This document shows positions 1 through 64,000 of a stretch of DNA of 64,000 bases, one piece after another. Where the stretch lies: NCBI GenBank assembly GCA_965277265.1, contig CBDICF010000002.1, positions 274,449 through 338,448 of the forward strand. Direction: 5' to 3'. The notes below the pieces were generated by a model. That model ran no database searches. It saw only the letters and a program-made list of their open reading frames with translations, and was not told the DNA's origin. This stretch comes from Edaphobacter sp. Its GTDB lineage: Bacteria; Acidobacteriota; Terriglobia; Terriglobales; Acidobacteriaceae. The position numbers were made by a program, and so were the translations under genes. The stretch's first letter is position 1, and each line of letters begins with the position of its first letter.

Positions 1-71
1 GCATCTGGCTCGGCAACGCGGACGGCGAAGAACAGATCATGCGCGACGGTGAATTCCTCCTCGACGATTAA
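1..71 (+). CDS. 3' end of a gene (IWLGNADGEEQIMRDGEFLLDD*), possibly an M29/aminopeptidase T family peptidase
   Basis: Open frame from base 3 to TAA at 69-71. The terminal 'IMRDGEF' resembles the C-termini of M29 aminopeptidases. Only 22 codons are visible. Confidence 0.4.
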   Translation, partial: IWLGNADGEEQIMRDGEFLLDD

Positions 72-117
72 GCGTTGGTAAGTGTTGAACGGGGTCGCAG
101 CAGGTAGACTGTCTCCC

Positions 118-1332
118 ATGCTGCAGCCTTATCGCAACCAGTTCAACAACCAGTTTTCACCAGCAGCGTACCAGCAGCTTTTGGCCCGGCTGCAACAATC
201 CACGCGAGCCACCATAGACTTCCGCGTAGCTGAAACACCCTGCTTCTTCCCGCAATCCCTCATGCTGGAGCTTGCCGCGACCGGCGCGGAACTCACCCGT
301 CAGCTTCTCAATAATCCCGGGTACATGCAGGCATCCGAGCAGACCATTCCCGCCCAGTACCACGTTCCCAACGAGAATCCCCAGCCCAACTTCATGACCG
401 TCGACTTCGGCCTGGTTCGCGCACCCGGCGGTGGACTGCAACCCAGACTCGTCGAGATGCAGGCCTTTCCCTCCATCTTCGGCTATCAGGACGTCCTTGC
501 CCGCCAATACATCGAGACATACAAGCTTAAACCGGGTCTTGAATGGCTCTTAGGCGGCCTCAACCAGCAGACCTACTGGGACCTGCTCCGCAAGGTCATC
601 GTCGGCGACCACGACCCCGAAAACGTGGTTCTCCTCGACATCGACCCGGACCGCCAGAAGACCCTGCCCGACTTCCACGTCTACGAAGACAAACTCCACA
701 TTGCCACCGTCGATATCACGCAGGTGCGCAAGCAAGGCAATCGCCTTTTTTACGAGCGCGACGGCCGCGAAATCCCGATCCATCGCATCTACAACCGGAC
801 CATCGTGGACGAACTCGAGCGCAAGCACATCCAGCTTCCCTTCGACTACCGCGACGATCTCGACGTAGAGTGGGCCGGCCACCCCAACTGGTACTTCCGC
901 ATCAGCAAATTTGCGCTCCCATATCTCAAACACCCCTCAGTCCCGAAGGCTGTCTTCCTCGACGACTGGTTCGCCGGGCGCAGCCTGGAAGGATTCCCCG
1001 CCAGGCGCGAAGACCTCCTGCTCAAGCCGCTCTACTCCTTTGCAGGCACCGGCATACAGTTTGCTCCCAGGGATAGTCTCCTAAAATCGATCCCTATCGC
1101 GGATCGTCACCTGTACCTCCTTCAGGAGCGCGTCCGCTTCGAGCCCATCATCGAGACTCCGCATGGGCCTACCCAGGCCGAGATTCGCATCATGTATCTC
1201 TGGCCGGATGGAGGAGCGCTACAGCCGGCCATCAGCCTGGTCCGCCTCGGCCGCGGCCTCATGATGGGAGTCGATCACAATCGAGACCGGGAGTGGGTCG
1301 GCGGCTCGGCGGCACTTATTGAACCGGCGTAA
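118..1332 (+). CDS. Circularly permuted ATP-grasp-like (glutathionylspermidine synthase-like) amidoligase, hypothetical
   Basis: Motifs DFGLV..PRLVEMQAFP, LLLKPLYSFAGTGI and LQERV resemble CP-ATP-grasp ligases. Start set at ATG118 because TAGACT (105-110) lies 7 nt upstream. Confidence 0.6.
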   Translation: MLQPYRNQFNNQFSPAAYQQLLARLQQSTRATIDFRVAETPCFFPQSLMLELAATGAELTRQLLNNPGYMQASEQTIPAQYHVPNENPQPNFMTVDFGLVRAPGGGLQPRLVEMQAFPSIFGYQDVLARQYIETYKLKPGLEWLLGGLNQQTYWDLLRKVIVGDHDPENVVLLDIDPDRQKTLPDFHVYEDKLHIATVDITQVRKQGNRLFYERDGREIPIHRIYNRTIVDELERKHIQLPFDYRDDLDVEWAGHPNWYFRISKFALPYLKHPSVPKAVFLDDWFAGRSLEGFPARREDLLLKPLYSFAGTGIQFAPRDSLLKSIPIADRHLYLLQERVRFEPIIETPHGPTQAEIRIMYLWPDGGALQPAISLVRLGRGLMMGVDHNRDREWVGGSAALIEPA

Positions 1333-1442
1333 TGGCCCTCCGCACGAAATCTGCGAAAACCGGATGTCTCGTAGGTTAGACTCCAACTAGATGGCGGCTC
1401 AGGCCGCAGGCACAGGGCAGCTAAGCAACAAGGAGGAGATGC

Positions 1443-1769
1443 GTGGCGCAGAATCAAAAGCTGAGCGGTGATAATCCAGTTCGCACCGCCGTCCGTTTCC
1501 CCATGAGGCTGGCGCTTCGCCTGAACACCGAACAAGGGCCGTTGGATGCCGTAACGGAAAATATCTCTGCAAATGGGCTCCTGTTCCTCAGCGACTATCT
1601 GCCGGAGATCGATAGCAAAATTGAATTCACCATTGCCATGCCCTCAGCCGTAATGGGATCCACCACGGATGTAACCATTCATTGCACTGGCCGCGTCGTA
1701 CGCCATTACCTGCAAAATGGTGAAAAGAAGGCTGCTGCCGTAATTGACGAATATTTTCTAAAGGCCTGA
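1443..1769 (+). CDS. Stand-alone PilZ-domain protein
   Basis: RTAVRF (RxxxR) and ENISANG (D/NxSxxG) PilZ motifs; GGAGG SD before the GTG start. Confidence 0.8.
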   Translation: MAQNQKLSGDNPVRTAVRFPMRLALRLNTEQGPLDAVTENISANGLLFLSDYLPEIDSKIEFTIAMPSAVMGSTTDVTIHCTGRVVRHYLQNGEKKAAAVIDEYFLKA

Positions 1770-1772
1770 ACT

Positions 1773-2555
1773 ATGACGGTTATTCATTTCGACCCCACTC
1801 ACATGCCCGAAGACGTAGCGGAAGAGAACGCGATTCCCGCGGGAATACGTGTCATCCTCGCCGATTCGCAGGCTATTTATCGTGTCGGTATGCGGAAGGT
1901 CTTCGCCCTCGAGGACGACATCCGGGTAGTCGCCCAGGTGGAGACCCTGACTAACCTCTATGCCGCCCTCGAGCGCTACCCCACCGATGTCGTAGTTCTC
2001 GAAGGGCAACTCATCGCCGGCACCATCGACGCGATCCCCGAGCTCGTCCGACAGGCGCCCATGGCCAAATTGATCGTTCAGGTCACCGCGACCGATGAAT
2101 CCAATACAGTCGAGCTTTACCGTCGCGGCGTTCGCGGAGTCGTGCCCCGGTCCATCTCGCCCGATCTGCTCATCAAATGCGTCCGCAAGATCGCCGAAGG
2201 CGAGACCTGGATCGACAACCAGTCGATCAGCTGGGTCATCGAAGCCTATCGATCCCAGGCCACCACGTTGACCGATCCTAAGGTTCAGCCAAAGCTCTCG
2301 AAGAAGGAGCTTGCAATCATCAGTTGCATCACACGGGGCATGCGCAACAAGGAGATCGCCTACCAGATCGGCACGACCGAGCAGGTCATCAAGAACTATC
2401 TTCGCAAGATATATGACAAGCTCGGCGTCTCAGACCGTCTGGAACTCGCACTCTACTGTTTGCATCATGAGTTGCTGAAAAAATATCTCGTCGAATCGGA
2501 TACCGGCACAGCCCAGCGCACTGAACCTTCACAGCCCCTCAGCGCAAAGATGTAG
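1773..2555 (+). CDS. NarL/LuxR-family response regulator with atypical receiver domain
   Basis: N-terminal REC fold; C-terminal LSKKELAII...GMRNKEIA...VIKNYLRKIYDKLGV LuxR HTH. Confidence 0.9.
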   Translation: MTVIHFDPTHMPEDVAEENAIPAGIRVILADSQAIYRVGMRKVFALEDDIRVVAQVETLTNLYAALERYPTDVVVLEGQLIAGTIDAIPELVRQAPMAKLIVQVTATDESNTVELYRRGVRGVVPRSISPDLLIKCVRKIAEGETWIDNQSISWVIEAYRSQATTLTDPKVQPKLSKKELAIISCITRGMRNKEIAYQIGTTEQVIKNYLRKIYDKLGVSDRLELALYCLHHELLKKYLVESDTGTAQRTEPSQPLSAKM

Positions 2556-2617
2556 TCGGCTGGAACAAAGTCCCTGACGGGTTATTTGGAATAGCGTCGG
2601 ATCATCAAGAAGACTTC

Positions 2618-2653
2618 AACGAAAATGGCTGCCAACCTGAGTTGACAGCCATT
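2618..2653 (-). terminator. Intrinsic terminator of the Gly-rich gene
   Basis: Minus-strand hairpin AATGGCTG-T-CAAC/loop/GTTG-G-CAGCCATT followed by TTCGTT; the U-G pair forms only on the minus strand. Confidence 0.55.
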
Positions 2654-2673
2654 CTATCCTTCAGCGATTTTGT

Positions 2674-3159
2674 CTAACGGTGTCCGCCACCACCATGGCC
2701 GCCGCCTCCATGGAATCCGCCTCCACCTCCATGAAATCCACCGCCGCCGTGGAATCCACCGCCTCGGGCATCACCGTGAAAGCCTCCTCGGTCTCCGCCC
2801 CGGAACCCTTCGCCGCCACGAAATCCGCCCCGGTCACCCCAGCCTCCGTGCCCGTAACCGTACCCGCCCCGATATCCCCCATAGTAGCCCGCGCGGTATC
2901 CATAGCCCCTGTATCCATAACCGCCACGGAACCACGGGCCGGCACCGATGAAGATTCCTCCATTGAACCACGAAGGCCCGTAATACCCGTAAGGTGCACA
3001 AGAGTACGGAGCGTAGCCGTAGTAGCCGTAAGTACACACCGGAGGCGCATAAACTCCATACCCAGGACCAACACCGATCCCAAACGAAATCTGGGCATGA
3101 GAATAGGCGGCCGGAACCGTGAGGATCGCTAACAAAGCGAGATATCTAAGGAAACGCAT
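2674..3159 (-). CDS. Secreted Gly/Tyr/Arg-rich low-complexity protein
   Basis: Signal peptide MRFLRYLALLAILTVPAAYSHA, then C-x9-C and GY/RGG/GGFHG repeats. GGAGG SD upstream of ATG3159. Confidence 0.7.
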   Translation of the reverse strand: MRFLRYLALLAILTVPAAYSHAQISFGIGVGPGYGVYAPPVCTYGYYGYAPYSCAPYGYYGPSWFNGGIFIGAGPWFRGGYGYRGYGYRAGYYGGYRGGYGYGHGGWGDRGGFRGGEGFRGGDRGGFHGDARGGGFHGGGGFHGGGGGFHGGGGHGGGGHR

Positions 3160-3508
3160 TCTTAACCTCCCTGCAACCACGGAGTGTGGGTGCGAGTCTC
3201 AGGGTTTTTCTGTCCTGAATCCCTGTTCATTAGAACGTGATTCGGTCGAAAAGGTTGCGGAGACCTACGGGCCATGCCGTCAGTCACAGAGCCGTTCGGG
3301 CATCCAGCATCGTTCCAGCCGGCCCAGATGGTCGGACCCGGAAGCAGAAGGGTAGAGCATCCGTACCCCGTCAGCCTGAACGCAATATTTTCCGTTTGTG
3401 CCTACCGAGACCGACGTAACCATTTATTTCGACATTTTCGTCACCCGGTGGAAAAAGTTTTGATTCTTAAGGGTAAACTCGTTCCATTCCGGCAAGCTAT
3501 TTTCCCTG

Positions 3509-3561
3509 TGGCATGAAAAATGCTCACGATCCAGGGTATCCATTTTGGTTCCGTAATTGCA
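3509..3561 (+). promoter_or_regulatory. Two candidate sigma-54 (-24/-12) promoters upstream of the PEP-CTERM gene
   Basis: TGGCATGAAAAATGCT (3509-3524) and TGGTTCCGTAATTGCA (3546-3561), both GG-N10-GC. Confidence 0.4.
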
Positions 3562-3599
3562 GTAACCGAATCGAGCGACATCTCGCTCAAGGTAAAATT

Positions 3600-4364
3600 A
3601 TGCGCCGCCTGGTGTACTTTCTGTCTCTGGTTCTCGTCGTAAGCGCGTCCGCCACATGCGTCAACGCATCGACGGATTGCGAGCGGTGGTTTGCCTCATA
3701 TCGCCGGGACCTGGTGCACTCCCAGCAGGTCAAGCGAATAGAGGCGGCCAGACGCCGGGCCCGCTTGTATGCACGACGCAAGCTGGCAGGGTACGTCAAG
3801 CCGAAGCCGAAGCCTGCGCCTCTCCTGTTTCCCGTGGTCCATCATCCCACGATGAACCCGCGCGAAGCACGTCGGCGTGTCGATCTCGCCTGTGGTGTGC
3901 TGCCGGAGAGCTCTGAAGGGCAGCCTCTAATCTCCGAAGAACAGCCGGCTGAGTTCACCGCCGATGTGCTGCCGCCGGATGAACTTGCTCTGCTTCCCGG
4001 TTTCGACAGCCCTGGAACTCTCTTGCCTCAGGACAACACTCCGGCAGCCCCGGTCTTCTCCTCCGAGGCTCCCCCGAGCTTTTCTGGAGGTGGTGTGCCC
4101 GTCTACATCCCTCCTTTCACTACGCCGGTGGGCACAGCTCCTGGCAGCAGCAACGGCGGGGGCACGATACCCCCCGTGGGAACGCCGCCGGGCGGGGGCA
4201 GCCCGGTGGGAACTTCTCCGGTGGATACGGCTCCGGTCGATACGCCGCCGGTTGTGATTCCGCCGCCGGTCCTGGCCCCTGTTCCGGAGCCGGGCAGCAT
4301 CCTTTTTATGCTGACCGGGCTGGCGGGTGCAGCGGGTGTGGTTCGGCGCAGGTTCGCAGCGTAG
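3600..4364 (+). CDS. PEP-CTERM surface protein with Pro-rich linker
   Basis: N-terminal signal peptide; C-terminal VPEPGSILFMLTGLAGAAGVVRRRFAA (PEP, TM helix, Arg cluster). Confidence 0.85.
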   Translation: MRRLVYFLSLVLVVSASATCVNASTDCERWFASYRRDLVHSQQVKRIEAARRRARLYARRKLAGYVKPKPKPAPLLFPVVHHPTMNPREARRRVDLACGVLPESSEGQPLISEEQPAEFTADVLPPDELALLPGFDSPGTLLPQDNTPAAPVFSSEAPPSFSGGGVPVYIPPFTTPVGTAPGSSNGGGTIPPVGTPPGGGSPVGTSPVDTAPVDTPPVVIPPPVLAPVPEPGSILFMLTGLAGAAGVVRRRFAA

Positions 4365-4458
4365 TTTCCAGTCCGCTCCGTGCGATTCGTCCTGCTTTTT
4401 CTAGCGGTGGTGAAGCAGACGTTTTGCTGGGGATTTGCACGAAAACGATGTGCAGCGC

Positions 4459-4564
4459 GTGGCCCTTTTGTGGTGAAGTTGTGGCATACGTGTGGCATGT
4501 CGTGGACGTTTGTGACCCATGTTTCGGCGGGGCCAAAGTACGCCAACTTTTTCTATCTTATTTT
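4459..4564 (+). repeat. Dispersed intergenic element, copy 1 (phased GTGG array plus conserved tail)
   Basis: GTGG at 4459, 4470, 4481, 4492, 4502 and GTGA at 4512; tail TTTCGGCGG-N8-TACGCCA-N12-TTATTT recurs with identical spacing at 18278-18319 (minus strand). Confidence 0.55.
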
Positions 4565-4605
4565 CAGAACGCCGTGGACCGGTTCGTCGCCAGGCACTCT
4601 CTTCT

Positions 4606-5337
4606 TTATAGGGAGACCTGTATCGCCTCTCCGATGAGCAGAATGACCGGAGCCGGTCCGACCGCACCGTCCTGCAGCTCGCTCAGGGTTGTAGCGTATA
4701 CCTGCTGGTCGGGAGCTGTGGCTTTGGAGACAGCGACGCAGGGGGTTTCGGGCGCGATGCCGGACGCGATCAGATCGTCCGCGAGCAGGCGGAATCTGCG
4801 GCCGGGCATGTAGATCACCAGGGTCGAGTCTTCGGGGAACGCTCCGGCCCACTTCGGTTGCAGTTCGACCTTGCCTGCGGCATGGTGGGCGGTAGCCAGA
4901 ATCAGCCTGGAGGCTGCGCTGCGGTCGGTCAAGGGCGTCTGCAAGGCCGCCGCAACGGCGAAGGCAGCGGTGATTCCGGGTACGATCTCGAAGGTTACCC
5001 CGGCGGCGCGCAGTGCGGCCATCTCTTCTCCTGCGCGACCAAAGACCAGCGGATCGCCGGACTTGAGACGCAGCACCGAGCGGCCGGACTGTGCGGCGTC
5101 GATCATGAGCACATGAATCTCCGCCTGCGTGATGCGGGGCTGGCCGCAACGCTTGCCCACCGGAGTGATGGCGGCTCCGGGGTGGGCCAGGGCAAGAATC
5201 TCGTCAGACACCAGATCGTCCGGGAGGATGACATCGGCGGTCTCCAGCAGCCGAAGCGCACGGAGCGTGAGCAGACCGGGGTCTCCCGGACCGGCTCCCA
5301 CCAGGTAGACGGTGCCCGGTTTGGCCGCGTGATTCAC
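4606..5337 (-). CDS. cobA: Uroporphyrinogen-III C-methyltransferase
   Basis: VYLVGAGPGDPGLLTLRA, RLKSGDPLVFGRAGEE, IVPGITAA tetrapyrrole methylase motifs. Confidence 0.92.
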   Translation of the reverse strand: MNHAAKPGTVYLVGAGPGDPGLLTLRALRLLETADVILPDDLVSDEILALAHPGAAITPVGKRCGQPRITQAEIHVLMIDAAQSGRSVLRLKSGDPLVFGRAGEEMAALRAAGVTFEIVPGITAAFAVAAALQTPLTDRSAASRLILATAHHAAGKVELQPKWAGAFPEDSTLVIYMPGRRFRLLADDLIASGIAPETPCVAVSKATAPDQQVYATTLSELQDGAVGPAPVILLIGEAIQVSL

Positions 5338-6008
5338 GATTTCTTCTCAGGCCGGTCCGGCTGGTGACTCGACGGGGAACCGGGCAGGGGATTGGTGAGC
5401 GCGTGTTCGCGGGCCAGCAGGCGCGAAGGGCATTGGTCGGAGCCGCAGACCTCGCGTTGGGCGAGTTGATGCAGCAGCCACTTGCGCTCCTCGTTCAACG
5501 GCTCAATCTGGGTCACCTCGCGGCGCAGGTTGCCGAGGTCGGTCAGCCAGTCGCCGGCATCGAGCGGAAGCTGAGCGTTGATCTCCTTGCGCAGACGCTG
5601 GGCCAGCGCAGGACTAGCTCCTGCCGTCGAAATGGCGATCTGCAGGTCGCCCCGGCGAACGACGGAAGGGAAATAGAAGTCGCAGAACGGCGGGTCGTCG
5701 ACGGCGTTACAGAGGATGTTCTTCTCCGTCGCCTCGGCGTAGACGGCCCGGTTGACGGAGGCTACGTCGGTTGCGGCAACCGCGAGAAAGTTTCCCGTCA
5801 GGTCCCCGGTCGCGTACACGCGCTGCTTCCAATCGATCTCTCCCGCGGCCGCCAGATCCACGATGCGAGGGCTCGCCGTTGGCGCAACCACGGTTACCCT
5901 CGCGTGAGCGGCCTGCAGGGATTCGATCTTCGATTCGGCAAGGTTGCCCGCGCCGATGACGATGCAGGGGCGCGCGGCGAGCTTGATAAAGACGGGGAAC
6001 AGGTTCAT
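5334..6008 (-). CDS. cysG: Precorrin-2 dehydrogenase / sirohydrochlorin ferrochelatase (CysG N-terminal half)
   Basis: Rossmann motif IGAGNLA, CNAVDDPPFCDFYFPSVV and ISTAGASPALA; overlaps the cobA start by 4 nt. Confidence 0.88.
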   Translation of the reverse strand: MNLFPVFIKLAARPCIVIGAGNLAESKIESLQAAHARVTVVAPTASPRIVDLAAAGEIDWKQRVYATGDLTGNFLAVAATDVASVNRAVYAEATEKNILCNAVDDPPFCDFYFPSVVRRGDLQIAISTAGASPALAQRLRKEINAQLPLDAGDWLTDLGNLRREVTQIEPLNEERKWLLHQLAQREVCGSDQCPSRLLAREHALTNPLPGSPSSHQPDRPEKKS

Positions 6009-6101
6009 GGGTTGAGCGGACCTCAGCGGCAAAAGCCGCGCATCTACAGGACAGTTGCGGCATGGCCGAAAGCCGTGCCAGTAGCAGAACACCCGGCGGG
6101 T

Positions 6102-7841
6102 CTACTCTCCCGGCGCGTGGCGTCCGGCGCCTACGGGGGCTGCGTCGCGTTCGACAGGATCGATTATGGCTCCCGCGAGCTGCGCGCGAAGGGTATCGTC
6201 GTCGGTGCGGGCAAAGTAGGCGCGCAGGTCCTCCTCCGTTTCGCGTTCAGCCAGGTAGCCGCGCAGCAGACGCTCGATCGCGTCAGGCACCTCTTCCGCG
6301 GCGGCTCGATAGCCGAGCGTACGGCCGGTGCGGGCGTATTTTCCCACCGCACCGCCTACGCAAAAATAGAAGGCATCGACCGTCCGGCCATCCTTCTTGA
6401 TCTTCTTGCCTTCGAGCCCGATGTCTGCAATCCAGTGCTGGCCGCAGCTATTGGTGCAGCCGGTGACGTGCAGCTTGATCTGCTGATCGAAGCCCGGCAA
6501 CCGCTCTTCCATCTCGCCAACCAGCCACTTCGAAAATCCCTTGGTCTCGGCGATCGCGAGCTTGCAGAACTCGGTGCCGGTGCATGCGATGGCTCCTCGC
6601 CAGAAGGCCGAGATGTCGACCTGCAGGCCGAGAGTGTTGAGCGCGATGACAAGCTCGCTGGTCCTGGCGTGGGGAACGTCGACGATGACGATGTTCTGCA
6701 TGATGGTGGTGCGGAGCTGCCCGCTGCCGTACTCCGCGGCCAACTCAGCCAGCCGCTCCAGTTGTTCTCCCGACATGCGGCCGTTCAGCACGCTTGCGCC
6801 CACCGACGAAAGGCCGGCCTGGCGCTGCGGCGTAATGCCGACGTGGTCGCGATACACATCATCGGGGACAAGGTCTTCGGACACCGGACTAGGATCGAGT
6901 TTGTAGCCCAGCTTCTCCTCCAGCGCCTCCAGGAAGGACTCCGCAGTCCAGCCGTGGCGCATGAAAAGGTACTTGATGCGGGCGCGGGTGCGATTTTCGC
7001 GCAGGGCGATCTGCTCGCGGAAGATGACGGCGCTGGCGTGAACGACGGCCAGTGCCTGGTCCTGACGGATGAACGCCGGGATGCGAACCGCGAGATGAGG
7101 TTCCGTAGAAAGACCGCCGCCGACACGCAGCGTGTAGCCGATCTCTTCCCGACCCTCGGCGTCCGTGCGCCTGATCGCGGTGAGCGCAAGGTCGTTGATC
7201 TCCGGGTAGGAGCACCACAGCGGGCACCCGGTGACCGAGATCTTGAACTTGCGCGGCAGGTTGTAGAACTCCGGGTTGGCGGTCAGGTGATGCGCAATCT
7301 CGACCGCGAGCGGCGACGCATCGATCAGTTCATGACTGTCGAGTCCGGCCAGGGGGCAGCCGGTTACGTTGCGCACCACGTCGCCGCATGCGCCCTTGGG
7401 GCTCAGGCCGACTGCGGCCAGTTCGTCCACCACATCCACCAGCGCGGTGATGGTAAGCCAGTGCAACTGGATGTTCTGGCGGGTCGTGATGTCGGCCAGG
7501 TTGCGGGCGTACTTCTTCGTGATGCGTCCGATGACGCGAAGCTGGTCACTGGTCAGCAGCCCGTTCGGCAGGCCGATGCGCATCATGAAGAACTCGGTCG
7601 CTTTGCCTTCTCCACCGACTCCGCCGGTCGCGCCCACACCGTCACCCTGGGTATAGACGCCCCACCACTTGAAGTAGAGGTTAGCCCACTCGGGCAGTAC
7701 GGAGTCGCGGCCCTCCAGCGCAAACCTGCGAACCTCTTCCCAGCCGTCCCAGGGGTTTTGGGCCAGCTTCAGCCGCTCGGACTTCTGTGCCTTCGTCTCT
7801 TTGATCGGGATATTTGTTGGGGCTGCGGGAGCAGTGCTCAT
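6102..7841 (-). CDS. sir: Ferredoxin-type sulfite/nitrite reductase hemoprotein
   Basis: TTRQNIQ, NLPRKFK, siroheme/4Fe-4S ligands ACTGTEFC and GCTNSCGQH; co-operonic with siroheme synthesis genes. Confidence 0.9.
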   Translation of the reverse strand: MSTAPAAPTNIPIKETKAQKSERLKLAQNPWDGWEEVRRFALEGRDSVLPEWANLYFKWWGVYTQGDGVGATGGVGGEGKATEFFMMRIGLPNGLLTSDQLRVIGRITKKYARNLADITTRQNIQLHWLTITALVDVVDELAAVGLSPKGACGDVVRNVTGCPLAGLDSHELIDASPLAVEIAHHLTANPEFYNLPRKFKISVTGCPLWCSYPEINDLALTAIRRTDAEGREEIGYTLRVGGGLSTEPHLAVRIPAFIRQDQALAVVHASAVIFREQIALRENRTRARIKYLFMRHGWTAESFLEALEEKLGYKLDPSPVSEDLVPDDVYRDHVGITPQRQAGLSSVGASVLNGRMSGEQLERLAELAAEYGSGQLRTTIMQNIVIVDVPHARTSELVIALNTLGLQVDISAFWRGAIACTGTEFCKLAIAETKGFSKWLVGEMEERLPGFDQQIKLHVTGCTNSCGQHWIADIGLEGKKIKKDGRTVDAFYFCVGGAVGKYARTGRTLGYRAAAEEVPDAIERLLRGYLAERETEEDLRAYFARTDDDTLRAQLAGAIIDPVERDAAPVGAGRHAPGE

Positions 7842-7880
7842 CTTGAAGATCCTTTTGAATTGCCGAAGGTTTTGGATTTC

Positions 7881-7911
7881 AGAAACAGAAAAGCCCACGG
7901 GGTTCGTGGGC
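7881..7911 (-). terminator. Intrinsic terminator (attenuator) in the leader of the sir operon
   Basis: Minus strand GCCCACG-AACCC-CGTGGGC followed by TTTTCTGTTTCT, about 40 nt upstream of the sir ATG. Confidence 0.7.
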
Positions 7912-7952
7912 GCTTGCGGCTTTGCGGAGAGGTTCAGACCCTGCGGGAAGGT

Positions 7953-8036
7953 CTATGAATCACTCGAAAGACGACGGCGCACCTCGTCGCAACAACACAG
8001 GCGACAGCTACAGCTCGCGGTGCGAAACATCGTCAT
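7953..8036 (-). CDS. Cys-rich leader peptide MTMFRTASCSCRLCCCDEVRRRLSSDS (27 aa), candidate attenuator peptide
   Basis: Translated by hand: ATG 8036 to TAG 7953, five Cys codons in eight positions; lies between the promoter and the terminator. Below the length cut-off of the ORF track. Confidence 0.65.
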   Translation of the reverse strand: MTMFRTASCSCRLCCCDEVRRRLSSDS

Positions 8037-8043
8037 AGAGTCA

Positions 8044-8073
8044 AGGCTAACCGCGCGGGGGCACCGGCGTCAA
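8044..8073 (-). promoter_or_regulatory. Sigma-70 promoter for a leaderless leader-peptide/sir transcript
   Basis: TTGACG (8073-8068), 18-nt spacer, TAGCCT (8049-8044), 7 nt, ATG 8036. Confidence 0.6.
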
Positions 8074-8156
8074 GGGGGGGCAGTCCACGCGGGATTGCGG
8101 GCGAATTGCGGGATCGGCTCGTGTGCGAACGGGGGTGGTAGAGCTTCAGGAGCAGG

Positions 8157-8831
8157 TCAGTCCGCCTCGGCGAGGGAGAATTTGTGGCGCACGTCAGAGC
8201 CTCGGACCCAGAAGATGACGTCTTCGGCGATGTTGGTGGCATGGTCGGCGGCGCGCTCCAGGTTGCGTGAGACGATGATCGCGCTCAAAGCCTGGCTGCT
8301 GACCGTAGGGTGCTGTCGCATCACCTCGACCAGTTCGCTCTGAACGTTGCGATTCATTCCGTCGATCTCGTCGTCCATGGCGAGCACGTGCTCCGCGAGC
8401 TTCGCATCGGCTTCGAGCAGGGACTGAATCGCGGAGCGGATCATCACGCCGACCTTTTCCCCCATCTCGGCGATGTCGATGGGCAGGGAGATCTCGGGTA
8501 CCACCTGCAGGGACCGCGCCCGCTGGGCAATGTTGCTTGCCTGGTCTCCTATCCGCTCCAGATCGCCGTTGATCTTAATGACGGAGAGGATGAATCGCAG
8601 GTCGATCGCCATCGGCTGCTCCTTCGCGAGGAGGTCGTAGGCCATCTGGTCGACGTCACGCTCTGCCGTGTTGATGGCCGCTTCGATCTCGATGACGTGA
8701 TCGCACAACCCGATATCGCCGCTCAGGTACGCTTCCAGCGAAAGCGAGAGAGCCTGCTGGGACAGGGCTGCCATGGCGAGCAGTTTGTCCTTGAGAGCGA
8801 CGAGTTGTTGTTGGAAATTGATGCGCGGCAT
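8157..8831 (-). CDS. phoU: Phosphate signalling complex protein PhoU
   Basis: Two helical repeats with E...D...DLERIGDQA and D..D...NLERAADHATNIAE motifs; GGAGG SD. Confidence 0.95.
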   Translation of the reverse strand: MPRINFQQQLVALKDKLLAMAALSQQALSLSLEAYLSGDIGLCDHVIEIEAAINTAERDVDQMAYDLLAKEQPMAIDLRFILSVIKINGDLERIGDQASNIAQRARSLQVVPEISLPIDIAEMGEKVGVMIRSAIQSLLEADAKLAEHVLAMDDEIDGMNRNVQSELVEVMRQHPTVSSQALSAIIVSRNLERAADHATNIAEDVIFWVRGSDVRHKFSLAEAD

Positions 8832-9132
8832 GGGGCTGATCCCTCCTCTCTATTGTGACGTAAGGAAGGCGAAGAGACGATGAATTTGTGGCGTATCCAA
8901 AAAGATGCGGCGTGAAAGCTCAGAAGGAAGCTCTGATTGGAGCTTTTGAAGCCGTTGAGATTCGGATTGAGCTGAGATCTGTAGATGGGAAGAGACAAGA
9001 ACCAGAGCGAAAGACAGCGGGTTTCTCCACTACGGTCGAAATGACGGGTTTGTGGGGCTCGGACGTGCGTCTTAAGCCGCCGGCCGCCAGCAGGATCGCA
9101 TCTGCCTCAATGTTGGTATCCTGTCCCTGCAT

Positions 9133-10755
9133 ATGCCGAAACCCATCGTCCTCACCATCCTCGACGGCTGGGGCTACCGCCCCGAAACGCACGGCAACGC
9201 CATCGCACAGGCCCGCAAGCCCATCTACGACAAGCTGCTCCGTGAGTACCCGAACACCCTGCTCCGGGCGAGCGAAGAGTTTGTCGGCCTGCCGGACGGC
9301 CAGATGGGCAACTCCGAGGTCGGCCACCTCAACCTCGGCGCGGGACGCATCGTCCGCATGGACATGACGCGCATCGATACCGCAATCATGGACGGCAGCT
9401 TCTTCACGGACCCCACGCTGACTCGCGCCTGTGAGCTGGCGAGTCAAAAGGGCCGGGCGCTCCACCTGATCGGCCTGCTGTCGGATGGCGGCGTCCACTC
9501 GCACCAGCGGCACCTGTACGCACTGCTAAGGATGGCTGCCCGGCACAAGCTTACCCGCGTCTTCGTCCACGCGTTTATGGATGGCCGCGACACCATGCCC
9601 ACCAGCGGCATCGGGTATCTGCAAGAGCTGCAGCGCAAGTTCCTGGAGTACAACGTGGGTCTCCTCTCCAGCGTATCCGGCCGTTACTTCGCCATGGACC
9701 GCGATCTCCGCTGGGAGAAGGAGAGACAGGCCTTCGACGCGATGGTCACGGGCCACCCCGCGGGAGGAACCTATGAAGGACCGATCGCACGCATTCGGGA
9801 GCTTTACAACAACGGCATCACCGACGAGTTCATTCCGCCGTTTACCTGCACCAACCCGACCGATGGAGCACCTGTCGGCCTGATCCGGGACCATGACGTC
9901 GTCATCAACTTCAACTATCGCGCCGACCGCGCTCGCCAGATTACACGGGTGCTCACGCGCAACTCCGGCCTGACCGCAGACCCGATCGGGAGCCAGGGCC
10001 ACCAGCTGCCGAAAGCCGCCGAACTGGACGCTGAGATTCCGCTGAATGTTGTCCCCACCGGGCTGCACTACGTTTGCATGACCCAGTACGACAAGAACTA
10101 CAAGCTTCCCATCGTGATCCCCCCCGAGTCGATGGACAACCTGCTCGCCAACCTGATGGCGCAGGCGAACCTGCGTAACCTGCGCGTCGCCGAGACGGAG
10201 AAATACGCCCATGTCACCTATTTTTTCAACGGCGGCATCGAGAAGCCTTTTCCGGGCGAAGACCGTGCGCTGATTCCATCGCAAAAAGTGGCCACCTACG
10301 ACCTCGCGCCCGAGATGTCCGCCGCAGGCATTGCCGATGCGGTCTGCAAAGCTGTCAACGACACGGCGTTCGACGTCATCATCGTTAACTTCGCCAATGC
10401 AGACATGGTTGGGCACTCGGGCATGATGGAGCCCACGATCCGCGCCGTGGAGACCGTCGATACCCAGCTGGGCCGCATCTATCAGGCAATCAAACAGCGC
10501 GGCGGCTCGCTGCTCGTCACCGCCGACCATGGCAACGCCGAGATGCTCATCGACCCCGCGACCGGCGGCCCGCATACCGCTCACACCACCAATCCCGTGC
10601 CGTTCCTCTACATCACGGAAGAGGGAGCTGCTCCGACGCTGCGTAACGGGGGCAGCCTGCGCGACATCTCTCCCACTCTTCTGTCGATCCTGAAGCTCGA
10701 CCAGCCCGGCCAGATGACCGGAGGCAACCTGCGGGATGCGGACAGTGTGATCTGA
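9133..10755 (+). CDS. gpmI: 2,3-bisphosphoglycerate-independent phosphoglycerate mutase
   Basis: [53 protein letters not shown]. Confidence 0.97.
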
Positions 10756-10761
10756 GAAGGT

Positions 10762-12636
10762 TTACAGGACGCGGAGGACGACTACGGTCTCGTCGTCGAA
10801 GCGGTCGGTGCCGGACTGGAAGGCGGAGACTGCCTGGAGGATGGCGTCGACCGTGGACTGCGCGGTGGGGTGGTGCTGGGCTTCGAGCAGGCGGGTGAGA
10901 CGCTCGTCGCCGAACATCTCGCCGGCAGCATTATTGGCGTCGACGATGCCGTCGGAGAAGAAGACGATGAGATCGCCGGGGCGGGTGGCGAGGGTGAATT
11001 CTTCGTATTCGGCGTTGGGGAAGAGGCCGAGAGGGAAGCCTTCGGCCTTGATGTTGCGGACGGTAGGGGACAGGGTGAGGTCGGGGTTGGCGGCGACGAA
11101 GAGCGGCTGGACGGAGCCGGCGTTCGCGATCTGGAGGGTCTGGTTGCTGTCGTCCCAGACGGCCATCAGCATCGTCACGTATTGGGAGTCGAGCTTGCGC
11201 TGCTGAAGCTGGTCGTTCAGGGCGGCGAGCATGGCGGCCGGCGAGAGGCGCTGCGGGGCGAGGGAGCGCAGGATTCCGCTGACGAGTGCGGCGTAGAGCG
11301 CCGCGGGTGCGGCCTTGCCGCTGACGTCTCCTACGGCGAGCGCGCTGCGATGGGGGCCGTAGTCCAGGAAGTCGTAGACATCGCCTCCGATGGAGCGGGC
11401 GGCGACGAATTCGGCTGCGATTTCGGCGTGTTCCAGACGCGGCGGGTTGGAGGGCATCAGGCGGAGCTGCACCTGACGGGCCATCTCCAGGTCGCGCTCC
11501 ATGCGCTGCTCTTCCTCGTGGATGCGCTGGTAAAGGCGGGCGTTGGCGATGCTGATGGCGACCTGTGCGGCGAGGGTGGAGAGCGTCCGCTGATGGTCCT
11601 CGTTGTAGTAGTTGACGCGGGTGTGTTCGAGATCGAGCACGCCGATAACCTGCCCTTTATAGACGAGGGGCACGGAGAGCTCGGAGCGGACCTCGGGGTT
11701 GGCTTCGACGTAGCGGGCGTCTTTACGGACATCGGGGGCGAGGACGGGTTCCCGGAGCTGCGCGGCGGTGCCGATAAGGCCTTCGCCGAGCGCGATGGTT
11801 CGCTCGCGGGTGACGCGTTCGCCGAAGCGGGAGGAGAAGCGATGCTCGAACTGCTGGGTGCGCTCGTTCCACAGCAGGATGGTGAACATGTGGAAGTCGA
11901 TGACGCGCTTCAGCAGATGGCCGATGCGTTCCAGCAGGTCGTCGGGATCGAGGATGCTGGTGATCTCGCGGGAGATGTCGTTGAGGACGGTGAGGGTCTG
12001 GGCCTGGCGCGAGACGCGGGTGTAGAGACGCGCGTTTTCGATCGCGATGGCCATGCGGGAGGCGACGAGCTCGAGCAGACGCTGGTGCTCGTGGGTGAAG
12101 TAGGCGGGCGCTTCGGACTGGAGGTCGAGGACGCCGATGACCTTGTTTTTCACCACCAGCGGGACGGCCAGCTCGGAGAGGACGTTGGGGTTCGCGTCAA
12201 TGTAGTTCTCGGCCTGGGTGACGTCTTCGATGAGCAGCGATTTGCGATGCAGGGCGGCCTGGCCGACAATGCCGCGGCCGAGCTTGATGCGCATGCGTTC
12301 GATCTCGGTCGTATGGCCGATCTGGAAGCGCATACGAAGGTCCTGCGAGCGGTCATTGATCAGCAGGATGGCGAAGATACGGTAGTCGATGACGGCGCGG
12401 ACTAGGTCGGCTACGCGGTGCATCAGGGTGTTCAGGTCGAGCGTGGAGTTGAGGGCGTCGGCGAGGTTGTGCAGGAACTCGACCTGCAAGGGCTCGACGC
12501 GGATCTTCGGGTCTGCGGCGTGGGGATGGAAGAGCTGGGTGCCGGTGGGGCGGTAATCGCCTTCGAAGGGGTGCTCGGGCGTGATGACTTTTAGACCGGC
12601 AGGAGGTTCGGTGCCGGGTTTGAGAGGGGGAGGCAT
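10762..12636 (-). CDS. GAF-GAF-SpoIIE (RsbU-like PP2C) phosphatase
   Basis: Two SELAVPL..VIGVLDL GAF repeats; IGGDVYDF, GDVSGK, FFSDGIVD and DDETVV PP2C motifs. Confidence 0.9.
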   Translation of the reverse strand: MPPPLKPGTEPPAGLKVITPEHPFEGDYRPTGTQLFHPHAADPKIRVEPLQVEFLHNLADALNSTLDLNTLMHRVADLVRAVIDYRIFAILLINDRSQDLRMRFQIGHTTEIERMRIKLGRGIVGQAALHRKSLLIEDVTQAENYIDANPNVLSELAVPLVVKNKVIGVLDLQSEAPAYFTHEHQRLLELVASRMAIAIENARLYTRVSRQAQTLTVLNDISREITSILDPDDLLERIGHLLKRVIDFHMFTILLWNERTQQFEHRFSSRFGERVTRERTIALGEGLIGTAAQLREPVLAPDVRKDARYVEANPEVRSELSVPLVYKGQVIGVLDLEHTRVNYYNEDHQRTLSTLAAQVAISIANARLYQRIHEEEQRMERDLEMARQVQLRLMPSNPPRLEHAEIAAEFVAARSIGGDVYDFLDYGPHRSALAVGDVSGKAAPAALYAALVSGILRSLAPQRLSPAAMLAALNDQLQQRKLDSQYVTMLMAVWDDSNQTLQIANAGSVQPLFVAANPDLTLSPTVRNIKAEGFPLGLFPNAEYEEFTLATRPGDLIVFFSDGIVDANNAAGEMFGDERLTRLLEAQHHPTAQSTVDAILQAVSAFQSGTDRFDDETVVVLRVL

Positions 12637-12695
12637 TCTGCGCTGCGATGATATTACCGGGTAGGGAGGCGTTTAGGGGAGGCGATTCGACGCGG

Positions 12696-13466
12696 CTACC
12701 GGGCTGCGGCCTGCGCAGCGAGTTCGGCCACGATCTTCACACTCGCGCTTGCGCCGATCCGGGATGCGCCGGCGTGGAGCATGACGGTGGCGTCAGCCAG
12801 GGAGCGTATGCCGCCGGAGGCCTTCACCCCGGCGCGGTGGCCGGCCACGCCGCGGAGCAGGGCGATATCGTCCGCGGTGGCGCCCCCCGAGGAGAAGCCG
12901 GTGCTGGTCTTCAGGAAGTCCGCCCCGGCGGAGAGGGCCAGCTCGGACGCGCGGAGCTTCTCTTCAAAGGTGAGCAGGCAGGTTTCAAGGATGACTTTGA
13001 CGATGGCTCCGCCGGCGTGGGCCAGTTCGACGACACCGCGAATATCCTGGCGGACGGCTTCGTAGTCGGCGGGCTGGCCGGATTTGAGCAGTCCGATGTT
13101 CAGGACCATGTCAAGGTCGTGCGCGCCGTGCTTCATGGCTCGGGTAGCTTCATCGTGCTTGCTACTGGAAAGCGAGGCGCCCAGCGGGAAGCCGATGACG
13201 ACCCCGACCGGGATGCCGGTGCCGGTGAGGGCAGCCGAGGCCAGCGAGACCCAGGTGGGGTTCACCATGGCGCAGGCGAAACGGTGTGTGGCCGCCTCGT
13301 GGCAGAGCTGCAGGACCTGGCCGCGGGTCGCGTCGGGCTTCAGAAGGGTGTGATCGAGGACGGCGGCGAGGTTCTGCGGTGCGGAGAGGGTGTGTTCGGT
13401 GAAGGCCTGGGGGTCGAAGTGCGCGGGTCTGCTGGGAGTCGATTCGAAGGTGGTGAAGGTACTCAA
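12696..13466 (-). CDS. deoC: Deoxyribose-phosphate aldolase
   Basis: [48 protein letters not shown]. Start placed at TTG 13466 (AGGAG upstream), uncertain. Confidence 0.9.
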
Positions 13467-13527
13467 AAGGCTCTGCTCCTGTGCTTGCCGGGGCGACGCG
13501 GGATGAGCCGCTCCCGGGTACTTTCTA

Positions 13528-15132
13528 TCATACCGGGGGGTGAACTGGCCGGGCAGCGGCCGGCTGGAGGGCGGTGTGCCAGGCCAGGGCAAGGTCGTCG
13601 CGGAGAAACTGGTGGAGCTGCTCGCCCGACGGCTTGTCGCGGGCGCGCAGAACGGCGCTGGGGTGGATTGTGGCCATCACCTGGTCGCTGTAGGGGGTCT
13701 GGAGGAGCTTGCCGTGATCGCGCATCAGGGCGAAGGTGCCGCCCAACAATGACTTGGACGCCGAAGCCCCGAGGCAGAGGATCACCTGCGGGCGCACGGC
13801 ATCGATCTCGGCCAGCAGCCACGGGCGGCACGCGTTGATCTCGGACATGCGCGGACTCTGGTGCAGCCGGAGCTTGCCGCGCTGGGCGAATTTGAAGTGT
13901 TTGACGGCGTTGGTCAGGAAGACCTTGGAGCGCTGGATGCCCAGCTCTTCCAGCACGCCGTCCAGAATTCTCCCGGCCGGCCCAACAAAGGGCTCGCCCT
14001 GAACGTCTTCCTGGTCGCCGGGCTGTTCGCCGACCAGCATCAGTTTGGCCTTGCCCGCGCCTCGTCCCGGAACCGCCTGGGTAGCGTGGCAGTACAGGTC
14101 GCAGCCCTTGCAGGAGGGAAGCGCGGCGAGGATCGCGGGTACAGTGTGTTCGGCGGGGACGAAGGGCTGGGCGGTGGGCTGGTTCTGCTGGCGTGTGACC
14201 ATGGCGTTGACTCGGGTCCTGGATTGGGTGATCAGGTTCGGGAGGAGCGACACTTCGGGGAGATTCTTCCAGTATCGAACGGGCATCTCGTTGCGCATCG
14301 CGCCGGGGTTCAGACGCGCCGGGTTATAGATGCTGGCGTAGTAGGCGCGCCAGAGGTCTTCCAGCTCGTCTTCGGACGGGGCGGACTCGCGCGGCAGCCC
14401 GGGAGCGAAGGAAAGCTGTTTTGCGTTGGGGTCCCACGAGACCGACTCGTCGGGGGTAAGGATGGTCCAGCGCATGATGCTGAAACGCTCCGCGAAGAAG
14501 GGAGCGGCCAGCGGAAGGATGCGGTGGTCGGGCTGGTACCAGGCGATGAAGTGTTCGCAGGCGTCGGGTTTGGATGCCGTTGGGGTGGCGTGAGGATCGG
14601 GATCGCAGAGGGGTAGCTCCGTACGGTCGAGGCCGAAGGGGGTGGCCGTGGCGAGGACCAGGTGGTGCGGCTCGGGCGCGGTGGCCAGGGATTCGTCGAC
14701 GACGGTGGGACGTGCATGCGGGTCGCCGGGCTCAAGCACCATGCGAAAGCGCACAAAGGCGTGCATCTTGTGGAGGTCGCGGCGCACCTGGGCTTCGAGG
14801 CGGAGCAGTTGAGCGATATCGGGGTCGACTTCGACCTTGAGCAGGTTGCGGTTGGTCTGGAGGCGGTAGAGGATGCGATAGAGCAGGTTCCAGCGCTGTG
14901 GGTCGCGGTGGACGGCGACGACTCCGGCAGTTTCGAGAAAGGCTTTTGAGGTGTGCGGATGGGTGATGGGACTGCCTCCGGGAGCTTCGCTCGATTCGAG
15001 CGTCAGTTCGAGCGTTGTCGGGACGGTTGCATCCTGGAGGTCGAGTTCCTCAGGCCGGTACCCGAGGTGCAGGGCTTCGCGCGCGGCTTCTCGCCATACC
15101 TGAAAGTCGGGTTCGAGAGGGATTCGTTTCAT
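13528..15132 (-). CDS. DUF4130 (TIGR03915-like) domain fused to a UdgX-type uracil-DNA glycosylase domain
   Basis: N-terminal [48 protein letters not shown]; C-terminal [44 protein letters not shown]. Confidence 0.88.
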
Positions 15133-15241
15133 TCCTGTTCCGCTGTGCTGTGCGATTGGATGCCGGTTCCTCAAGTTGATGCATGAAGCGCGTTACTGAA
15201 GATTTCGGAGCGGATGACGACCTCGATGCTAAATTCCAAAG

Positions 15242-15880
15242 ATGCTGAAATCATCTCTTCTATCCGTCATTCGCAGATCCATGGCCATTGTCCTCCTCTC
15301 GGGCGCATCGCTCTCGTTCGCTCAGCAGTCGCCTGCACTTCCTCCGGGCATTACCCTGCCGACAAAAGGCACGATGTATGCGGTTGACACAACCGGAACG
15401 CAGACCAACCTTGTTCAGTTACATGCGAACGAAATCGTATCGAACTCCCACGCCGGGTCGAATTTCCTGCGAAGCATGGTTTACGCGAATCTCCATGCGA
15501 GCGTGGAGTTGAAAGGTATCAACGCGGATACGCACCTTCAAAGCTCGGGCCTCTCTTTTCTCACGCGTCTGAGCGACGAAGAGACGGAGTTGATGCGAAA
15601 GAGGCTGACACTGATTCGCCTGAAGCAGACGGCTGACAGGCGTGTGGTGTCGGCCTACTCGCAGAATGTCTTCGGCGGACAGCGGGGGAGGCAGTACGAC
15701 GTGGTCGAGACGACCAAGACGGACGTTCCCGACAGTGACTGGGTTAAGTTGACGCCAGTCAAGCCACTGGAGCCAGGTGAATACGGACTTGTCATTATGC
15801 CGAAAGACGCAAGCCTGTTTACCGACGTTGTGTACGACTTCGATGTGGATTTTCGAGAGGGTAAGGCTGAAACGAAATGA
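15242..15880 (+). CDS. Secreted hypothetical protein
   Basis: Signal-peptide-like N-terminus (..LLSGASLSFA/QQ), beta-rich body; fills the gap between two minus-strand genes. Confidence 0.7.
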   Translation: MLKSSLLSVIRRSMAIVLLSGASLSFAQQSPALPPGITLPTKGTMYAVDTTGTQTNLVQLHANEIVSNSHAGSNFLRSMVYANLHASVELKGINADTHLQSSGLSFLTRLSDEETELMRKRLTLIRLKQTADRRVVSAYSQNVFGGQRGRQYDVVETTKTDVPDSDWVKLTPVKPLEPGEYGLVIMPKDASLFTDVVYDFDVDFREGKAETK

Positions 15881-15884
15881 AGGT

Positions 15885-17114
15885 TCAAACCGAACCGGTG
15901 AGTGCGCTGGTCGGGGCGAACAGATCGAGCTGGGTTGTGGTCGGGGATGTCTCTTTTGTGTAAAGCGATGGCAGATGATCGACAGTCACGAGGTAGGGCA
16001 GGGCACTCTTGATGCGGACGTGCAGCTTGCGTAGATCGTCCAGCAGCAGGGAATGGTAGCGGCGGATGCTGAGGATGCGTTCGACGTTGCGGTAGCCGAT
16101 GCCGGGGACGCGAAGCAGTGCTTCCCGCGGTGCGGCGTTGACGTCGATGGGGAAGAACTCCGGATGAGACTTCGCCCATGTCGTCTTCGGATCTTCCGTG
16201 AGCGAGAGGTCCGGCGCTTCGGGCGTGGTGAGCTCGCCTGCCGTGTATCCGTAGAAGCGCATCAGCCAATCGGACTGGTAGAGGCGATGTTCGCGCATCA
16301 TGGGAGCGGCTTTCAGAGGAAGGCGAGCGTCCGCATCGGGGTAAGGGCTGAAGCCGGTGTAGTAGATGCGGCGAAGCTTGTACCGGCCGTAGAGGCGGGT
16401 GGCGGTCGAAAGGATCTGTCTATCGCTGGCTGGCGTAGCTCCGACGACCATCTGGGTCGACTGTCCGGCGGCGGCGAACTTCGGCGTGGAGGGAAGCCTG
16501 CGGCGGTCTTCGTCGGCCTCATCTTTGCGAACCGCAATCTGCGACATGGTGGATTCGATAATGTTGGACTTCTTCTCCGGGGCTAGCTGGACGAGGTCCT
16601 GCTGGGTGGGGAGCTCGATATTGGCGCTGAGGCGGTCGGCATAGAGGCCGGCCTGTTCGATCAGGAGCGGACTGGCTCCGGGGATGGCTTTCAGGTGGAT
16701 GTAGCCGCCGAATCTGTGCACCTGCCGGAGGGTTTGTGCGACCTTGATGAGCTGCTCCATCGTGTAGTCGGGCGACTGGATGATGCCGGAGGAGAGGAAG
16801 AGGCCTTCGATGTAGTTGCGCTTATAAAAGTTCAGCGTGAGGGTGATGACCTCTTCGGGGCTGAAGCGCGCCCGCTGAATGTCCGACGAGATGCGGTTGA
16901 CGCAGAAGACGCAGTCGTAGGTGCAGAAGTTCGTAAGGAGGATTTTGAGCAGCGAGACGCAGCGGCCGTCCGGCGTATAGCTGTGGCATATGCCAATGCC
17001 GTCGGAGTGGCCGACGCCTTCGCCATTGCCCGCGCGCTTCGCTCCCGATGAGGCGCAGGAGGCGTCGTATTTGGCGGCATCGGCGAGTATCTCGAGTTTT
17101 TGCTGGACATTCAT
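15885..17114 (-). CDS. Putative DNA modification/repair radical SAM protein (TIGR03916-like) with C-terminal HhH
   Basis: KYDASCASSG, CTYDCVFC (CxxxCxxC), YIEGLFLSSG, YIHLKAIPG, REHRLYQSDWLMRFYG, LLRVPGIG HhH. Confidence 0.9.
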   Translation of the reverse strand: MNVQQKLEILADAAKYDASCASSGAKRAGNGEGVGHSDGIGICHSYTPDGRCVSLLKILLTNFCTYDCVFCVNRISSDIQRARFSPEEVITLTLNFYKRNYIEGLFLSSGIIQSPDYTMEQLIKVAQTLRQVHRFGGYIHLKAIPGASPLLIEQAGLYADRLSANIELPTQQDLVQLAPEKKSNIIESTMSQIAVRKDEADEDRRRLPSTPKFAAAGQSTQMVVGATPASDRQILSTATRLYGRYKLRRIYYTGFSPYPDADARLPLKAAPMMREHRLYQSDWLMRFYGYTAGELTTPEAPDLSLTEDPKTTWAKSHPEFFPIDVNAAPREALLRVPGIGYRNVERILSIRRYHSLLLDDLRKLHVRIKSALPYLVTVDHLPSLYTKETSPTTTQLDLFAPTSALTGSV

Positions 17115-17236
17115 TCAGGAGAGAGATGACCGATGTTGATGTTTGTATTGTAGCGAATAGAAGGCGAAGCAGGGCGGAGGGTAATAGTTCGATTTCAGCG
17201 CTTCAACATCTAAAGGATGTGAGCAACTACGGTGGA

Positions 17237-18283
17237 ATGAACGACGGTGGGTTAAAGACGCTTCGCCTCTCCGTCCTGGACCAGTCGCCGGTGCCCGAGG
17301 GCAGTACCCCGGGACAAGCGTTGCAGAACTCGATCGAACTGGCAAAGCACGTCGACCGGCTGGGTTACACCCGCTTCTGGATGTCGGAGCACCATGCGAT
17401 GGACACGCTCGCCTGTACCGCTCCGGAGATTATGCTGGCGCGGATCGGAGCGGAGACCAGCCGAATTCGCATCGGGTCGGGCGGCATTATGCTCCCGCAC
17501 TACGCCTCGTTCAAAGTGGCGGAGGTGTTTCGAACTCTCCATGCGCTTTATCCGGGCAGGGTCGATCTGGGGATCGGGCGCGCTCCCGGAGGCGGACCGG
17601 TGGAGTCGCTGGCCCTGCTGCGGAATCGTAAGGCCCACATGCCCGACGACTTCCCGGATCAGGTGAACGAACTGCTCGCGTTCCTGGGGGATGGGCTCTC
17701 GGCGGAGCATCGTTTTCCGGCAGGCCATCCGTTTTCCGGGTTGCGGGTCTCGCCCCGGATGCCTGGCGCCCCCGATGTCTGGATGCTGGGATCGAGTATG
17801 TGGAGCTCGGCGGCAGCGGTGGAATTTGGCCTGCCGTATGCATTCGCACACTTCTTCAGCCCGCTGCATACACGCGCGGCCATCGAGACCTACCGAAGGA
17901 GCTTTCGGGGCGGCCCGTATCGCGTAGAGCCTGAGGCGACCGTAGCGGTGGGGGTAATCTGCGCGGAGACCCAGGAGGAGGCGCAGTTTCTTTACTCCAG
18001 CGTCCGGCTGCTGCAGCGGAGAATTCGCCAGAACGACCGGCGACCGGTTGCGTCGCCGGAGCAGGCGGAACGGGAGCTTCGTCTGCTGGGAGACGTGCCG
18101 TTGGAGGAAGGGGAGTGGCCTCGCTACTTCGTTGGCACACCCTCGCTGGTACGGGAGCAGCTATCCCAGATGGCCTCTGAGCTGGGAATCGGGGAGCTGG
18201 TGGTGAATACGATCGCCTGGGATCAGGCTGCGCGGCTGAGAAGCTATGAGCTGCTGGCGGAGGAGTTCGGCCTGCAGAAATAA
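17237..18283 (+). CDS. Luciferase-like (LLM class) flavin-dependent monooxygenase
   Basis: LSVLDQSP, RFWMSEHH, IRIGSGGIMLPHY, GRVDLGIGRAPG. Confidence 0.9.
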   Translation: MNDGGLKTLRLSVLDQSPVPEGSTPGQALQNSIELAKHVDRLGYTRFWMSEHHAMDTLACTAPEIMLARIGAETSRIRIGSGGIMLPHYASFKVAEVFRTLHALYPGRVDLGIGRAPGGGPVESLALLRNRKAHMPDDFPDQVNELLAFLGDGLSAEHRFPAGHPFSGLRVSPRMPGAPDVWMLGSSMWSSAAAVEFGLPYAFAHFFSPLHTRAAIETYRRSFRGGPYRVEPEATVAVGVICAETQEEAQFLYSSVRLLQRRIRQNDRRPVASPEQAERELRLLGDVPLEEGEWPRYFVGTPSLVREQLSQMASELGIGELVVNTIAWDQAARLRSYELLAEEFGLQK

Positions 18284-18381
18284 AGTCCGGATATGTGGCG
18301 TAGTCTTCAGCCGCCGAAAAGTGACTGTTCGGGCACGAGCTTTGCAACGCATTACACCACAACGTATCCATAAATTTCCAT
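18278..18381 (-). repeat. Dispersed intergenic element, copy 2 (degenerate)
   Basis: Minus strand TTTCGGCGG (18319-18311) N8 TACGCCA (18302-18296) N12 TTATTT (18283-18278); upstream ATGG/ATGG/GTGG at 10-11 nt spacing. Confidence 0.5.
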
Positions 18382-18486
18382 GTTGTGCCGCCCGAAAATA
18401 TCAAAATCCCCCAACAAAGACGGCTCTCTCACCACAGCCTGCCACGGCGCAAAAAAAGCTGTGCATCGTGACGGCGTGCCCGATCC

Positions 18487-19050
18487 CTACTGCCCGGCAA
18501 CGCTGGAGGGGAAGATGCGTATGTCCTCCAGGTTGCGGTAGCGCTCGGCGTAGTCCATCCCGTATCCCACGACGAACTGATTCGGTATGGGGAAGCCCAC
18601 ATAGTCCGCATCGATCGGTACCAGGCGGCGTTCGGGCTTGTCGAGACAGGTGGCGATCTTCAGCGAGGCCGGCTTGTGCTGCAGCATCATGTCGCGCAGG
18701 TAGCTCAGCGTAAGTCCAGTGTCCAGAATGTCTTCCACCATAATCACATGCTGGCCTTCGATGGGATTATCGATATCCTTGATGAGCTTCACGGCCCCGG
18801 ACGATACCCGGGCGCGGCCGTAGCTGGAGACAGAAACGAAGTCGAAGGTGGCATCGACGGTGATCGAGCGGGCCAGGTCGGAGAGGAAGATCGCCGCGCC
18901 TTTCAGCACCCCGATCAGGATGATGCTCCGGCCTTCGTAGTCGGCCGAGATCTGCCGGCCAATGGCCCTGACCCTTGCGGCGAGCTGGTCTCTGGAGAGA
19001 AGAATGTCCATGGATGAGGCAGGTGGAAAGGCAGGCGTGCTGGTCGGCAT
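18487..19050 (-). CDS. hpt: Hypoxanthine phosphoribosyltransferase
   Basis: GVLKGA, VSSYG, VEDILDTGLTL PRPP motif, FVVGYGMDY. Confidence 0.95.
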   Translation of the reverse strand: MPTSTPAFPPASSMDILLSRDQLAARVRAIGRQISADYEGRSIILIGVLKGAAIFLSDLARSITVDATFDFVSVSSYGRARVSSGAVKLIKDIDNPIEGQHVIMVEDILDTGLTLSYLRDMMLQHKPASLKIATCLDKPERRLVPIDADYVGFPIPNQFVVGYGMDYAERYRNLEDIRIFPSSVAGQ

Positions 19051-19130
19051 AGGGGATAGCGTAGCGCGTATGGGCCCGCAGGGAAAGGCCGTACGTACTT
19101 CGTCGCCTATACTTTAAGGGAGCGAGGCGT

Positions 19131-19982
19131 ATGTTTCCCTATATTGATATCGGCCCGGTGCATCTGGGTACGTTCGGGTTGTTGTTGTGGCTGGCGGCGG
19201 TGGCGGCGACGGTGGTGCTGCACAGGAACTTTGTCAGGAATGGCGTGGATGCGGACGCCTTGAGCGTGGTGGCGCTGGTGGTCATAGCCGGGGTATTGGG
19301 CGCGAAGACGTGGCACGAGTTGCAGAATGTCCCGGATCTTAAGGTGGCGATGCGCGAGATTGGCGCGCCGGGATGGAAGCATCCGCTGGATGTGGCAGTC
19401 AGCTTTCTGCACTGGTTTCAGGCGGGATTTGCGTGGTTTGGCGGAATGCTGGCCGGCATTGCAATGCTGATGTGGCAGGGCAGTCTCGCGAGGGTGGATG
19501 GGCTGCGGGGCTGGCTGGCCTCGGTGCGGATGCTGGACCTCGCTGCACCGGCGGCAGCGGTAGGGTACGGTGTCGGGCGTATCGGGTGTTTGACCTCAGG
19601 CGACGGAGACTACGGGATCAACACGACCCTGCCGTGGGGTGTTCACATGGCGAAGAATGCGCTGGTGCCCCCGAATCCTCCGAACGCTTTGGTGCAGCCT
19701 ACGCCGGTATATGAACTGCTGTTTGCGTTGGCATTGGGCTGGCTGCTGTGGCGTCTTGGACGGAAGGCGAGGCCGATCGGCTGGTTGACCGGGCTGTATC
19801 TTGCCCTGAGCGGATTGGGGCGTTTCCTGGTGGAGTTTGTGCGGGTCAATCCGCGGCTCTACTGGGGAATGAGCAATGCTCAGGTGGCGGCGCTGGGTTC
19901 GATTGTGGTGGGGTTGGCCGTGATGGCGTTGACGTGGCGGGGGCGGATGGTTGCTGCGCCGCTACTTGAACTGAACCCCTAG
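19131..19982 (+). CDS. lgt: Prolipoprotein diacylglyceryl transferase
   Basis: Multi-TM; GFAWFGG, GRIGCLTSGDGDYG, PTPVYE, RFLVEFVR. Confidence 0.9.
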   Translation: MFPYIDIGPVHLGTFGLLLWLAAVAATVVLHRNFVRNGVDADALSVVALVVIAGVLGAKTWHELQNVPDLKVAMREIGAPGWKHPLDVAVSFLHWFQAGFAWFGGMLAGIAMLMWQGSLARVDGLRGWLASVRMLDLAAPAAAVGYGVGRIGCLTSGDGDYGINTTLPWGVHMAKNALVPPNPPNALVQPTPVYELLFALALGWLLWRLGRKARPIGWLTGLYLALSGLGRFLVEFVRVNPRLYWGMSNAQVAALGSIVVGLAVMALTWRGRMVAAPLLELNP

Positions 19983-19992
19983 CGGGCGCCGA

Positions 19993-20835
19993 TCAAAGAC
20001 GCTTCAGGTAAGCCTTGGCAGCGTCGAGCTCGGGGAAGAGCCGCTCTTCGGCCTGGAACTCGCGGGAGTGGACGCAGCGCCGGCCGGCTTTGACCCGGAC
20101 AGGATGCTTCAGATGGAGCATCTCGTGATAGAGCAGGTATTCGATGGCACACCGAGGCGTGTCCGGCCGATCGAAGACTCGGCTGACGACAATGGTGTTG
20201 TGGGCGGCGTCGTAGTGGCCTAACATGCGGCGGGCGTGGTGGGCGGACCAGGTAAGAGTCGGGCGGCCGAGCAGACCGTGGAAGAAGCGCGTGTTGAGGC
20301 ATTCGAAGACTTCGTCCAGATCATAGTGGTGCCCCTGGGGGTGCAGGAGGCGCTTGCGGCCGCGTGTCTGGCGGATGTGTTCGGCCTGTTTGGAGACGGC
20401 CTCCGAGGAGACGTGGCGGCGGTAACGGTCGGAGTGCGCCGCCGCGATGGGCTTCTTGTAGAGCTTGGCCAGGAGAATATGAGCAATGGCCCGGTGCACG
20501 GTCTCGGGGGCGGACTCCAGCAGGTCGGAGAGGCGGACGTGGAGGCGGCCTTCGCGGAGCCGAATGGTTGTGTTGAGCGAGGTGAAACGGCGGAAGCGGA
20601 TGTCGAGAGGAGGAATAGGCGCGCGCGGGCGCAGCTCTCGGTACTGCTCTTCGAAGATGGTGATGAGTGAGGCCGGGGCGGCGGCTTTCGGTGCGCGAGG
20701 TTTGCGCGGCACGACTGGGAAGGATGGAAGTGCCGGAGGCGTAAGGATGAGCGGAGGCTGCGGGGATGGAGGGGGCGAGAAGAGCTGCAGGAACTGGCGC
20801 AGGGGCGAGCCTTCGGAATGCTTGGGTGTGCTCAG
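19993..20835 (-). CDS. SprT/YgjP-like zinc metalloprotease-domain protein
   Basis: LYHEMLH (HExxH), LGHYD, HSREF. Start uncertain; CTG 20835 with AAGGA chosen. Confidence 0.7.
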   Translation of the reverse strand: MSTPKHSEGSPLRQFLQLFSPPPSPQPPLILTPPALPSFPVVPRKPRAPKAAAPASLITIFEEQYRELRPRAPIPPLDIRFRRFTSLNTTIRLREGRLHVRLSDLLESAPETVHRAIAHILLAKLYKKPIAAAHSDRYRRHVSSEAVSKQAEHIRQTRGRKRLLHPQGHHYDLDEVFECLNTRFFHGLLGRPTLTWSAHHARRMLGHYDAAHNTIVVSRVFDRPDTPRCAIEYLLYHEMLHLKHPVRVKAGRRCVHSREFQAEERLFPELDAAKAYLKRL

Positions 20836-20923
20836 GGCAGGTTCCTTGATGCAAGGTTTCGACTTCGGTTGTGTCCGTACACCGATCGATTTTATAAGAA
20901 CCGCGACCTGGAAGGACCTGCAG

Positions 20924-21976
20924 TCATTTCTTCCGAGCCGCCTTCTCCAGCCGGTCCCGCATCGCCGCCCCGATGCCGCCCATCTCCGGCACGGGACATA
21001 CAATCACGCTCGCTCCGCGTTCATCCAGATCCCTCAATCCCGCGAACAGCCTTCGTGCCAGCGTCTCCCCATCCTCCCACCGACCCCACCGATACACCAG
21101 CGGAGCATCCGAAGCCTCCCAGCCATCCGGAAGCATGACCCCTATCTTTCCACCCGGTTCCGATACGTTATCGATTGCCGCGATCCATTCGTGCCGCGGG
21201 CCTCCCGAGAGTTTTCGCACCAGCACCAGACGCGCTCGCGGCGCATAGTGCCGAATCCCCACCCCAGGCGAAGGCAGGCTCTGCGGCGTCTGCTCTGCCG
21301 CCGAAGCCTCCGGCCGAAATGTCTTCACCATGCCGGCCCCGCACACCTCCTCCAGCATCTCCAGCGTCACGCCTCCATGCCGGTAAACCATCCACCCCAC
21401 GCCATCCGGCGAAGCTCCCAGCACGGTCGACTCCACCCCCACCGTCGTAGCTCCTCCATCCAGCACCGCATCGATCCGTCCATCCAGATCGCCGAGCACG
21501 TGCGCCGCCGTGGTCGGACTCGTCCTGCCGAAACGATTCGCACTGGGCGCCGCCACCGGCACGCCGGCCGTGCGGATCAACTCCAACGCCATCGGATGAC
21601 CCGGCATGCGGACCCCCACCAGTGGCCGGCCAGCCGTCACGGCATCCGGCACCACCGGCGTTCGGGGCAACAGGAGCGTCAGCGGACCCGGCCAGAAAAC
21701 CTGCATCAGCGCCTCGACCTCGAGTTCACCTTCAGCAGGAATTTCAGCCACCCGACGCAACATCTCTCGATCGCTGACATGCACGATCAGCGGGTCCCAC
21801 TCCGGTCTGTCCTTCGCAGCGAAGATCTTTGCAACCGCTGCCCCGTTCAGCGCGTCCGCGCCCAGCCCGTAGACCGTCTCCGTCGCAAACGCAACCGTCC
21901 CGCCGGCCCGTAGCAGCTCCGCCGCCCGTGCCACCCCCGCCGCCCCTGCCAGATGTTCCGTTTTTCCACCGAACAT
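20924..21976 (-). CDS. sua5: L-threonylcarbamoyladenylate synthase, Sua5 type
   Basis: ETVYGLGADA, KDRPEWDPLIVH, FWPGPLT, AAPSANRFG, GVESTV, HYAP plus a Sua5 C-terminal domain. Confidence 0.92.
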   Translation of the reverse strand: MFGGKTEHLAGAAGVARAAELLRAGGTVAFATETVYGLGADALNGAAVAKIFAAKDRPEWDPLIVHVSDREMLRRVAEIPAEGELEVEALMQVFWPGPLTLLLPRTPVVPDAVTAGRPLVGVRMPGHPMALELIRTAGVPVAAPSANRFGRTSPTTAAHVLGDLDGRIDAVLDGGATTVGVESTVLGASPDGVGWMVYRHGGVTLEMLEEVCGAGMVKTFRPEASAAEQTPQSLPSPGVGIRHYAPRARLVLVRKLSGGPRHEWIAAIDNVSEPGGKIGVMLPDGWEASDAPLVYRWGRWEDGETLARRLFAGLRDLDERGASVIVCPVPEMGGIGAAMRDRLEKAARKK

Positions 21977-22025
21977 CCTTTCATCCTAACCGCCGCGTGA
22001 ACCCTGCCGGACGTATACTCCAGCC

Positions 22026-22643
22026 ATGCAGAGCGCCGAGATAGAGCTCAAATTCCCCGTCTCCGATCCACACGCTCTCCAAACCCGCCTGCCCCATCTG
22101 GGCTTCCGCCTCGACACCCCCCGTACCTTCGAGCACAACACCCTCTACGACACTCCAGCCCGCGACCTCCGCGCCCAGCGCCAGATCCTCCGCATCCGCC
22201 AGTACGGCAGCCTCTGCACCCTCACCCACAAGCGCCAGCCCGATCAGCAGAGCCCCGTCGATACCACCCGCTACAAGATCCGCATCGAGACCGAGACCAC
22301 GGTCGCCGACTGCGCCGCCCTCGCGGAGATCTTCCACCAGCTCGGCTACACCCCCGCCTTCGTCTACGAAAAGTACCGCTCGGAGTGGTCCTACGCCCTC
22401 GCGCCGAACTCCCCAGCCGTTGCCCATCTCGTCATCGACGAAACGCCTATCGGCACCTACGCCGAACTGGAGGGCCCCACCGCCTGGATCGACCAGACCC
22501 TTGCCGAACTCGACATCGACACTGCTACGTGTCTCACCGACAGCTACGGTAAGCTCTTTCTGGACTGGAAGCAGCGCACCGCCAGCCCGGCTGAAAACCT
22601 CACCTTCGCGGAGATCAGCCCCGTCCTTCTCACCACCCGATAA
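22026..22643 (+). CDS. CYTH-domain (class IV adenylate cyclase-like) protein
   Basis: EIELKF (ExExK), YEKYR, IDETPIGTYAELEG. Confidence 0.85.
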   Translation: MQSAEIELKFPVSDPHALQTRLPHLGFRLDTPRTFEHNTLYDTPARDLRAQRQILRIRQYGSLCTLTHKRQPDQQSPVDTTRYKIRIETETTVADCAALAEIFHQLGYTPAFVYEKYRSEWSYALAPNSPAVAHLVIDETPIGTYAELEGPTAWIDQTLAELDIDTATCLTDSYGKLFLDWKQRTASPAENLTFAEISPVLLTTR

Positions 22644-22733
22644 TCTCGCTCTTTATCGCTGCAGAATTCGGTCTGTCGTCCCTAAAGCCTGCCCCGTCTC
22701 AGCCGATACAACCTCTATCTCTGGAGGTTTATC

Positions 22734-23066
22734 TTGGCCCACCTGACTCGCACTTCGTATCGCCTTTTAGCTCTTGCGGCCGTTGCCCTCACCGCAGCGC
22801 CAGCCTTCGCGGGCAACGCCCAGCGTACCGTCATCAGCCGCGTCGCGCCCGCCTACCCGGACCTCGCCCGCCGGATGCATGTGGGCGGCAAGGTCGTCCT
22901 GATGGTCACCATCCAGGCCGACGGCACGGTCTCTTCCACCAAGGTGGAGTCCGGTCACGCCCTGCTCACCGCCGCCGCCGAGGATGCCGTCCGCAAGTGG
23001 CACTTCGCTCCGGGCAGTGAAACCTCCGAATCAGAAGTCGAAGTCAACTTCAACCTTGGGCAGTAG
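22734..23066 (+). CDS. Small secreted TonB C-terminal domain protein
   Basis: Signal peptide, then PAYPDLARR..GKVVL.V.I.ADG.V..AEDAVRKWHF TonB_C pattern; GGAGG SD before TTG. Confidence 0.8.
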   Translation: MAHLTRTSYRLLALAAVALTAAPAFAGNAQRTVISRVAPAYPDLARRMHVGGKVVLMVTIQADGTVSSTKVESGHALLTAAAEDAVRKWHFAPGSETSESEVEVNFNLGQ

Positions 23067-23130
23067 GAGAAACCTTGAGGGAAATGCGAGCCAGGTCAAG
23101 CTGATCGAGCAACCAACCGAGCAAGCGGGC

Positions 23131-23244
23131 ACCCCATGTCCCGGGACTCAACCCCCGTTCCCGAGGACATGGGGGTCAACCCCGCCGCATCCCTCAAACC
23201 AGGAACAAAACCGGTCGAGCTTCGAAGCAATCGAAAGACCGGTT
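23131..23244. repeat. Two nested inverted repeats (REP-like or bidirectional terminator) between convergent tonB genes
   Basis: CCCCATGTCC (23132-41)/GGACATGGGG (23165-74) plus CGGGA/TCCCG; AACCGGTC (23209-16)/GACCGGTT (23237-44) enclosing the palindrome GCTTCGAAGC. Confidence 0.45.
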
Positions 23245-23293
23245 CCTGATCGGTGCTATGTTTCTGATCGGTGGTAAGCCTTCGCCGGACTTA

Positions 23294-24370
23294 TCAAAAG
23301 ATCTGGAAGTTCACCTCAACATTCAACTCAACCAGCACCGGCTTGCCGTTCTCCATCGCCGGCTTGAACCTGTACTGCTTCACGGCTTCGACAGCTTTCT
23401 CATCGAGCCCCATGCCTACCCCGCGAATCACATGCACATGTGTAGGCAAACCATTGGTCCCCACCCACAGATTCACCAGCACATTGCCTGCAACCTTTGC
23501 CTTACGGGCCTCTTCCGAGAACTCCGGCTCGACCGAATAGATCAACTGCGGCTGGGAGACGCCGCCGCCAATCCGCCTCGGCCCGCCACCCGTATTGCCA
23601 CCCGAACCCGGCCCGAGCCCCGATCCATTCCCAGAACCCAGTCCAGTGCCGCTACCGTTGCCCATCGACATTCCCACGATCGGTGAATTCGCCACGCCGA
23701 TCTGCGGAATGCTGCTCGCCATCTTTACATCCGGCTGAACCTCGAGCGTCGGATTGATCTTGATTTTGGGCTCAACCAGCGGCGGGGCCTTAGGCGGAAC
23801 GATCTGATGCTCCACAAACTTGGGGGGCGTCCCTTTGGTCACCGGCGTAGGCCCGCGCTGTCCACCGCCTCCGCCCATGGCCGTAGCCTTGGGAGGAGCC
23901 GGCGGCGGCGCCGTAAGCTCCGTCACTGCGACGGTCTTCGTAGGCGCCGCGAACTTCACTTTTTTCGCGATCAGGAATGCGATGAGCAGAATCACCAGGC
24001 CATGCAGAACCACCGCAACCGCCGTCGAGGTCGGGTCCCGCTTCACCTTCATCCGGTCGACGACCGCAACCGGTTTGGACTCCAGCACCAGCGGGGGCAG
24101 CTTCACGGGGAAGAAGACATCCCGCACACTGCTCCACAGCGAGGCAAACACGCCCTCTTCTTCGATGATCAGATCGTTAGCCACAGGCTTCGACTCAAGC
24201 TGCAGCGGCGCTTCCTTTGATTTGCTGAACGCATCCCGCAGATTCGAGAAGAGAGAGGTCCACATCGACCCATCCGTCTCCTCATTCAAGCGCGGCGCCT
24301 CCGCCGGACGCAAGGCTGAATCCGGTCTGCCTGGGTCGATCTCTGGTGGGGTCAACAATGTATTAGCCAT
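23294..24370 (-). CDS. tonB: TonB family energy transducer
   Basis: TM helix with AVVLHGLVIL, Pro/Gly-rich linker, C-terminal PEFSEEARKAKVAGNV..GMGLDEKAVEAVKQYRFKPA. Confidence 0.88.
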   Translation of the reverse strand: MANTLLTPPEIDPGRPDSALRPAEAPRLNEETDGSMWTSLFSNLRDAFSKSKEAPLQLESKPVANDLIIEEEGVFASLWSSVRDVFFPVKLPPLVLESKPVAVVDRMKVKRDPTSTAVAVVLHGLVILLIAFLIAKKVKFAAPTKTVAVTELTAPPPAPPKATAMGGGGGQRGPTPVTKGTPPKFVEHQIVPPKAPPLVEPKIKINPTLEVQPDVKMASSIPQIGVANSPIVGMSMGNGSGTGLGSGNGSGLGPGSGGNTGGGPRRIGGGVSQPQLIYSVEPEFSEEARKAKVAGNVLVNLWVGTNGLPTHVHVIRGVGMGLDEKAVEAVKQYRFKPAMENGKPVLVELNVEVNFQIF

Positions 24371-24639
24371 AGGATGATTCGCCTCGGGGGAACGCTTGCC
24401 CATATCGATGCTTCGCGCGCTCGTCTACCCTCAATCTATGCAACGTCTCCGGTCTTCTGCCGGATTCTTCGTGCTGCCTCGGCGCCCAATTCGAGCTTTC
24501 AGCCATTCTACAAACATTCACCTTGACGTGCTTGTCCAGTTGGACGCACTTCACCATATGAATGTCTCATCCGCATCCGTTTCGTCACTGCTCAGCCCGT
24601 CTACAATAGAGGTTTGGCGCAAACCGCGCTTCTGCCATC

Positions 24640-27600
24640 TTGAACCACGAGGAACGAATGCCGGAAGCAACTCCATCGAAGCACGATTCCAAGCCGCTCA
24701 AATCGACACTTAATTTGCCCATTGGCGGCCAGGACAACGCCGCGGGGGCAGCGCCGAAGCCGCTTAAGTCCACACTTAATCTGCCCCAGACTTCCTTCCC
24801 GATGAAGGCCAATCTGCCGCAGAACGAGCCAGCCCGCCTTGAAACGTGGCAGCAGCAGGACTTGTACGGCCAGATTCGCGCTGCCCGGGCCGGTGCGCCA
24901 AAGTACATTCTCCACGACGGCCCACCCTACGCCAACGGCGCCATCCACCTCGGCCACGCCCTCAACAAGTGCATCAAGGACTTCGTCGTCAAGACCAAAA
25001 CCATGGCCGGCTTCGACGCGCCCTATGTTCCCGGCTGGGACTGCCATGGCCTCCCGATCGAGATCAAGGTAGACGAGCAGTTAGGCCGCAAGAAGCTCGA
25101 GATGGCTCCCATCGCCGTCCGCCGCGCCTGCCGCGAGTACGCGCAGAAGTACGTCGATCTCCAGCGCAGCCAGTTCGAGCGCATCGGGGTCTTCGGCCGC
25201 TGGAACGACCCGTATCTCACGATGTCCTTGAGGTACGAGGCGAGCATAGTAGAAACCTTCTACGATTTCTTCGAAAAAGGCTTCGTCTACAAGGGCCTGA
25301 AGCCCGTCTACTGGTGCATCCACGACCGGACAGCCCTCGCCGAAGCGGAAGTCGAGTACGAGCAGCACACTTCGCCCAGCGTCTACATCCGCTACGCCCT
25401 CACCAGCGACCCCGCGACGATCCACCCCGCGCTTGCCGGACGCGAGGTTTACACCATCATATGGACCACCACCCCCTGGACCATCCCCGCCTCGCAGGCC
25501 GTAGCCTTCAACCCTGCTATGGAGTACGTAGCCATCGCCTGCAACGGAGGCACCTACATCGTCGCTCAGGCGCTCATGTCCTCAGTCATCGCACACTGCC
25601 ACTTGATGAGTGCGAAAAATCCCGCTGAGCCCGCCTCTCAGTCCGATATCATCTCGGTCTTCACCGGCAATCACCTGGAACACGCCACCTTCCAGCACCC
25701 ATTTCTAGACCGAAGCATCCTCGGCGTCCTCGCCGACTACGTCACCGCCGACCAGGGTACCGGAGCCGTCCACACCGCCCCGGCTCACGGCGTCGACGAC
25801 TTCTACACCGGCAAACGCTACGACTTGCCCGAGATCCAGTACGTCGACAACGCCGGACGCCAGCGCAACAGCGAAGGCCTGCCTTACGCCGACCTTACTG
25901 TCTTCAAGTCCAACGCTCCCATTACAGAACTCCTCCGCGAACAAGGCGCACTCCTCAGCGCCACTACCTTCGAGCACTCCTACCCGCACTGCTGGCGCTG
26001 CCACAACCCCGTCATCGTTCGCGCCACCGAGCAGTGGTTCATCGGCATGGAAACTCCGATGCTCACCGGACAAGGCGCCGAAACCACCTTCCGCCAGCGC
26101 GCCCTCGACGCCATCCAGCAGGTGAAGTGGGACCCCGCCTGGGGCGAAGAGCGCATCTCCAACATGATCTCCACCCGTCCCGACTGGTGCATCTCCCGCC
26201 AGCGCATCTGGGGCGTCCCCATTGCCGTCTTCCTCTGCGAGCAATGCGGCGAGCCCCTCAACGATAAGGCCGTGAATAAGAGCGTCGTCGAACTCTTCAG
26301 AAAAGAAGGCGCCGACGCCTGGTACATCCACGAAGCAGCCGAGCTGCTGCCCACAGACACCACCTGCGCAAGCTGCGGCCACAAAGAGTTCCGCAAGGAG
26401 ATGGACATCCTCGACGTCTGGTTCGAGTCCGGCGCAAGCTGGCACGCCGTCCTCGAACCCGAGCACAACTACCCCGCCGACCTCTACACCGAAGGCGGCG
26501 ACCAGCATCGCGGCTGGTTCCACTCGTCTTTATTGACGTCCGTGGCAGTGCGCGGTGAAGCTCCCTACAAGATGGTCGCGACCTCCGGCTGGACCCTCGA
26601 CGAACAAGGCCGCGCCTTCTCGAAATCCCTCGGCAACGGCGTCGATCCCGTCGACATCGCCAAACGCCTCGGCGGCGAGATCATCCGCCTCTGGGTCGCC
26701 TCGGTCGACTTCCGCGAAGATGTAGCCGCCAGCGAAAATCTCATGCAGCGCGTCAGCGACAACTACCGCAAGCTGCGCAACACGCTGAAGTTTCTCCTCG
26801 GCAACCTCTACGATTTTGACCCTTCCATCAATGCCCAGCGGGATTTTGCGAAGCTCGAACCATTAGACCAGTACATCCTCGTCCGCCTCACCGAACTGGA
26901 CAGGAAAATCCGCGCCGCTTACGATTCTTTCGAATTCCACCGCGCCTATCACGCGCTCAATGAATTCGTGAACACCGACCTTAGCGCGCTGTACCTCGAC
27001 GTCCTCAAAGACCGCCTCTACACCTTCGCCCCCAACCACCCCGGCCGCCGCAGCGCCCAGACCGCTCTCTGGCACATCGCCGAAGCCCTCACCCGTCTCA
27101 TCGCCCCCATTCTCAGCTTCACCGCTGACGAGGTATGGGCGTTGCTGCCGAGGGTAGAAGGTCGTGAATCGAGCGTCCACCTTACAGTTTTTCCAAACCT
27201 TGACGGCCTGGTTCCCAGCAGCAGCCAGCAACTCGAACAAGACTGGGATCAACTCCTCACTCTCCGCGACGAGGTCCTCAAGGTTCTCGAAGAGGCTCGA
27301 ACCGCCAAGACCATCAGCAACAAACCCTCCGAGACCCGGATCGTCTTCGGCTGGCTCAACCCAATCTCCGAGCAGCCGAACCCAGTCTTCGACCGCTACA
27401 AAACCATCCTCCCTGAACTTTTCGGCGTAGCCCAGGTTGAAATCCTCGACGCCCTCGTGACCGAAGGCCAGGTCGCCAAGGGAGCGTTCTACGTTCAGGC
27501 CAAACCCGCCGCCGGGTCGAAGTGCGAGCGCTGCTGGCGCTTCACCACCGACGTAGGTGACGAAGGCAACTATCCCACCGTCTGCCTTCGCTGCGCTGAA

Positions 27601-27669
27601 GCCCTTGCCGCAATCGACTTTCCTCCTTACACCGTGCCGACCAGCACACCTGCGGAGCCGTCAGCCTGA
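24640..27669 (+). CDS. ileS: Isoleucyl-tRNA synthetase (type 1)
   Basis: HDGPPYANG, HLGH, PGWDCHGLPIE, WTTTPWT, GTGAVHTAP, WCISRQR, DQHRGWF, AFSKS, C-terminal CERC..CLRC. Start at 24640 or 24658. Confidence 0.98.
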   Translation: MNHEERMPEATPSKHDSKPLKSTLNLPIGGQDNAAGAAPKPLKSTLNLPQTSFPMKANLPQNEPARLETWQQQDLYGQIRAARAGAPKYILHDGPPYANGAIHLGHALNKCIKDFVVKTKTMAGFDAPYVPGWDCHGLPIEIKVDEQLGRKKLEMAPIAVRRACREYAQKYVDLQRSQFERIGVFGRWNDPYLTMSLRYEASIVETFYDFFEKGFVYKGLKPVYWCIHDRTALAEAEVEYEQHTSPSVYIRYALTSDPATIHPALAGREVYTIIWTTTPWTIPASQAVAFNPAMEYVAIACNGGTYIVAQALMSSVIAHCHLMSAKNPAEPASQSDIISVFTGNHLEHATFQHPFLDRSILGVLADYVTADQGTGAVHTAPAHGVDDFYTGKRYDLPEIQYVDNAGRQRNSEGLPYADLTVFKSNAPITELLREQGALLSATTFEHSYPHCWRCHNPVIVRATEQWFIGMETPMLTGQGAETTFRQRALDAIQQVKWDPAWGEERISNMISTRPDWCISRQRIWGVPIAVFLCEQCGEPLNDKAVNKSVVELFRKEGADAWYIHEAAELLPTDTTCASCGHKEFRKEMDILDVWFESGASWHAVLEPEHNYPADLYTEGGDQHRGWFHSSLLTSVAVRGEAPYKMVATSGWTLDEQGRAFSKSLGNGVDPVDIAKRLGGEIIRLWVASVDFREDVAASENLMQRVSDNYRKLRNTLKFLLGNLYDFDPSINAQRDFAKLEPLDQYILVRLTELDRKIRAAYDSFEFHRAYHALNEFVNTDLSALYLDVLKDRLYTFAPNHPGRRSAQTALWHIAEALTRLIAPILSFTADEVWALLPRVEGRESSVHLTVFPNLDGLVPSSSQQLEQDWDQLLTLRDEVLKVLEEARTAKTISNKPSETRIVFGWLNPISEQPNPVFDRYKTILPELFGVAQVEILDALVTEGQVAKGAFYVQAKPAAGSKCERCWRFTTDVGDEGNYPTVCLRCAEALAAIDFPPYTVPTSTPAEPSA

Positions 27670-28220
27670 TGTCTTCGAACTACGAAACTTCCCACGAAAC
27701 CTTACCTCCGGCGACGAGCCCAGCGGCACGAGACCGCCGTCCCCTTCTGCTCGCCATCTCCGCCGCCGTGGTCCTCTTCGACCGCATCACTAAACGCATC
27801 GTCGTCCGCCAACTTCCAAACGGCCAGGCCCATACCGTCATTCCCGGCATCTTCCGCATCACCGACGTCCACAACACCGGCGCGGCCTTCAGCATGTTCG
27901 CCGAGACCGCCTCTCCCGTTACCGTCCGCAACATCCTTATCGGATTTTCGATAGCCGCCGTCCTCATCCTGCTGGCTTTTCTCTGGCGAACCGGCCGCGC
28001 TATCACCGTCAGCTCCGTTGCCCTCGCCCTCATCCTCGGCGGAGCCTTCGGCAATCTCTTCGACCGCATCCGCTACCACTTCGTCGTCGACTTCCTCGAA
28101 GTCCACATCTACCACTACCACTGGCCCGACTTCAACGTAGCCGATAGCTGTATCGTCATTGGGGCCTGCCTCCTCATGATCGAAATCTTCCGACCGCAAC
28201 CGTCCGCTCATAGCTCATAG
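27669..28220 (+). CDS. lspA: Signal peptidase II
   Basis: FDRITK, NTGAAFS, GGAFGNLFDR, VVDFL, FNVADS; classical ileS-lspA order. Confidence 0.95.
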   Translation: MSSNYETSHETLPPATSPAARDRRPLLLAISAAVVLFDRITKRIVVRQLPNGQAHTVIPGIFRITDVHNTGAAFSMFAETASPVTVRNILIGFSIAAVLILLAFLWRTGRAITVSSVALALILGGAFGNLFDRIRYHFVVDFLEVHIYHYHWPDFNVADSCIVIGACLLMIEIFRPQPSAHSS

Positions 28221-28233
28221 TTCATACCTGCCA

Positions 28234-31233
28234 ATGAACGATCAAATCACAATCCGCGGCGCACGCACCCACAACCTCAAGGGCATCGACGTCGACATCC
28301 CGCATAACGCACTCACCGTCGTCTCCGGTGTCAGCGGCTCCGGCAAATCGTCGCTCGCCTTTGACACCGTCTACGCCGAAGGGCAGCGCCGCTACGTCGA
28401 ATCCCTCTCCGCCTACGCCCGGCAGTTCCTCGAGCGCATCGAAAAACCCGATGTCGATTTCATGGACGGCCTGGCCCCCGCCATCGCCATCAAGCAGAAG
28501 AACCAGACCCGGAACCCACGCTCCACCGTCGCCACCGCAACCGAGATCTACGACTATCTCCGTCTCCTCTACGCCCGCTGCGGCACCGTCACCTGCCTGC
28601 ACTGCGGCGGCATCGTCAAACGCGACACCGTGGACGAAATCATCGCCGCCCTCTTCGCCCTGGCCGAAGGCAGCCGCACCTACGTCCTCTTTCCCATCAT
28701 CCGCGCCGAACTCAAACTCGAACCGCTGCAGCAGCCCGCCACCGAAGCAGTGGAAGAAGCTCCCAGGCCCAAGAAGTCTGCACCAAAGAAATCCGTTTCC
28801 TCCGTGGTCGGTCTTTCTTCTCTCACCGACACCCTCAAAGACCGCCTCACCGAACTTCGCCGCCGCGGCTACAACCGTCTCTACCAGTCAGGCGAAATCG
28901 TCGAGTTCTCCACCCCCGAGTCCCTCCTCGAACTCGACTTCGCCAGCCCGATCTTCGTGCTTGTAGACCGCCTGGCCCTCACTCCCGACTCCCGCGCCCG
29001 CATCGTCGATGCCATCGAGACCGGCTACCGCGAATCCGGCGAGGTCCAGTTCCACATCCTCCCCCGCGAGGACGAAGCCGAGCCCCCGCGCCTGAGGTTT
29101 TCAGCCGCCTTCGAATGCACGACCTGCCACCGCGCCTATCGCGAGCCCGAACCCCGCCTCTTCTCCTTCAACAACCCCTACGGCGCCTGCCCCCGCTGCC
29201 AGGGATTCGGCAACACCATCGACTTCGATCCCAGCCTCATCATTCCGGACAAATCGAAGACCCTTGCCGAAGGCGCAATTGCCCCCTGGACCACCGCCAA
29301 GTACCGCGCGCATCACGGCGAGATGATGCGCGCCGCCAAAGCCGCCAGCATCCCCACCGACCTCCCCTGGTACGACCTCACCCCCGTCCAGCAGCGGTTC
29401 ATCGAAGACGGAGGCGGCAGCTTTCCCGGCATCCAAGGCTTCTTCAGCGCGCTCGACCGCAAAAAGTATAAGCTCCACGTCCGCGTCTTCCTCTCCAAGT
29501 ATCGCGGCTACGCTCTCTGTCCCGACTGCCGTGGCCAGCGTCTCCGGGCAGAAGCCCGCGCCGTCCTGATCGCGCCTCAAAACGGTCCAGCCCAAAATAT
29601 CTGCGAGACCTCCGCCCTCACCATCACCGCGGCGCAAGAGTTCTTCGACAATCTGCAGCTATCACCGGCACAAACTGAAATCGCCGGAAAAATTCTCGAA
29701 GAAGTCCGGCAGCGCATCCACTTCCTCCACCAGGTCGGCCTCGACTACCTCACCCTCGACCGCCTCAGCTCCACCCTCTCCGGCGGCGAAGCCCAGCGCA
29801 TCCAGCTAGCCACTTCGCTGGGCTCCCGTCTGGTCGGCGCACTTTACGTCCTCGATGAACCCAGCATCGGCCTCCACACTCGCGACACAGCCAAGCTCAT
29901 CGGCATCATGAAGGACCTCCGCGACCTTGGCAACACCATCCTCGTCGTCGAGCACGATCCCGACGTCATCCGGGCCGCCGACCACCTCCTCGATCTCGGC
30001 CCCGGAGCAGGCGAACTCGGCGGTCAACTTCTCGCCGCCGGCACCGTAGCCGAGGTCACCGCCAATCCCAATTCCGTCACAGGAAAATACCTCTCCGGCC
30101 GCGCCACCATCCCCGTCCCCAAACACCGCCGGGAGCCGGGCCGCGAGCACCTCAAACTTACCGGCGCCCGCATCCATAATCTCCGCGGCGTCGACCTCGA
30201 CATCCCTCTCAATCTCCTCTGCTGCGTAACTGGCGTCAGCGGCTCGGGCAAGTCGACCATCGTCCACCAGGTCCTCTACCGCGCCCTGATGCAAGCTCTC
30301 GGTCAGGCAGAGGGATCCGGCGACCCCGCTCATCTTTACCGCGACCTCTCCGGCGTCCAGCACCTCAACGACGTCATCCTCGTCGATCAGTCCCCGATCG
30401 GGCGCACGCCGCGCTCCAACCCCGTCACCTACATCAAGGCCTTCGACGACATCCGCGCCCTCTTCGCCGCGCAACCCGACGCCAAACGCCGCGGCTTCGG
30501 CCCTGGACACTTCTCCTTCAATGTGCCCGGCGGCCGCTGCGACGTATGCGAAGGCGACGGCACCGTGACAGTCGAAATGCAGTTTCTCGCCGACATCGAA
30601 CTCCCGTGCGAGGAATGCAACGGAACACGTTACAAATCGGCCATCCTCGACATCAGGTACAAGGGCAAGAACATTCACGACGTCCTCAACATGACGGTCA
30701 AGGAAGCCCTGGTTTATTTCGCCGGTCATCCCAAAATTGTAGACAAGCTCTATGTCCTCGACGAGGTCGGCCTGGGCTACGTTCGTCTCGGCCAGTCCGC
30801 CACAACTCTGTCGGGAGGCGAAGCCCAGCGCGTCAAGCTGGCCTCGCATCTCGCCACCGCCCGTAGCATTACGAACCGTAGTACAAGCAACGAAGCCGCA
30901 GCCAAGGCCCGCAGCCGTACCCTCTACATTCTCGACGAGCCCACCACCGGGCTCCACTTCGACGATGTAGCCAAGCTCCTCGCCGCCTTCCGCAAGCTCA
31001 TCGAAGGCGGCGGCTCGCTCCTCGTCATCGAGCACAATCTTGATGTCATCAAGTCCGCCGACTGGGTTATCGACATGGGCCCCGAGGGCGGTAGCGGCGG
31101 CGGCCAGATCGTCGCCACCGGCACCCCCGAAGAGATCGCCGCCAACCCCGCCAGCCACACCGGCCACTGGCTGGCCCCGGTCCTCAGCCTCCCCACCCGG
31201 AAAGCAGAACCCGAACTCCAAACCACCGCCTAG
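28234..31233 (+). CDS. uvrA: Excinuclease ABC subunit A (UvrA family)
   Basis: GARTHNLK, two GVSGSGKS Walker A motifs, LSGGEAQR signatures, DEP Walker B, CxxC zinc fingers. Confidence 0.95.
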
Positions 31234-31331
31234 TCAGAAGAGGAGAACTCAGGTTCAATCTTTTCTGCAATAAGTTGCGGAATGACCAACCTCCAATTGG
31301 CGAGGAACGCGGGAATCGGGCGCGAAACATT

Positions 31332-31349
31332 TAGGCCCGCGAATTGCAT
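31332..31349 (+). promoter_or_regulatory. Candidate sigma-54 promoter upstream of the second PEP-CTERM gene
   Basis: TAGGCCCGCGAATTGCAT with GG (31334-5)-N10-GC (31346-7) and a TTGCA -12 box. Confidence 0.4.
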
Positions 31350-31668
31350 AACACTTCTCCAAACAAGTAGCTCAGCCATGTTGTCATCTCTGATCAGGGG
31401 TGTCTTATGCGAAGCACTGTCTTACGGCTGCTCTGTCTTTCGAATGTCTTTACCTGAGCCAACGCTTGTCCCTCAACCTCGAGGCATCCATCGGACCCAT
31501 CACGAACCCGGACTGTTACTCAGGCTCGGTTTGTAATGGACCGAATGAGGCGCTCATTCCAGATTGAAGAGATTCACGAAGCAATGCCTTTGTTATTTCG
31601 ACCGAGCGGGAGATGACTATCCCGCCCGCAACAAAAAATTGATTAGAGATATCCTCCCGGAGAACAAA

Positions 31669-32241
31669 ATGAAAGTCGCTCTTCTGCTCGCTTCGATCCT
31701 CGCCGTCCCAGGCATCGCGTTCGCCGCCCCCGTCACCTACACCGTCAACAACGCCTTCTCCACCTTCAGCGTATCCGGCACCATCACCACCGACGGCACG
31801 TTGGGTACCCTGGCCAGCGCCGATATCACGGGCTACAACCTTACCGTCGCAACCGCCACCAAAACCGACACGTTGACCGCCGCAAACTCCAGCGAATCCA
31901 TCGCCGGTTCAGGCGTCACCGCGACATCTTCGGGCCTTTTCTACGATTACGTTTCGGGCGAATCCAGCTCCACCTACGACTACCTCGGCTTCTTCGGGGG
32001 AACTACAGGCTTCACCGACCTCTGCTATCAGTCCAGTGGCTGCCTCACATTTAACGGATCCGCCTATGAGTCCGTCTTCATCCCTTTCGGGGGCGGAAAC
32101 CCTTTGCAGTTGCAGTCGGGTGACGTAGAGATCGCGTCCGTCGGCTCGACCGCCGCAACTCCGGAACCTGAGAGCTTCTTGCTTCTGGGTACCGGGCTGC
32201 TTGGCGTCTTCGGCGTCGCTCGCCGTCGATTCCTCAGCTAA
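31669..32241 (+). CDS. PEP-CTERM surface protein (Ser/Thr-rich beta domain)
   Basis: Signal peptide MKVALLLASILAVPGIAFA; C-terminal TPEPESFLLLGTGLLGVFGVARRRFLS. Confidence 0.88.
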   Translation: MKVALLLASILAVPGIAFAAPVTYTVNNAFSTFSVSGTITTDGTLGTLASADITGYNLTVATATKTDTLTAANSSESIAGSGVTATSSGLFYDYVSGESSSTYDYLGFFGGTTGFTDLCYQSSGCLTFNGSAYESVFIPFGGGNPLQLQSGDVEIASVGSTAATPEPESFLLLGTGLLGVFGVARRRFLS

Positions 32242-32260
32242 CAGATACTTCCCGCGCGGA

Positions 32261-32284
32261 AAGGGGAGAGATCGAGCTCCCCTT
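32261..32284 (+). terminator. Hairpin downstream of the PEP-CTERM gene, possible terminator
   Basis: AAGGGGAG/CTCCCCTT 8-bp stem; U-tract weak. Confidence 0.3.
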
Positions 32285-32291
32285 AGCGCTT

Positions 32292-32515
32292 TAAGCCGGG
32301 CCGATCGCCACTCCTGCAGCATAGGTCTTTCCGCCAAAGTCCACTCTGGTTGCGGGGCGCACCCTTGACGCACCTGTTATCCTTAAATTAGGGAAAGATC
32401 TCCGCATGGCCCGGCATCGAGCCGGGCTTATGTACTTAACGGCAGCATGGAAGTCCGGACCTAACGTTCCTGTTTCGAAGACTTTGCACACTTTTGTAGT
32501 AGGGGAGGGGGTACA
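32292..32515. ncRNA. Candidate structured non-coding element (6S-like rod or dispersed repeat)
   Basis: Hand-folded stems: TAAGCC/GGCTTA, AGGTCTTTCC/GGAAAGATCT, inner GGTTGCG/CGCACC; alternative local hairpin GCCCGGC/GCCGGGC (32409-32427). No credible ORF. Confidence 0.35.
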
Positions 32516-32518
32516 TTC

Positions 32519-33901
32519 ATGACGACGCTGGCGCACCACCAGTTCCAGGCAATCACAAGCCGCAATCCCCGTCGCTGCCCCTCCACCTTCTCTTCGGCAA
32601 TATTTTTTCTGCTTCTCCTCTTCGTCGCGCCCGCAGCCCACGGCCAGCTCCCCGCCGGCACCACCGACGCCACAGCCCAGCCCCAACCCGCCCCGCAAGA
32701 CCCTCTCCGCGCCGAAGCCAACGCCGCGCTCGACAAGCAGGACTATCCCACTGCCCTCAAACTCCTCACCACCCTCGCCGAAAAGACCCCCACCGACCCT
32801 CACCTCCTCTACGATCTCGCCTCCACCCAGGATGCTCTCGACCAGCCCGCCGCCGAAGCCACCTATCGCCGCGCCATCGCTGCCGATCCCACTTACTTCG
32901 AGCCCCACCTCGCCCTGGGCCTCCTCCTCGCCCGCAGCGGCAAACTCCCCGAAGCCCACGCCGAACTCGCCAAGTCCACCGCCCTGACCACGGACAATTC
33001 AATCCTCAAAGCCCGCGCCTTCCGAGCCCTGGCTCGCATCGACCGCACCTCCAATCCAGCCCTCGCCAGCGACGAACTCCTTTCCGCGATGAAGCTCTCG
33101 CCCGAGACCCCCGACGACATTCTCCTCTCCGGCGAACTGGCCGAAGCCTCCGGCGACCCCGCCGCAGCCGACGCCGCCTACCGCCGTCTCCTCGCCGCAA
33201 ACCCCAGGGACCAGGACGCCACCGCCGCCCTCATCCACCTCCTCCTTACCCAGAAAAAATCCGACCAGGCCGAGACGCTCCTCACGGCCGCTCTCGCCAA
33301 AGATCCTGAAAACCCCACCCTCAATGCCCAGCTCGCCGGCCTCTATGACCAGCAGGGCAAAGCCGCCCAGGCAATCCCCATTGTGGAAAGGCTCCGCGCC
33401 GCCCACCCGGACGATCCCAGCCTCGCCCGTCTCCTCGCTCGCCTTTACACCCGCGACGACCACTACGACCAGGCCGCACCCCTCTACGCCGCCCTCGTCG
33501 TCGCCTCCCCGCAGGACCCCACCCTGCTCGACGATAGCGCCGACACCCTGATTCATCTGAAGAAATTCGCCGAAGCCGAGGCTTTCCTCAAGCGCGCCGT
33601 CGCCCAGCCCTCCGCCTTCCCCAGCAAGGACGACCTCGGCGCCGCTGCCAGTCACCTCGCCTTCGCCGCCTCCGAAAACGACGACCCAACCACCACCTTG
33701 CAAGCCATCGCGCTTCGTGATACAGTGCTGCCACAGTCGCCATCGTCCCTGTTCCTCGCGGCTACTGCGCACGACAAGCTTCACCAGGTCAAGCAGGCCA
33801 CCGGCCTGTACCAGCAGTTCCTCGCCGTGGCTAACGGCAAGTTCCCGGACGAGGAGTGGGAGGCTCGCCACCGCCTTCTCACCCTCGCGCACATGAAGTA
33901 G
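32519..33901 (+). CDS. Secreted tetratricopeptide-repeat protein
   Basis: Hydrophobic signal followed by multiple Ala/Leu-rich TPR repeats (YRRAIAADP, YRRLLAANP). Confidence 0.85.
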   Translation: MTTLAHHQFQAITSRNPRRCPSTFSSAIFFLLLLFVAPAAHGQLPAGTTDATAQPQPAPQDPLRAEANAALDKQDYPTALKLLTTLAEKTPTDPHLLYDLASTQDALDQPAAEATYRRAIAADPTYFEPHLALGLLLARSGKLPEAHAELAKSTALTTDNSILKARAFRALARIDRTSNPALASDELLSAMKLSPETPDDILLSGELAEASGDPAAADAAYRRLLAANPRDQDATAALIHLLLTQKKSDQAETLLTAALAKDPENPTLNAQLAGLYDQQGKAAQAIPIVERLRAAHPDDPSLARLLARLYTRDDHYDQAAPLYAALVVASPQDPTLLDDSADTLIHLKKFAEAEAFLKRAVAQPSAFPSKDDLGAAASHLAFAASENDDPTTTLQAIALRDTVLPQSPSSLFLAATAHDKLHQVKQATGLYQQFLAVANGKFPDEEWEARHRLLTLAHMK

Positions 33902-33926
33902 GCAAGCGCTCCCTTCGAGGTGCGTT

Positions 33927-34394
33927 ATGAACCGCAGATTTCGTCTTCCGGCTCTTCTCCTCCTGTCCTTTCTCCTCATCTTCTGCGCTCCCGCTATCGC
34001 CGCCTCGATCGACGAGTCCCTCCCCGATGCGCAGGCCCTCAACCAGCTCGAACTGCGCGCCCGGCAGGCCAGCCCCCGCGACCAGTGCTTCCTCTACGCC
34101 GAACTGGTCCACACCATGACCGAGATCGCCGGCAGACAGATGCTGCAGGGCGATGTAGATCAGGCCAGCGCGACCTTGAAGCAGGTCGAACGCTACGCCG
34201 CCCTCATTCACCTCGGCCTCTCCAACGACACCAAACGCGTCAAAAACACCGAACAGCTCATGCACCACACCACCTACCGCCTCGGCGAGTACCTTCACCA
34301 GGCCTCCGGCGAAGACCGTGCCACCCTCCAGGCCACCCTCAAGCAACTCGACCAGGTACACGACGAACTCCTTGCACAGGTCTTCAATCACTAG
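33927..34394 (+). CDS. Secreted alpha-helical hypothetical protein
   Basis: Signal peptide; typical codon usage; co-oriented downstream of the TPR gene. Confidence 0.75.
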   Translation: MNRRFRLPALLLLSFLLIFCAPAIAASIDESLPDAQALNQLELRARQASPRDQCFLYAELVHTMTEIAGRQMLQGDVDQASATLKQVERYAALIHLGLSNDTKRVKNTEQLMHHTTYRLGEYLHQASGEDRATLQATLKQLDQVHDELLAQVFNH

Positions 34395-34449
34395 CGCGCG
34401 TCGGAATGCAGGTTGCCATATCTTTAGTCGGCTTCACCACCGGAAACCA

Positions 34450-34986
34450 ATGCTCCGTCGCCTCGTCCTCGCTCTCCTTTTCCTATCGTTTGCCGCGCCC
34501 CTCCGTGGCCAAAACGGCGACACCGCTCTCTCAGAAGCCGAAATCGATCAACTTCGCGATGCGGCCTACATCCCCAATGACCGTGTCCTGGTCTTCATCA
34601 AACTCCTCGATACCCGCACCAAAGAGATCCAGGACCTCTTCGCTCATCCCCGCAAACCTGGACGAGAACAGGACACTCACGACCTCCTGGAGCAGTTCAC
34701 CTCCATCGCCGACGAACTCAACGACAACCTCGACGAATACGGCCCGCATCACCGCGATATCCGCAAAGCCTTACCCAAACTCCTTGATGCGGCCGAACGC
34801 TGGTCCTCGACCTTGAAGTCGCCGCCCGACAACGACGCGTATAGTCTCTCGCGCAAGTTGGCACTGGAGTCCATCCGCGACATCCGGGAAGAGGCAACCA
34901 GACTGGTCGAAGACCAGAAGACCTGGTTCGCCGCTCACCCGCCGGCAAAGGAAGACAGGAACGGTCCAATCGATATTCCTCGTTGA
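34450..34986 (+). CDS. Secreted alpha-helical hypothetical protein
   Basis: Signal peptide MLRRLVLALLFLSFAAPLRG at ATG 34450. Confidence 0.75.
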   Translation: MLRRLVLALLFLSFAAPLRGQNGDTALSEAEIDQLRDAAYIPNDRVLVFIKLLDTRTKEIQDLFAHPRKPGREQDTHDLLEQFTSIADELNDNLDEYGPHHRDIRKALPKLLDAAERWSSTLKSPPDNDAYSLSRKLALESIRDIREEATRLVEDQKTWFAAHPPAKEDRNGPIDIPR

Positions 34987-35062
34987 GTGACACGCGCACT
35001 CCGGCAAAGTTCTCGGAGATGGTCTAGCCTTGTACTCAGGGCGAATCACGGAAGACCCACCG

Positions 35063-36052
35063 ATGAGCGGACAAGACCACAACGCACCCATGCAGGAGAG
35101 TCAATCATCTTCCCCGTGCTGCGCCCCTGCGGCTGAGCGCGGCCGCGCGGACACTCACCAGCCAACTCCCGTTACGCCCGCAGTCACTAGACCGCCACGC
35201 CAAAGCGTCGCGCTTCCTGGCGGCACGTTTCTGATGGGCACCGATTATCGAGAAGCCTTCTCCTCCGATGGCGAGGGTCCGGTTCGCCCCGTCTCGCTCT
35301 CACCGTTCTCCATCGATGCCTATCCCGTGACGAATCGTGACTTCGCCGCCTTCGTCTCCGATACGCATTACCTAACCGACTCCGAGCGTTATCGCTGGTC
35401 TTTCGTCTTCTGGGCGCACCTGCCGCCGGACCGCCTCGACGAGCTTGTCGAAGACACTGTTGCCGCCGCGCCCTGGTGGTGCAAGGTTCCCGGCGCCTCC
35501 TGGGAGCACCCGGAGGGTCCCGGCTCGCAGGTTATCGACCGTCCAAATCATCCCGTGGTTCACGTCTCCTGGAACGATGCTGCGGCTTACGCATTGTGGG
35601 CCGGCGGAGCGCTCCCCACCGAGGCGCAATGGGAGTACGCCGCACGCGGCGGCCTCATCCAGAAGCTCTATCCCTGGGGCGACGACCTGACGCCAGATGG
35701 CCGGCACCTCTGTAACATCTGGCAGGGCGAGTTCCCGCGCATCGATACAGCCGAAGATGGCTTTGCCGGTGCCTGCCCCGTGGACAGCTTTCCACCCAAT
35801 CTTGTCGGCCTCTACTCCATTACGGGAAACGTCTGGGAGTGGTGCTCTGACTGGTTTCACACCGCCTTCACCTCTGCTCCCCGCCATGACCCGCGCGGCC
35901 CGGAGGCAGGCGAAGCGAAGGTCATGAAGGGAGGCTCGTTCCTGTGTCACGCATCGTACTGCAACCGCTACCGCGTCGCCGCACGAACGGCAAACACCGT
36001 GGATAGCGCTGCTTCGAACGTCGGCTTTCGCTGCGTCCAGCAAGCTCCGTGA
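35063..36052 (+). CDS. Formylglycine-generating enzyme (SUMF1/FGE)
   Basis: HPVVHVSWNDA, LPTEAQWEYAARGG, GNVWEWC, and catalytic KGGSFLCHASYCNRYRVAAR with both Cys. Confidence 0.92.
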   Translation: MSGQDHNAPMQESQSSSPCCAPAAERGRADTHQPTPVTPAVTRPPRQSVALPGGTFLMGTDYREAFSSDGEGPVRPVSLSPFSIDAYPVTNRDFAAFVSDTHYLTDSERYRWSFVFWAHLPPDRLDELVEDTVAAAPWWCKVPGASWEHPEGPGSQVIDRPNHPVVHVSWNDAAAYALWAGGALPTEAQWEYAARGGLIQKLYPWGDDLTPDGRHLCNIWQGEFPRIDTAEDGFAGACPVDSFPPNLVGLYSITGNVWEWCSDWFHTAFTSAPRHDPRGPEAGEAKVMKGGSFLCHASYCNRYRVAARTANTVDSAASNVGFRCVQQAP

Positions 36053-36085
36053 TGCGTCAAACCTCCAGAGGCCAATTGGAGGAAG

Positions 36086-37627
36086 ATGAGCAATCCGAAA
36101 GACAGCCACGAGTCCACATCTGTAAGTTCCCGCCGCAGCTTCCTCACCAAAGCTGCCGGAGCGGCACTCGCCACCGCTCTGCCGGCCGCCGCGCAGCCCG
36201 CAAGCCGAACCACTGCCACCCAAGTGGCCAGAAAACGTCCCCTCAACGTACTTTTCTTCATGTCGGACGACATGCGCCCGGAGCTAGCCTGTTACGGCAG
36301 CCGCTTCAACGCTCACAGCCCCAATATCGATGCTCTGGCCGCAAAAGGAGTCCGATTCGACCGCAATTTCTGCCAATTTCCTTTGTGCAATCCCTCGAGA
36401 TCTTCTCTTTTCACCGGCCATCCGCCCCATACCACCAAAGTCCTCGGCAATAACGCGAGCGTCCGTAATTTGCACCCCGACTGGATCACGCTCCCGCAAC
36501 TCTTCCGAGAATACGGCTACACTACACTGCGAAGCGGCAAGATCTTTCACGCCGGCCTTGACGACCCGAAGGCCTGGACCGACTTCGATGGGGACGTTGA
36601 ATCCATGCACCCTACGCAGACCGGACGGCCGATGGACATCCCGCACGCCCGTATTCCCATGCCCAACGGCGTCCTTCCCGTGCTGCCCGGCGACAACCAG
36701 CGCGCCGCCCACTCCGACCAGATTCTCGTCCTCGAAGGCAATGGCGAAGGCGCTAGCGACTACATGGTGGCCAACCGGGCCATAGACTATCTCCGCCAGT
36801 GCAAGCGGCAGCCAGACAAGCCCTTCTTCATCGGCTGCGGCTTCTCCAAACCCCACAGCCCGCCCACAGCTCCGCAGCGCTTCTTCGATCTGTACGACCC
36901 AAGCCACATCCAGCTTCCACCTGACTTTGCCGCCTGGCCAACCGTCCCCGAAGGCTTTCCAAAGGCAGCCATCCGCATGCGCAATGCGGACCTCTTCATT
37001 GGCCGCGGCGCATCCGAGCCGGAATCCAAAGAGGTCATCCGCGCCTATCTCGCCTCCATCTCCTGGGCCGATTGGAATCTGGGCCGCGTCGTAACGGAGT
37101 TGGATAAACTCGGGCTGCGCGATAATACGGCCATTGTCTTCGTCGCCGATCACGGTTATCAACTAGGCGAAAAGGGAAAATGGTCCAAAGCCGGCTCTCT
37201 CTTCGAGAACGGCACCCGTGTTCCGCTTATCATCCATGTGCCGGGAGCCCATGGCAACGGTCGCTCGTCTACCCGTATCGTCCAGTCGCTGGACCTCTAC
37301 CGCACGATGGCAGAACTCTGCCGTCTCGACGTGCCGGAGGGAATAGAGGGCACCAGTCTCTCTCCGCTGCTCAACGATCCGCGTGCCACCTGGACCCAGC
37401 CGGCTTTCAGCATCTGGAGCGAAGATGGGAAGACAGTCCACGGCACTGCAGTCCGGACCGAACAGTGGCGCTACGCAGAGTTCGGCAAAGACGCAAGCAA
37501 CGGAGCCATGCTCTTCGACGTTCGTGCCGATCCTATGGAACTCACCAACCTCGCTTCCAATCCGAAGTACCAGGAGGTTCGCGCCCCACTTGCGCAACTC
37601 ATCGCCGGTTACGGAGATACTGCCTGA
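36086..37627 (+). CDS. Tat-exported Cys-type sulfatase (iduronate-2-sulfatase-like)
   Basis: SRRSFL Tat motif; SDD, CNPSRSS (CxPxR), GKIFH, KPHSP, ADHG. Confidence 0.92.
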   Translation: MSNPKDSHESTSVSSRRSFLTKAAGAALATALPAAAQPASRTTATQVARKRPLNVLFFMSDDMRPELACYGSRFNAHSPNIDALAAKGVRFDRNFCQFPLCNPSRSSLFTGHPPHTTKVLGNNASVRNLHPDWITLPQLFREYGYTTLRSGKIFHAGLDDPKAWTDFDGDVESMHPTQTGRPMDIPHARIPMPNGVLPVLPGDNQRAAHSDQILVLEGNGEGASDYMVANRAIDYLRQCKRQPDKPFFIGCGFSKPHSPPTAPQRFFDLYDPSHIQLPPDFAAWPTVPEGFPKAAIRMRNADLFIGRGASEPESKEVIRAYLASISWADWNLGRVVTELDKLGLRDNTAIVFVADHGYQLGEKGKWSKAGSLFENGTRVPLIIHVPGAHGNGRSSTRIVQSLDLYRTMAELCRLDVPEGIEGTSLSPLLNDPRATWTQPAFSIWSEDGKTVHGTAVRTEQWRYAEFGKDASNGAMLFDVRADPMELTNLASNPKYQEVRAPLAQLIAGYGDTA

Positions 37628-37665
37628 CCTTGTATTTTGCGTTCGTTGATCGACCTGTCAGCCGG

Positions 37666-38844
37666 TCAGCGGGCGCTTGCGAGTTGGCCGGCGAAGGCGT
37701 CCAGGGAGAGGCTGCGAAGGAGATTGCGGCGTAGACCGCTCTGCACCTGATCGAGGGCGCGGGAGGCTTGCTCGATCCACTGGAACGAGAGGGATTGCGA
37801 GATACGTTCGAGTTCGGCGCGGAGATCGGTATTGCGGAGGAGTTCGGGAGTGCCGGCACCGAGAAGAAGGATATCTTCGAGGAGCAGAGAGAGGCTGCGG
37901 AGAAGCGCGGCGGTCTTCTGTTGGCCTTCGGCTCCGGCGCGGTAGGTTTCAGTCATTTTGAAGAGGGCGGTGTGGTCGGGCTCCGATGAGCCAGTGCTGC
38001 CCGCGGCGGCGTTGCGTAGGAAGATCAATGCGTCGGCGCGGGCGGCGGTGTAGGCGGCGAGGTCGAAGCCGATAGCCTTCCCGGCGGCTCCCTGAGCGAG
38101 GCGGGCGATAAGGGTGCGCTGCTGGGGCGGAACGTCGGGGCGGCGGTCGGCGAGGAGCATCTCGATCTCTTCGACCGGCAGGGCTCCAAGACGGACGGTA
38201 GCGCAACGGGAGCGAATGGTTGGGAGTAGTTCGCCGGGGTTTTCGGCGAGGATGATGATGTGGACGGTGGGCGGGGGCTCTTCGAGGACCTTGAGGAGGG
38301 AGTTGGCGGCTTCCTTCATCATGTTGGCGGCTGTCAGGATGAAGATCTTGCGGGGCGCTTCGCTGGGGAGGTAATGCGAGCGCTGAATGACGGTGCGAAC
38401 CTGGCCGAGTTTGATGAGGAGCTGCGGAGGGTCGGGCGGGATGATGAGGACGTCGGGGTGGGGCTGGATGAGAACGCGGGTCTCTTTTTTGTCGGTCTCG
38501 CGAAGCTCTTCGCGGGCGGCTACGGCTTTGTCGACCTCGTCTTCGAGGCTGGCGGCGGAGGCGATACGGGTGCAGTTATGGCAGACACCGCAGAAGCTGG
38601 CGAGGGACTGGCCATTGGACCCGAGGGCTTCGCTGTAGGAGCGGAGCTCGCGCGGCTGGCGTTCGCATTGGACGGCCATGCTGAGCATGAGGGCGAGGGT
38701 ATATTTTCCGGCTCCACTGGGTCCGCTGAGGATGAGGGAGGAAGGCAACCGCCGGGCGGCGATAGCGGTGCGGAGGTGCTCGATGGCAGTCGTGTTGCCG
38801 AGGAAATCGTTGAAGGTGGCGGGAAGGGCGGTCGGGCTAGACAC
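37666..38844 (-). CDS. holB: DNA polymerase III subunit delta-prime
   Basis: GPSGAGK, C..C..C Zn module, HPDV, AANSLLKVLEEPP, LLPTIRSRC; GTG 38844 preceded by AGGAG. Confidence 0.85.
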   Translation of the reverse strand: MSSPTALPATFNDFLGNTTAIEHLRTAIAARRLPSSLILSGPSGAGKYTLALMLSMAVQCERQPRELRSYSEALGSNGQSLASFCGVCHNCTRIASAASLEDEVDKAVAAREELRETDKKETRVLIQPHPDVLIIPPDPPQLLIKLGQVRTVIQRSHYLPSEAPRKIFILTAANMMKEAANSLLKVLEEPPPTVHIIILAENPGELLPTIRSRCATVRLGALPVEEIEMLLADRRPDVPPQQRTLIARLAQGAAGKAIGFDLAAYTAARADALIFLRNAAAGSTGSSEPDHTALFKMTETYRAGAEGQQKTAALLRSLSLLLEDILLLGAGTPELLRNTDLRAELERISQSLSFQWIEQASRALDQVQSGLRRNLLRSLSLDAFAGQLASAR

Positions 38845-39140
38845 GGAGCGGCTCCTCATCCTCTAGGGTAAATGGAGTGCGCGATCCGAGAGCGCTCGGC
38901 GTGGCCGGATGCGATGTGTCACGAACTTTCAAACGAATCTTCGCCCGGTTTCCGCCCGCAGCCAAGCTGAAACGTAAGAACAACAGCAGCAACTGCCACA
39001 TTCCGGTTCGCAAAGGAAATGAGTTATGGACCGGAACATAGAAATCTTCAACGTCTGCGGACCGGTTGCTGGCGTACAAATGAAGTGGGTTAATATTTGG
39101 TGGGTTCGCGACCCGCGGAACTGTGCGCGATGTCGAGGCG

Positions 39141-40496
39141 ATGTCCGAATCGGAGAGGCTCTTTTTGAAATTTCAGACGAGTGAAACAGTTCCGGGGCAC
39201 GATCCGGAGAGGGTGCTGAATGCACTAGAGGTGGCTCTGCGCAATACTTTCGAGGAGGTGTCTCGGGAGGGTGCCCGCCTTTCGGTGCGCGGGTTGGGGC
39301 CTTCGCCGCGAAGGGTGAACCTTCAGGATGTGACGGAGCTCTCAGTCGAAGCGATGCAGGGAGGATCTGTAATCAAAGCGGATATGAGCTTTCAAGCTTC
39401 GGCGCTGCTGGGGGATATGCCGCAGAACGAACTGGTGCGGTCGAAGCTGGAGGGCGTATTCCAGCAGATGAAGGCACAGCTGGATCTGGAGACCATAAGG
39501 ACTCCGGTCGTTGCGGCGAACGGGGCAGGTAGTCTGGGTGATCCTTCGGGGAGCGAAGCGGCTACGACTGCGGTTGGAAAGGGTGTCGAGGCTCAACCCG
39601 TGGTGATGGTCGTGCCACCGGCTGAGGATGTGACGGATGAGGATGGTTCGAACGGTGTAATCGAGACGGTGCCCGAAGCCGTGGAGGTAGTCCGGAGCGC
39701 GAAGACGCCGGATTGGGGTGCTGCGCCAGCGCTCGAAGTGGTGAAGCCCGATGTGACGAAACATCCCCTGCGGAGGGTCGAAATGACGAAGCCCGATGTG
39801 GCCAATGAGGACGTCACGAAAACCGCTGCGGTGGAGACCCAGGTCGCGAACTTCAGTCGTGCGGGGTCTTCCGACTGGGTCGTCGATTCCTCGGTGGAAG
39901 CCGCGGGGATGGAGGAGGAGTCCGGGTGGAGCTTTGGGGAGCGGCTTGGCTTAGCTTTCGCTGTACTGATCCTGGTCGTGCTTTCGGCTGCGGGTGCGTA
40001 TCTGTTCTGGGGACGTTATCAGACGACAGCGGAAAGAAATGCCGTCGCGATTTCCCAGAGAAAAGCAGCAGATGCGTCCCGCATGGCCGCAGCTTCTGCC
40101 GGCGCGGGGCACATGGGTAGCGATTTGACGGATCCCAAGGCATGGGTGGAGAAGTGGGGCGATGCGATGCGGTCGAGTGACGCTGCGACACAGGCTTCGT
40201 TCTACGCCATTCCGGTTTCTCGCTATTTATTGAAGTGGAATGTGAGCAGGGAAGAACTGGTGAAAGAAAAGCAAGCGGCGATCAATGCCCGAAAGGGATT
40301 GTGGACAGTGCGGCTGGAGAAGATTGTGGTGGAGAAGGAGACGGCTTCGGATGCTACTGTTCGGCTGGTAAAGCATTCGATGGTGCAGGTCCTGCCGTAC
40401 AAGATCTCGGAGCGGTGGGTCAAGACGAGGCTGCAGCTAAAACGGATAGATGGGCGGTGGAAGATCATTTCGGAACGCGACATTCTGCCTGATTGA
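39141..40496 (+). CDS. Membrane protein: N-terminal domain, acidic linker, one TM helix, C-terminal NTF2-like domain
   Basis: TM LGLAFAVLILVVLSAAGAYLFW; C-terminal ..RLQLKRIDGRWKIISE typical of the NTF2 fold. Confidence 0.7.
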   Translation: MSESERLFLKFQTSETVPGHDPERVLNALEVALRNTFEEVSREGARLSVRGLGPSPRRVNLQDVTELSVEAMQGGSVIKADMSFQASALLGDMPQNELVRSKLEGVFQQMKAQLDLETIRTPVVAANGAGSLGDPSGSEAATTAVGKGVEAQPVVMVVPPAEDVTDEDGSNGVIETVPEAVEVVRSAKTPDWGAAPALEVVKPDVTKHPLRRVEMTKPDVANEDVTKTAAVETQVANFSRAGSSDWVVDSSVEAAGMEEESGWSFGERLGLAFAVLILVVLSAAGAYLFWGRYQTTAERNAVAISQRKAADASRMAAASAGAGHMGSDLTDPKAWVEKWGDAMRSSDAATQASFYAIPVSRYLLKWNVSREELVKEKQAAINARKGLWTVRLEKIVVEKETASDATVRLVKHSMVQVLPYKISERWVKTRLQLKRIDGRWKIISERDILPD

Positions 40497-40661
40497 GATA
40501 TCCCGGCTCTTTCAATTTCTCAGGCGATCTGCGAGCTTCGTGCGTGCGCGTTGGAGATTCGTGCCGTTCTTTCGATAGACTGGAAGGCATACTGCCGAAG
40601 CGGCTTCAGATCTACCTGGAATTGTGCCGGTGTCAGTCTAAACATAAAGGATTTGCCTCTT

Positions 40662-41255
40662 ATGAAGTTGCGGTTTCTTGTTGTATGCCTCGCGCCAGTT
40701 CTTCTAACGACCGCTGCGCGTGCGCAATTCGGCCTGTACGTCAACCCGGTTGGCGTCCATGTGAGCAATTCGAAGACCGATACAGGCTCATTTGCATTTC
40801 TGGGCGAAAATACCACATCCCGGACATTTTATGGCGCCAACATTGGCGGCTACTATGATTTTTTCCATGCCTCCAAGGCTGATGTCGGGGTGGATATACG
40901 GGATTCGATCGTGAAGGGAAACAATGCCTCGCTCAACAGCTTCCTGGTGGGGGTGCGGGTTGCGGCCAAGCCGATCGCGAATTCATTCAAGCCTTATGTG
41001 CAGATATCGGCTGGAGTGGGAAGCTCGAAGCCGCCGACCAGCACGGTTCACCTGAGCAGGGTGGCTTATGGGATCTTCGGCGGCCTCGACTACACGCTTG
41101 CCAGTCATGTAGATTTTCGCGTGGTGGAGTTGGGTTACGGTTCGGTGGGGACAGTGAGCAGCGGGAATTTTGGAGGCACTGAAGGCCAGCTGACCTCACG
41201 CCTGTTCAGCGTGAGTACGGGGCTGGTGTTCCGATTCAATTTGCCTGGTAAATAG
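40662..41255 (+). CDS. Small outer-membrane beta-barrel protein
   Basis: Signal peptide; alternating aromatic strands (KPYVQISAGVG, YGIFGGLDY); terminal GLVFRF. Confidence 0.75.
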   Translation: MKLRFLVVCLAPVLLTTAARAQFGLYVNPVGVHVSNSKTDTGSFAFLGENTTSRTFYGANIGGYYDFFHASKADVGVDIRDSIVKGNNASLNSFLVGVRVAAKPIANSFKPYVQISAGVGSSKPPTSTVHLSRVAYGIFGGLDYTLASHVDFRVVELGYGSVGTVSSGNFGGTEGQLTSRLFSVSTGLVFRFNLPGK

Positions 41256-41407
41256 GGCGGTTTTTTGCCAAGAGAGACTCGCCGCCGACTTTGCTGTTGG
41301 CGGCCAGTTGAAATATGGCCGGACGGTGACCGCCGATCAGCGCGGAACAAGGCGAATCGTTTCCTGTGCGGCTTCGCTGGCAATCGCACTCGGGTAAGTG
41401 CCGTTCC

Positions 41408-42907
41408 TTAGCGGGGGGTTAGCTGCATCATCAATGGGCCCTTGGGGCGAAGAGTGATTTTAGCCTGGACTTCGGGCGGGGTGGCCCCGAGGTAGCTCAT
41501 ACGCCAGCGACTCGCGATGGTAGCGATGGAGAAGACGCCCTCCATCCAGGCGAAGCTCTCACCGATACACTGTCGGCTGCCGCCGCCGAAGGGGAAGTAG
41601 GTGAACTTCGGGCGCGCAGCTTTGTTCTCCGGGGAGAAGCGGTCGGGATCGAAACGGAGAGGATCGGGGAAGTACTGTGGGTCGCGGCCCATGATGTACT
41701 GGCTGAAGAAGAAGTGTGCGCCCGGCGGGATGCGATAGGGTCCGAGAGTGACGGGTTGGGTGGACATGCGGCCCATGGCCCAGGCAGGAGGGTAAAGGCG
41801 CATGGATTCGGCGAAGACCTGCTCGGTGTAGCGCAAGGCGGGGTAGTCGGCAAGAGTGGGGAGACGGCGAGTTTCGGAGGCCCTGTGGGAACCCTCGTCG
41901 CAAAGTCCGGACACGGAGCACCCGGAATCTTGGCTGGCTGGAGAGCCGAGGACGGCGTTTAGTTCGGCGTGAAGACGGGCTTCGACCTCGGGGTTCTGGC
42001 TGAGAAGATACCAGGTCCAGGCCAGCCCGTTGGCGACGGTCTCGTAGCCGGCCAGAAAGATGGTGAGGACCTCGTCGCGGACCTGCTCGTCGGACATGCC
42101 GGCGCGCTGGCTGTCATCTTCGTCGCGGCTGCTGAGGAGCATGGAGAGGAGATCGCCCCGGTCGAGTTCTCCTCGGGCTATGGACGTGCGGCGCTCGCCG
42201 ACAAGGCGGTCGACGATGGCATCGAGGCGGCCTTTGGAGCGGCGAAATTTTCTGATGCCGGGGATCGGGAGGTTCAGGAATGACTCGATCTTCGGAAAGG
42301 CGACGATGAAGTTGTAGAGGTCCATGATGGTGTTGACCTCATCGTTGATGCTGCGGATGTCGGCGGTGACTTCGCTGTCAAAGAGCGTGCGCGCGACGAT
42401 TTCGAGCGAGAGGGCCATGCTGCCGGCGGCGATGTCGATGTGCTGGCCGGGCTCCCAGTTTCGCTGCTGGGCGGCCGCGCAGGCGACAATCTGGTCTCCG
42501 TAGGCGGCGATGCGCTGGCGGTGGAAGGCGGGGGCGGCGATCTTGCGCTGCCGCATGTGGATGGGGTCGTCGGAGGTGATCAGACCTTCGCCGAGGAGAA
42601 TCTTCATGCGGCGAACGGTGCGTTCCTTGACGAAGCTGGCGGCTTGATTGATGAGAATTTCACGGATGTAGTTGGGATCATTGATGAAGACGATCGGCGT
42701 GCCGAGAAATTTATAGTGGGCGATGTTGCCGTAGGTTTTGAGGAGGTGCTCGAAGAGGAGGATGGGGCTGCCGAGCTTTACCCAGGGTTTGTGGGCGTAG
42801 AAGGGAAGCGAGCGCTTGAGGCCGGGCGGCATGAGCCACTTGCCGGGTTCTTCCGTATCGGATCTCGGCTCAGGCGGGTTGCGAAGGGTGGGTGTCGGGG
42901 TTGTCAT
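41408..42907 (-). CDS. Cytochrome P450
   Basis: AGYETVA I-helix, ESMR (ExxR), FDPDRF, FGGGSRQCIG heme motif. Confidence 0.95.
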   Translation of the reverse strand: MTTPTPTLRNPPEPRSDTEEPGKWLMPPGLKRSLPFYAHKPWVKLGSPILLFEHLLKTYGNIAHYKFLGTPIVFINDPNYIREILINQAASFVKERTVRRMKILLGEGLITSDDPIHMRQRKIAAPAFHRQRIAAYGDQIVACAAAQQRNWEPGQHIDIAAGSMALSLEIVARTLFDSEVTADIRSINDEVNTIMDLYNFIVAFPKIESFLNLPIPGIRKFRRSKGRLDAIVDRLVGERRTSIARGELDRGDLLSMLLSSRDEDDSQRAGMSDEQVRDEVLTIFLAGYETVANGLAWTWYLLSQNPEVEARLHAELNAVLGSPASQDSGCSVSGLCDEGSHRASETRRLPTLADYPALRYTEQVFAESMRLYPPAWAMGRMSTQPVTLGPYRIPPGAHFFFSQYIMGRDPQYFPDPLRFDPDRFSPENKAARPKFTYFPFGGGSRQCIGESFAWMEGVFSIATIASRWRMSYLGATPPEVQAKITLRPKGPLMMQLTPR

Positions 42908-42982
42908 CAGGTGCCGTACGGCGTAACGGTGATACAAGGGATGACTACTGGATAGCATCGGATTGGACGATCGCCTGGCGGA

Positions 42983-43657
42983 TCAGAGTGCCGAAGTGGC
43001 TAGTCTGGCGGACACAATACGATGGATGACGGTTTGGATCTGGCCGATGGATGCTTCGTCGCGGATCGGCACGATGCGGTGAGGTTCGCGGGCGGCTATC
43101 TCTTCGTATTTGTCGTAGATGCGCCGGTAGAAGTCGTCGGACTCTTGCTCGAAGCGGTTTTCGTCGGTGCCGTGCTCTTCGACGTGGCGCTGATTGCGGC
43201 GGCGGGCGCGGCGAAGGGACGACTCGAGAGAGGGGAGCAGGAGAAGTGTGAGGTCGGGCTGTAGGTTGTCACAGGCAGCGGCGTGCATGGCGAGGATGCG
43301 CTCGCTGCCGAGCTGGCGGCCCCCGCCCTGGTAGGCCTCGGAGGAGTCGGTGTAACGGTCGCAGAGGACGATGCCGCCGCCGGCAAGAGCGGGGAGGATG
43401 ACCTGGGCGATCGATTGGGCGCGGTCGGCGAACATGAGGGCCATCTCGGAGGCAGGAGCGATGGGGCCGAGGGCGGCTTCGGAGCGGGAGTCGAGCAGGA
43501 TACCTCGAACCCGGTCGCCGAGGGCGGTGCTGCCGGGTTGGCGAAGAGTTGTCACGCGATGGCCTTCGGCTTCCAGCGAAGCGGCGAGACGGCGGAGTTG
43601 GGTAGTCTTTCCGGAGCCGTCGAGCCCCTCGAAGGTGATGAAATAGCCGCTCGGCAT
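42983..43657 (-). CDS. tmk: Thymidylate kinase
   Basis: FITFEGLDGSGKTTQ, CDRYTDSSEAYQG, PDLTLLL, DENRFE; start 43657 or 43663. Confidence 0.93.
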   Translation of the reverse strand: MPSGYFITFEGLDGSGKTTQLRRLAASLEAEGHRVTTLRQPGSTALGDRVRGILLDSRSEAALGPIAPASEMALMFADRAQSIAQVILPALAGGGIVLCDRYTDSSEAYQGGGRQLGSERILAMHAAACDNLQPDLTLLLLPSLESSLRRARRRNQRHVEEHGTDENRFEQESDDFYRRIYDKYEEIAAREPHRIVPIRDEASIGQIQTVIHRIVSARLATSAL

Positions 43658-43883
43658 AGACATCAGGTTATCGCAGATGGACACGGACGGGCAGGACGGC
43701 ATCCCATGAAGGGGAGGCGGCGCTACAGGATGGAAGACGGAAGCACGACGTTGCGCCCCGTGAAAATCGTTCGATTCAGGGTAGAAGGTTATTTCCAGGG
43801 CTCGTTCCACTGGCCCGAGATGATGCTGACCAGCTATGACGAGAGCATCTGCAGAGCCGCTCTTTCAGATTGGAGACAATTCG

Positions 43884-44039
43884 ATGCTTACGGTTATTTT
43901 TGTCGGGATTATGGTTGCACTGCTGGTGGTTGCCGGCGTGTTCGGGTTGATGGCGAAGGACAAAAAGCGGCAGGGCAAGAGCGGTTCACCCGACGCGGCG
44001 GGCAGCGGTAAGGAGGGACGGGCACCGGGTCTGGACTAA
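43884..44039 (+). CDS. Small single-TM protein (51 aa)
   Basis: MLTVIFVGIMVALLVVAGVFGLMAKDKKRQ..; GGAG SD upstream. Confidence 0.5.
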   Translation: MLTVIFVGIMVALLVVAGVFGLMAKDKKRQGKSGSPDAAGSGKEGRAPGLD

Positions 44040-44131
44040 AGCCAGAGACGAAGCAGTGTCGAGAAGATTCACGTGGCCCGTCAGGAACGAGCAACGGCCA
44101 GCAGTGGGAAGCGGGGATTCCGCTGCTACAG

Positions 44132-44491
44132 CTATTTGGACGGAGCTATGGCGCGGGATGATTGCCAGGTGACAGCTTCGGGGGTGATCGTGATTGCGAG
44201 TGGGCCTTCGGCACCCTCCTTGAGGAACGGGCCGGTTGAGGTGTGGTCGTGATGCGCACTGTCTGTGTAGAGGAGCTTCATGCTGCCTTCGCCGAGAACC
44301 TTGAAGCGATAGTGAAAAGTTGCGCCGGGGGACAGGCTTTCGGTTCCGAAGCTGGCGCTCGGGTAATCGACCTCAAGCAATTCGATCGTCTGCGTAGTCC
44401 GGTTGCTTACAGCGGCTTCGACGTAAGGGGAGTGGCAGCCGATCGCCGCAGGGAGGATAGCGGAGACGGCAAGTGCGTGTAGGAAACGCAT
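44132..44491 (-). CDS. Small lipoprotein
   Basis: MRFLHALAVSAILPAAIG-C lipobox-like sequence; TACTCT 7 nt before the ATG. Confidence 0.7.
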   Translation of the reverse strand: MRFLHALAVSAILPAAIGCHSPYVEAAVSNRTTQTIELLEVDYPSASFGTESLSPGATFHYRFKVLGEGSMKLLYTDSAHHDHTSTGPFLKEGAEGPLAITITPEAVTWQSSRAIAPSK

Positions 44492-44667
44492 AGCCTCAAG
44501 AGTATCAGCGTCGGGTGTGTACTGAGATGTGCGGAAGCGTGGAACCGCAAAGCAAATGACCTCCGCGGACTTTGAGGCGATTGTCGGATGAGAGACATGG
44601 CTGCATCCCATGTCCCATTCCGCTCCTCTGTGTGAGGCCCGGCGGCTTGAGTCAGCAGGATTCCGAA

Positions 44668-45519
44668 CTACTCAAACGGAAACAATTCGGGGTTTGTGAA
44701 GGCTGGCCTTTCGAGGACGCGCGCGGCCAGGACGGCGCCGGATCGGTTGTCGTGCAAAGTGATAGGAAAGGCGAGGACGCTCCAGGTGAGGTTGCCTTCA
44801 TCAGACCGGGGGAGGCTCAGCAGACCGCGATGGGTCCGATCGATGTACGTTTCGCGGGTGAGGCAGACGTTCTGGATGATTTCCCGCCAGTCGCGCATGA
44901 GAGTGGACATCTCCTCGAAAATACTGCGTCCGAGGAACCATTCGCGAGGCTGCTGGAAGTAGTGGGCTGCGGCGTCGTTGCAGTGCTGCCAGATACCATT
45001 TGAGTCGAACACCTGAACCAGGACGTCGGAGCCGATGGCCATGGCGATGCGGGAATAATAAAAGTCGCGGGCGTCCACGACGACGGGTGCGCCGCGGCGC
45101 TTGGCTTCGAGCGAGCTGAGGGCGTCAAGGAGGTCTTCGACCGAGCTGTGGCCCTTCAGCAGATGCATGTCTTCGACGCCGCCGAAGAAACGCTCGAGAG
45201 TTGCAGAGAGAATGATGATGGGGACGTGGGGACGCCGACGACGGAGGAGTTCGGCGACTTCGGTGCCAAACTGCCCGGCGCCGAGATGGTAGTCGAGAAC
45301 GGCGATATCGATATTGTTGAGCACTTCCGTGGCTTCCTCTATGGTGCTGGCGGGGATGCACTCATAGCGGTGCTGGCGCAGGATGGCGGTACGGAGCAGG
45401 AGGTTGGTGGGTTCGTCATCGAGCAGAAGGATGCGCACTGGCTGAATGGCGCGGCTCGGCGTCTGAGAGGAGCTGCTGACGAGGCTGTCGGGAGGTTCAA
45501 TCACGGTCCTGATCCTCAT
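44668..45519 (-). CDS. Receiver (REC) plus PAS-like domain protein without an output domain
   Basis: ILLLDDE, AVLDYHL, IILSA, LLKG; C-terminal VQVFDSNG..CNDAAAHYF..WFLGRS PAS pattern. Confidence 0.8.
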   Translation of the reverse strand: MRIRTVIEPPDSLVSSSSQTPSRAIQPVRILLLDDEPTNLLLRTAILRQHRYECIPASTIEEATEVLNNIDIAVLDYHLGAGQFGTEVAELLRRRRPHVPIIILSATLERFFGGVEDMHLLKGHSSVEDLLDALSSLEAKRRGAPVVVDARDFYYSRIAMAIGSDVLVQVFDSNGIWQHCNDAAAHYFQQPREWFLGRSIFEEMSTLMRDWREIIQNVCLTRETYIDRTHRGLLSLPRSDEGNLTWSVLAFPITLHDNRSGAVLAARVLERPAFTNPELFPFE

Positions 45520-45568
45520 GGATTTTGTACAGCTCTTTGTTATACGACCAAAGTCACCATTTGGATGG

Positions 45569-46588
45569 TTATTTTAGTGTAGTCTTCAGGCCGCGGACTA
45601 CCTCCGGGAATCGATTGAAGAGAGCCACGGCCCGAAGCCACTGGCGGTTTTCAATCGCCGGGTACCCGCTGACCACCTTCCCGGGAGCTACATCGTTCGG
45701 GATACCGCTTTGAGCCGTAGCGATCGCGCCGTCCCCCACGGTGCAATGGCCGGCAACGCCGACCTGACCTGCGAGGATGACATTGTTGCCGATCATGGAT
45801 GAGCCCGCGAGGCCCACCTGAGCACAGAGCAGGGTGTTCACGCCCACCGTGGAGCCATGGCCCACCTGTACGAGGTTGTCGATCTTTGCGCCGGCGCGGA
45901 TGCGCGTTTCGCCTATGGAGGCGCGGTCGATGCAGGCGTTGGCCTGGATTTCCACGGAGTCCTCGAGAATAGCGGGGCCGGACTGCAGGATTTTGTACCA
46001 GCCGGTGCCTTGAGAGGATGGGTCGGGCTGGCGGGCGAAGCCGAAGCCGTCGGCTCCGATGATGGCTCCGTTCTGCAGGGTGACATTATCGCCCAATCGG
46101 CAATGTTCGCGGACTATGGCGTGGGCGTGAGCGAACAAGTTATTCCCGGCGTGGACATGTGGGTAGAGAACCACGTGGGGTAGCAGGGTGGCGTTGTCTC
46201 CGAGGATGACATGGTCGCCGATGACGACGTAGGCGCCGATGTGGGAGTTGACTCCGATGGTCGCAGTGGGGGAGATGACGGCGGTGGGATGGATGCCGGG
46301 CGCATAGGCCGGAAGCTGGTGAAAGAGCTCGATGGCTCTGGCGAAGGCGAGGTAAGGGTTTTCGATTCGGAGCGTGGGGGTTGTCAGCTCGGCGAAAGAT
46401 GGCTCAACCAGAATGGCGGCGGCGCACGTGGTGCGAGCGAGGCCGGCGTATTTCGGGTTAGCGACGAAGGTGAGGTCGCCGGGCGTGGCGGATTCTATGC
46501 CTGCAACGCCGGTAACCTGCGCATCCGGGTCGCCTTGAAGGATGGCGCCGAGTTGCTCGGCTAGCTCGGCTAACGTGAGGGCAGGCAT
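45569..46588 (-). CDS. lpxD: UDP-3-O-acyl-glucosamine N-acyltransferase
   Basis: FVANPKY, NPYLAFA, hexapeptide repeats, [26 protein letters not shown]. Confidence 0.95.
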
Positions 46589-46705
46589 GTACAGATTGTA
46601 ATTCGCGAAGCGGGATATGGACTGGAGCAGGAAGCGACTGCGACACTGGCTCGGCGGTGCGGTCCTGCTCGTTGGCTAGCTCGATTTTGCACTCAGGGCG
46701 GAGGG

Positions 46706-46882
46706 TTACAGTAACAGCCAGAGGGTATAGGCAACCAGAATAGCTATACCGGCCACCAGGCATACCCGGCGGCCTATACGGTCGCGCTTGCGTTCAATTT
46801 CAAGGAACTGGCCGCTGGCTGCTCCGCGGCCTATCGCGATGAGCGCGAGAGCGAAGGCAATGATGGGGAAAAGGAGAGCCAT
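46706..46882 (-). CDS. Small two-TM membrane protein (58 aa) absent from the ORF track
   Basis: Hand translation MALLFPIIAFALALIAIGRGAASGQFLEIERKRDRIGRRVCLVAGIAILVAYTLWLLL*. Confidence 0.55.
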   Translation of the reverse strand: MALLFPIIAFALALIAIGRGAASGQFLEIERKRDRIGRRVCLVAGIAILVAYTLWLLL

Positions 46883-46925
46883 TTTGAGGGTAGGCGGCGC
46901 GTGTGGCAGCGGGGCGGTTGATGCT

Positions 46926-47486
46926 TTAGTTCAGGCGTGTGTTGGGCGGAATCAGGCTGTCGAAGAGTTCTTCCTGCAGGGTAGGGGAGGAGGGGAGCGG
47001 CTTGCGGCGGGATGGAGAGGTGATCACGGCAACGAGCTGGAGGTGGGTGAGGGCGGCGCGGGGGACATAGATCCGTTGCGTGTTGGACCGGATGTCGGGT
47101 GGCGTGAGGTGCAGGCCTGCATCGTTGAGCACATCGTCGAGGAGGCTGACATCGATCGGGGCGAGGCCTTCGAGGAGATCGCCGCTACGGAACGTCATAC
47201 GAAGCCAGAGGCCCTCGGTGCGGGGGCGGGCGAGAAAGGTCCGCCGCATCAGGCGCTCGGGATTGAGGGTGTCAGCGAGATTGAAGTCCCGGACAAAGCT
47301 GATGTGCTTGATGTCGTCGAGGGGAAGCTGGAGGACTCGTCCGCTGAGGTCGAGCAGACCGATGGTGCGCTCGGGCGGCGATGAAGATAACTGGTGGCGG
47401 TCGACGAACCCGGAGAGCGGCAGATATCCGGGGAGGAGGGCGCCGGTGAAGCGGCGAACAATGACCTTCTTGCGGGTGGAGGACAT
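46926..47486 (-). CDS. Conserved hypothetical protein (two repeated beta modules)
   Basis: MSSTRKKVIVRR..; RPRTEGLWLRMTF, PPDIRSNTQRIYVP; typical codon usage. Confidence 0.7.
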   Translation of the reverse strand: MSSTRKKVIVRRFTGALLPGYLPLSGFVDRHQLSSSPPERTIGLLDLSGRVLQLPLDDIKHISFVRDFNLADTLNPERLMRRTFLARPRTEGLWLRMTFRSGDLLEGLAPIDVSLLDDVLNDAGLHLTPPDIRSNTQRIYVPRAALTHLQLVAVITSPSRRKPLPSSPTLQEELFDSLIPPNTRLN

Positions 47487-47712
47487 GGGTGGTGGCGAAT
47501 TGTCGCACGGGAGCGGAAGGAGCAGCGAAAAAGGTGCACAAAAGGTAGTCAAGTTGCTACTGCTGTGTTACATTGGCCTTTTGCGTCTGACAGACATCAT
47601 CTTCTAAACGACTGATTCTCTGTAATTTAGTTCCGGCCGACAAGGTATGGGCCAAAGTTTATCAGAATCAAGGCGCACCGGTTAGGACCGGTTTGGAGTA
47701 AACGTAACAGAT

Positions 47713-49605
47713 ATGGCCGACTACATCTATCTGCTAGAGAACCGACTTTCGAAAGCACAGCAGTCCTCGTTGAAAACGGTACGGGATGTCGCACGTTCCA
47801 AAGGACTTACCGTATTCCTGGTAGGCGGTGCGGTGCGTGATCTGACCAGCGGCTCGCCGGTTCGTGATCTTGATCTGGTGGTTCAAGGAAATGCTCTCAA
47901 GATAAAGAAAGATATAGAGAAAGCCGGCGGATTCGTAACCGGGGAGTCGGAGGCAGGACAGGCACTTTTTGTTCGGTTCCCGGGTGGCGTTCGGATGGAG
48001 ATTGGAAGCACTCTGTCGGTTACATATCCCAAGCCGGGGAAGCCGGTGGTGAAACCTGCGACGATCCTGGAGGATCTGCGACGGCGGGACTTTACGGCGA
48101 ACGCCATGGCGCTGTCTCTGAACGACGGCTCCTATGGATTATTGATGGATCCCCTGAACGGGGTAGCGGACATTGAAAATCGCGAGCTGCGGCTGGTGAG
48201 CAACTACGGATTTATCGAAGATCCGGTTCGGATGATCCGGGCGGCGCGCTATATGGCGCGGCTGGGGTGGCATATGGATGAGAAGACCCTGGCGAGATAT
48301 GAGACAGGAAAGTCCGAAGGGTACATCTCGGCGATGGGGGAGTTCCACCGCGGATACGAGACGGAGGAAATCTTCCACGAAGAAGACCCTTTGCGGGTGC
48401 TGAGGCGGCTGGAGGCAGAGGGATGGATGAAGCAGCTGTTTCCGGCGCTGTCGGCAGCAAAGGCGAACGTGCCGGAGCTGGAGCGGCTGCGGGAGAGCCA
48501 GACACAGCTGCAGATGCAAGGCATCCATCCTGAAGCGGCGGTGGCGAACTTCCCTCTGCTGACCGCTAAGATGACGCCCGCGGAGATTACTGCTCTGAAG
48601 CAGGGGTTCGCTAGACAGGGGTTTGTGACGGAGATTGAAGCGTTGGAGGGTGAGGCAAAGGAGTTTGCAGCGCAGTTTTCCGCCAGGACCGCGGCGTCAC
48701 CATCGCAGGCCTGGAAGCTGCTGCACTCGGCCAAGCCGGAGGCTGTCCTCTGGGTGGCTCATACCAGCAAGAACGCGGCAGTCCAGACGAAGTTCAAGGC
48801 CTTCTACACGGAGTGGCCGCAGGCAAGACAGCGGCTGCCCTATGCACTGATGCAGGAGATGCGGATCGTTCCCGAGCTGCCTGAGTACGATGAGCTTCTT
48901 GACAAGCTGTTTTTCGAGTTGATGGATGGGAGGTTGGGAACTGCGGAGGAGATGAAGGCGTATCTGGAGCCGTATTCGCCGCCGGCACCCCCGCCCGCCG
49001 TACACCTGCGCCGTCCGAGAGCGCCAAAGAAGGATGCCAAGCCTGCGAAGAGCCGCAAGAAGGCAGTCGTTGCGGAGACGGTAGAGACTGGGGTGGAAGG
49101 CGTTCCTGGCGATGTCGGCGAGGCGGCTGCAACTGCTCCTGCGGCCAAGGTTGAGAAGGGCGCCCCTACGGCAAAGGCTGTTGCAGCCAAGGTCATTCCA
49201 ACAAATGCAGCGCCTCCGGCTAAGAAGGTTTCGGTGACGAACGTTCCGGCGAAGACTGCTGCGAGGAACTTACCTGCCCCGGTCAGGAAGGCGGCTGCAC
49301 CGGCAAAGACTGCCTCCAAGGCCCCGGCGAAGAAAGCTATCGCGGTAAAGAGCGGCGCGAAGAAGTTGGGCGCTGGGACTCCGGGGAAGAAGACCGCGTT
49401 GAAGGCTTCGTCTTCCACGAAACAACCGGCGGCAAAGGCAACATCAAAGAAGACCGGCGGTAAGACGAATCTGAAGAAAACTCCTGCGAAGGCGATTGCG
49501 AAGAAGGTTGCGACGAAGAGCGCTCCCGCGAAGAAGAACGCGACTCCAGCGACGAAGAGCGCGAAAAAGAAGCCTGTAAAAGCAGCGGGCAAAAAGGCGC
49601 GGTAA
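47713..49605 (+). CDS. CCA/A-adding tRNA nucleotidyltransferase-family protein with a Lys/Ala/Pro-rich C-terminal tail
   Basis: VGGAVRDL..RDLDLVV, DLRRRDFTANAMA, EDPVRMIRAAR class II motifs; last ~200 aa are low-complexity K/A/P. Confidence 0.85.
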   Translation: MADYIYLLENRLSKAQQSSLKTVRDVARSKGLTVFLVGGAVRDLTSGSPVRDLDLVVQGNALKIKKDIEKAGGFVTGESEAGQALFVRFPGGVRMEIGSTLSVTYPKPGKPVVKPATILEDLRRRDFTANAMALSLNDGSYGLLMDPLNGVADIENRELRLVSNYGFIEDPVRMIRAARYMARLGWHMDEKTLARYETGKSEGYISAMGEFHRGYETEEIFHEEDPLRVLRRLEAEGWMKQLFPALSAAKANVPELERLRESQTQLQMQGIHPEAAVANFPLLTAKMTPAEITALKQGFARQGFVTEIEALEGEAKEFAAQFSARTAASPSQAWKLLHSAKPEAVLWVAHTSKNAAVQTKFKAFYTEWPQARQRLPYALMQEMRIVPELPEYDELLDKLFFELMDGRLGTAEEMKAYLEPYSPPAPPPAVHLRRPRAPKKDAKPAKSRKKAVVAETVETGVEGVPGDVGEAAATAPAAKVEKGAPTAKAVAAKVIPTNAAPPAKKVSVTNVPAKTAARNLPAPVRKAAAPAKTASKAPAKKAIAVKSGAKKLGAGTPGKKTALKASSSTKQPAAKATSKKTGGKTNLKKTPAKAIAKKVATKSAPAKKNATPATKSAKKKPVKAAGKKAR

Positions 49606-49621
49606 TTGGGCAGTTCATCCT

Positions 49622-49840
49622 TCAGCGGTGACGTTTGAGGAGAATGAGCGAAGTGAGAAAAAGGCCCCCGGCGGTGATGACCATGAGCAGGATAGCGCGG
49701 CGGTAGGCTGCCTGGGTGGCCGGTGGCGTAGCGGCGGTGTTGTCGCGGCACTGGGTGCAGCCCTGCGCGTGAAGTTGCGGGGGCTGGAGGGTGAACAGGA
49801 CCAGGGCTAAAGGAAGGATAGCTGGTCTCAGTAAGCCCAT
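49622..49840 (-). CDS. Small CxxC membrane protein at the end of the cox operon
   Basis: Signal peptide, QGCTQCRD, C-terminal TM helix and KRHR. Confidence 0.6.
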   Translation of the reverse strand: MGLLRPAILPLALVLFTLQPPQLHAQGCTQCRDNTAATPPATQAAYRRAILLMVITAGGLFLTSLILLKRHR

Positions 49841-49895
49841 CCCGCGAAATCGGTGCATGTGGTACCCGTTCTCTGCCGTTCGTGTGCCGGCTGGT

Positions 49896-50669
49896 TCATT
49901 GGAAGAAGGCTAAAAGCGCGAAGAGAAATAGCCAGAGCAGTCCCATGGCGTGCCAATACCAGGCGGCTCCGTCGACCATGATCTGGCGAGTCTCCAGGCT
50001 GCGCGAGACGTAAAGGCCGACGAACGCGGCGAGAAGGGCGACCAGGCCGAGGATGAGATGGAAGGCGTGGACGCCGGTAATGAGATAGAAGAAATGGCTG
50101 CTCTGATTGGTGCTGAAGAAGACATGCTGGACCGCGAGTTGCCGCCAGGCGACCCACTGGCCTGCGAGGAAAAGCATGCCCAGAGCGACGGATGCCGAGA
50201 GCCAGGGCAGAGTTCGGCGGGTGATTGGCTTGCCGAGACCCAGCCACTCGTCCATGACGTCGTGTTCGCGGAACATCTGACGGCGGGCAATCTCCATGGT
50301 GACGGAGCTGAGCAGGAGTACGGCGGTGTTGAGCCAGAGGATGGGTGGGATGGCAGTGGGGAGCCACTCGTTGACGTACCGGTTGTAGGCGTCGAAGTGA
50401 CCGGAGGACTGGTTGACGAAGAAGGTGCTGACGATGGCGACGAAGAACATGAGGTCGCTCGCCAGGGCAAAGAAGATGCCCATGCGGTAGCGTCGCAGCC
50501 GCTCGTGCGGGCCTCGGCTTCCCCGGGCGCGATCGTTCCAGTTGTCGTTATCGCCGCCGCCGCCGGTGCGCTTGTCGGTGGGGGGACGCCGGCCGGAGCC
50601 GTGGTCGTGGTCTTCGACGCGACGCTTTCGGTCCTGCTCGGTTCTGCTTGGCGTGATGGTTGCTGGCAT
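49896..50669 (-). CDS. ctaE: Cytochrome c oxidase subunit III
   Basis: LASDLMFF, NTAVLLLSS, FYLITGVHAFH, YWHAMGLLW. Confidence 0.88.
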   Translation of the reverse strand: MPATITPSRTEQDRKRRVEDHDHGSGRRPPTDKRTGGGGDNDNWNDRARGSRGPHERLRRYRMGIFFALASDLMFFVAIVSTFFVNQSSGHFDAYNRYVNEWLPTAIPPILWLNTAVLLLSSVTMEIARRQMFREHDVMDEWLGLGKPITRRTLPWLSASVALGMLFLAGQWVAWRQLAVQHVFFSTNQSSHFFYLITGVHAFHLILGLVALLAAFVGLYVSRSLETRQIMVDGAAWYWHAMGLLWLFLFALLAFFQ

Positions 50670-50704
50670 GAAGGCGGCCTTTCAGCGCACGCGTTGTGGA
50701 CAGC

Positions 50705-52546
50705 TTACTCCGGTTTCAGGTCTGCGGTGTTGTTCGGAACCCACTGCGGAAGGAAAATGTCCCCGGCTGGCGTGATGCGGTAGTCGCAAGGTGCTCGATG
50801 GACGGAGATGGAATCAACCTTAATCTGATAATCGGATGCAGGATCGGGGTGCAAAGGCTCTATGGCTGCGGCTGACATTACGTTGGCCGCTGGGTGCCAT
50901 TCGAGTGTGGTGGCATACCAGGGGTTTTGCGGAGCAAGCGTTCCGCGGAACAGGCTGCGGACGAGGTTGTAGAGGAAGATGAGCTGGCAGGCTGCGAGAA
51001 AGATGGCAGCGTAGGTGATGTGAACGTTGAGGGGGAGGGTGTGGGAAAGGAGCGCGCCTGCGGGGCTGAGGGCTCCGTTTGCACCGGGGATTCCGGTGAG
51101 TTGGGCGTACTGCCGGGGTTCGCCGGCGAGGCCCGTGAGATGCATGGGGAGGAAGACCGCGTAGGCCCCGAGCAGGGTGGTCCAGAAGTGAACGCGGCCG
51201 AGTCGCTCGGACATAAGGCGTGGTGGTTGGCCGAGCGCTGAGGTGATGAGCGGGAACCAGTAGTAGGTTCCGGCGTAGAGTCCGAAGATGCCGGCCATCG
51301 CCATGATGAGGTGGAAGTGGGCGACGACGAAAAACGTATTGTTGAGGTACTCGTCGAGAATGGGCTGGGCGAGGATAGGGCCAGTCAATCCGCCGGTAAT
51401 GAAGAGGCTGACGAAGCCGAGGGCGAAGAGCATGGCGGTGGGGAAGACCGGACGTGAGCGCCAGACTGTGGCGAGCCAACTGAGGACCTTGGCGGAGGCG
51501 GGCAGGGCGATGGCCATGGTTGAGATGGAAAATACGGAGCTGGCGAAGGGGTTCAAGCCGGAGACGAACATGTGGTGTCCCCAGACGAGGATGCCAAGGA
51601 AGCCGATGAGAAGTGTCGTCGCGATCATGACGCGGTAGGCGAAGACGGGGCGGCGGCTGAAGTTGGCGAGCAGCATGGAGGTGAGTCCCATGCCGGGAAG
51701 GATGGCGATGTAGACTTCGGGGTGTCCGAAGAACCAGAAGAGGTGAAGCCAGAGAAGAGGGCTGCCGTTGCCCCCGGTGTGGATGGCGCCGTTGACGAGG
51801 TCGCCCGCGGGCAGGAAGAAGCTGGTGCCGGCGTGGCGGTCGCAGAAGAGCAGCAGGATCGCAGCCAGCAAGACCGAGAAGGCCAGAATGCTGAGCAGCG
51901 CGGCGGTGAACCAGCCCCAGACAGTAAGAGGCAGGCGTTCCCAGCTCATGCCAGGGCAGCGGTTGCGGATGATGGTGGTGAGGGTGTTGATGGAACTTGC
52001 GGTGGAGGCGATAGCGAAGAGAGCGATGCTGACGAGCCAGAGGTCCATGCCCTGGCTCTGTCCCGGCCCGGCGCTGGGAACGGCGCTGAGGGGCGGATAG
52101 GCCGTCCAGCCGGAGATGGCCGCGCCTCCGGGGACGAAGGTAGAGCCGAGCAGAGTGATCAGGGCTATAGCGGTGATCCAGAAGCTGGCGGCATTGAGGG
52201 CAGGGAAGGCCATGCGGCGCGCGCCGATCTGGGATGGAAGGATCAGGTTACCGAAGCCGGCCTGCGGTGCGGTGGTGAGGACGAAGAAGAGCATGATGGT
52301 GCCGTGAAGCGTGACCAGAGCGAGGTACTCTTCAGGCAGGATGGGACCGTGGATGGGAAGCGGCAAGTCGGGCCAGACGAGATGGATGCGCATCAGCAGC
52401 GAGAGCATGGTGCCGATCGCGACGGCGATCAGAGCGAGTGAAAGATACTGGAGACCGATGATGCGATGGTCGGTGCTGAAGAGGCGGGAAAGCAGGGCGT
52501 AGGGCTTGCGGATCGGGGTGGAAGAGCTCTTCGGCTGCGAAGTCAT
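50705..52546 (-). CDS. ctaD: Cytochrome c oxidase subunit I, A1 type, with unusual substitutions
   Basis: All six His ligands (LHG, GHPEVY, WGHHM, AHFH) and the cross-link Tyr are present; TDHRIIG, GWTAYPPL. Confidence 0.93.
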   Translation of the reverse strand: MTSQPKSSSTPIRKPYALLSRLFSTDHRIIGLQYLSLALIAVAIGTMLSLLMRIHLVWPDLPLPIHGPILPEEYLALVTLHGTIMLFFVLTTAPQAGFGNLILPSQIGARRMAFPALNAASFWITAIALITLLGSTFVPGGAAISGWTAYPPLSAVPSAGPGQSQGMDLWLVSIALFAIASTASSINTLTTIIRNRCPGMSWERLPLTVWGWFTAALLSILAFSVLLAAILLLFCDRHAGTSFFLPAGDLVNGAIHTGGNGSPLLWLHLFWFFGHPEVYIAILPGMGLTSMLLANFSRRPVFAYRVMIATTLLIGFLGILVWGHHMFVSGLNPFASSVFSISTMAIALPASAKVLSWLATVWRSRPVFPTAMLFALGFVSLFITGGLTGPILAQPILDEYLNNTFFVVAHFHLIMAMAGIFGLYAGTYYWFPLITSALGQPPRLMSERLGRVHFWTTLLGAYAVFLPMHLTGLAGEPRQYAQLTGIPGANGALSPAGALLSHTLPLNVHITYAAIFLAACQLIFLYNLVRSLFRGTLAPQNPWYATTLEWHPAANVMSAAAIEPLHPDPASDYQIKVDSISVHRAPCDYRITPAGDIFLPQWVPNNTADLKPE

Positions 52547-53316
52547 GGCGTCGCCTCCCTGCGGTGAGAGGCCAGCCAGGCGTCGAACTGCGTGGGAGAG
52601 ACGACGCGGAGGGTGGCGCTCATGCGGTAGTGGCCGAGGCCGCAGAGCTGGGTACAAAGGATCGCGTAGGTGCCGGGCGCCGTGGGTGTGAAGTGGAGAT
52701 GAACTGTCTGACCAGGGATGGCATTCTGCTTGAGGCGCATCTCGGGGACAGAGAAGCCGTGAATGACGTCCTGTGCGTGCAGGCGGAGGTCTACCTCGCG
52801 GTTGGCGGGGAGGACCAGTTGGGACGATACCTGGTCGTCCGCGGAATGGGGATCGGCGGGATCGAGGCCGAGGGAATTGCCTTCACCGGGAGCGACGAGT
52901 TGGGGGCGGGTGATGCCGAAGGTGGCGTCCGGGCCGGGGTAGCGGAAGTACCAGGCAAATTGGACGCCTGTGACCTCGACCTGTAGGGCGGCGAGGTCGG
53001 CTCCGGTGGTGCGGTTGGCGGCCCAGATGCGCTCCGCCTTGAGAGTGAGGGCGGCGAAGAGGACGGCGAGAGCGGCCAGCGGAAAATATTCAATGCGCCA
53101 GACATGGTTGAATTCCGGGCGGCGCCGGAGGGTAAGACCGATGAGCAGGATGAGGTGAGCGAGTGCGAGGAGGGCGAGCGCGATCCAGAGGTTGAGCAGG
53201 AGATGACGATCGAGCGCGGGACCATGAGCGCTGGCGTCCGCCGGAAGATTCCACCGGGCGAGGAGGATCGCAGCGGTACTGGCGAGCGAGAGCGGTGGGA
53301 TGCAGGAAAGCGTCAC
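52543..53316 (-). CDS. ctaC: Cytochrome c oxidase subunit II (CuA), without a cytochrome c extension
   Basis: Two TM helices, QFAWYFRYPG, DVIHGF, CTQLCGLGHYRM; GTG 53316 lies 6 nt downstream of TATCCT. Confidence 0.88.
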   Translation of the reverse strand: MTLSCIPPLSLASTAAILLARWNLPADASAHGPALDRHLLLNLWIALALLALAHLILLIGLTLRRRPEFNHVWRIEYFPLAALAVLFAALTLKAERIWAANRTTGADLAALQVEVTGVQFAWYFRYPGPDATFGITRPQLVAPGEGNSLGLDPADPHSADDQVSSQLVLPANREVDLRLHAQDVIHGFSVPEMRLKQNAIPGQTVHLHFTPTAPGTYAILCTQLCGLGHYRMSATLRVVSPTQFDAWLASHRREATP

Positions 53317-53556
53317 GCTACAAGGATACCGCCTGCGACTCCTGTGCTGGCGCGGCCGATTCACGCCGGAATGCGATACGAGAGCGGTTCTCCATCAGAT
53401 GTGCTCGAGCCTTCGGTCTCCATCCCGACCGACGGGAGGGCATATGTAGCGCGTCGAGCCGAGACAAGGTATACAAGTCACGAATTGACCGCCCTCAGCG
53501 CAGAAGGCCCGTCCGGCAGGACAGCTTCGCAGGGTATCTCCATCCGAAACGCGGTC

Positions 53557-54597
53557 CTAGAAGGGAAGCCGCGCGGTGAAGATGAGGTTGTGGTTGTTGG
53601 CGTGGAAGTCGTTGAGAGCGATCTGTTCGCCGATGCCGAAGGTGAGGCCGAGACCGCGATGGCCGCTCTCGGGTGGGCCGGCCTTGATGAGTGGGACGCG
53701 TCCGACGATGATGCCCGGGGTTGCGTAGGTGGTGTATTTGCCGTCGTTGCTGCCGCCCTTGAAGTAGCTGGAGTTGAACTCAAGCTCCGGCCAGAAGAAG
53801 CGGCCGAAGCCGGAGCTGGCGACGCGGTATTGAAGGGCCGTGTTCCACGCAATGGTTCGCCCCAGACCCTTGGTGTTGGAGATGGGCAATGAGCCGCCGG
53901 CGGTGGTAGTGACGTCGAAGTTCCGCCAGCCCTTGCCAAGCGCGAGGGTGGGGGTGACGACGGCGCAGCAGCTTCCGTTGCCGTTCTTGCCGGTGGGGAC
54001 AGAGGCGGCGAAGAAGGCGGTGATGATGGCGTTGCCGTGCTCTTCGTTGCGGGCGAAGATGCGGTACTTCGAGTTGATGGAAAAGTCGCCGAAGCCGTCT
54101 TTGCTCTTAGGAGCTGAGTGGTCGATGAAGGGCGGCACGTTGAGGAGGATTTCGATGTGGCGTTCGGGGATAAATTCCAGGCCTTTGCCGTTGCCGAGGT
54201 TCCAGGTGGTGTATCGCGACGGCAGAACCTGTCGGACGAGATCGGTGCGGAGCTCCTGCTCCAGGCGTGGTGTAACGAGCACCAGCGGCGTGGCCCAATG
54301 GGGCTGCTGGTTCTGGGTAGCGGTGACGCGAGCTTGATAGCGCGCAATGAAGCCGGCGAAGCCCGTGACGGTGGCGGGAGTGGGGGCGGTTGCGCCGGGT
54401 TGGGCCAAGGTAAGACTGGAGGTTTCCATCATTGCGGGTCGTGCGGCCGTCGAGAAGATAGCTGCGGCGTGCGCAGTCCCGACGGTCTGCTGCGCGGAGA
54501 GTGAAATCGGCGCAAAAAGGGTAGCGACAAGCGCGAAAGCGATCGGGGCACGCGATGCGCTTCTGGCTGGATAGGATAATGGGCTGGTGTTATTCAC
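53557..54597 (-). CDS. Putative outer-membrane beta-barrel protein of unknown function
   Basis: Signal peptide, amphipathic strands, terminal LIFTARLPF (C-terminal Phe); GTG lies 6 nt downstream of TAGTAT. Confidence 0.7.
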   Translation of the reverse strand: MNNTSPLSYPARSASRAPIAFALVATLFAPISLSAQQTVGTAHAAAIFSTAARPAMMETSSLTLAQPGATAPTPATVTGFAGFIARYQARVTATQNQQPHWATPLVLVTPRLEQELRTDLVRQVLPSRYTTWNLGNGKGLEFIPERHIEILLNVPPFIDHSAPKSKDGFGDFSINSKYRIFARNEEHGNAIITAFFAASVPTGKNGNGSCCAVVTPTLALGKGWRNFDVTTTAGGSLPISNTKGLGRTIAWNTALQYRVASSGFGRFFWPELEFNSSYFKGGSNDGKYTTYATPGIIVGRVPLIKAGPPESGHRGLGLTFGIGEQIALNDFHANNHNLIFTARLPF

Positions 54598-54598
54598 G

Positions 54599-54629
54599 AT
54601 TCGATACTAAACGATTTTATGTAACGAAT
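54599..54629. promoter_or_regulatory. Imperfect palindrome resembling a ModE-type operator
   Basis: ATTCGATACTAAA-CGATT-TTATGTAACGAAT, 10/13 arm complementarity; the right arm resembles TATATAACG. Confidence 0.45.
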
Positions 54630-54707
54630 ACCGGCAAGCGGCGTATTTTGACACGAAGGTTCTGAAGGGAGCCGGACTATACTGGCTGCGGATTCAGGAG
54701 GGGTGCT

Positions 54708-55121
54708 ATGGCGGATGTGGATGTTCTGTTGAAGCCGCGGGAGGCAGCGGCGGCCCTTGGGGTAAGCTACGCGACCGTCAAGCAGTGGATTCTGGCGGGG
54801 ACGCTGAAGACAATCAAGACACCGGGAGGCCACCACCGGGTCCCGCAGAGCGCGTTGACGCCGATGATGAAGTCGGCTCCGAAGAAGGAGAAGACAGCCT
54901 CGCGGGAGCGGTTCCGGCAGGTGAGCGGACGGAATCAACTGGTCGGACAGATTGTCGATGTGAAGATCAGCGGGCTGTTGGCGAAGGTGGTGCTCGCGGT
55001 CGGAGACCAGCGGATTACATCAATCATCACAGCGGATGCGGCGCGGGAGATGCAGCTTCGCAAGGGACAGACGGCCGGAGCTCTTATGAAGTCGACCGAG
55101 GTGATGATCGTCCGGGTCTAA
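54708..55121 (+). CDS. MerR/excisionase-type HTH plus TOBE (Mop) molybdate-binding regulator
   Basis: LLKPREAAAALGVSYATVKQW..KTPGGHHR; VSGRNQLVG..ITSIITADA..MKSTEV Mop motif. Confidence 0.85.
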   Translation: MADVDVLLKPREAAAALGVSYATVKQWILAGTLKTIKTPGGHHRVPQSALTPMMKSAPKKEKTASRERFRQVSGRNQLVGQIVDVKISGLLAKVVLAVGDQRITSIITADAAREMQLRKGQTAGALMKSTEVMIVRV

Positions 55122-55750
55122 CGCGGCTGCGGAGTTTGGCTGAAGCTGGATTGCGCGAGGATCAGGTCGAGAAAGAGCTGGTGAACGCGCGGATCGGCGC
55201 TGAGTTCGGGGTGGAAGGTGGCGGCGAGGAAATGGCCTTCCCGAACCAGGACGGGGAAGCCGTCGCGGGTGGCCAGAATCTCCACTCCCGGACCTGTGCG
55301 GGTGATGCGCGGAGCCCGGATGAAAACCATTTCTAGAGGGCCGCCGGGCAGCTCTGTGGCAGCACTGAGAATGGTGGAGTCGAGTTGACGGCCATAAGCG
55401 TTGCGCTCGATGGTGATGTCGAGTGCGGCGAGGGAGGTCTGGGCGGGGCGCTGGACGTCTTTGGCGAGGAGGATGGCGCCTGCGCAGGTGCCGAAGGTCG
55501 GTGTTTGCCGGATGAAGGTGGCGAGGGTGTCCAGAAATCCGTGACGCTCCAGGAATTTGAGCATCGTGGTGGACTCTCCGCCGGGAATGATGAGGCCGTC
55601 GACAGGAGCCGGATAGGTCAGTTCATCGGGCGTACGAATAAGCCGGCTGTGTACGCCTAGATCCCGGAGCGTTCGGACGTGAGCCTCGTATGCCCCCTGC
55701 AGGGCGAGGATGCCGATGGTGAGCGCTGCTTGTGCCGGGCGTTCGTTCAT
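55118..55750 (-). CDS. pdxT: PLP synthase glutaminase subunit
   Basis: GILALQGA, IPGGESTT, FGTCAG, RNAYGRQ, VFIRAP, TFHPEL. Confidence 0.93.
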   Translation of the reverse strand: MNERPAQAALTIGILALQGAYEAHVRTLRDLGVHSRLIRTPDELTYPAPVDGLIIPGGESTTMLKFLERHGFLDTLATFIRQTPTFGTCAGAILLAKDVQRPAQTSLAALDITIERNAYGRQLDSTILSAATELPGGPLEMVFIRAPRITRTGPGVEILATRDGFPVLVREGHFLAATFHPELSADPRVHQLFLDLILAQSSFSQTPQPR

Positions 55751-55941
55751 GCGTGTAGCCGCTCTCGCCCTGTTGCTCTGGGCAGGTCTGCACTATGCCA
55801 CAGGTCAGTGTGTCGCTGAGCTCGATCAGAGCAGCGAGGCTGAATTCGATGGAGTGTCAAGCAGCGGTGGGTCATGCGATCTCTGGAGTATAGAGGAGCG
55901 AGTGGAGACTGTGTGTGACGCACGTTGCTCACGGACGTACG

Positions 55942-56601
55942 CTAATCGCGATTCTTGAACGCGGCACTACCCGCAGGTTTTAATAGCTGGCTGAGACCCC
56001 GGATGCGCATCTCGTGTTCGAACCCGGCGTGATCGAGGTACTGAATGGCTTCCATGCCGCAGGCCAGGGCCGCGGAGATGTTCTCGGCTCGGTCGTCGAT
56101 GAAGAGAATGTTCGCAGGTGCCGTGCTGAGTCCTTCGGCGGCGTGAGCATAGATGGCGGGGTCTGGCTTGGCGAGGCGGACGGCGTGGGACCAGGTGTGG
56201 TGGTCGAAGGCTTCGATCCAGGAATGGCGGGCGCGGAGGCCGGTCTCCATGGCATCGGGCATGTTGGAAAGGATGCCGGTCGGGATTCCGGCCTGTTGCA
56301 GGCGAGCTGCCCATTCGAGCATAGGCCCGTTGAGGGTGGACCAGAAGTCGACGTCGGCGGCGACGAGGTGCTGGATCTGGGCAGGGGTGAGTAGGATTCC
56401 CGCTCCTGCGGCGACATTGGACCAGTAGGCGTTCGCTGTCAGGTGGCCGCTGTCGTACGGCTGCCGATGGGCCCAGTATTCGCGGTGGAGCAGATCTTCG
56501 CTCAGGCCTGAGAGGTTGCGCATTTCAGCCCACGCGGCGGGGTCGGGAGGCCCGGATAGGACCAGGCCGTAGTCGAACAGGACTGCTTGAATAGATGGCA
56601 T
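55942..56601 (-). CDS. HAD-family phosphatase
   Basis: FDYGLV, LSN, KPDPAIY, FIDDRAEN. Confidence 0.88.
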   Translation of the reverse strand: MPSIQAVLFDYGLVLSGPPDPAAWAEMRNLSGLSEDLLHREYWAHRQPYDSGHLTANAYWSNVAAGAGILLTPAQIQHLVAADVDFWSTLNGPMLEWAARLQQAGIPTGILSNMPDAMETGLRARHSWIEAFDHHTWSHAVRLAKPDPAIYAHAAEGLSTAPANILFIDDRAENISAALACGMEAIQYLDHAGFEHEMRIRGLSQLLKPAGSAAFKNRD

Positions 56602-56694
56602 GAGTCAATAGTGTAAGCGACGCCTCCTGTGCTCAACGAATGACATTGGGAGGTCCTTCCGCATGGAACAATAGGCGATGGTGAGCACGGACCG

Positions 56695-57858
56695 GTGAGC
56701 CTTCAATTTTCAAAACGGACGGGCTGGGATGTAGGGGAGAGCGGGTTCGCGGCTGCGATTCGCGAGGCGCGGGCTTCGGGACGCGAGCTGGTAGACCTTA
56801 CCGTGTCTAACCCTACTGCCTGCGGGTTCGAATACGGTGCGGAGGCGATCTTGGGTGCGCTGGGTCGCCCGGCGGCACTGGCATACGACCCCGACCCGCG
56901 AGGGATGCGCTCGGCACGAGAGGCTGTGGCGGGGTACTACGCCGGACATGCGGCGGAGTTGGACCCGGATGCGCTTGTGCTGACGACGAGCACCAGTGAA
57001 GGATATGGATATCTCTTTCGGCTGTTGTGCGATGCAGGAGATGAGGTCCTGGTGGCGCAGCCGAGCTACCCGCTGTTCGATTTTCTGGCTGATCTGGAGG
57101 ACGTGCGTCTGCGGACCTATCCGCTGTTCTATGACTTCGGATGGTGGGTCGATTTTGCGGAGCTGGAGCGGAGGATTGGACCGAGGACGCGGGCGGTTGT
57201 GGTGGTCCATCCCAACAATCCCACGGGCCATGCTACAGGGGCGGCTGAAAGACGCAGGCTGGAGGAGATCTGTGCGCGGCATGGGCTGGCCTTGATTGTG
57301 GACGAGGTATTTCTTGACTATCCGGTGGAAGACCGACTGAAGCTGACGAGCTTCTCTGTGGGATCGCATCCGGTGTTGACGTTTGTACTGAGCGGAATGA
57401 GCAAAATCGCAGGGCTGCCGCAGATGAAAGTGGGGTGGATCGCGGGGTTTGGGCCGGACGCGGTTCTGGCCGAAGCGCTGGGGCGGCTGGAGGTGATTGC
57501 GGATACATTTTTGTCGATGAACGCTCCAGCGCAACTGGCGCTGCCGGTCTGGCTTGCGGGCCGGAGTGGGATTCAGCGGCAGATACTGGAGCGCGTGCGA
57601 GAGAATCTAGCCCTTGCCCGGGATGCCGGGGTGGAGACGCTCCGGGTAGAGGCGGGGTGGAGCGCAATTCTTCGGATCGTTCAAGGTGGAACCGGTGGGA
57701 GTGCGGATGAGTTGCTGCGGAACCTGGGTGTGGTGGTCCATCCGGGCTCTTTCTACGGAATTGCCGAAGCGGGCAGGGTTGTGGTGAGTTTAATCGGTCC
57801 TGCGGAGGACTTCGGGTCGGGGATGCAGAAGATTGCAGATGCGAGCTCCGGAACCTAG
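56695..57858 (+). CDS. PLP-dependent aminotransferase, class I/II
   Basis: PSYPLF, HPNNPTG, DEVFLDY, SGMSKIAGLPQMKVGW. Confidence 0.9.
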   Translation: MSLQFSKRTGWDVGESGFAAAIREARASGRELVDLTVSNPTACGFEYGAEAILGALGRPAALAYDPDPRGMRSAREAVAGYYAGHAAELDPDALVLTTSTSEGYGYLFRLLCDAGDEVLVAQPSYPLFDFLADLEDVRLRTYPLFYDFGWWVDFAELERRIGPRTRAVVVVHPNNPTGHATGAAERRRLEEICARHGLALIVDEVFLDYPVEDRLKLTSFSVGSHPVLTFVLSGMSKIAGLPQMKVGWIAGFGPDAVLAEALGRLEVIADTFLSMNAPAQLALPVWLAGRSGIQRQILERVRENLALARDAGVETLRVEAGWSAILRIVQGGTGGSADELLRNLGVVVHPGSFYGIAEAGRVVVSLIGPAEDFGSGMQKIADASSGT

Positions 57859-57970
57859 ATTGATAACATTTCACGTGACGCATGTAATGTAGCGGATAAG
57901 AAATGATGCGTAAGTGAATGACAATATTGATACATGGTCTGGCGCGACAGAGTTATGATGGAGAATCAAG

Positions 57971-58600
57971 TCAGCCCTGGAGGAAGGGATTCAATTCACG
58001 TTCGGCGCCTATGGTGGTCTTCAGACCATGGCCCGGGATCACAATCACATCGTCGGGCAAGGTGAGCAGGCGATCCTGGATGGATGTGATGAGCTGGCGG
58101 GTGTTGCCGCCGGGCAGGTCCGTCCGCCCGACGGAGCCGTGGAAGAGCGTGTCGCCCGCGAGGAGCAGCGCTTGGCCTGGGATGTAGAGGCAGACGCTGC
58201 CTTGAGTGTGACCGGGGGTGTGCAGGATCGAACCGGAGATCCCAGTCACCGCGATGAGCTTGCCGTCGTCGAGGGTGTCGTCGGGCGGCAGGACTTCCGG
58301 GGTGCTGATCCCGAGCCAGCCGGCCTGAATGTCCATCATCGTTACGAGCGGCAGATCGTTCTGGTTGTAGAGGATGGGAGCTCCGGTGAGCTGTTTGAGG
58401 TGAGCGGCTCCGGCGATGTGGTCGATGTGCGCATGGGTCACAACGATCTGCTTGACAGTGAGCCTGTGCTGACGAAGGACGGCCATGATGCGGGAGATGT
58501 CGTCGCCGGGATCGACAACGATCGCTTCGAGGGATATCTCGTCGCCGAGAATGGAGCAGTTGCACTGGAGCGGGCCGACGGTGAGGATTTCGTGGATCAT
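57971..58600 (-). CDS. MBL-fold metallo-hydrolase (glyoxalase II-like)
   Basis: THAHIDH, HTPGHT, GDTLF, PGHG. Confidence 0.9.
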   Translation of the reverse strand: MIHEILTVGPLQCNCSILGDEISLEAIVVDPGDDISRIMAVLRQHRLTVKQIVVTHAHIDHIAGAAHLKQLTGAPILYNQNDLPLVTMMDIQAGWLGISTPEVLPPDDTLDDGKLIAVTGISGSILHTPGHTQGSVCLYIPGQALLLAGDTLFHGSVGRTDLPGGNTRQLITSIQDRLLTLPDDVIVIPGHGLKTTIGAERELNPFLQG

Positions 58601-58687
58601 GCCTTAAGAATAAAGCCCCGATCACCGAGATGAACGGATCTGCGGATTGAAGTCAGGCGCGGATCAAAGCGAGTGCTTCGTTGAGGA

Positions 58688-59653
58688 TTACTTCAGGGCT
58701 GCGAGGCGGTCGTATTCGGCCTGGCTGATGCGGAGGAAGGAGCCGTGGCGGAGACCCGCTGGGAAGGTGGTCTGGCCGGTCGCGTCGGTCCAGCTTTTCA
58801 GGTCGGGGGAGAAGATCGCTCCATAATGCTGCGGATTCCGGTAGTGGTCGTAGTACGCGAGAAAACCGCCGGGAACCGGGATGATTGAGGCGCCTTCGGA
58901 CCACGTCTCAGAGATGGGTGCGCTGATGCCGGTCCAGGGACCTTCGAAGCTGGGGCCTTCGGCGGTCTGCAGGTGCTTCTCAAGCGGGGTCTTGCGTTCA
59001 TCCTTGAAGATGAGGTGGAAGCTTGGGTGCCTCGCGGTTCCGGCCTGAAGGAGCGTAGCGTCGATTACGCTATAACCGGGATCGAAGAAGACCTTTGCCG
59101 GGGCGAGATGGCTGAAGTCAGGGGTGGTGGTGAAGAAGATGCGGTGGTTGAGGTTGCCATCGCCGGAGCCGTCACCGGGAAACCGCTTGGGGATGGTGGA
59201 AGACCAGAAGATGAGCCACCGTTTGTGATCGGGCTCGTAGTAGAGGGCTGGAGCCCAGACGTTGAGGGCGGCAGGTTCATTGGCCATGACAGCTAGCTGC
59301 TGGGGTGAGGTCCAGTGGAGCAGGTCTCTCGAGGTAGAGTGTCCGATGACGGTGGGCGCGCGCCAGGACCATGTCCAGACCATGTGAAAGGTACCATCGG
59401 GCGCGCGCTGGAGGAAGGGGTCGCGGATGAGTTCGCTGGGCTGGCTGGGGCGCAGGATGGGTTTGCCTTGGTTGGCAAGAGCCCAGTGATAGCCGTCGGG
59501 GCTGATGGCGTAGTAGACGCCGTCTTCGCTATTGCCCTTGAAGCCGGCGAAGAGCCACGGACCTGTCGCGCCGGAATTGCCGGATTGCTGCATTGGGACT
59601 GCGGCGGCGCAGGCCAGTGCGGAGAGCAGCGTCAGAGCAGCAAGCTTCAACAT
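58688..59653 (-). CDS. Secreted glycoside hydrolase, GH43-like five-bladed propeller
   Basis: Signal peptide; RDPF, WAP, VIDAT, FKDE, SEG, RHGS. Confidence 0.8.
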   Translation of the reverse strand: MLKLAALTLLSALACAAAVPMQQSGNSGATGPWLFAGFKGNSEDGVYYAISPDGYHWALANQGKPILRPSQPSELIRDPFLQRAPDGTFHMVWTWSWRAPTVIGHSTSRDLLHWTSPQQLAVMANEPAALNVWAPALYYEPDHKRWLIFWSSTIPKRFPGDGSGDGNLNHRIFFTTTPDFSHLAPAKVFFDPGYSVIDATLLQAGTARHPSFHLIFKDERKTPLEKHLQTAEGPSFEGPWTGISAPISETWSEGASIIPVPGGFLAYYDHYRNPQHYGAIFSPDLKSWTDATGQTTFPAGLRHGSFLRISQAEYDRLAALK

Positions 59654-59728
59654 AGATGATGGGTCTGATTTGCGGACGCGTAAAAATGCGCAAGCTCTGA
59701 GCCTGCGCATGGTCACCTGAGAAGCGCG

Positions 59729-60040
59729 TTACTTCCTGGGCTTCGGAGGAGTGGTGGTCTGGGTGGTCGGGTGCGAGGCGGCACCGGAGAGAACGGAATG
59801 CTCTCCGCTGGCCCGCGAGAGCATGACGGTTAGCCCAATGGAGGTAAGCATGAAGACGATCGCGGAGTAGGTGGTCACCTTGGTGAGGAGACTGGCTGCA
59901 CCACGCGGGCCAAACGCTGTCTGAGAGCCCTGACCGCCGAAGGCTCCGGCGAGATCGGCCGATTTGCCCTGCTGAAGGAGAACAATGCCGACGATGAAGA
60001 GCGAGACAATCACGTGGAGAACTACGAGAAGATAAAGCAT
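59729..60040 (-). CDS. secG: Preprotein translocase subunit SecG
   Basis: VLLQQGKSADLAGAFGGQGSQTAFG, LLTKVT. Confidence 0.95.
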   Translation of the reverse strand: MLYLLVVLHVIVSLFIVGIVLLQQGKSADLAGAFGGQGSQTAFGPRGAASLLTKVTTYSAIVFMLTSIGLTVMLSRASGEHSVLSGAASHPTTQTTTPPKPRK

Positions 60041-60337
60041 CGGGCTAGTCTGGTGACCTCTTGAGATGTGTGCCTGAAGTTAACTTCCAGGGGATGTGCG
60101 AAAGGCAAGAAGAGTAGGGACCGAGCCGCTACGCCATGCGTCAACTGGTATAAAGTCTATCATCGGGCTTGCTGGAAGCCAAGAAGCCGATGCCAGAATG
60201 CCGGCCTGGCGGAGACACCGCGAACGGAAGTTCCTGCCGAAGCGGGCGCCCTTCTAATCAAATTGTGCAAGCTGGATTTCGCGATCATCTGGTGCTCACC
60301 CGGTCTCAGCGGAAATTCGTCAATTGCGGGAGGTCGG

Positions 60338-61951
60338 CTATGGAGTGGTTTCACACGCGAAGCTCGTAGCGGCTGTGATGTCGCCTCCTCGATACTTCGG
60401 CCAGCTTGGCCACGCGCACATCGGCCTCGTCCGGGCAGCTCCCTTGTTCTGGTCCGAAACGACCAGCCCACCGGGGGCGACGCCCCTGTCTGCCCAAGCA
60501 TCGATAACACCTACGGTATCGAAGCCCGCATTGAACACGCCTCGGCCATGGCCGTAGCCTGGGATAAGGTAAAGCCGCATGAACGCGTCTGCGCGGGTCT
60601 GTCCCATGGCCTCCACGATGCGCCGGTACAGCATGACCGAAGCCTCGGTCGGAATGGTGGAGTCAGCCGTGCCATGCACGAGGAGCAGCTTGCCACCGCG
60701 CCGCTCAAAGGGAGTCAGGTCCGCCAGACTGCCGTCGTCCTCGGCCGACTGTTGCAGGATGCCCGGAATCCAACGCCCGCCTGCGCCCCCGGTATTTGCA
60801 TCGAAGGTCAGGGCATTGAAGTGAGCGTCTTTCGTGAGGAAGAATCGTAGGACACCGTCTCCCACGAGGTAGTAGAAGGAGTTCAGCAGCACAATCGGAG
60901 GATGAAATGGATGATGCAGCAGACCCATGCTTCCCACCAGATCGGCGCCTCGTAGGAGGTTATAGCCCGGCTCCGAATCGATCCCGTTCTGAACTGTGAA
61001 ATCCGAAACCGACGTCGCCGTGAACGCCACGATCGTGCGCTCCTGGCCGTCCGACAGGCACCCTTTGCGATCCTTGCCGTCCGGGCAACGCAGGGTAGCC
61101 GCGTCGAAATGGCATCCGGCAGGATCGCTTACGATCCCATCTCTCAGACCGTCATGGGCGTCGCAGGCGTTGAGTACCGCGTCACGCAGCAGCTTTGTCT
61201 TCGCAGGCGGCAGCCACCCGGATTTGGTGTACATCGCCTGCGAGACGCGAATGAACTGGAGATCGCTTTCGATCTGGTTCCACGCAGCGTATGCTGCAAT
61301 GACGCCGTCGTAGTCGGCAGGCCAACGATCGACAACCTTCATGGCCTCGCGCCCTCCGGTAGAGCCGCCGATGAAGTACATGCGCGTAGGCACACTTCCG
61401 TAGTGGACTCTCATCACTCCCACGGCGACGTCATGCGTCTTCTTCAGGCCATCGGATGCGAAGTTTTTCCGCTGCTCCTCGTTGAGGGCGAACCGCGCGT
61501 TCAAGGCGTTTAGTATGTCGGGAAGAAAGAGATAATGATGGTGGTGGCCGGAGTCACTGCCGAAGGTTGCGTAACCCCTGGCAAGCGGTCCCGCTTTATG
61601 CTTTTCGCCAACAACAGTGGTTCCCAGTCCATCCGATTGCCGCAGATAGCCATTGAACGCGCCTCCCCCGAACTGCACCGCTTTGCTATTCCAGGCATCG
61701 GGTAGATTGATCTCGAATTGGATCGGGTCGGCCGCAGGATCGACCGACCGTACCTGCCCGAGAACTCTGCAGAAGCCGCCCCATGGTTTGCTGACATCTT
61801 TGGCGGAGGTGATGATTGCGCCGCGCGTCGGAAGAGCAATCTCGGCCGAATCGATCGTGCGGCCCTTCAAACTGCCGCATTTCCCTTGCGCTGCAAAAGA
61901 ACTTACTGCCGAAAACACAAATACCGCAGTCAGCGCCCACACACGTACCAT
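60338..61951 (-). CDS. Secreted tannase/feruloyl esterase family hydrolase
   Basis: FEINLPDAWN, SDSGH, GGSTGGRE, DYDG, HGTAD, PGYGHG, RTRPMCAWP. Confidence 0.9.
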   Translation of the reverse strand: MVRVWALTAVFVFSAVSSFAAQGKCGSLKGRTIDSAEIALPTRGAIITSAKDVSKPWGGFCRVLGQVRSVDPAADPIQFEINLPDAWNSKAVQFGGGAFNGYLRQSDGLGTTVVGEKHKAGPLARGYATFGSDSGHHHHYLFLPDILNALNARFALNEEQRKNFASDGLKKTHDVAVGVMRVHYGSVPTRMYFIGGSTGGREAMKVVDRWPADYDGVIAAYAAWNQIESDLQFIRVSQAMYTKSGWLPPAKTKLLRDAVLNACDAHDGLRDGIVSDPAGCHFDAATLRCPDGKDRKGCLSDGQERTIVAFTATSVSDFTVQNGIDSEPGYNLLRGADLVGSMGLLHHPFHPPIVLLNSFYYLVGDGVLRFFLTKDAHFNALTFDANTGGAGGRWIPGILQQSAEDDGSLADLTPFERRGGKLLLVHGTADSTIPTEASVMLYRRIVEAMGQTRADAFMRLYLIPGYGHGRGVFNAGFDTVGVIDAWADRGVAPGGLVVSDQNKGAARTRPMCAWPSWPKYRGGDITAATSFACETTP

Positions 61952-62070
61952 TCGTGACCCCATAAGAAAGAAACGCGAAAAACTTACACTGGCTGCCGGG
62001 CGCAAACAACTGGGCAGCCACTATCGGCGGCTGCCCGCACTCGCATTCGAGCGTCACACTGCATGCGGAT

Positions 62071-63840
62071 TCAGTTGTTGGCAGCAGCGGGGAGTTGGCC
62101 GTTGATCCAGCGGGTGGTGCGCGCATCGAGGATGTCGAGGGGCAGGGAACCGCCGCTGAGAATCTCGTCGTGGAAAGTCTTGATGTTGAATCTCGGACCG
62201 AGTTGCTGTTGAGCACGGTCGCGGAGTTCGCGGATCTTGAGCTGGCCGAGCTTGTAGCTGCAGGCCTGCCCGGGCCAGGAGATATAGCGGTCGGTTTCGG
62301 ACTGAATGGTGGGCTCGTCGATGGCGTGGGAGTTGCGCATGTATTCGACCACCTGCTCGCGCGACCAGCCCATGTCGTGAATGCCCGTGTCGACCACTAA
62401 ACGCACAGCCCTGAAGAGTTCTGAGCGCAGGCGGCCGTAGTCCGAGCCGGGGTCCTGGTAGAAGCCGATCTCCTTGCCGAGCTGCTCGGAGTAGAGCGCC
62501 CAGCCTTCCGTGTACGCGGAGTTGCCGCCGTGCTTGCGGAACTCGGGCAGGCCGGTAAGCGACTGGGCGATAGAGATCTGGAGATGGTGGCCGGGGACGC
62601 CCTCGTGGTAGGCGACGGCTTCATCGTTGATGAAGGAGCGCTGCTTGTAGTCCGATACCGCGACCGATACCCGGCCGGGGCGTTTGCCGTCGGGTGTGCC
62701 GCCCTGGTAATGGGTGGCCGCGGCGGCCTGAAAGGCGGGTATGGCTTCGACAGTGACGGGCTGTTTGGGCAGAATGCCGAAGAGCTCGGGAAGGCGCGGC
62801 TGCATCTGGTCGATGTACTTGCGGAAGTCATCGACGATGGCCTGCTCAGACGTCGGCTTGTACTTGGGGTCGTTCTCGATGTGCTCGCGGAAGCTGGCCA
62901 GATCTTTGTAGCCGTTGGCCTTGGCGAGTGCGGTCATCTCGGCGACGATGCGGTCGTATTCGCTGAGGCCGATGCGATGGATCTCGGCGGGGGAGAGGGT
63001 CGTGGTGGTCAGACGGTGGAGATCGGCCTGGTAGCGGCGCTTGCCATCGGGCAGGCTCTCGATAGAGAGGGTGGTCCGGCCATGGGGTACGTAATCCGTC
63101 TGGATGAAGGCGGAGAACTGCTTGTAGGCCGGAATAACTTCGGTCGTGACTGTAGTCGTGATCGCATCGGTGAGGCGCTTCTTGTCCGCATCGGAGAAGG
63201 AGGCGGGAAACTTCTTGAGGGGAATCAGAAAGGGATCAGAGCTGATGATGCCGTCGCATTGCGCGGGTATCTTCTCCGCCAGAAATGTGACCATGACCAG
63301 ATGGTCCTTGACGCCGGCCCGGAGGACGTCCTCCGTCTGGAGAAGCGCCCTGGGCATCTGGTGCAGGCGCGCGATGTAGTCCTCGTAGTGCTTCACGGAA
63401 TCGAGCGGGATCGAGAGCGGCAGGTCGGCTAGACCGGTATGGACGCCCCCCTGCGCGTTGATCGGCATCTCGTAGTTCTTCAGGTCGTAGTCGTCCATAC
63501 TCTCCTGCAGGTTTCGCAGGAAGAGGTCATGTGAGATAGTGTCCTGGTCGGAGAAACCTTCGGTCGAGATGGCCTTGATGCGGGCGAGATAACCGGCGTT
63601 GATGTCATGCCGGCGCGCGATTGCCGCCAGTGAGTTATCGCCGAGCTGGTCGTTGTAGCGATAGTCGCCGACCGCCGTGGCCAGTGTGGGGGAGAGTTTG
63701 AGATTTGTCTGCCAGGATTCGTCGAACAGGGCGTTCTGGGCGGCGAGGCGATCCCCGACCGGCTTGGGCGTCTGGCCAGGAGCGGCGAAGGCAGTTACGG
63801 TGAGCAGAAGAACAGAGGCGGCGAGCAGGTGAGGGCGCAT
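62071..63840 (-). CDS. DUF885-family secreted protein
   Basis: AYHEGVPGHHLQ, YTEGWALYSE, RAVRLVVDTGIH, RYISWPGQACSYKLG, FHDEIL. Confidence 0.9.
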   Translation of the reverse strand: MRPHLLAASVLLLTVTAFAAPGQTPKPVGDRLAAQNALFDESWQTNLKLSPTLATAVGDYRYNDQLGDNSLAAIARRHDINAGYLARIKAISTEGFSDQDTISHDLFLRNLQESMDDYDLKNYEMPINAQGGVHTGLADLPLSIPLDSVKHYEDYIARLHQMPRALLQTEDVLRAGVKDHLVMVTFLAEKIPAQCDGIISSDPFLIPLKKFPASFSDADKKRLTDAITTTVTTEVIPAYKQFSAFIQTDYVPHGRTTLSIESLPDGKRRYQADLHRLTTTTLSPAEIHRIGLSEYDRIVAEMTALAKANGYKDLASFREHIENDPKYKPTSEQAIVDDFRKYIDQMQPRLPELFGILPKQPVTVEAIPAFQAAAATHYQGGTPDGKRPGRVSVAVSDYKQRSFINDEAVAYHEGVPGHHLQISIAQSLTGLPEFRKHGGNSAYTEGWALYSEQLGKEIGFYQDPGSDYGRLRSELFRAVRLVVDTGIHDMGWSREQVVEYMRNSHAIDEPTIQSETDRYISWPGQACSYKLGQLKIRELRDRAQQQLGPRFNIKTFHDEILSGGSLPLDILDARTTRWINGQLPAAANN

Positions 63841-64000
63841 GGCTCTCAGCCTAGCAGAGCCTGAAGACGGCTGGCGAGCCTGAAATCTCACGCCGGATAA
63901 GCTTCGGAATCAATGAAGTACCGGATCCGAAGCATCCCCTGTTTCTTGCGTCTCAGGCAGAACACGAGCGAACGATGTCCTTCCGATCGCACCCCGGTTG

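Follow-up and report, generated by a model that had tools for sequence, protein, structure and literature searches.

To our knowledge, nearly all well-studied dispersed repeats of bacteria (REP, ERIC, Correia, and MITEs) are palindromic. ERIC of Enterobacteria and bcr1 of the Bacillus cereus group are clade-restricted intergenic repeats of 125-155 bp that occur in tens to hundreds of copies; both are imperfect palindromes whose transcripts are believed to fold. An 11-bp period also characterizes direct repeats in parC of plasmid R1, where five-plus-five of them are bound by ParR, and at the origin of pMV158, where three are bound by RepB. The low-affinity DnaA arrays of E. coli oriC have the same period, composed of a 9-mer plus 2 bp. 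G-rich words alternating with T-tracts in helical phase constitute a classical sign of directionally bending DNA. REP/BIME sequences of Enterobacteria and Pseudomonas (including REPINs with their RAYT) occur between genes in high copy number, at the 3' ends of transcription units; they are hairpin-forming palindromes of 20-40 bp whose presence as a population depends on a trans-acting factor. DNA gyrase is bound by BIME-2 elements (PMC6379681). The gyrase motif of E. coli extends over 130 bp with a phased 10-bp variation in G/C, taken to show that DNA bendability contributes to gyrase binding, and sites of gyrase cleavage are overrepresented downstream of transcription units and within BIME-2 (PMC6379681).

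The element described here occurs twice in the window, i.e., the whole 64-kb stretch of DNA that was analyzed (C2:274449-338448 of genome G000, which has 4.13 Mb in three contigs and 60.4% G+C). A first-pass annotation had flagged a run of six GTG(G/A) units followed by a three-block tail, and had reported the tail a second time on the opposite strand. A re-reading of the window places GTGG at 4459, 4470, 4481, 4492, and 4502 and GTGA at 4512, with the claimed spacings of 11, 11, 11, 10, and 10 nt; the tail follows as claimed, with TTTCGGCGG at 4522-4530, N8, TACGCCA at 4539-4545, N12, and TTATTT at 4558-4563. Its three blocks are found again, with identical 8- and 12-nt spacers, on the minus strand at 18278-18319. 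This match is better than chance: the 16-base pattern TTTCGGCGG-N8-TACGCCA has two exact matches in the window, whereas dinucleotide-preserving shuffles predict 0.02. The flagged stretch is real; the element itself is longer, spanning 4396-4565 (+) and ~18277-18458 (-), and pairwise alignment carries the similarity between the two copies (A and B) some 60 nt further upstream than had been flagged. Convergent genes flank both copies, as had been stated and as the checked gene positions show. The features are listed below; R1 denotes a sequence-only covariance model of the element.

4396..4565, +: copy A, whole element of ~170 nt (nhmmer match C2:278833-279038; R1 match C2:278845-279014, i.e., window 4397-4566)
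4396..4400, +: 5' T-run of copy A (family consensus columns 1-6)
4406..4412, +: GGTGGTG box of copy A, corresponding to the family block GTGGTG (window sequence, family consensus)
4422..4432, +: TTTTGCTGGGG box of copy A, corresponding to the family block TTTTTGC-GGG (window sequence, family consensus)
4459..4515, +: phased array of copy A, six GTG(G/A) units (window sequence; TGG-TGG distances in the family)
4522..4530, +: TTTCGGCGG of copy A (match to copy B)
4539..4545, +: TACGCCA of copy A, the near-invariant heptamer TRCGCCA of the family (information content near 2 bits per column)
4558..4565, +: TTATTTTC, the A/T-rich 3' end block of copy A, always 12 nt past TRCGCCA
~18277..18458, -: copy B, whole element (nhmmer match C2:292706-292913; R1 match C2:292725-292887)
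18296..18319, -: TTTCGGCGG-N8-TACGCCA of copy B (exact pattern match)
18334..18386, -: phased array of copy B, more degenerate than that of copy A (ATGG, ATGG, TGTGG, GCGTTG, GCTCG)
3513-4364, +: left neighbor of copy A, gene for a PEP-CTERM protein
4606-5337, -: right neighbor of copy A, TP_methylase (tetrapyrrole-methylase-family) gene
17048-18283, +: left neighbor of copy B, luciferase-like monooxygenase gene
18487-19050, -: right neighbor of copy B, phosphoribosyltransferase gene

The TAA stop of the monooxygenase gene (18281-18283) falls inside the TTATTT end block of copy B, and copy B has an orthologous copy in the relative G004 (locus L176). The gene upstream of copy A (3513-4364, +) ends with a PEP-CTERM sorting signal; the proline-rich C-terminal tail of its product is highly variable among relatives.

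A mismatch-tolerant scan for the tail, followed by three rounds of nhmmer to convergence, recovered 92 copies in G000, 49 on one strand and 43 on the other; A and B are the only ones in the window. Together with at least 45-62 copies in five sister species, this establishes the proposed dispersed, unannotated, and non-coding family, and further copies are far from absent. A literature search found no description of the family, which is apparently undescribed so far. Median pairwise identity among the 92 copies is 53% (maximum 86%), and conservation is therefore by blocks. The consensus of ~170 nt opens with TTTTTT, 4-5 nt, GTGGTG, ~8 nt, TTTTTGC-GGG, TTT, and ~20 nt; five units follow (cGTGGT, tTGTGc or GTGGTG, TGTGGAC/TG, TGCGTGG, and AAcGTGG); the 3' part consists of ~20 variable nt, GAAA, TRCGCCA, exactly 12 nt, and TTTATTTT. 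In most copies TRCGCCA is flanked by a short GAAA...TTTC inverted repeat. Two of the originally described components hold for copy A and less so for the family. The TTTCGGCGG block is common to copies A and B but weakly conserved elsewhere, and is located in the variable segment. The phased GTGR array is present in copy A, but family-wide the units are looser (YGTGG or TGTGC, spaced by 9-12 nt), and strict chains are rare even among the family's own members: at least five GTGR units at 10-11 nt occur in a row twice in the whole genome, copy A being one of the cases. The real family signature is TRCGCCA-N12-TTATTT, not TTTCGGCGG; it is contained in 53 of the 92 copies and has zero matches elsewhere in the genome. 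A simple tandem repeat was considered and rejected, as Tandem Repeats Finder reports no array.

The helical phasing claimed for the flagged stretch is borne out across the family, where TGG recurs with a period of ~10.7 bp over four turns. Distances between TGG words are 3- to 6.6-fold enriched at 9-12, 21-22, 32-33, and 42-44 nt, and distances from TGG to TTT peak at 5-7, 15, 26-28, and 37 nt, i.e., with a half-turn offset. As the two sets of peaks lie half a turn apart, G-rich words and T-tracts are predicted to alternate on opposite faces of the helix over ~100 bp. The two strands of the element differ strongly in base composition (G 34%, T 31%, A 19%, C 17%), and its G+C content of 51% is below the 60.4% of the genome. 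One subfamily, located elsewhere in the genome, has an A-run (GAAAAA) in place of the 5' T-run, a swap that would be neutral for duplex DNA and would not be so for RNA. At least five direct repeats with an 11-bp period on one face, close to a distinct site and an A/T-rich stretch, liken the element to iteron and centromere arrays, whose helical period (at least three direct repeats) is present family-wide; by analogy, the iteron-like architecture may be suited to cooperative, DNA-bending protein binding. Iteron and centromere arrays differ in that each replicon has a single one, next to the gene for its binding protein, whereas the present element has 92 copies on the chromosome, none with a linked gene, and no similarity to plasmid or phage records. 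The 11-nt period could also be a leftover of tandem-duplication ancestry, with no requirement for helical phase. A plasmid or phage origin of the element was rejected, its similarity to any phage or plasmid record being zero.

Copies lie at the 3' ends of genes. According to crude gene calls (ORF length and codon-position G+C; ~86% coding), 34 of the 92 copies lie between convergent, 12 between divergent, and 46 between tandem genes, and many begin 0-20 nt from a stop codon. When the 82 assignable copies are compared with all spacers, convergent spacers contain 31 copies against ~15 expected (p = 5e-5), and divergent spacers 9 against 15-20. The location relative to gene ends that had been noted for copies A and B thus extends to the family, with a twofold enrichment between convergent genes. 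Orientation in tandem contexts (26 vs 20) does not follow flanking transcription. A relation to the replichores, also raised in the first-pass annotation, did not emerge: orientation has no clear bias along the chromosome and a weak association with local GC skew.

The link to Acidobacteriaceae drawn in the first-pass annotation proved right, but the range is far narrower, a Tunturiibacter/Edaphobacter sub-clade of one genus, i.e., a few Acidobacteria of tundra soil. In searches of relatives' genomes with R1, five genomes of the same genus have at least 45-62 copies each, two (G006 and G012) have 2-3 degenerate, truncated relics, and the remaining members of the genus, four genomes of 95-99% completeness among them, have none. 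Zero copies were found by the same search in 12 genomes of a neighboring family. Across 200 genomes from 116 genera of the family itself there are isolated single matches only; the two strongest both lie near the start of a contig, and one comes from a genome flagged for 6% contamination. When the genomes of 185,579 species were scanned with a strict pattern, the matches were Tunturiibacter psychrotolerans, T. lichenicola, T. empetritectus, T. gelidiferens, Granulicella sp. S190, and Edaphobacter or Acidobacteriaceae MAGs, the sole outlier being one MAG labelled Actinomycetes. With respect to dnaA, four positive genomes are closest to G000 (90-92% identity), while negative and relic genomes have 80-87% and the positive G011 84%; the distribution is, because of this order, mostly clade-wise, with losses. 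Presence among species is near all-or-none (at least 45-92 copies, or 0-3 relics), which is consistent with reliance on a factor that acts in trans and is open to loss. In G006 and G012 the family looks like one decaying after the loss of its maintaining agent. The relic at G006 locus L007 occupies the site orthologous to G000 C2:345967-346133, and a second relic locus is L008 of G012.

Both gain and retention are evident when orthologous sites are compared. The site of copy A is without the element in G004, G010, G011, G007, G002, and G006, and in the first four of these the convergent genes are ~24-45 nt apart; copy A was thus gained in the G000 lineage, unless there were several losses, the less parsimonious account. 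Among 20 elements of G004 and G010 with both flanks syntenic in G000, 14 have a recognizable G000 element at the site and six have an empty G000 site; of 28 assignable orthologous pairs, 23 share the same orientation. In this comparison, in which coding flanks are 70-80% identical, high-information columns are 81% identical between orthologous copies, equal to the value for unrelated copies, and low-information columns 35% identical, where unrelated copies reach 32%. Spacers have thus gone to saturation, and blocks have been preserved. Among 39 orthologous pairs of closer relationship, drawn from named genomes, block columns change 2-2.6 times slower than spacer columns: the differing fractions of block and spacer columns are 0.16 and 0.41 at 83% flank identity, 0.12 and 0.31 at 88%, and 0.095 and 0.18 at 92% (Fisher p of 1e-4 to 1e-22). 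Column registration in these pairs is off by at most three columns, which blurs the contrast between blocks and spacers and cannot create it. Slower evolution of the blocks could partly reflect ascertainment, as only recognizable copies are compared, or alternatively turnover or gene conversion. Blocks kept while spacers change is the pattern predicted by function of the blocks in place, and not by neutral selfish decay; it suggests that the blocks are under purifying selection at orthologous sites.

This pattern of constraint makes a protein-binding array on one DNA face, as the first-pass annotation had proposed, the leading reading, with which the data are consistent. From it we infer protein binding, DNA wrapping, and what the complex does. 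A copied-and-retained DNA element, docking and bending around a putative clade-specific protein, is the explanation that we tentatively prefer. The family would have spread by copying and would now be kept by the host as a cis-acting DNA element. A sequence-specific, probably clade-specific putative protein would read the YGTGG units, which recur with each helical turn and hence would be presented on one face of the duplex, and would bind head-to-tail and cooperatively along ~100 bp. T-tracts half a turn out of phase would let the DNA bend one way and wrap around the protein, and the TRCGCCA-N12-TTTATTT module might anchor or nucleate the complex. At the ends of transcription units, especially convergent ones, the bound and bent complex could form a topological or transcriptional barrier in either orientation; alternatively, it could be a topoisomerase entry site. 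On the other hand, it is unusual for a host function to be limited to a section of one genus while sister species can dispense with it. In a more speculative and rather doubtful version, the 45-92 elements per genome would be docking sites of a clade-specific chromosome-organizing system, in which the protein polymerizes on one face and wraps ~170 bp where transcription units end, chiefly convergent ones, to form an orientation-independent topological or transcriptional insulator, sites and protein being gained and lost together. If true, such joint gain and loss would explain both the all-or-none distribution and the relics in sister species.

The main rival is a purely selfish non-autonomous element of REPIN or MITE type, which does nothing for the host and whose blocks are the binding and cleavage sites of an enzyme that is single-copy or has since been lost. 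As a full account we consider it unlikely; it is not exclusive with docking, because the family has clearly spread by copying. The earlier proposal of non-autonomous mobility is partly supported. Filled and empty sites exist, as expected of mobile elements, with copy A's site empty in all six relatives, and eight copies in G000 constitute a young subfamily at ~80-86% mutual identity, a similarity that could only have come from copying; some of these eight adjoin a second repeat family. Patchiness within the genus and decayed relics in G006 and G012 are what loss of a mobilizing enzyme would leave, the copies occupy "safe" intergenic spacers downstream of genes, next to another repeat family, and REPIN-RAYT systems are reported to be vertically inherited and long-lived. 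Other observations speak against mobility of this kind. Neither terminal inverted repeats nor a target-site duplication was found: the ends (T-run...TTTATTTTC) are direct rather than inverted, and the bases beyond the T-runs mismatch between the two ends of the element. TRCGCCA-N12-TTATTT is confined to the 92 elements, and nowhere in the genome does it bracket a gene or a longer unit, so that no full-length parent with the same ends was recovered. The short palindromic unit of REP/REPIN is likewise missing, the element having direct repeats, no consensus pairing, and fold z-scores near 0, and the cognate Y1 (RAYT) transposase (PF01797) is absent from G000 and G011, although relatives free of the element have it. 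No transposase partner or other enzyme gene lies between paired copies (the segments between them encode pyrF, a lipoprotein, an enoyl-CoA hydratase, and nusB) or adjoins any copy. Orthologous copies keep their blocks while their spacers saturate, which neutral decay does not predict. Exact insertion junctions are not definable in the genomes compared, as relatives of G000 are at most 75% identical in flanks other than those at dnaA and their spacers are unalignable, and the named Tunturiibacter loci give 44 filled pairs and zero clean empty sites.

Readings of the element as an RNA are close to excluded. A structured small RNA or riboswitch-like family would fit the 170-nt size and the intergenic position, and a structured RNA had been among the first suggestions; it is now scarcely credible. 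Rfam has no match in the whole window at the gathering threshold and none on copy A even at E <= 1, and RNAalifold on 79 full-length copies gives no consensus structure on either strand. Fold z-scores of copy A against dinucleotide shuffles are 0.17 and 0.63 for the two strands, region-wise values on the forward strand range from -0.03 to -0.6, and mean z by region is -0.4 to -0.6. The proposed GGCG/CGCC pairing shows no covariation, with 51% of cells paired, as in shuffles, and zero compensatory changes; orientation is moreover random with respect to neighboring genes. A transcription-termination module acting on RNA or RNA polymerase is improbable. The RNA of the reverse strand would be C/A-rich and unstructured, with CCAC every ~11 nt like a Rho loading (rut) site, whereas the G/U-rich forward reading would act via pausing. 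In its favor, the reverse strand has 34% C and 17% G, the array region barely folds (~-2.7 kcal/mol), the copies lie right at stop codons and occur preferentially between convergent genes, and hairpin-plus-T-run terminators are scarce in G000 (11-16% of gene ends in a crude scan of ends with a spacer of at least 60 nt, at a threshold of -10 kcal/mol), which suggests reliance on other termination modes. However, the rut-like strand faces the upstream gene in just 20 of 46 tandem cases, while a polar Rho site should be oriented; the pause motif G-10/Y-1/G+1 is 1.3-fold enriched on the forward strand; and conservation as fixed blocks that include an invariant heptamer is not usual for rut sites. 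Low-affinity DnaA-box arrays that titrate or oligomerize DnaA, like datA, DARS, or oriC, are very unlikely as well. The reverse-strand units do resemble, if weakly, the CCACA half of the DnaA box TTATCCACA (e.g., TTAAGCACA and CGTCCACA), the elements are ~8-fold enriched in relaxed boxes with no more than one mismatch, and G000, G004, and G010 each have one copy in the dnaA-dnaN spacer, while G018 has one 1.3 kb from dnaA. Against this, the 92 copies contain no perfect box and seven one-mismatch boxes, and thus no box clusters; the dnaA-proximal copy is missing from the element-positive G002 and G011; nothing in DnaA biology corresponds to TRCGCCA or the other blocks; and DnaA is universal, while the family is confined to a sub-clade.

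Several further identities were tried and rejected. Sigma-70, sigma-54, and ECF promoter readings of the 3' module misfit in their spacings as judged by eye, and 54 of the 92 copies face a convergent gene end. A pause-site array (G-10/Y-1/G+1) is disfavored by its enrichment of just 1.3-fold on the forward strand. An intrinsic terminator at the 5' T-run would lack the preceding hairpin in most copies.

Comparison with the known systems yields both likeness and difference. Like REP/BIME, the family occurs between genes in high copy number, where transcription units end, its copies are retained at orthologous sites (REP/BIME being reported as vertically inherited and long-lived), and its repeat population seems to depend on a trans-acting factor; unlike the REP palindromes, the element is 170 bp long and strand-asymmetric, with direct phased units and no palindrome, and unlike the REPIN-RAYT pairing, G000 is without a Y1/RAYT gene. 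With ERIC and bcr1 it shares clade restriction and orthologous retention mixed with gain, while differing from them in its lack of a fold and its phased direct units. Its phasing and its placement downstream of transcription units would fit the gyrase motif, whose ~10-bp phasing extends over more than 100 bp. The gyrase motif is, however, degenerate and two-armed around a central cleavage site, whereas the element consists of fixed blocks in a single long periodic arm, with an invariant heptamer toward one end, and it is confined to a sub-clade, while gyrase is universal.

Three traits distinguish the family: helically phased direct units, an invariant anchor motif, and blocks measurably under what appears to be purifying selection. 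If a binding protein exists, the family could provide a tractable case of DNA-level marking of transcription-unit ends, as Tunturiibacter isolates are culturable, each genome offers 45-92 defined sites, and the element-free sister species constitute natural knock-outs. Should the element be selfish instead, it would represent a non-palindromic counterpart of REPIN-RAYT-type persistence, with a putative enzyme. In either case, it bears on the persistence of non-autonomous repeats in compact genomes. Among genes beside the copies, no small DNA-binding gene recurs and no gene for a cognate binding protein adjoins the array; the neighbors are unrelated housekeeping genes, which we take to include atpC, rplU, nusB, and queF-like and iscA-like genes. 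The cognate factor may instead be encoded at a distance from the copies.

Some minor observations concern the surroundings of the copies. The dnaA-proximal copy of G000 (C3:2268961-2269151) starts 38 nt past the dnaA stop codon, in a spacer of ~790 nt that is followed by what is presumably dnaN; this spacer also holds the DnaA-box-like words ATATCCACT and CTTTCCACA. Ten sister genomes carry 1-5 Y1 (IS200/RAYT) transposase domains each, and G000 and G011 carry zero. Just past the TTTATTTTC end of several copies lies a second dispersed repeat with a consensus of approximately AACCGCAGGTCCCTTCGCTGCGCTGCGGGATGACAAACAAAAGG..CAGGCAAC(T/G)GCAA, found in G000 on C3 near 1811705, 2127889, 2601909, 2705584, 1697180, and 1463230.

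Follow-up and report, generated by a model that had tools for sequence, protein, structure and literature searches.

A predicted leaderless, cysteine-responsive attenuator ahead of the sulfite reductase operon of Edaphobacter sp. and related Acidobacteriota

Attenuation by leader peptides has belonged to the textbooks ever since the trp operon, and in the classical trp, his, leu, thr, pheA and ilv attenuators of E. coli and Salmonella an intrinsic terminator precedes the first structural gene, with the position of the ribosome choosing between the alternative pairings 1:2, 2:3 and 3:4, and with the stop codon located in or beside region 2. For cysteine, leaderless poly-Cys sORFs that respond to the amino acid have been described in mycobacteria as a ‘Cys ribulon’ (Canestrari et al. 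2020, bioRxiv 10.1101/834739 / Mol Microbiol 114:93). The output of the mycobacterial Ms5788A is translational, the poly-Cys tract forming a very stable duplex with the Shine-Dalgarno sequence downstream and no intrinsic terminator being present (10.1101/834739). In Rhodobacterales, uORFC-8-2 upstream of cysS is a predicted ribosome-mediated attenuator (Brewer et al. 2021, PMC8632094), and for cys/cbs operons of Actinobacteria, comparative genomics has yielded candidate Cys leader peptides (Seliverstov et al. 2005, PMC1262725).

Here we find that the sir-cysG-cobA operon of Edaphobacter sp., as contained in a window of 64,000 nt (the whole stretch of DNA that was analysed), is probably under control of a ribosome-mediated, cysteine-responsive transcription attenuator having a leaderless leader ORF, and that this leader most likely turns on sulfur assimilation upon cysteine shortage. 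The first-pass annotation of the window had listed a promoter, a poly-Cys ORF, a stop-codon hairpin and a terminator, all on the minus strand, and every one of these elements was recovered there base for base. The features of the locus, in the direction of transcription, are as follows.

8157-8831, minus strand: phoU (Pfam PhoU), the upstream neighbour of the leader
8068..8073, minus strand: -35 hexamer TTGACG, read in the sequence; the 18 closest relatives all have CTTGACG without variation
8044..8049, minus strand: -10 hexamer TAGCCT (TAnnnT), at an 18-nt spacer from the -35 hexamer and 7 nt before the sORF ATG at 8036
7953..8036, minus strand: leader ORF of 27 codons plus stop, MTMFRTASCSCRLCCCDEVRRRLSSDS, leaderless by prediction, with an equivalent sORF in 146/155 loci
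8028..8034, minus strand: 5' strand GACGATG of a 1:2 helix, overlapping the start codon; seen in MFE folds, where it joins region 2 and the 5' half of the sORF in the absence of a ribosome
7989..8012, minus strand: Cys codons 9, 11 and 14-16, the putative ribosome stall site
7970..7983, minus strand: region 2, with GGTGCGC (7983-7977) as candidate antiterminator strand and CGTCGTC (7976-7970) pairing with the 5' end
7936..7954, minus strand: stop-codon hairpin AGACC (7954-7950) / GGTCT (7940-7936), seen in MFE folds, the tip of a long imperfect candidate antiterminator hairpin
7908..7923, minus strand: candidate antiterminator 3' strand, AAAG (7923-7920) with CTTT at 7970-7967 and GCGCCC (7913-7908) with GGTGCGC
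7881..7911, minus strand: intrinsic terminator with a 7-bp stem GCCCACG/CGTGGGC (7911-7905 / 7899-7893) and the loop AACCC
7850..7854, minus strand: sir Shine-Dalgarno sequence AAGGA, conserved among close relatives and without stable pairing in the centroid fold
6102..7841, minus strand: sir, ferredoxin-type sulfite reductase (Pfam NIR_SIR, NIR_SIR_ferr; homologues named sulfite reductase (ferredoxin)), with its ATG at 7841; presumed first regulated gene
5334..6092, minus strand: siroheme synthase of the N-terminal type (precorrin-2 dehydrogenase / ferrochelatase; Pfam NAD_binding_7, Sirohm_synth_M)
4606..5337, minus strand: uroporphyrinogen-III methyltransferase of the cobA/cysG-C type (Pfam TP_methylase), the last gene of the presumed operon

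The Pfam domains agreed with the gene functions (Sir, CysG-type, CobA) that had initially been read from the translations. Sir and siroheme synthesis supply sulfide for cysteine synthesis, and the genes tend to stay together: almost every locus with sufficient flanking sequence has a siroheme synthase gene after sir, and the order sir-cysG-cobA is kept in 65 of the 71 loci with full flank. This survey covered 155 evaluable sir loci of Acidobacteriaceae/Terriglobales with Sir identities of 58-90%, from Granulicella, Tunturiibacter, Edaphobacter, Terracidiphilus, Silvibacterium, Terriglobus and MAGs of Terriglobales and ‘Acidiferrales’. Comparison of the regions upstream of the sir orthologues was clearly positive. 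A Cys-bearing sORF was found in 146 of the 155 loci, having at least three Cys per 8 codons in 137 and at least four in 106, and a hairpin with a U-tract was located between sORF and sir in 139 of these 146, at a median of 29 nt downstream of the sORF stop, although such counts overstate the number of independent events because the loci are phylogenetically related and mostly derive from MAGs and metagenomes. The terminators of the relatives were located by a fold-based search, a simple scanner having overlooked many bulged and long-loop ones. As sORF, terminator and ATG-positioned promoter thus recur ahead of sir in most of the 155 loci, the survey supports the attenuator interpretation proposed in the first-pass annotation.

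In the window itself, the terminator hairpin on its own has a predicted stability of -12.5 kcal/mol, it is followed directly on the minus strand by the U-tract TTTTCTGTTTCT at 7892-7881, and it is the only terminator-like site within 7600-8400; its stem is 97.5% paired in close relatives. For this observed anatomy we propose a mechanism in which the transcription start, the translation of the sORF, the ribosome stalling and the cysteine response are predicted steps. Transcription would start at or beside the A of the ATG at 8036, and if it begins at the sORF ATG the ribosome would therefore load at the 5' end of the nascent RNA, following RNA polymerase closely as it translates the 27-codon ORF. 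With abundant Cys-tRNA(Cys), the ribosome would pass the five Cys codons and reach the stop, unwinding region 2 and the stop-codon hairpin, whereupon the free 5' arm of the terminator could form the GCCCACG/CGTGGGC hairpin and transcription would end at about 7892-7881, before sir. Should no ribosome load, the 5' half of the sORF would pair with region 2 and the terminator would also form. If charged tRNA(Cys) is in short supply, the ribosome would instead stall at Cys codons 9-16, leaving region 2 (GGUGCGCC...CUUU) free ahead of it, so that region 2, the stop-codon hairpin and AAAG...GCGCCC could form a long imperfect hairpin sequestering the base of the terminator 5' arm. The polymerase would then continue into sir, cysG and cobA, with more sulfide for cysteine synthesis as the expected outcome.

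Several of the helices that this scheme calls for could be followed in relatives. The MFE fold of the leader pairs nt 2-35 with nt 46-66, which makes a 1:2 helix between the Cys-codon region and region 2, and the corresponding start-codon helix GGCGAU:GUCGCC is 78% paired in 17 close relatives, with three pairs altered on both sides. The counterpart of the stop-codon hairpin in relatives is GACUUA/UAAGUC, with both-sided changes in 4/5 pairs. The GTGCGCCGTCGCC segment of region 2 is conserved in close relatives, where the GCGC:GCGC helix is 84% paired and the inner helix CUUUGC:GCAAAG 71% paired with one compensatory pair; by eye, UGUC:GACA and CUCU:AGAG were also seen as variants of the inner helix. 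For the structures tested for covariation, which came from members of the tested alignments, the long hairpin of the 17 closest relatives was 78% paired as compared with 26-48% in slid registers, having five pairs altered on both sides, and the helix CUCUGGCG..GGG : CCC..CGCCAGAG showed 90% pairing in 28 distant relatives as compared with 33-52% when slid. None of 500 shuffles matched the latter helix in percentage paired, in cells with both-sided changes or in covariation score. Pairing of each locus's own post-Cys segment with its own terminator 5' arm was also 2.8 kcal/mol better than when the segments were taken from unrelated loci (p = 1e-9 per locus and p = 0.015 over 23 clusters, with the reversed control not significant). 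A mutually exclusive antiterminator is thereby supported by covariation in the relatives, while the window under study has a weak candidate only.

The candidate 3' strand in this window shares with the terminator 5' arm the first 4 nt of the latter and, in favour of the candidate, the MFE fold obtained before the terminator 3' arm is made pairs the GCGC segment with the base of the terminator arm. The weakness of the antiterminator was evident in several ways. The pairing GGTGCGC/GCGCCC, offered as one weak option in the first-pass annotation, did turn out as GG(U)GCGC:GCGCCC to be the best duplex in this window at -10.4 kcal/mol (RNAduplex), but its rank of 0.53 was no better than that of unrelated leaders and it loses to the terminator at equilibrium. 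In favour of the candidate, placing a ribosome on the Cys codons shrinks the gap between terminator and antiterminator in this window from 12-14.5 to 5-9 kcal/mol; when forced, the antiterminator still trails the terminator state by 5-9 kcal/mol despite the stalled ribosome, with a 5-bp residue of the terminator staying paired. Equilibrium base-pair probabilities, calculated with the ribosome on the Cys codons, on the stop codon or absent, predicted the terminator in every state here and in most loci, and overall in nearly all states (median 0.92-0.97), and the switch therefore cannot be shown by equilibrium folding and, if real, must be kinetic. RNAalifold of seven relatives recovered just four pairs, those of the GCGC:GCGC helix, and shuffling, applied locus by locus to the pairing of region 2 with the terminator arm, gave a mean z of -1.1, with p < 0.05 in only 28% of the loci.

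The same RNA elements bear on an alternative that we regard as unlikely, by which cysteine is sensed but the output is mainly translational as with Ms5788A, stalled ribosomes exposing a hidden sir Shine-Dalgarno sequence and the hairpin with its U-tract playing a minor role or none. This is the mechanism of the sole experimentally dissected poly-Cys leaderless sORF (10.1101/834739), and in one whole-leader MFE fold the AAGGAUCUUC region does pair with a portion of the 3' end of the sORF. That pairing was, however, missing from the centroid fold, and missing too from the constrained folds, which stop before the Shine-Dalgarno sequence and hence have no bearing on it, while no stable pairing of the Cys tract with AAGGA at 7854-7850 was seen in the centroid fold. 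Moreover, a canonical GC hairpin and U-tract intervenes in 139 of the 146 loci, the sir Shine-Dalgarno sequence follows it in A-rich surroundings with a median distance of 34.5 nt, and the covariation joins the 3' segment of the sORF to the terminator arm, not to the Shine-Dalgarno sequence.

Turning to the attenuator's putative sensor, the leader ORF has five Cys within 8 codons, including three consecutive ones at codons 14-16 (TGT 8012-8010, TGT 8006-8004, TGT 7997-7995, TGT 7994-7992 and TGC 7991-7989, minus strand). An ATG ORF with at least five Cys in 8 codons arose in only 2 of 20,000 dinucleotide shuffles of the 315-nt spacer (P = 1e-4), just two such ORFs exist on both strands of the full 64-kb window, and the antisense strand of 80 related loci contained one in 559 kb. 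Across the family, Cys makes up 23% of all leader residues, and TGT accounts for 67% of the Cys codons in leaders as compared with 10% in sir. The sORFs have lengths of 12 to 59 codons with a median of 7 codons after the last Cys, and family comparison shows the peptides to be freely divergent outside of the Cys run, which is the signature of a leader peptide and not of a functional protein.

It is accordingly very unlikely, in our judgement, that the ORF encodes a functional Cys-rich micropeptide, such as a metal- or redox-active peptide or the precursor of a modified one, that is merely co-expressed with sir. Frame, start and Cys cluster are conserved as would be needed for such a peptide, and some subgroups keep non-Cys residues as well, e.g. 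CRMCCCD.VRRRL, but these residues coincide with nucleotides paired in RNA helices, and family-wide the variable length comes with no constraint outside of the Cys run. The preference for the rare codon TGT, the terminator that separates sORF from sir (139/146 loci) and the lack of any accompanying modification or export genes also speak against a peptide product. We give just as little credence to an attenuator that senses general translation stress, or the sulfur or redox state by another route, instead of charged tRNA(Cys) in particular. Region 2 would be liberated by a stall anywhere in the 5' half of the ORF, and antibiotic-responsive leader-ORF attenuators exist (general knowledge; discussed in 10.1101/834739); against this stand the Cys run as the only universally conserved coding feature and the function of the regulated genes in producing sulfide for cysteine.

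The predicted leaderless start of the sORF derives from its promoter. A TTG-type -35 and a -10 hexamer at a distance of 16-19 nt, mostly 17, were found in 115 of the 146 loci, the pair ending 4-9 (mostly 6-7) nt ahead of the sORF ATG, which compares with a background of 0.6% for all ATGs, and in the 47 loci scored for the gap between TAnnnT and ATG this was 6 nt in 27 and 7 nt in 14. There is no space for a Shine-Dalgarno sequence at the sORF start, and since the hexamers end 6-7 nt before the ATG, transcription is predicted to start at or beside A8036. A generic sigma-70 scan of the leader did not call this promoter, because TAGCCT matches the -10 consensus poorly, and its probable reality hence rests on conservation and not on consensus match. 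When the ATG was picked in each locus by the promoter pattern alone, the TGY cluster fell in frame 0 in 90 of 90 loci (p = 1e-43), which lends indirect support to the predicted translation of the sORF.

That frame is always open to a stop before the terminator, which is informative with regard to a further possibility, to which we assign a slighter chance still than to a micropeptide: that the UGUUGU-rich RNA and its helices bind a trans-acting factor, be it an RNA-binding protein, a small RNA or a riboswitch ligand, with translation of the ORF being irrelevant. Within subgroups, CCUGUUGUCGC and the segment after it are indeed highly conserved at the level of nucleotides. Such an RNA-only motif is nevertheless disfavoured because it would not require the in-frame TGY run or the open frame, and the Cys codons vary in number and spacing and yet stay in frame. 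Scanning of positions 7500-8500 on both strands with Rfam 15 (cmscan, E up to 1) furthermore gave no match to any riboswitch or RNA leader. Both the functional peptide and the protein- or ligand-binding RNA were rejected on the grounds given.

Finally, the idea that the hairpin and U-tract are merely the terminator of phoU, with the hexamers and the Cys-rich ORF being chance features of a GC-rich spacer, has in its favour that phoU, which is encoded on the same strand, has its end 245 nt upstream with no other terminator seen behind it and that the -10 hexamer is a weak match, but it is hardly credible and was rejected as contradicted by the comparative data, the ORF alone having P of about 1e-4, promoter spacing and reading frame being conserved, and the module preceding sir in 115 loci that have another upstream gene. 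The leader is in fact linked to sir and not to its upstream neighbour, this being PhoU in 21 of 140 loci with the sORF still found in 115 of the 119 others.

When the attenuator as proposed for sir is compared with the systems known, it is like the classical attenuators in that an intrinsic terminator precedes the first structural gene, that ribosome position would choose between 1:2, 2:3 and 3:4 pairings, and that the stop codon lies in or beside region 2. It differs from them in probably sensing cysteine through a leaderless ORF without 5' UTR or Shine-Dalgarno sequence, in serving sulfite reductase and siroheme synthesis in Acidobacteriota, in having neither sequence homology to them nor a match to an Rfam leader family, and in the weakness of the antiterminator at this locus. 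With the mycobacterial Cys ribulon it shares that an operon for cysteine or sulfur metabolism is headed by an unannotated sORF having consecutive Cys codons, which in the sir leader is leaderless by prediction, as well as the proposal that ribosome pausing at these codons lifts downstream repression. The premise in the first-pass annotation that leaderless poly-Cys sORFs control cysteine-related operons in mycobacteria was well founded (10.1101/834739). Whereas the poly-Cys tract of Ms5788A pairs with the Shine-Dalgarno sequence, the conserved features of the sir leader are a canonical terminator and a competing helix, and while the mycobacterial Cys tracts are C-terminal, the median of 7 codons following the last Cys in sir leaders carries the candidate antiterminator strand. 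The sir leader is hence probably of the mycobacterial type in its sensing but not in its output, and it is not a homologue, being of independent origin in another phylum without sequence similarity.

With uORFC-8-2 the leader has in common that it is a predicted ribosome-mediated attenuator with conserved tandem Cys codons, which in uORFC-8-2 lie inside a stem, and that a terminator stem with a run of U comes after these. That element, however, controls cysteinyl-tRNA synthetase, has two Cys codons at the fixed positions 14-15, is not reported as leaderless (PMC8632094), and is alphaproteobacterial and unrelated to the sir leader in sequence and structure. With sir as the downstream gene, Acidobacteriaceae as the taxon and no Rfam match, the sir leader does not belong to uORFC-8-2. 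The actinobacterial cys/cbs leaders likewise have Cys-codon runs in a short ORF ahead of an operon for cysteine biosynthesis, but no terminator or conserved hairpin was found in these and Rho dependence was proposed, whereas in the sir leader the terminator is the best-conserved RNA element. In the best reading of the locus, the leader is an additional case of a known type of regulator and not a new principle, convergent with the mycobacterial poly-Cys sORFs.

Acidobacteria are a phylum abundant in soils and, to our knowledge, almost nothing is known about their gene regulation. The first-pass annotation was aware of no such leader in Acidobacteria, and we likewise found no description in the literature of a comparable sir leader or cysteine attenuator in this phylum. 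If correct, our reading would give sulfur assimilation in Acidobacteria its first assigned element of RNA-level control, and would also provide a clean convergence with the mycobacterial cysteine sensors having a transcriptional output instead, and a conserved small ORF left unannotated in about 140 genomes and MAGs. It would also give comparative evidence for a regulatory use of leaderless translation in Acidobacteria, where such translation has so far been an in-silico prediction only (PMC3160421). The system should be readily testable with reporters, as Cys codons, start codon and terminator arms can each be mutated. On the wider claim we lean only slightly to the positive side: that Terriglobia-wide, sulfate assimilation is governed by an attenuator coupled to leaderless translation, in which the first ribosome on the nascent 5' AUG would read a rare UGU Cys run and set the termination of the polymerase 100 nt further on, as an independent, convergent invention of the mycobacterial sensor that is tied to an intrinsic terminator and not to Shine-Dalgarno sequestration. 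The sir leader might, in addition, belong to a cysteine ‘ribulon’ that extends across the genome in Acidobacteria.

Some further observations were made. The second ORF of the window with at least five Cys in 8 codons (39039..38929) was excluded from consideration, as it lacks promoter spacing and terminator and precedes a DNA polymerase III delta' gene. The matches listed in the Sir homology search were only proteins of 81-90% identity, and in all of the 10 close contigs taken from these matches, the sORF was absent from the output of the gene callers. Some relatives have just two Cys in the leader sORF, and three loci (L005, L024 and L047) have retained promoter and terminator while losing the Cys run. 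Among the relatives with the same leader are the culturable Tunturiibacter psychrotolerans X4BP1 and Granulicella rosea DSM 18704. In one locus (L050) the leader stands before a gene that is inserted ahead of sir.

Between phoU, whose stop codon lies at 8157, and the sulfite reductase gene sir (ATG 7841), the minus strand has a 315-nt spacer with the following elements:

8073-8068, minus strand: -35 hexamer TTGACG, followed by 18 nt to the -10
8049-8044, minus strand: -10 hexamer TAGCCT, followed by 7 nt to the sORF ATG
8036..7953, minus strand: sORF of 27 codons, MTMFRTASCSCRLCCCDEVRRRLSSDS, with its ATG at 8036
8012-8010, 8006-8004, 7997-7989, minus strand: Cys codons of the sORF (sequence reading)
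7954-7936, minus strand: stop-codon hairpin AGACC/GGTCT (sequence reading)
7911-7893, minus strand: terminator hairpin GCCCACG-AACCC-CGTGGGC (terminator scan)
7892-7881, minus strand: TTTTCTGTTTCT, directly after the terminator hairpin (sequence reading)

Reading of the sequence agreed in all details with the promoter hexamers, Cys-rich ORF and two hairpins of the first-pass annotation, and its gene assignments were borne out by Pfam, with Sir matching NIR_SIR, an N-terminal-type siroheme synthase (cysG) and a CobA-type methyltransferase (cobA) following, and PhoU upstream. Hairpin 7911-7893 was the only terminator-like site found by the scan within 7600-8400, the sir Shine-Dalgarno sequence AAGGA lies ahead of ATG 7841, and no Rfam family matched the leader region, even at E = 1. 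On the plus strand, opposite sir and cysG, an 864-codon open frame (5364-7958) is no gene but a shadow ORF of the sort common in GC-rich DNA. Minus-strand ORFs at 8920-9513 (197 aa) and 9526-10584 (352 aa), between phoU and a GAF-SpoIIE phosphatase gene (10762-12636), had no Pfam match, as was also the case for a plus-strand ORF of 457 aa at 39123-40496. Sir homologues such as P0050 and P0053 are called 'precorrin-3B synthase' in some NCBI records; the sulfite reductase so recorded has NIR_SIR domains and siroheme gene neighbours, and seems to have inherited the name wrongly from CobG-like proteins.

To assess the chance level of the Cys-rich ORF, the spacer was shuffled 20,000 times with dinucleotides preserved; an ATG ORF of 8-60 codons having at least 5 Cys within 8 codons appeared only twice (P = 1e-4). 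Such an ORF occurred once in 559 kb of antisense sequence from 80 related loci, and twice in the whole window, both strands combined. The other one, MFRSITHFLCEPECGSCCCCSYVSAWLRAETGRRFV (38929-39039, minus strand), lies 70 nt upstream of the DNA polymerase III delta' gene (37666-38859, PF13177), has neither a -10 at leaderless spacing nor a terminator, and is probably due to chance.

For comparison, loci were fetched with the Sir protein (58 to 90% identity), 80 of them from species-representative genomes, 80 from metagenomes and 10 from among the closest contigs, labelled as Granulicella, Tunturiibacter, Edaphobacter, Terracidiphilus, Silvibacterium, Terriglobus, unnamed Acidobacteriaceae/Terriglobales or 'Candidatus Acidiferrales'; by Sir, Tunturiibacter/Edaphobacter-type genomes were nearest to the window. 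A single pipeline was applied to the window and 160 scanned loci, 155 of which were evaluable. The Cys-codon runs and terminators that the first-pass annotation had proposed to seek upstream of sir orthologues were indeed there: a Cys-containing sORF directly preceded sir in 146/155 loci, with at least 3 Cys within 8 codons in 137 and at least 4 in 106, and a stable hairpin with U-tract stood between sORF stop and sir in 139 of the 146. Leader ORFs, exemplified by MEGMTCCRCCMLLARQR, MSICPIPAMCCACCCALRRTCG and MSSFSNLRQFCLCACCCCACVCSGAGRLLT, span 12 to 59 codons (median 25), and Cys makes up 23% of all their residues, with no family-wide conservation beyond Cys. None of the 10 annotated close contigs carries a gene call for the sORF; the putative leader module is well conserved and unannotated.

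Of the 140 loci with enough flank, only 21 had PhoU next upstream, and the sORF was kept in 115 of the 119 with another neighbour. The leader thus goes with sir and not with phoU; the view that the spacer holds a phoU terminator plus chance features is outweighed by these comparative data and deserves little weight. The order sir-cysG-cobA was seen in 65/71 loci with full downstream flank. At one locus (L019, about 2600-2980) a gene resembling cysH (PAPS reductase) runs right up to sir with no leader between, and at another (L050) a membrane-protein gene is inserted between sir and the poly-Cys leader MCCCRPCCVRSRVEVHS, found at 1674-1727, 1.3 kb upstream. Three loci retain promoter and terminator with the Cys run lost, through TGT TGA in L024, TGT TGG in L047 and an out-of-frame run in L005; these could be natural loss-of-sensing variants, usable as controls. 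Contigs L007, L024 and L066, labelled Rhodanobacteraceae, Acetobacteraceae and 'Candidatus Dormiibacterota', have a sir of Acidobacteriaceae type (63-77% identity), with a typical acidobacterial poly-Cys leader in L007 and L066 and only the promoter, with the broken Cys run, in L024; they are probably mis-binned.

Among the first 64 leaders, a TAnnnT hexamer was present in 56 and accompanied by a good -35 in 47, the -35/-10 spacer being 17 nt in 36 loci and 18 nt in 9, and the -10 ending 6 nt before the sORF ATG in 27 loci and 7 nt before it in 14. This arrangement preceded only 0.6% of any ATGs of the same loci, whereas the promoter stood at leaderless spacing in 115 of all 146; CTTGACG was invariant in the 18 closest relatives. 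When the ATG was picked from the promoter pattern alone and the frame of the TGY cluster then read, the cluster was in frame 0 at 90/90 loci (p = 1e-43), which excludes a purely RNA-level UGUUGU motif. This argues for decoding of the TGY run as Cys codons, starting from an ATG at the predicted 5' end of the transcript. Leaderless genes have been predicted at 10-19% in three acidobacterial genomes in an in-silico survey (PMC3160421).

Best supported is the view that the sir leader is a transcription attenuator of the classical, ribosome-mediated four-region type, with a leaderless leader ORF and sensing charged tRNA(Cys). Rapid translation to the stop codon, or none at all, would let the terminator form; a ribosome stalled on Cys codons 9-16 would free region 2, the post-Cys part of the sORF, which would tie up the terminator arm at its base and allow polymerase to continue into sir, cysG and cobA. 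Little weight is given to translational control via the Shine-Dalgarno sequence, a functional Cys-rich peptide, a trans-acting factor or a non-specific translation-stress sensor, all outweighed by the comparative data. Together with the frame test, these data lend in silico support to the earlier proposal of a cysteine attenuator, and we consider it quite probable that the sir leader is cysteine-responsive in this way.

In the minimum free energy fold without ribosome, the sORF 5' half including the start codon pairs with nt 46-66 (GCGACGAGGUGCGCCGUCGUC) and the terminator is formed. When a ribosome footprint was placed over the Cys codons and the 3' arm of the terminator was left out as still untranscribed, region 2 refolded: joined by the stop-codon hairpin and AAAG...GCGC, it made a long, imperfect hairpin, the base of which overlaps the 5' arm of the terminator. 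Pairing of post-Cys segments with the terminator arm of the same locus was 2.8 kcal/mol stronger than that of segments from unrelated loci (p = 1e-9 per locus; p = 0.015 on 23 clusters), and the reversed-sequence control showed no such effect. Among 28 distant relatives, the candidate antiterminator CUCUGGCG..GGG : CCC..CGCCAGAG was 90% paired (33-52% in slid registers) with varying outer pairs (CG/UA/UG and UA/AU), and none of 500 shuffles matched its pairing, double-change cells or covariation score; the terminator was 94% paired. In the 17 closest relatives, the long hairpin was 78% paired (26-48% in slid registers) and five of its pairs had changes in both strands; the terminator was 97.5% paired. 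Their start-codon helix GGCGAU:GUCGCC (columns 3-8 with 65-70) was also 78% paired; in its window counterpart GACGAUG:CGUCGUC (8028-8034 with 7970-7976), the predicted mRNA 5' end with its AUG can pair with the sORF 3' part. By these folds, the start codon of the predicted leaderless mRNA would be hidden after full leader transcription, which could limit initiation to the first, co-transcriptional ribosome.

For the window itself, GGTGCGC/GCGCCC, previously offered as a weak antiterminator option, did prove to be the best duplex (GG(U)GCGC, 7983-7977, with GCGCCC, 7913-7908; -10.4 kcal/mol), but foreign leaders do equally well (rank 0.53). Forcing it left a 5-bp residual terminator. The antiterminator state lay 12-14.5 kcal/mol above the terminator state when the ribosome was absent or stood at the stop codon, and 5-9 kcal/mol above it when a ribosome occupied the Cys codons. 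In this model such a ribosome thus shifts the balance in the right direction, with no equilibrium switch predicted. As partition functions across the family also predicted the terminator in almost all ribosome states, any switch must be kinetic, as it is in the classical attenuators, and at the window locus it is putative.

The sir leader would share its working principle with the trp/his/leu attenuators and its sensor design with mycobacterial poly-Cys leaderless sORFs (10.1101/834739). The one case dissected in mycobacteria lacks a terminator and works by sequestering the Shine-Dalgarno sequence (10.1101/834739); the sir leader does not share that sequestration and thus lies outside the mycobacterial poly-Cys family, and it arose independently. 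A Cys-codon uORF with terminator has been predicted before cysS in Rhodobacterales (PMC8632094), and in 2005 Cys leader peptides lacking terminators had been predicted for Actinobacteria (PMC1262725). The first-pass annotation knew of no such leader in Acidobacteria, and full-text literature searches found no description of one. The attenuation principle is already known, the predicted leaderless start and transcriptional output being the twist here, and the leader makes gene regulation in Acidobacteria accessible to direct experimental study.

Finally, the leader ORFs of loci L001-L160 used TGT for 67% (510/764) of their Cys codons, and the adjacent sir genes for 10% (149/1435), a preference that could fit selection for slow (wobble) decoding, for RNA pairing (U-containing helices), or for both.

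Follow-up and report, generated by a model that had tools for sequence, protein, structure and literature searches.

An acidobacterial clade of A-family oxidases without the D-pathway entrance aspartate and canonical Mg/Mn ligands

INTRODUCTION

Arguments about proton uptake and gating in A-type oxidases lean largely on mutation of D132, the aspartate at the D-pathway entrance (R. sphaeroides numbering; D124 in P. denitrificans). The R. sphaeroides D132N and D132A mutants have a few per cent of their activity left, and pumping can return when an acid is introduced at another site, as in the R. sphaeroides double mutant N139D/D132N and in second-site revertants of the E. coli bo3 mutant D135N. 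The ba3 oxidase of Thermus thermophilus carries a Gln in its CuA loop (CxQxC) and has no canonical Mg site, as in the gene pair described here. In that enzyme, R100 is the steric equivalent of D132 (PMC12901375, Table 2). In A-type enzymes, D132 has been described as an essential ionisable residue at the D-pathway entry (e.g., PMC8239185).

Here we describe an oxidase operon of Edaphobacter sp. that departs from this pattern. The operon is intact and well conserved, and no description of this D132-less Acidobacteriaceae oxidase was found in the literature.

RESULTS

Gene content and class of the oxidase

The locus was found in a window of 64,000 nucleotides (the whole stretch of DNA that was analyzed), and its four genes and all residues discussed below lie on the minus strand. 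The gene coxB (subunit II, 257 aa, 52543-53316) starts at GTG 53316, the end coordinate of the initial annotation, and this start is confirmed by the orthologue P0271. It is followed by coxA (subunit I, 613 aa with 12 TM helices, 50705-52546), whose ATG at 52546 overlaps the coxB stop codon (ATGA) and whose product ends in about 65 cytoplasmic C-terminal residues. The coxC product (49896-50669, 257 aa, PF00510 and NF050119) is a short five-helix subunit III with an N-terminal tail of about 60 hydrophilic, Gly/Asp/His-rich residues. A small ORF (49622-49858, 78 aa; no Pfam match) encodes a signal peptide, a GCTQC motif and a TM anchor at the C-terminus. This fourth gene of the operon is conserved, being located 3' of coxC in L081-L084, L019, L001 and L002 as well. 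The four genes constitute a stand-alone operon that is vertically inherited in Acidobacteriaceae, and this copy sits outside the respiratory super-operons. A 346-aa ORF upstream of coxB (53557-54597) was considered as a further member and rejected, being absent at that position in L081, L082 and L084. A promoter and terminator scan of the locus yielded nothing exceeding shuffled expectation.

The coxA product matched PF00115 at 426 bits, and its best PDB matches were A-type COX1 chains (E values from 1e-104 to 1e-90), with no B-type subunit I among the 41 PDB matches at E <= 1e-20. Subunit II has two TM helices and a CuA cupredoxin domain with the ligands H186, C221, C225, H229 and M232 (pattern H...CxxxCxxxHxxM), and it matched Pfam COX2. 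Oxidases of Acidobacteria have been labelled caa3-type (PMC8407424), a term that implies a haem c domain fused to subunit II; the haem c motif CxxCH was absent from our subunit II and from related Acidobacteriota subunits II, and the fused domain is lacking in our protein. The locus encodes an A-family, CuA-containing haem-copper oxidase of the aa3 type with no haem c domain. Both large subunits scored under the curated NCBIfam cut-offs (coxA product, 527.2 bits against 670.75 for TIGR02891 CtaD_CoxA; coxB product, 124.6 bits against 147.7 for TIGR02866 CoxB), which accounts for the generic NCBI names "cbb3-type subunit I" and "cupredoxin."

Residue states in the Edaphobacter enzyme

The initial annotation had listed the motifs GARRMAFP, YLNNTFF, GEPRQY, PASAK, GHPEVY and CTQLC, some with codon coordinates, all of which are present in the sequence, and had equated residues by eye with those of R. 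sphaeroides. These equivalences were confirmed by HMMER alignments, free of gaps, to subunit chains in the PDB from plants, mycobacteria, R. sphaeroides and Thermus: garrmafp falls opposite gapdmafp, lnntff opposite lhdtyy, geprqy opposite gmprr, pasak opposite ptgik and, in subunit II, ctqlc opposite cselc or caelc. No Asp falls at D132: Arg110-Arg111 (GARRMAFP, 52214-52219) correspond to R. sphaeroides 131-132, Arg111 (codon 52214-52216) stands where the entrance Asp is missing, and loop II-III of subunit I is free of any acid. Asn402-Asn403 (YLNNTFF, 51338-51343) replace the Mg/Mn ligands H411 and D412, and Gln223 of subunit II (CTQLC, codon 52648-52650) takes the place of the Mg-ligand Glu of CxExC. 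In Glu476-Pro-Arg478-Gln479 (GEPRQY, 51110-51121), R481 is kept, R482 is changed to Gln (codon 51110-51112) and Met to Glu.

The metal-site histidines, GHPEVY, K362 and the inner-channel Asn residues are retained, as initially proposed. The six histidines H81, H275, H324, H325, H410 and H412 (two ligands of the low-spin haem, one of the high-spin haem and three of CuB) correspond to H102, H284, H333, H334, H419 and H421, and the motif GHPEVY (51710-51724) holds the CuB ligand His275, the E286 equivalent Glu277 and the cross-linked Tyr279. All inner D-pathway residues surveyed (Y33, N121, N139, N207 and S201) are present as Y34, N100, N118, N187 and S181, with S200 replaced by Ala. Along the K-pathway, K353, S290, Y279 and the entrance residue Glu76 of subunit II (RIEY, 53089-53091) are present; in Ala350...Lys353 (PASAK, 51488-51499), T359 is replaced by Ala and K362 is kept. 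Two further elements may bear on the D-pathway mouth: Asp26-His27 (52466-52471), which lie where TM1 begins (R. sphaeroides 25-26) and are a candidate alternative proton acceptor at the mouth, and a Lys-Pro-Glu-COOH at the extreme C-terminus (50708-50716), which follows a linker of variable length.

Conservation across the clade

Over 120 cluster representatives orthologous to the query show the same residue states, and the counts below refer to 120 coxA and 119 coxB sequences from such representatives, in R. sphaeroides numbering unless stated otherwise. Asp was found at position 132 in none of the 120 orthologues and in none of five deeper clade members. The residues found instead were R (43), S (38), H (21), T (8), Q (4), G (4), A (1) and N (1), and the corresponding position 111 of the query ranks 14th in variability among 534 core positions in the clade. 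The D132-to-Arg substitution of the initial annotation is therefore right as to the loss of Asp and as to the query; the Arg itself is not conserved. The pattern points to loss of the Asp with a freely drifting replacement and not to a specific Asp-to-Arg change. Arg is nonetheless found at query position 110 or 111 (131/132) in 119 of the 120. A mutual-information comparison of position 111 with every other column gave weak, phylogeny-driven signals and no convincing partner.

H26, E286, Y288 and the metal ligands are invariant (120/120), as are K362 and the Ala that replaces T359, while Y33, N121, N139, N207 and S201 are invariant or nearly so. Asp25 (query Asp26) is present in 114/120. In the deeper clade members L004, L009 and L019, there is drift at N121, N207 and even K362 (K362E), which hints at weaker channel constraint in parts of the clade. 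The C-terminus reads KPE in 119 of the 120 and NPE in the remaining one; in the canonical sister family it ends in His (118/120). The cytoplasmic segment PPPHDNF after TM12 has been lost in the clade, and with D132 gone as well the canonical mouth of the D-pathway is dismantled.

For the Mg/Mn site, D412N is fixed (120/120), and the CxQxC of subunit II, with all CuA ligands in place, is found in 119/119. H411 is kept in 107/120 and replaced by N or Y (13/120) only in the query's sub-branch; at R482, His is found in 105/120, and Gln (about 15/120) is confined to that same sub-branch. H411N and R482Q are thus true of the query and are sub-branch states, the main clade having His at both positions. 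The canonical ligand set of the site is likewise dismantled, through loss of D412 and the subunit II Glu and, in the query's sub-branch, of H411. On its P-side, the clade has gained about ten Asp/Glu/His residues.

Ancestry and selection

The orthologues form a monophyletic group of Acidobacteriaceae (Granulicella, Edaphobacter and Tunturibacter; NJ bootstrap, 100/100) whose members are 57 to 81% identical, and synteny is kept across genera (Tunturibacter, Granulicella and one close relative). The sister lineage has Glu at position 132. Position 132 was compared in the 131 nearest 50%-cluster representatives that align there: every other lineage with no acid at 132 had in addition lost E286, K362 or residues of the inner D-pathway, and only the query's clade combines the missing acid with an intact inner D-pathway, E286 and K362. 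The subunit II Glu-to-Gln change is also found in the sister L003 and is therefore older than the clade. Moreover, Glu-to-Gln together with D412A/H recurs independently in D132-keeping lineages, which, with the state of L003, makes loss of the Mg site and loss of D132 separable events. The coordination between the two subunits that the initial annotation proposed is real, D412N and the subunit II Glu-to-Gln change both being fixed in the clade.

In comparison with a 90%-identical relative, dN/dS was 0.116 for coxA, 0.127 for coxB and 0.038 for coxC, values comparable to those of the flanking housekeeping genes (0.06 to 0.21), and the coxC product is 97% identical to that of L084. Purifying selection acts on the redox ligands and the cross-linked Tyr, on the inner D-pathway residues and, in the K-pathway, on K362, S299, Y288 and the subunit II Glu; S299 and this Glu are invariant as well. 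The initial proposal of a selected variant in place of random decay is borne out by the monophyly, the synteny, the invariant catalytic residues and these ratios. The only runs that carry the sequence, X1-X4, are assemblies of metagenomic DNA in which genes and spacers are covered to an even depth. When a canonical Acidobacteriota CtaD was used as the query, only Ca. Sulfotelmatobacter/Acidoferrales-like proteins (93 to 97% identity) were recovered, none of them on contigs of the D-less genomes.

DISCUSSION

We lean toward a working O2 reductase in which the inner D-pathway would still be used, via a non-canonical entrance. O2 reduction would continue through E286 and the D-pathway water chain, with protons entering by a mouth formed by the invariant His27 and Asp26 at the start of TM1. 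Further entrance acids may be supplied by clade-specific groups, namely E/D203 in loop IV-V, D572 and the C-terminal Lys-Pro-Glu carboxylates, and the obligatory Arg at 131 or 132 would hold such cytoplasmic acids. Proton uptake would probably be slower than in canonical enzymes, and pumping stoichiometry could be normal or reduced. On the P-side, D412N, the Glu-to-Gln change, R482H/Q, M479E, E399 and an 11-residue insertion in loop XI-XII may reorganize the exit region for water and protons above the haem propionates, with no Mg bound. In simulations of the R. sphaeroides enzyme, H26 is connected by hydrogen bonds to D132 and N139 (PMC10341450). Counting against these residues as a clade-specific compensation, Asp26 and His27 also occur in canonical relatives, and we rejected Asp25-His26 as a clade-specific feature because it is lineage-wide. 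A narrower version, which we regard as improbable, has the C-terminal KPE fold onto Arg131/132 as a proton-collecting entrance delivered in trans, so that E286 chemistry and possibly full pumping would proceed without a mouth carboxylate; the C-terminal His of the relatives would be its ancestral version. An AF2 model of subunit I (75-sequence alignment) had a mean pLDDT of 62, with the C-terminal tail below 50, and was too poor to place the replacement acids. Three other features were set aside as explanations for being lineage-wide: the Gly/Asp/His-rich N-tail of subunit III and the small CxxC ORF, both of which occur in canonical sister operons too, and the Phe that replaces the electron-entry Trp of subunit II.

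The enzyme could instead be a working oxidase that is uncoupled or of low stoichiometry, with a crippled D-pathway, chemical protons arriving via the K-pathway or a P-side leak, and little or no pumping, serving O2 scavenging or redox balancing beside the bc1-A1/ACIII-A2 oxidases. Laboratory D132 mutants lose pumping (summarized in PMC12901375), the query shares three states with B-type enzymes (Arg at the D132 equivalent, Gln in the CuA loop and no Mg site) and its operon stands apart from the respiratory super-operons. Acidobacteriaceae have several A-type oxidases, and in strain KBS 83 the extra "single homologues" are outside the continuously expressed set (PMC8407424). We nevertheless consider this unlikely, if the strongest of the alternatives: E286 and the Asn ring do not vary at all in 120 sequences, whereas other D132-less lineages have lost them, which argues that the inner D-pathway is still in use, and selection is as strong as on housekeeping genes. 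A different chemistry, such as the NO reduction of NOR families derived from oxygen reductases, would fit a divergent family with altered proton pathways; with the full O2-reductase set in place (three CuB His, the GHPEVY Tyr, E286 and CuA electron entry), it is very improbable. The recently described NOR derivatives of oxygen reductases reportedly alter those active-site features.

The P-side changes (D412N, subunit II Glu-to-Gln and R482H/Q) might be an adaptation to an acidic periplasm, mechanistically unrelated to the loss of D132, and would as such be compatible with either a relocated entrance or uncoupling. The clade is restricted to acidophilic soil Acidobacteriaceae, the carboxylate-to-amide swaps are isosteric, and Mg ligands have been lost without loss of D132 in L014, L040, L027, L031, L062, L064 and L072. 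However, the P-side gain of Asp/Glu/His is unlike a simple removal of acid-titratable groups, and canonical Acidobacteriota relatives of similar habitats retain HD and CAELC; we find this account rather doubtful. That the genes are a decaying or a non-functional paralogue, or an artefact of sequencing or assembly, would agree with their scores under the NCBIfam CtaD/CoxB equivalog cut-offs; it is effectively refuted by intact ORFs with coxB-coxA translational coupling, dN/dS of 0.04 to 0.13, six His ligands, Tyr, Glu and Lys that are invariant in 120 orthologues, and the recurrence of the same states in independent genomes and metagenome contigs.

The clade, whose members belong to Granulicella, Edaphobacter and Tunturibacter, can be cultivated and abounds in soil; cultured carriers include Tunturibacter psychrotolerans (CP132942, locus L081) and Granulicella sp. 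L60. D132 and the Mg site have long been missing from it, yet E286, the Asn gate and the K-pathway remain conserved. This combination makes it a natural experiment on proton uptake and pumping. It bears on whether the enzyme truly needs an entrance carboxylate or whether other surface groups can stand in for it, and on what the Mg site contributes. Genome-based accounts of acidobacterial energy metabolism also treat the genes as ordinary "low-affinity A1 proton-pumping oxidases."

Compared with the A1 aa3 oxidases of R. sphaeroides and P. denitrificans (PDB 1M56, 1AR1 and 1QLE; about 37 to 40% identity), the query has the same 12-helix subunit I with all haem a, haem a3 and CuB ligands, GHPEVY, Asn121/Asn139/Asn207, Tyr33, Ser201, Lys362, Ser299 and the subunit II entrance Glu, along with a CuA subunit II and a subunit III. 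It differs from them in the absence of Asp132, in T359A, S200A and R482Q, in the lost Mg ligands (D412, the subunit II Glu and H411), in the KPE end of its tail and in its short, five-helix subunit III. Laboratory entrance mutants (R. sphaeroides D132N/A and N139D/D132N; E. coli bo3 D135N and its revertants) resemble the clade in having no entrance carboxylate and an otherwise intact D-pathway. The clade, in contrast, is a natural state fixed over long evolutionary time, with Arg at 131/132, a new acid in loop IV-V and an added KPE terminus, and no Asp has moved into its Asn ring. The B-type ba3 of Thermus thermophilus (PDB 1EHK) shares an Arg at the D132 equivalent but lacks E286 and the Asn ring and uses another K-pathway analogue, whereas the query keeps the A1 inner-channel residues and aligns far better to A-type chains (E value, 1e-104) than to any B-type chain. 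A natural acidophile A-family lineage that has lost K354 and subunit II E78 and kept D124 likewise has one canonical proton pathway disabled at a key residue; the query is its mirror image, with D124/D132 lost and the K-pathway kept. The canonical Acidobacteriota aa3 operons (L005-L010, L020 and L046; Ca. Sulfotelmatobacter-like, P0391-P0510) share the coxB-coxA-coxC order with the small CxxC ORF, the subunit II QFxW motif, the Gly-rich N-tail of subunit III and about 53% identity but, unlike the query, have GAPDMAFP, HD, RR, CAELC, PPPHDNF and a C-terminal His.

The cox operon and its neighborhood

The product of the cox operon is a divergent A-type enzyme. Four minus-strand genes form a compact operon: coxB (52543-53316), whose GTG start is backed by a 90%-identical orthologue (P0271); coxA (50705-52546), whose ATG overlaps the coxB stop codon as ATGA; coxC (49896-50669); and a 78-amino-acid open reading frame (ORF; 49622-49858). 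Pfam called the three cox genes as COX2, COX1, and COX3, and the top-ranked NCBIfam models, CtaD_CoxA for coxA and CoxB for coxB, scored below their equivalog cutoffs (527 bits versus 671 and 125 bits versus 148). This divergence accounts for the generic names in the public record ("cbb3-type subunit I," "cupredoxin domain protein"). Elsewhere, the 64-kb window carries housekeeping genes, among them those for IleRS, UvrA, iPGM, LpxD, PdxT, thymidylate kinase, and a P450, and no respiratory genes were found there. The order pdxT, coxB, coxA, coxC, small ORF, PolyA_pol, DUF6982, lpxD is kept in Tunturibacter psychrotolerans, in Granulicella sp. L60, and in one close relative.

The small ORF (70 to 97 amino acids) directly 3′ of coxC is conserved in relatives' loci (12747-13040 in L081, 12621-12833 in L082 and L083, 12648-12863 in L084), occurs also in L019, L001, and L002, and is found in canonical loci too (L003, L005, L006, L010, L012, L014, and L040). 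The encoded protein has a signal peptide and is anchored by a C-terminal transmembrane segment with a basic tail; it also contains an invariant AQGC(T/S)QC motif, a short run of Pro and Thr, and a QAAYR motif. It matched no Pfam family, and its candidate roles are those of a fourth subunit or of a Cu/thiol-handling assembly factor in Acidobacteriota aa3 operons. Between pdxT and coxB, the window carries two genes (53557-55121) that are extra relative to L084, L081, and L082: one for a 346-amino-acid signal-peptide protein with no Pfam match and, in divergent orientation, one for a 137-amino-acid HTH_17 and TOBE (molybdate-binding-type) regulator. Tunturibacter and Granulicella have a 67-amino-acid ORF with one transmembrane helix just upstream of coxB (L081, 8996-9199; L082, 8980-9183), of which no equivalent was found in the window's 240-bp spacer upstream of coxB; L081 also has a Phenol_MetA_deg-type outer-membrane protein a few kilobases upstream of the operon. 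Adjoining the operon in every relative examined is the gene for a PolyA_pol-head protein (47713-49605, plus strand; CCA-adding or poly(A) polymerase-like) with a Lys/Ala/Pro-rich, histone-H1-like C-terminal tail of about 190 residues. In metagenome run X1, one low-depth contig joined 51331 to 51564 inside coxA, skipping 232 bases, and several contigs broke at 51558 and 51588 and ran on into unlike sequence; these events at the conserved HHMF region most likely reflect assembly cross-talk among strains or oxidase paralogues and not a real deletion.

A clade without the D-pathway entrance Asp

The initial annotation had proposed that D132 (Rhodobacter sphaeroides numbering) was replaced by Arg with a matching loss of the Mg site, as a selected variant. 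Its motifs and codon coordinates were all correct on rereading of the sequence, and its by-eye residue equivalences were upheld by gap-free HMMER alignments to solved structures. In subunit I, R111 corresponds to D132, N402 and N403 to H411 and D412, R478 and Q479 to R481 and R482, A350 and K353 to T359 and K362, and E277 and Y279 to E286 and Y288; Q223 of subunit II corresponds to E254. Y33, H26, N121, N139, S201, N207, and S299 are retained, as are the six His ligands, the CuA ligands, and the subunit II K-pathway Glu; S200 is Ala. The genes are intact and under selection, with a complete O2-reductase active site, inner D-pathway, and K-pathway, and they lack the entrance Asp and the Mg-ligand set.

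Among the best 120 matches to subunit I (74 to 81% identity), all that carry names belong to Granulicella, Edaphobacter, and Tunturibacter, and deeper clade members (L019, L001, L002, L004, and L009; 57 to 68%) were Acidobacteriaceae and Terriglobus metagenome-assembled genomes (MAGs). In a neighbor-joining tree, the clade was monophyletic (100/100 bootstraps) on a long stem. Its sister, L003 (98/100 bootstraps), has Glu at position 132, retains H411/D412 and R481/R482, and shows CNQLC in subunit II already. Beyond L003 come canonical Acidobacteriota enzymes with GAPDMAFP, both residue pairs, and CAELC. The deep members L004 and L009 have Glu at K362 and Ser at N207, and L009 also has an insertion of about 17 residues in loop II-III; these states could mean that neither canonical proton pathway is left, or could be MAG errors.

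With L084, a relative of 90% identity, as the reference, dS was 0.39 to 0.45 and hence unsaturated, and dN/dS was 0.116 for coxA, 0.127 for coxB, and 0.038 for coxC (0.058 to 0.212 for eight flanking housekeeping genes). Across the 120 best orthologues, 42% of core positions were invariant, among them all catalytic residues and all those of the inner D-pathway and the K-pathway. Monophyly, kept synteny, low dN/dS, and invariant catalytic residues support a selected variant rather than decay. The Asp is indeed gone, but Arg is not itself selected: position 132 ranked 14th in variability among 534 core positions (R 43, S 38, H 21, T 8, Q 4, G 4, A 1, N 1), and what is selected is the absence of need for that side chain. 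Arg stood at 131 or 132 in 119/120 orthologues (Fisher P = 2e-9, kinship ignored), and Asp or Glu occurred in loop II-III in one sequence only.

Position 132 was aligned in 131 of the best 150 50%-cluster representatives (107 Asp, 6 Glu, 18 other). Of the 18, all but the clade fragments lacked residues of the inner D-pathway, E286, or K362 as well; within this sample, a lost entrance with an intact interior is limited to the clade.

Mg site and other clade-specific changes

D412N (120/120 best orthologues) and the subunit II Glu-to-Gln change (119/119) are fixed. The main clade retains H411 and has His at 482; in the query's sub-branch, H411 became Asn or Tyr jointly with Gln at 482 (13/13). 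This co-loss would fit a joint action of the two His but probably reflects a single evolutionary event. Mg-ligand loss has also arisen independently in D132-keeping lineages (L014, L040, L027, L031, L062, L064, and L072), as Glu to Gln or Gly along with D412A/H. The two-subunit change proposed earlier stands as regards fixation. Given these lineages, the Mg-site and D132 losses are separable, and Mg-site loss alone is not rare. In Bacteroidota, Lys substitutes for the subunit II Glu (CNKIC in L024-L047) with H411/D412 intact. L027 and L031, both Acidobacteriaceae MAGs, hold a paralogue family with D132, Val or Ile at K362, and H-A plus CTQLC at the Mg site.

Compared with its outgroups, the clade has lost, on the cytoplasmic side, the PPPHDNF segment after TM12, which holds the equivalent of R. 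sphaeroides H549, and has K433L and gained E/D203 (loop IV-V) and D572; periplasmic changes include gained E399, E476, H238, and D168 and an 11-residue insertion in loop XI-XII. In the clade, the terminal His of canonical subunit I is replaced by Lys-Pro-Glu. Clade subunit I ends in KPE in 119/120 best orthologues (NPE in the other) after a linker that varies in both length and sequence, and Glu is also last in 4/5 deeper members and in L003. The last residue is His in 118/120 proteins of the canonical sister family (Sulfotelmatobacter-like, P0391-P0510) and in about half of other Asp-bearing loci from several phyla. Terminal His extends over many non-proteobacterial phyla (L005-L010, L016, L020-L026, L030-L039, L045-L047, L055, L057, L061, L063, L064, L066, and L070), with many Bacteroidota, Gemmatimonadota, Binatia, and Blastocatellia among them. 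An AF2 model of subunit I, with a mean pLDDT of 62 and values below 50 in the C-terminal tail, was too poor to place the tail.

Proton uptake and comparison with known oxidases

D132 is described as an essential entry residue (PMC8239185; PMC12901375), and acidophile oxidases without a K-channel are the mirror case (bioRxiv 10.1101/2020.03.01.968255). Acidobacteriaceae have several A-type oxidases, some stand-alone, all classed as ordinary A1 or A2 (PMC8407424); our literature search, incomplete in coverage, found no published description of the D132-less variant.

Decay and artefact are effectively excluded, as is altered chemistry. We lean slightly toward an inner D-pathway that is still used, because drift would otherwise be expected there, as in other lineages without an acid at 132. 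Protons would enter by a noncanonical mouth including the invariant H27/D26; R. sphaeroides simulations show H26 in hydrogen bonds with D132 and N139 (PMC10341450). The clade-specific acids E/D203, D572, and the terminal KPE, paired with the obligatory Arg, may contribute, and uptake would probably be slower than in canonical enzymes. The main rival, an uncoupled or K-pathway-fed enzyme of low stoichiometry, would match the B-type-like states of the enzyme, and we regard it as a tentative, less probable reading. The functional consequence is testable in cultivable strains, and the variant bears on oxidase bioenergetics and on the annotation of Acidobacteria. The CuA loop of Thermus ba3 oxidase carries Gln. 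In that enzyme, Arg sits where D132 would be sterically (PMC12901375, Table 2).
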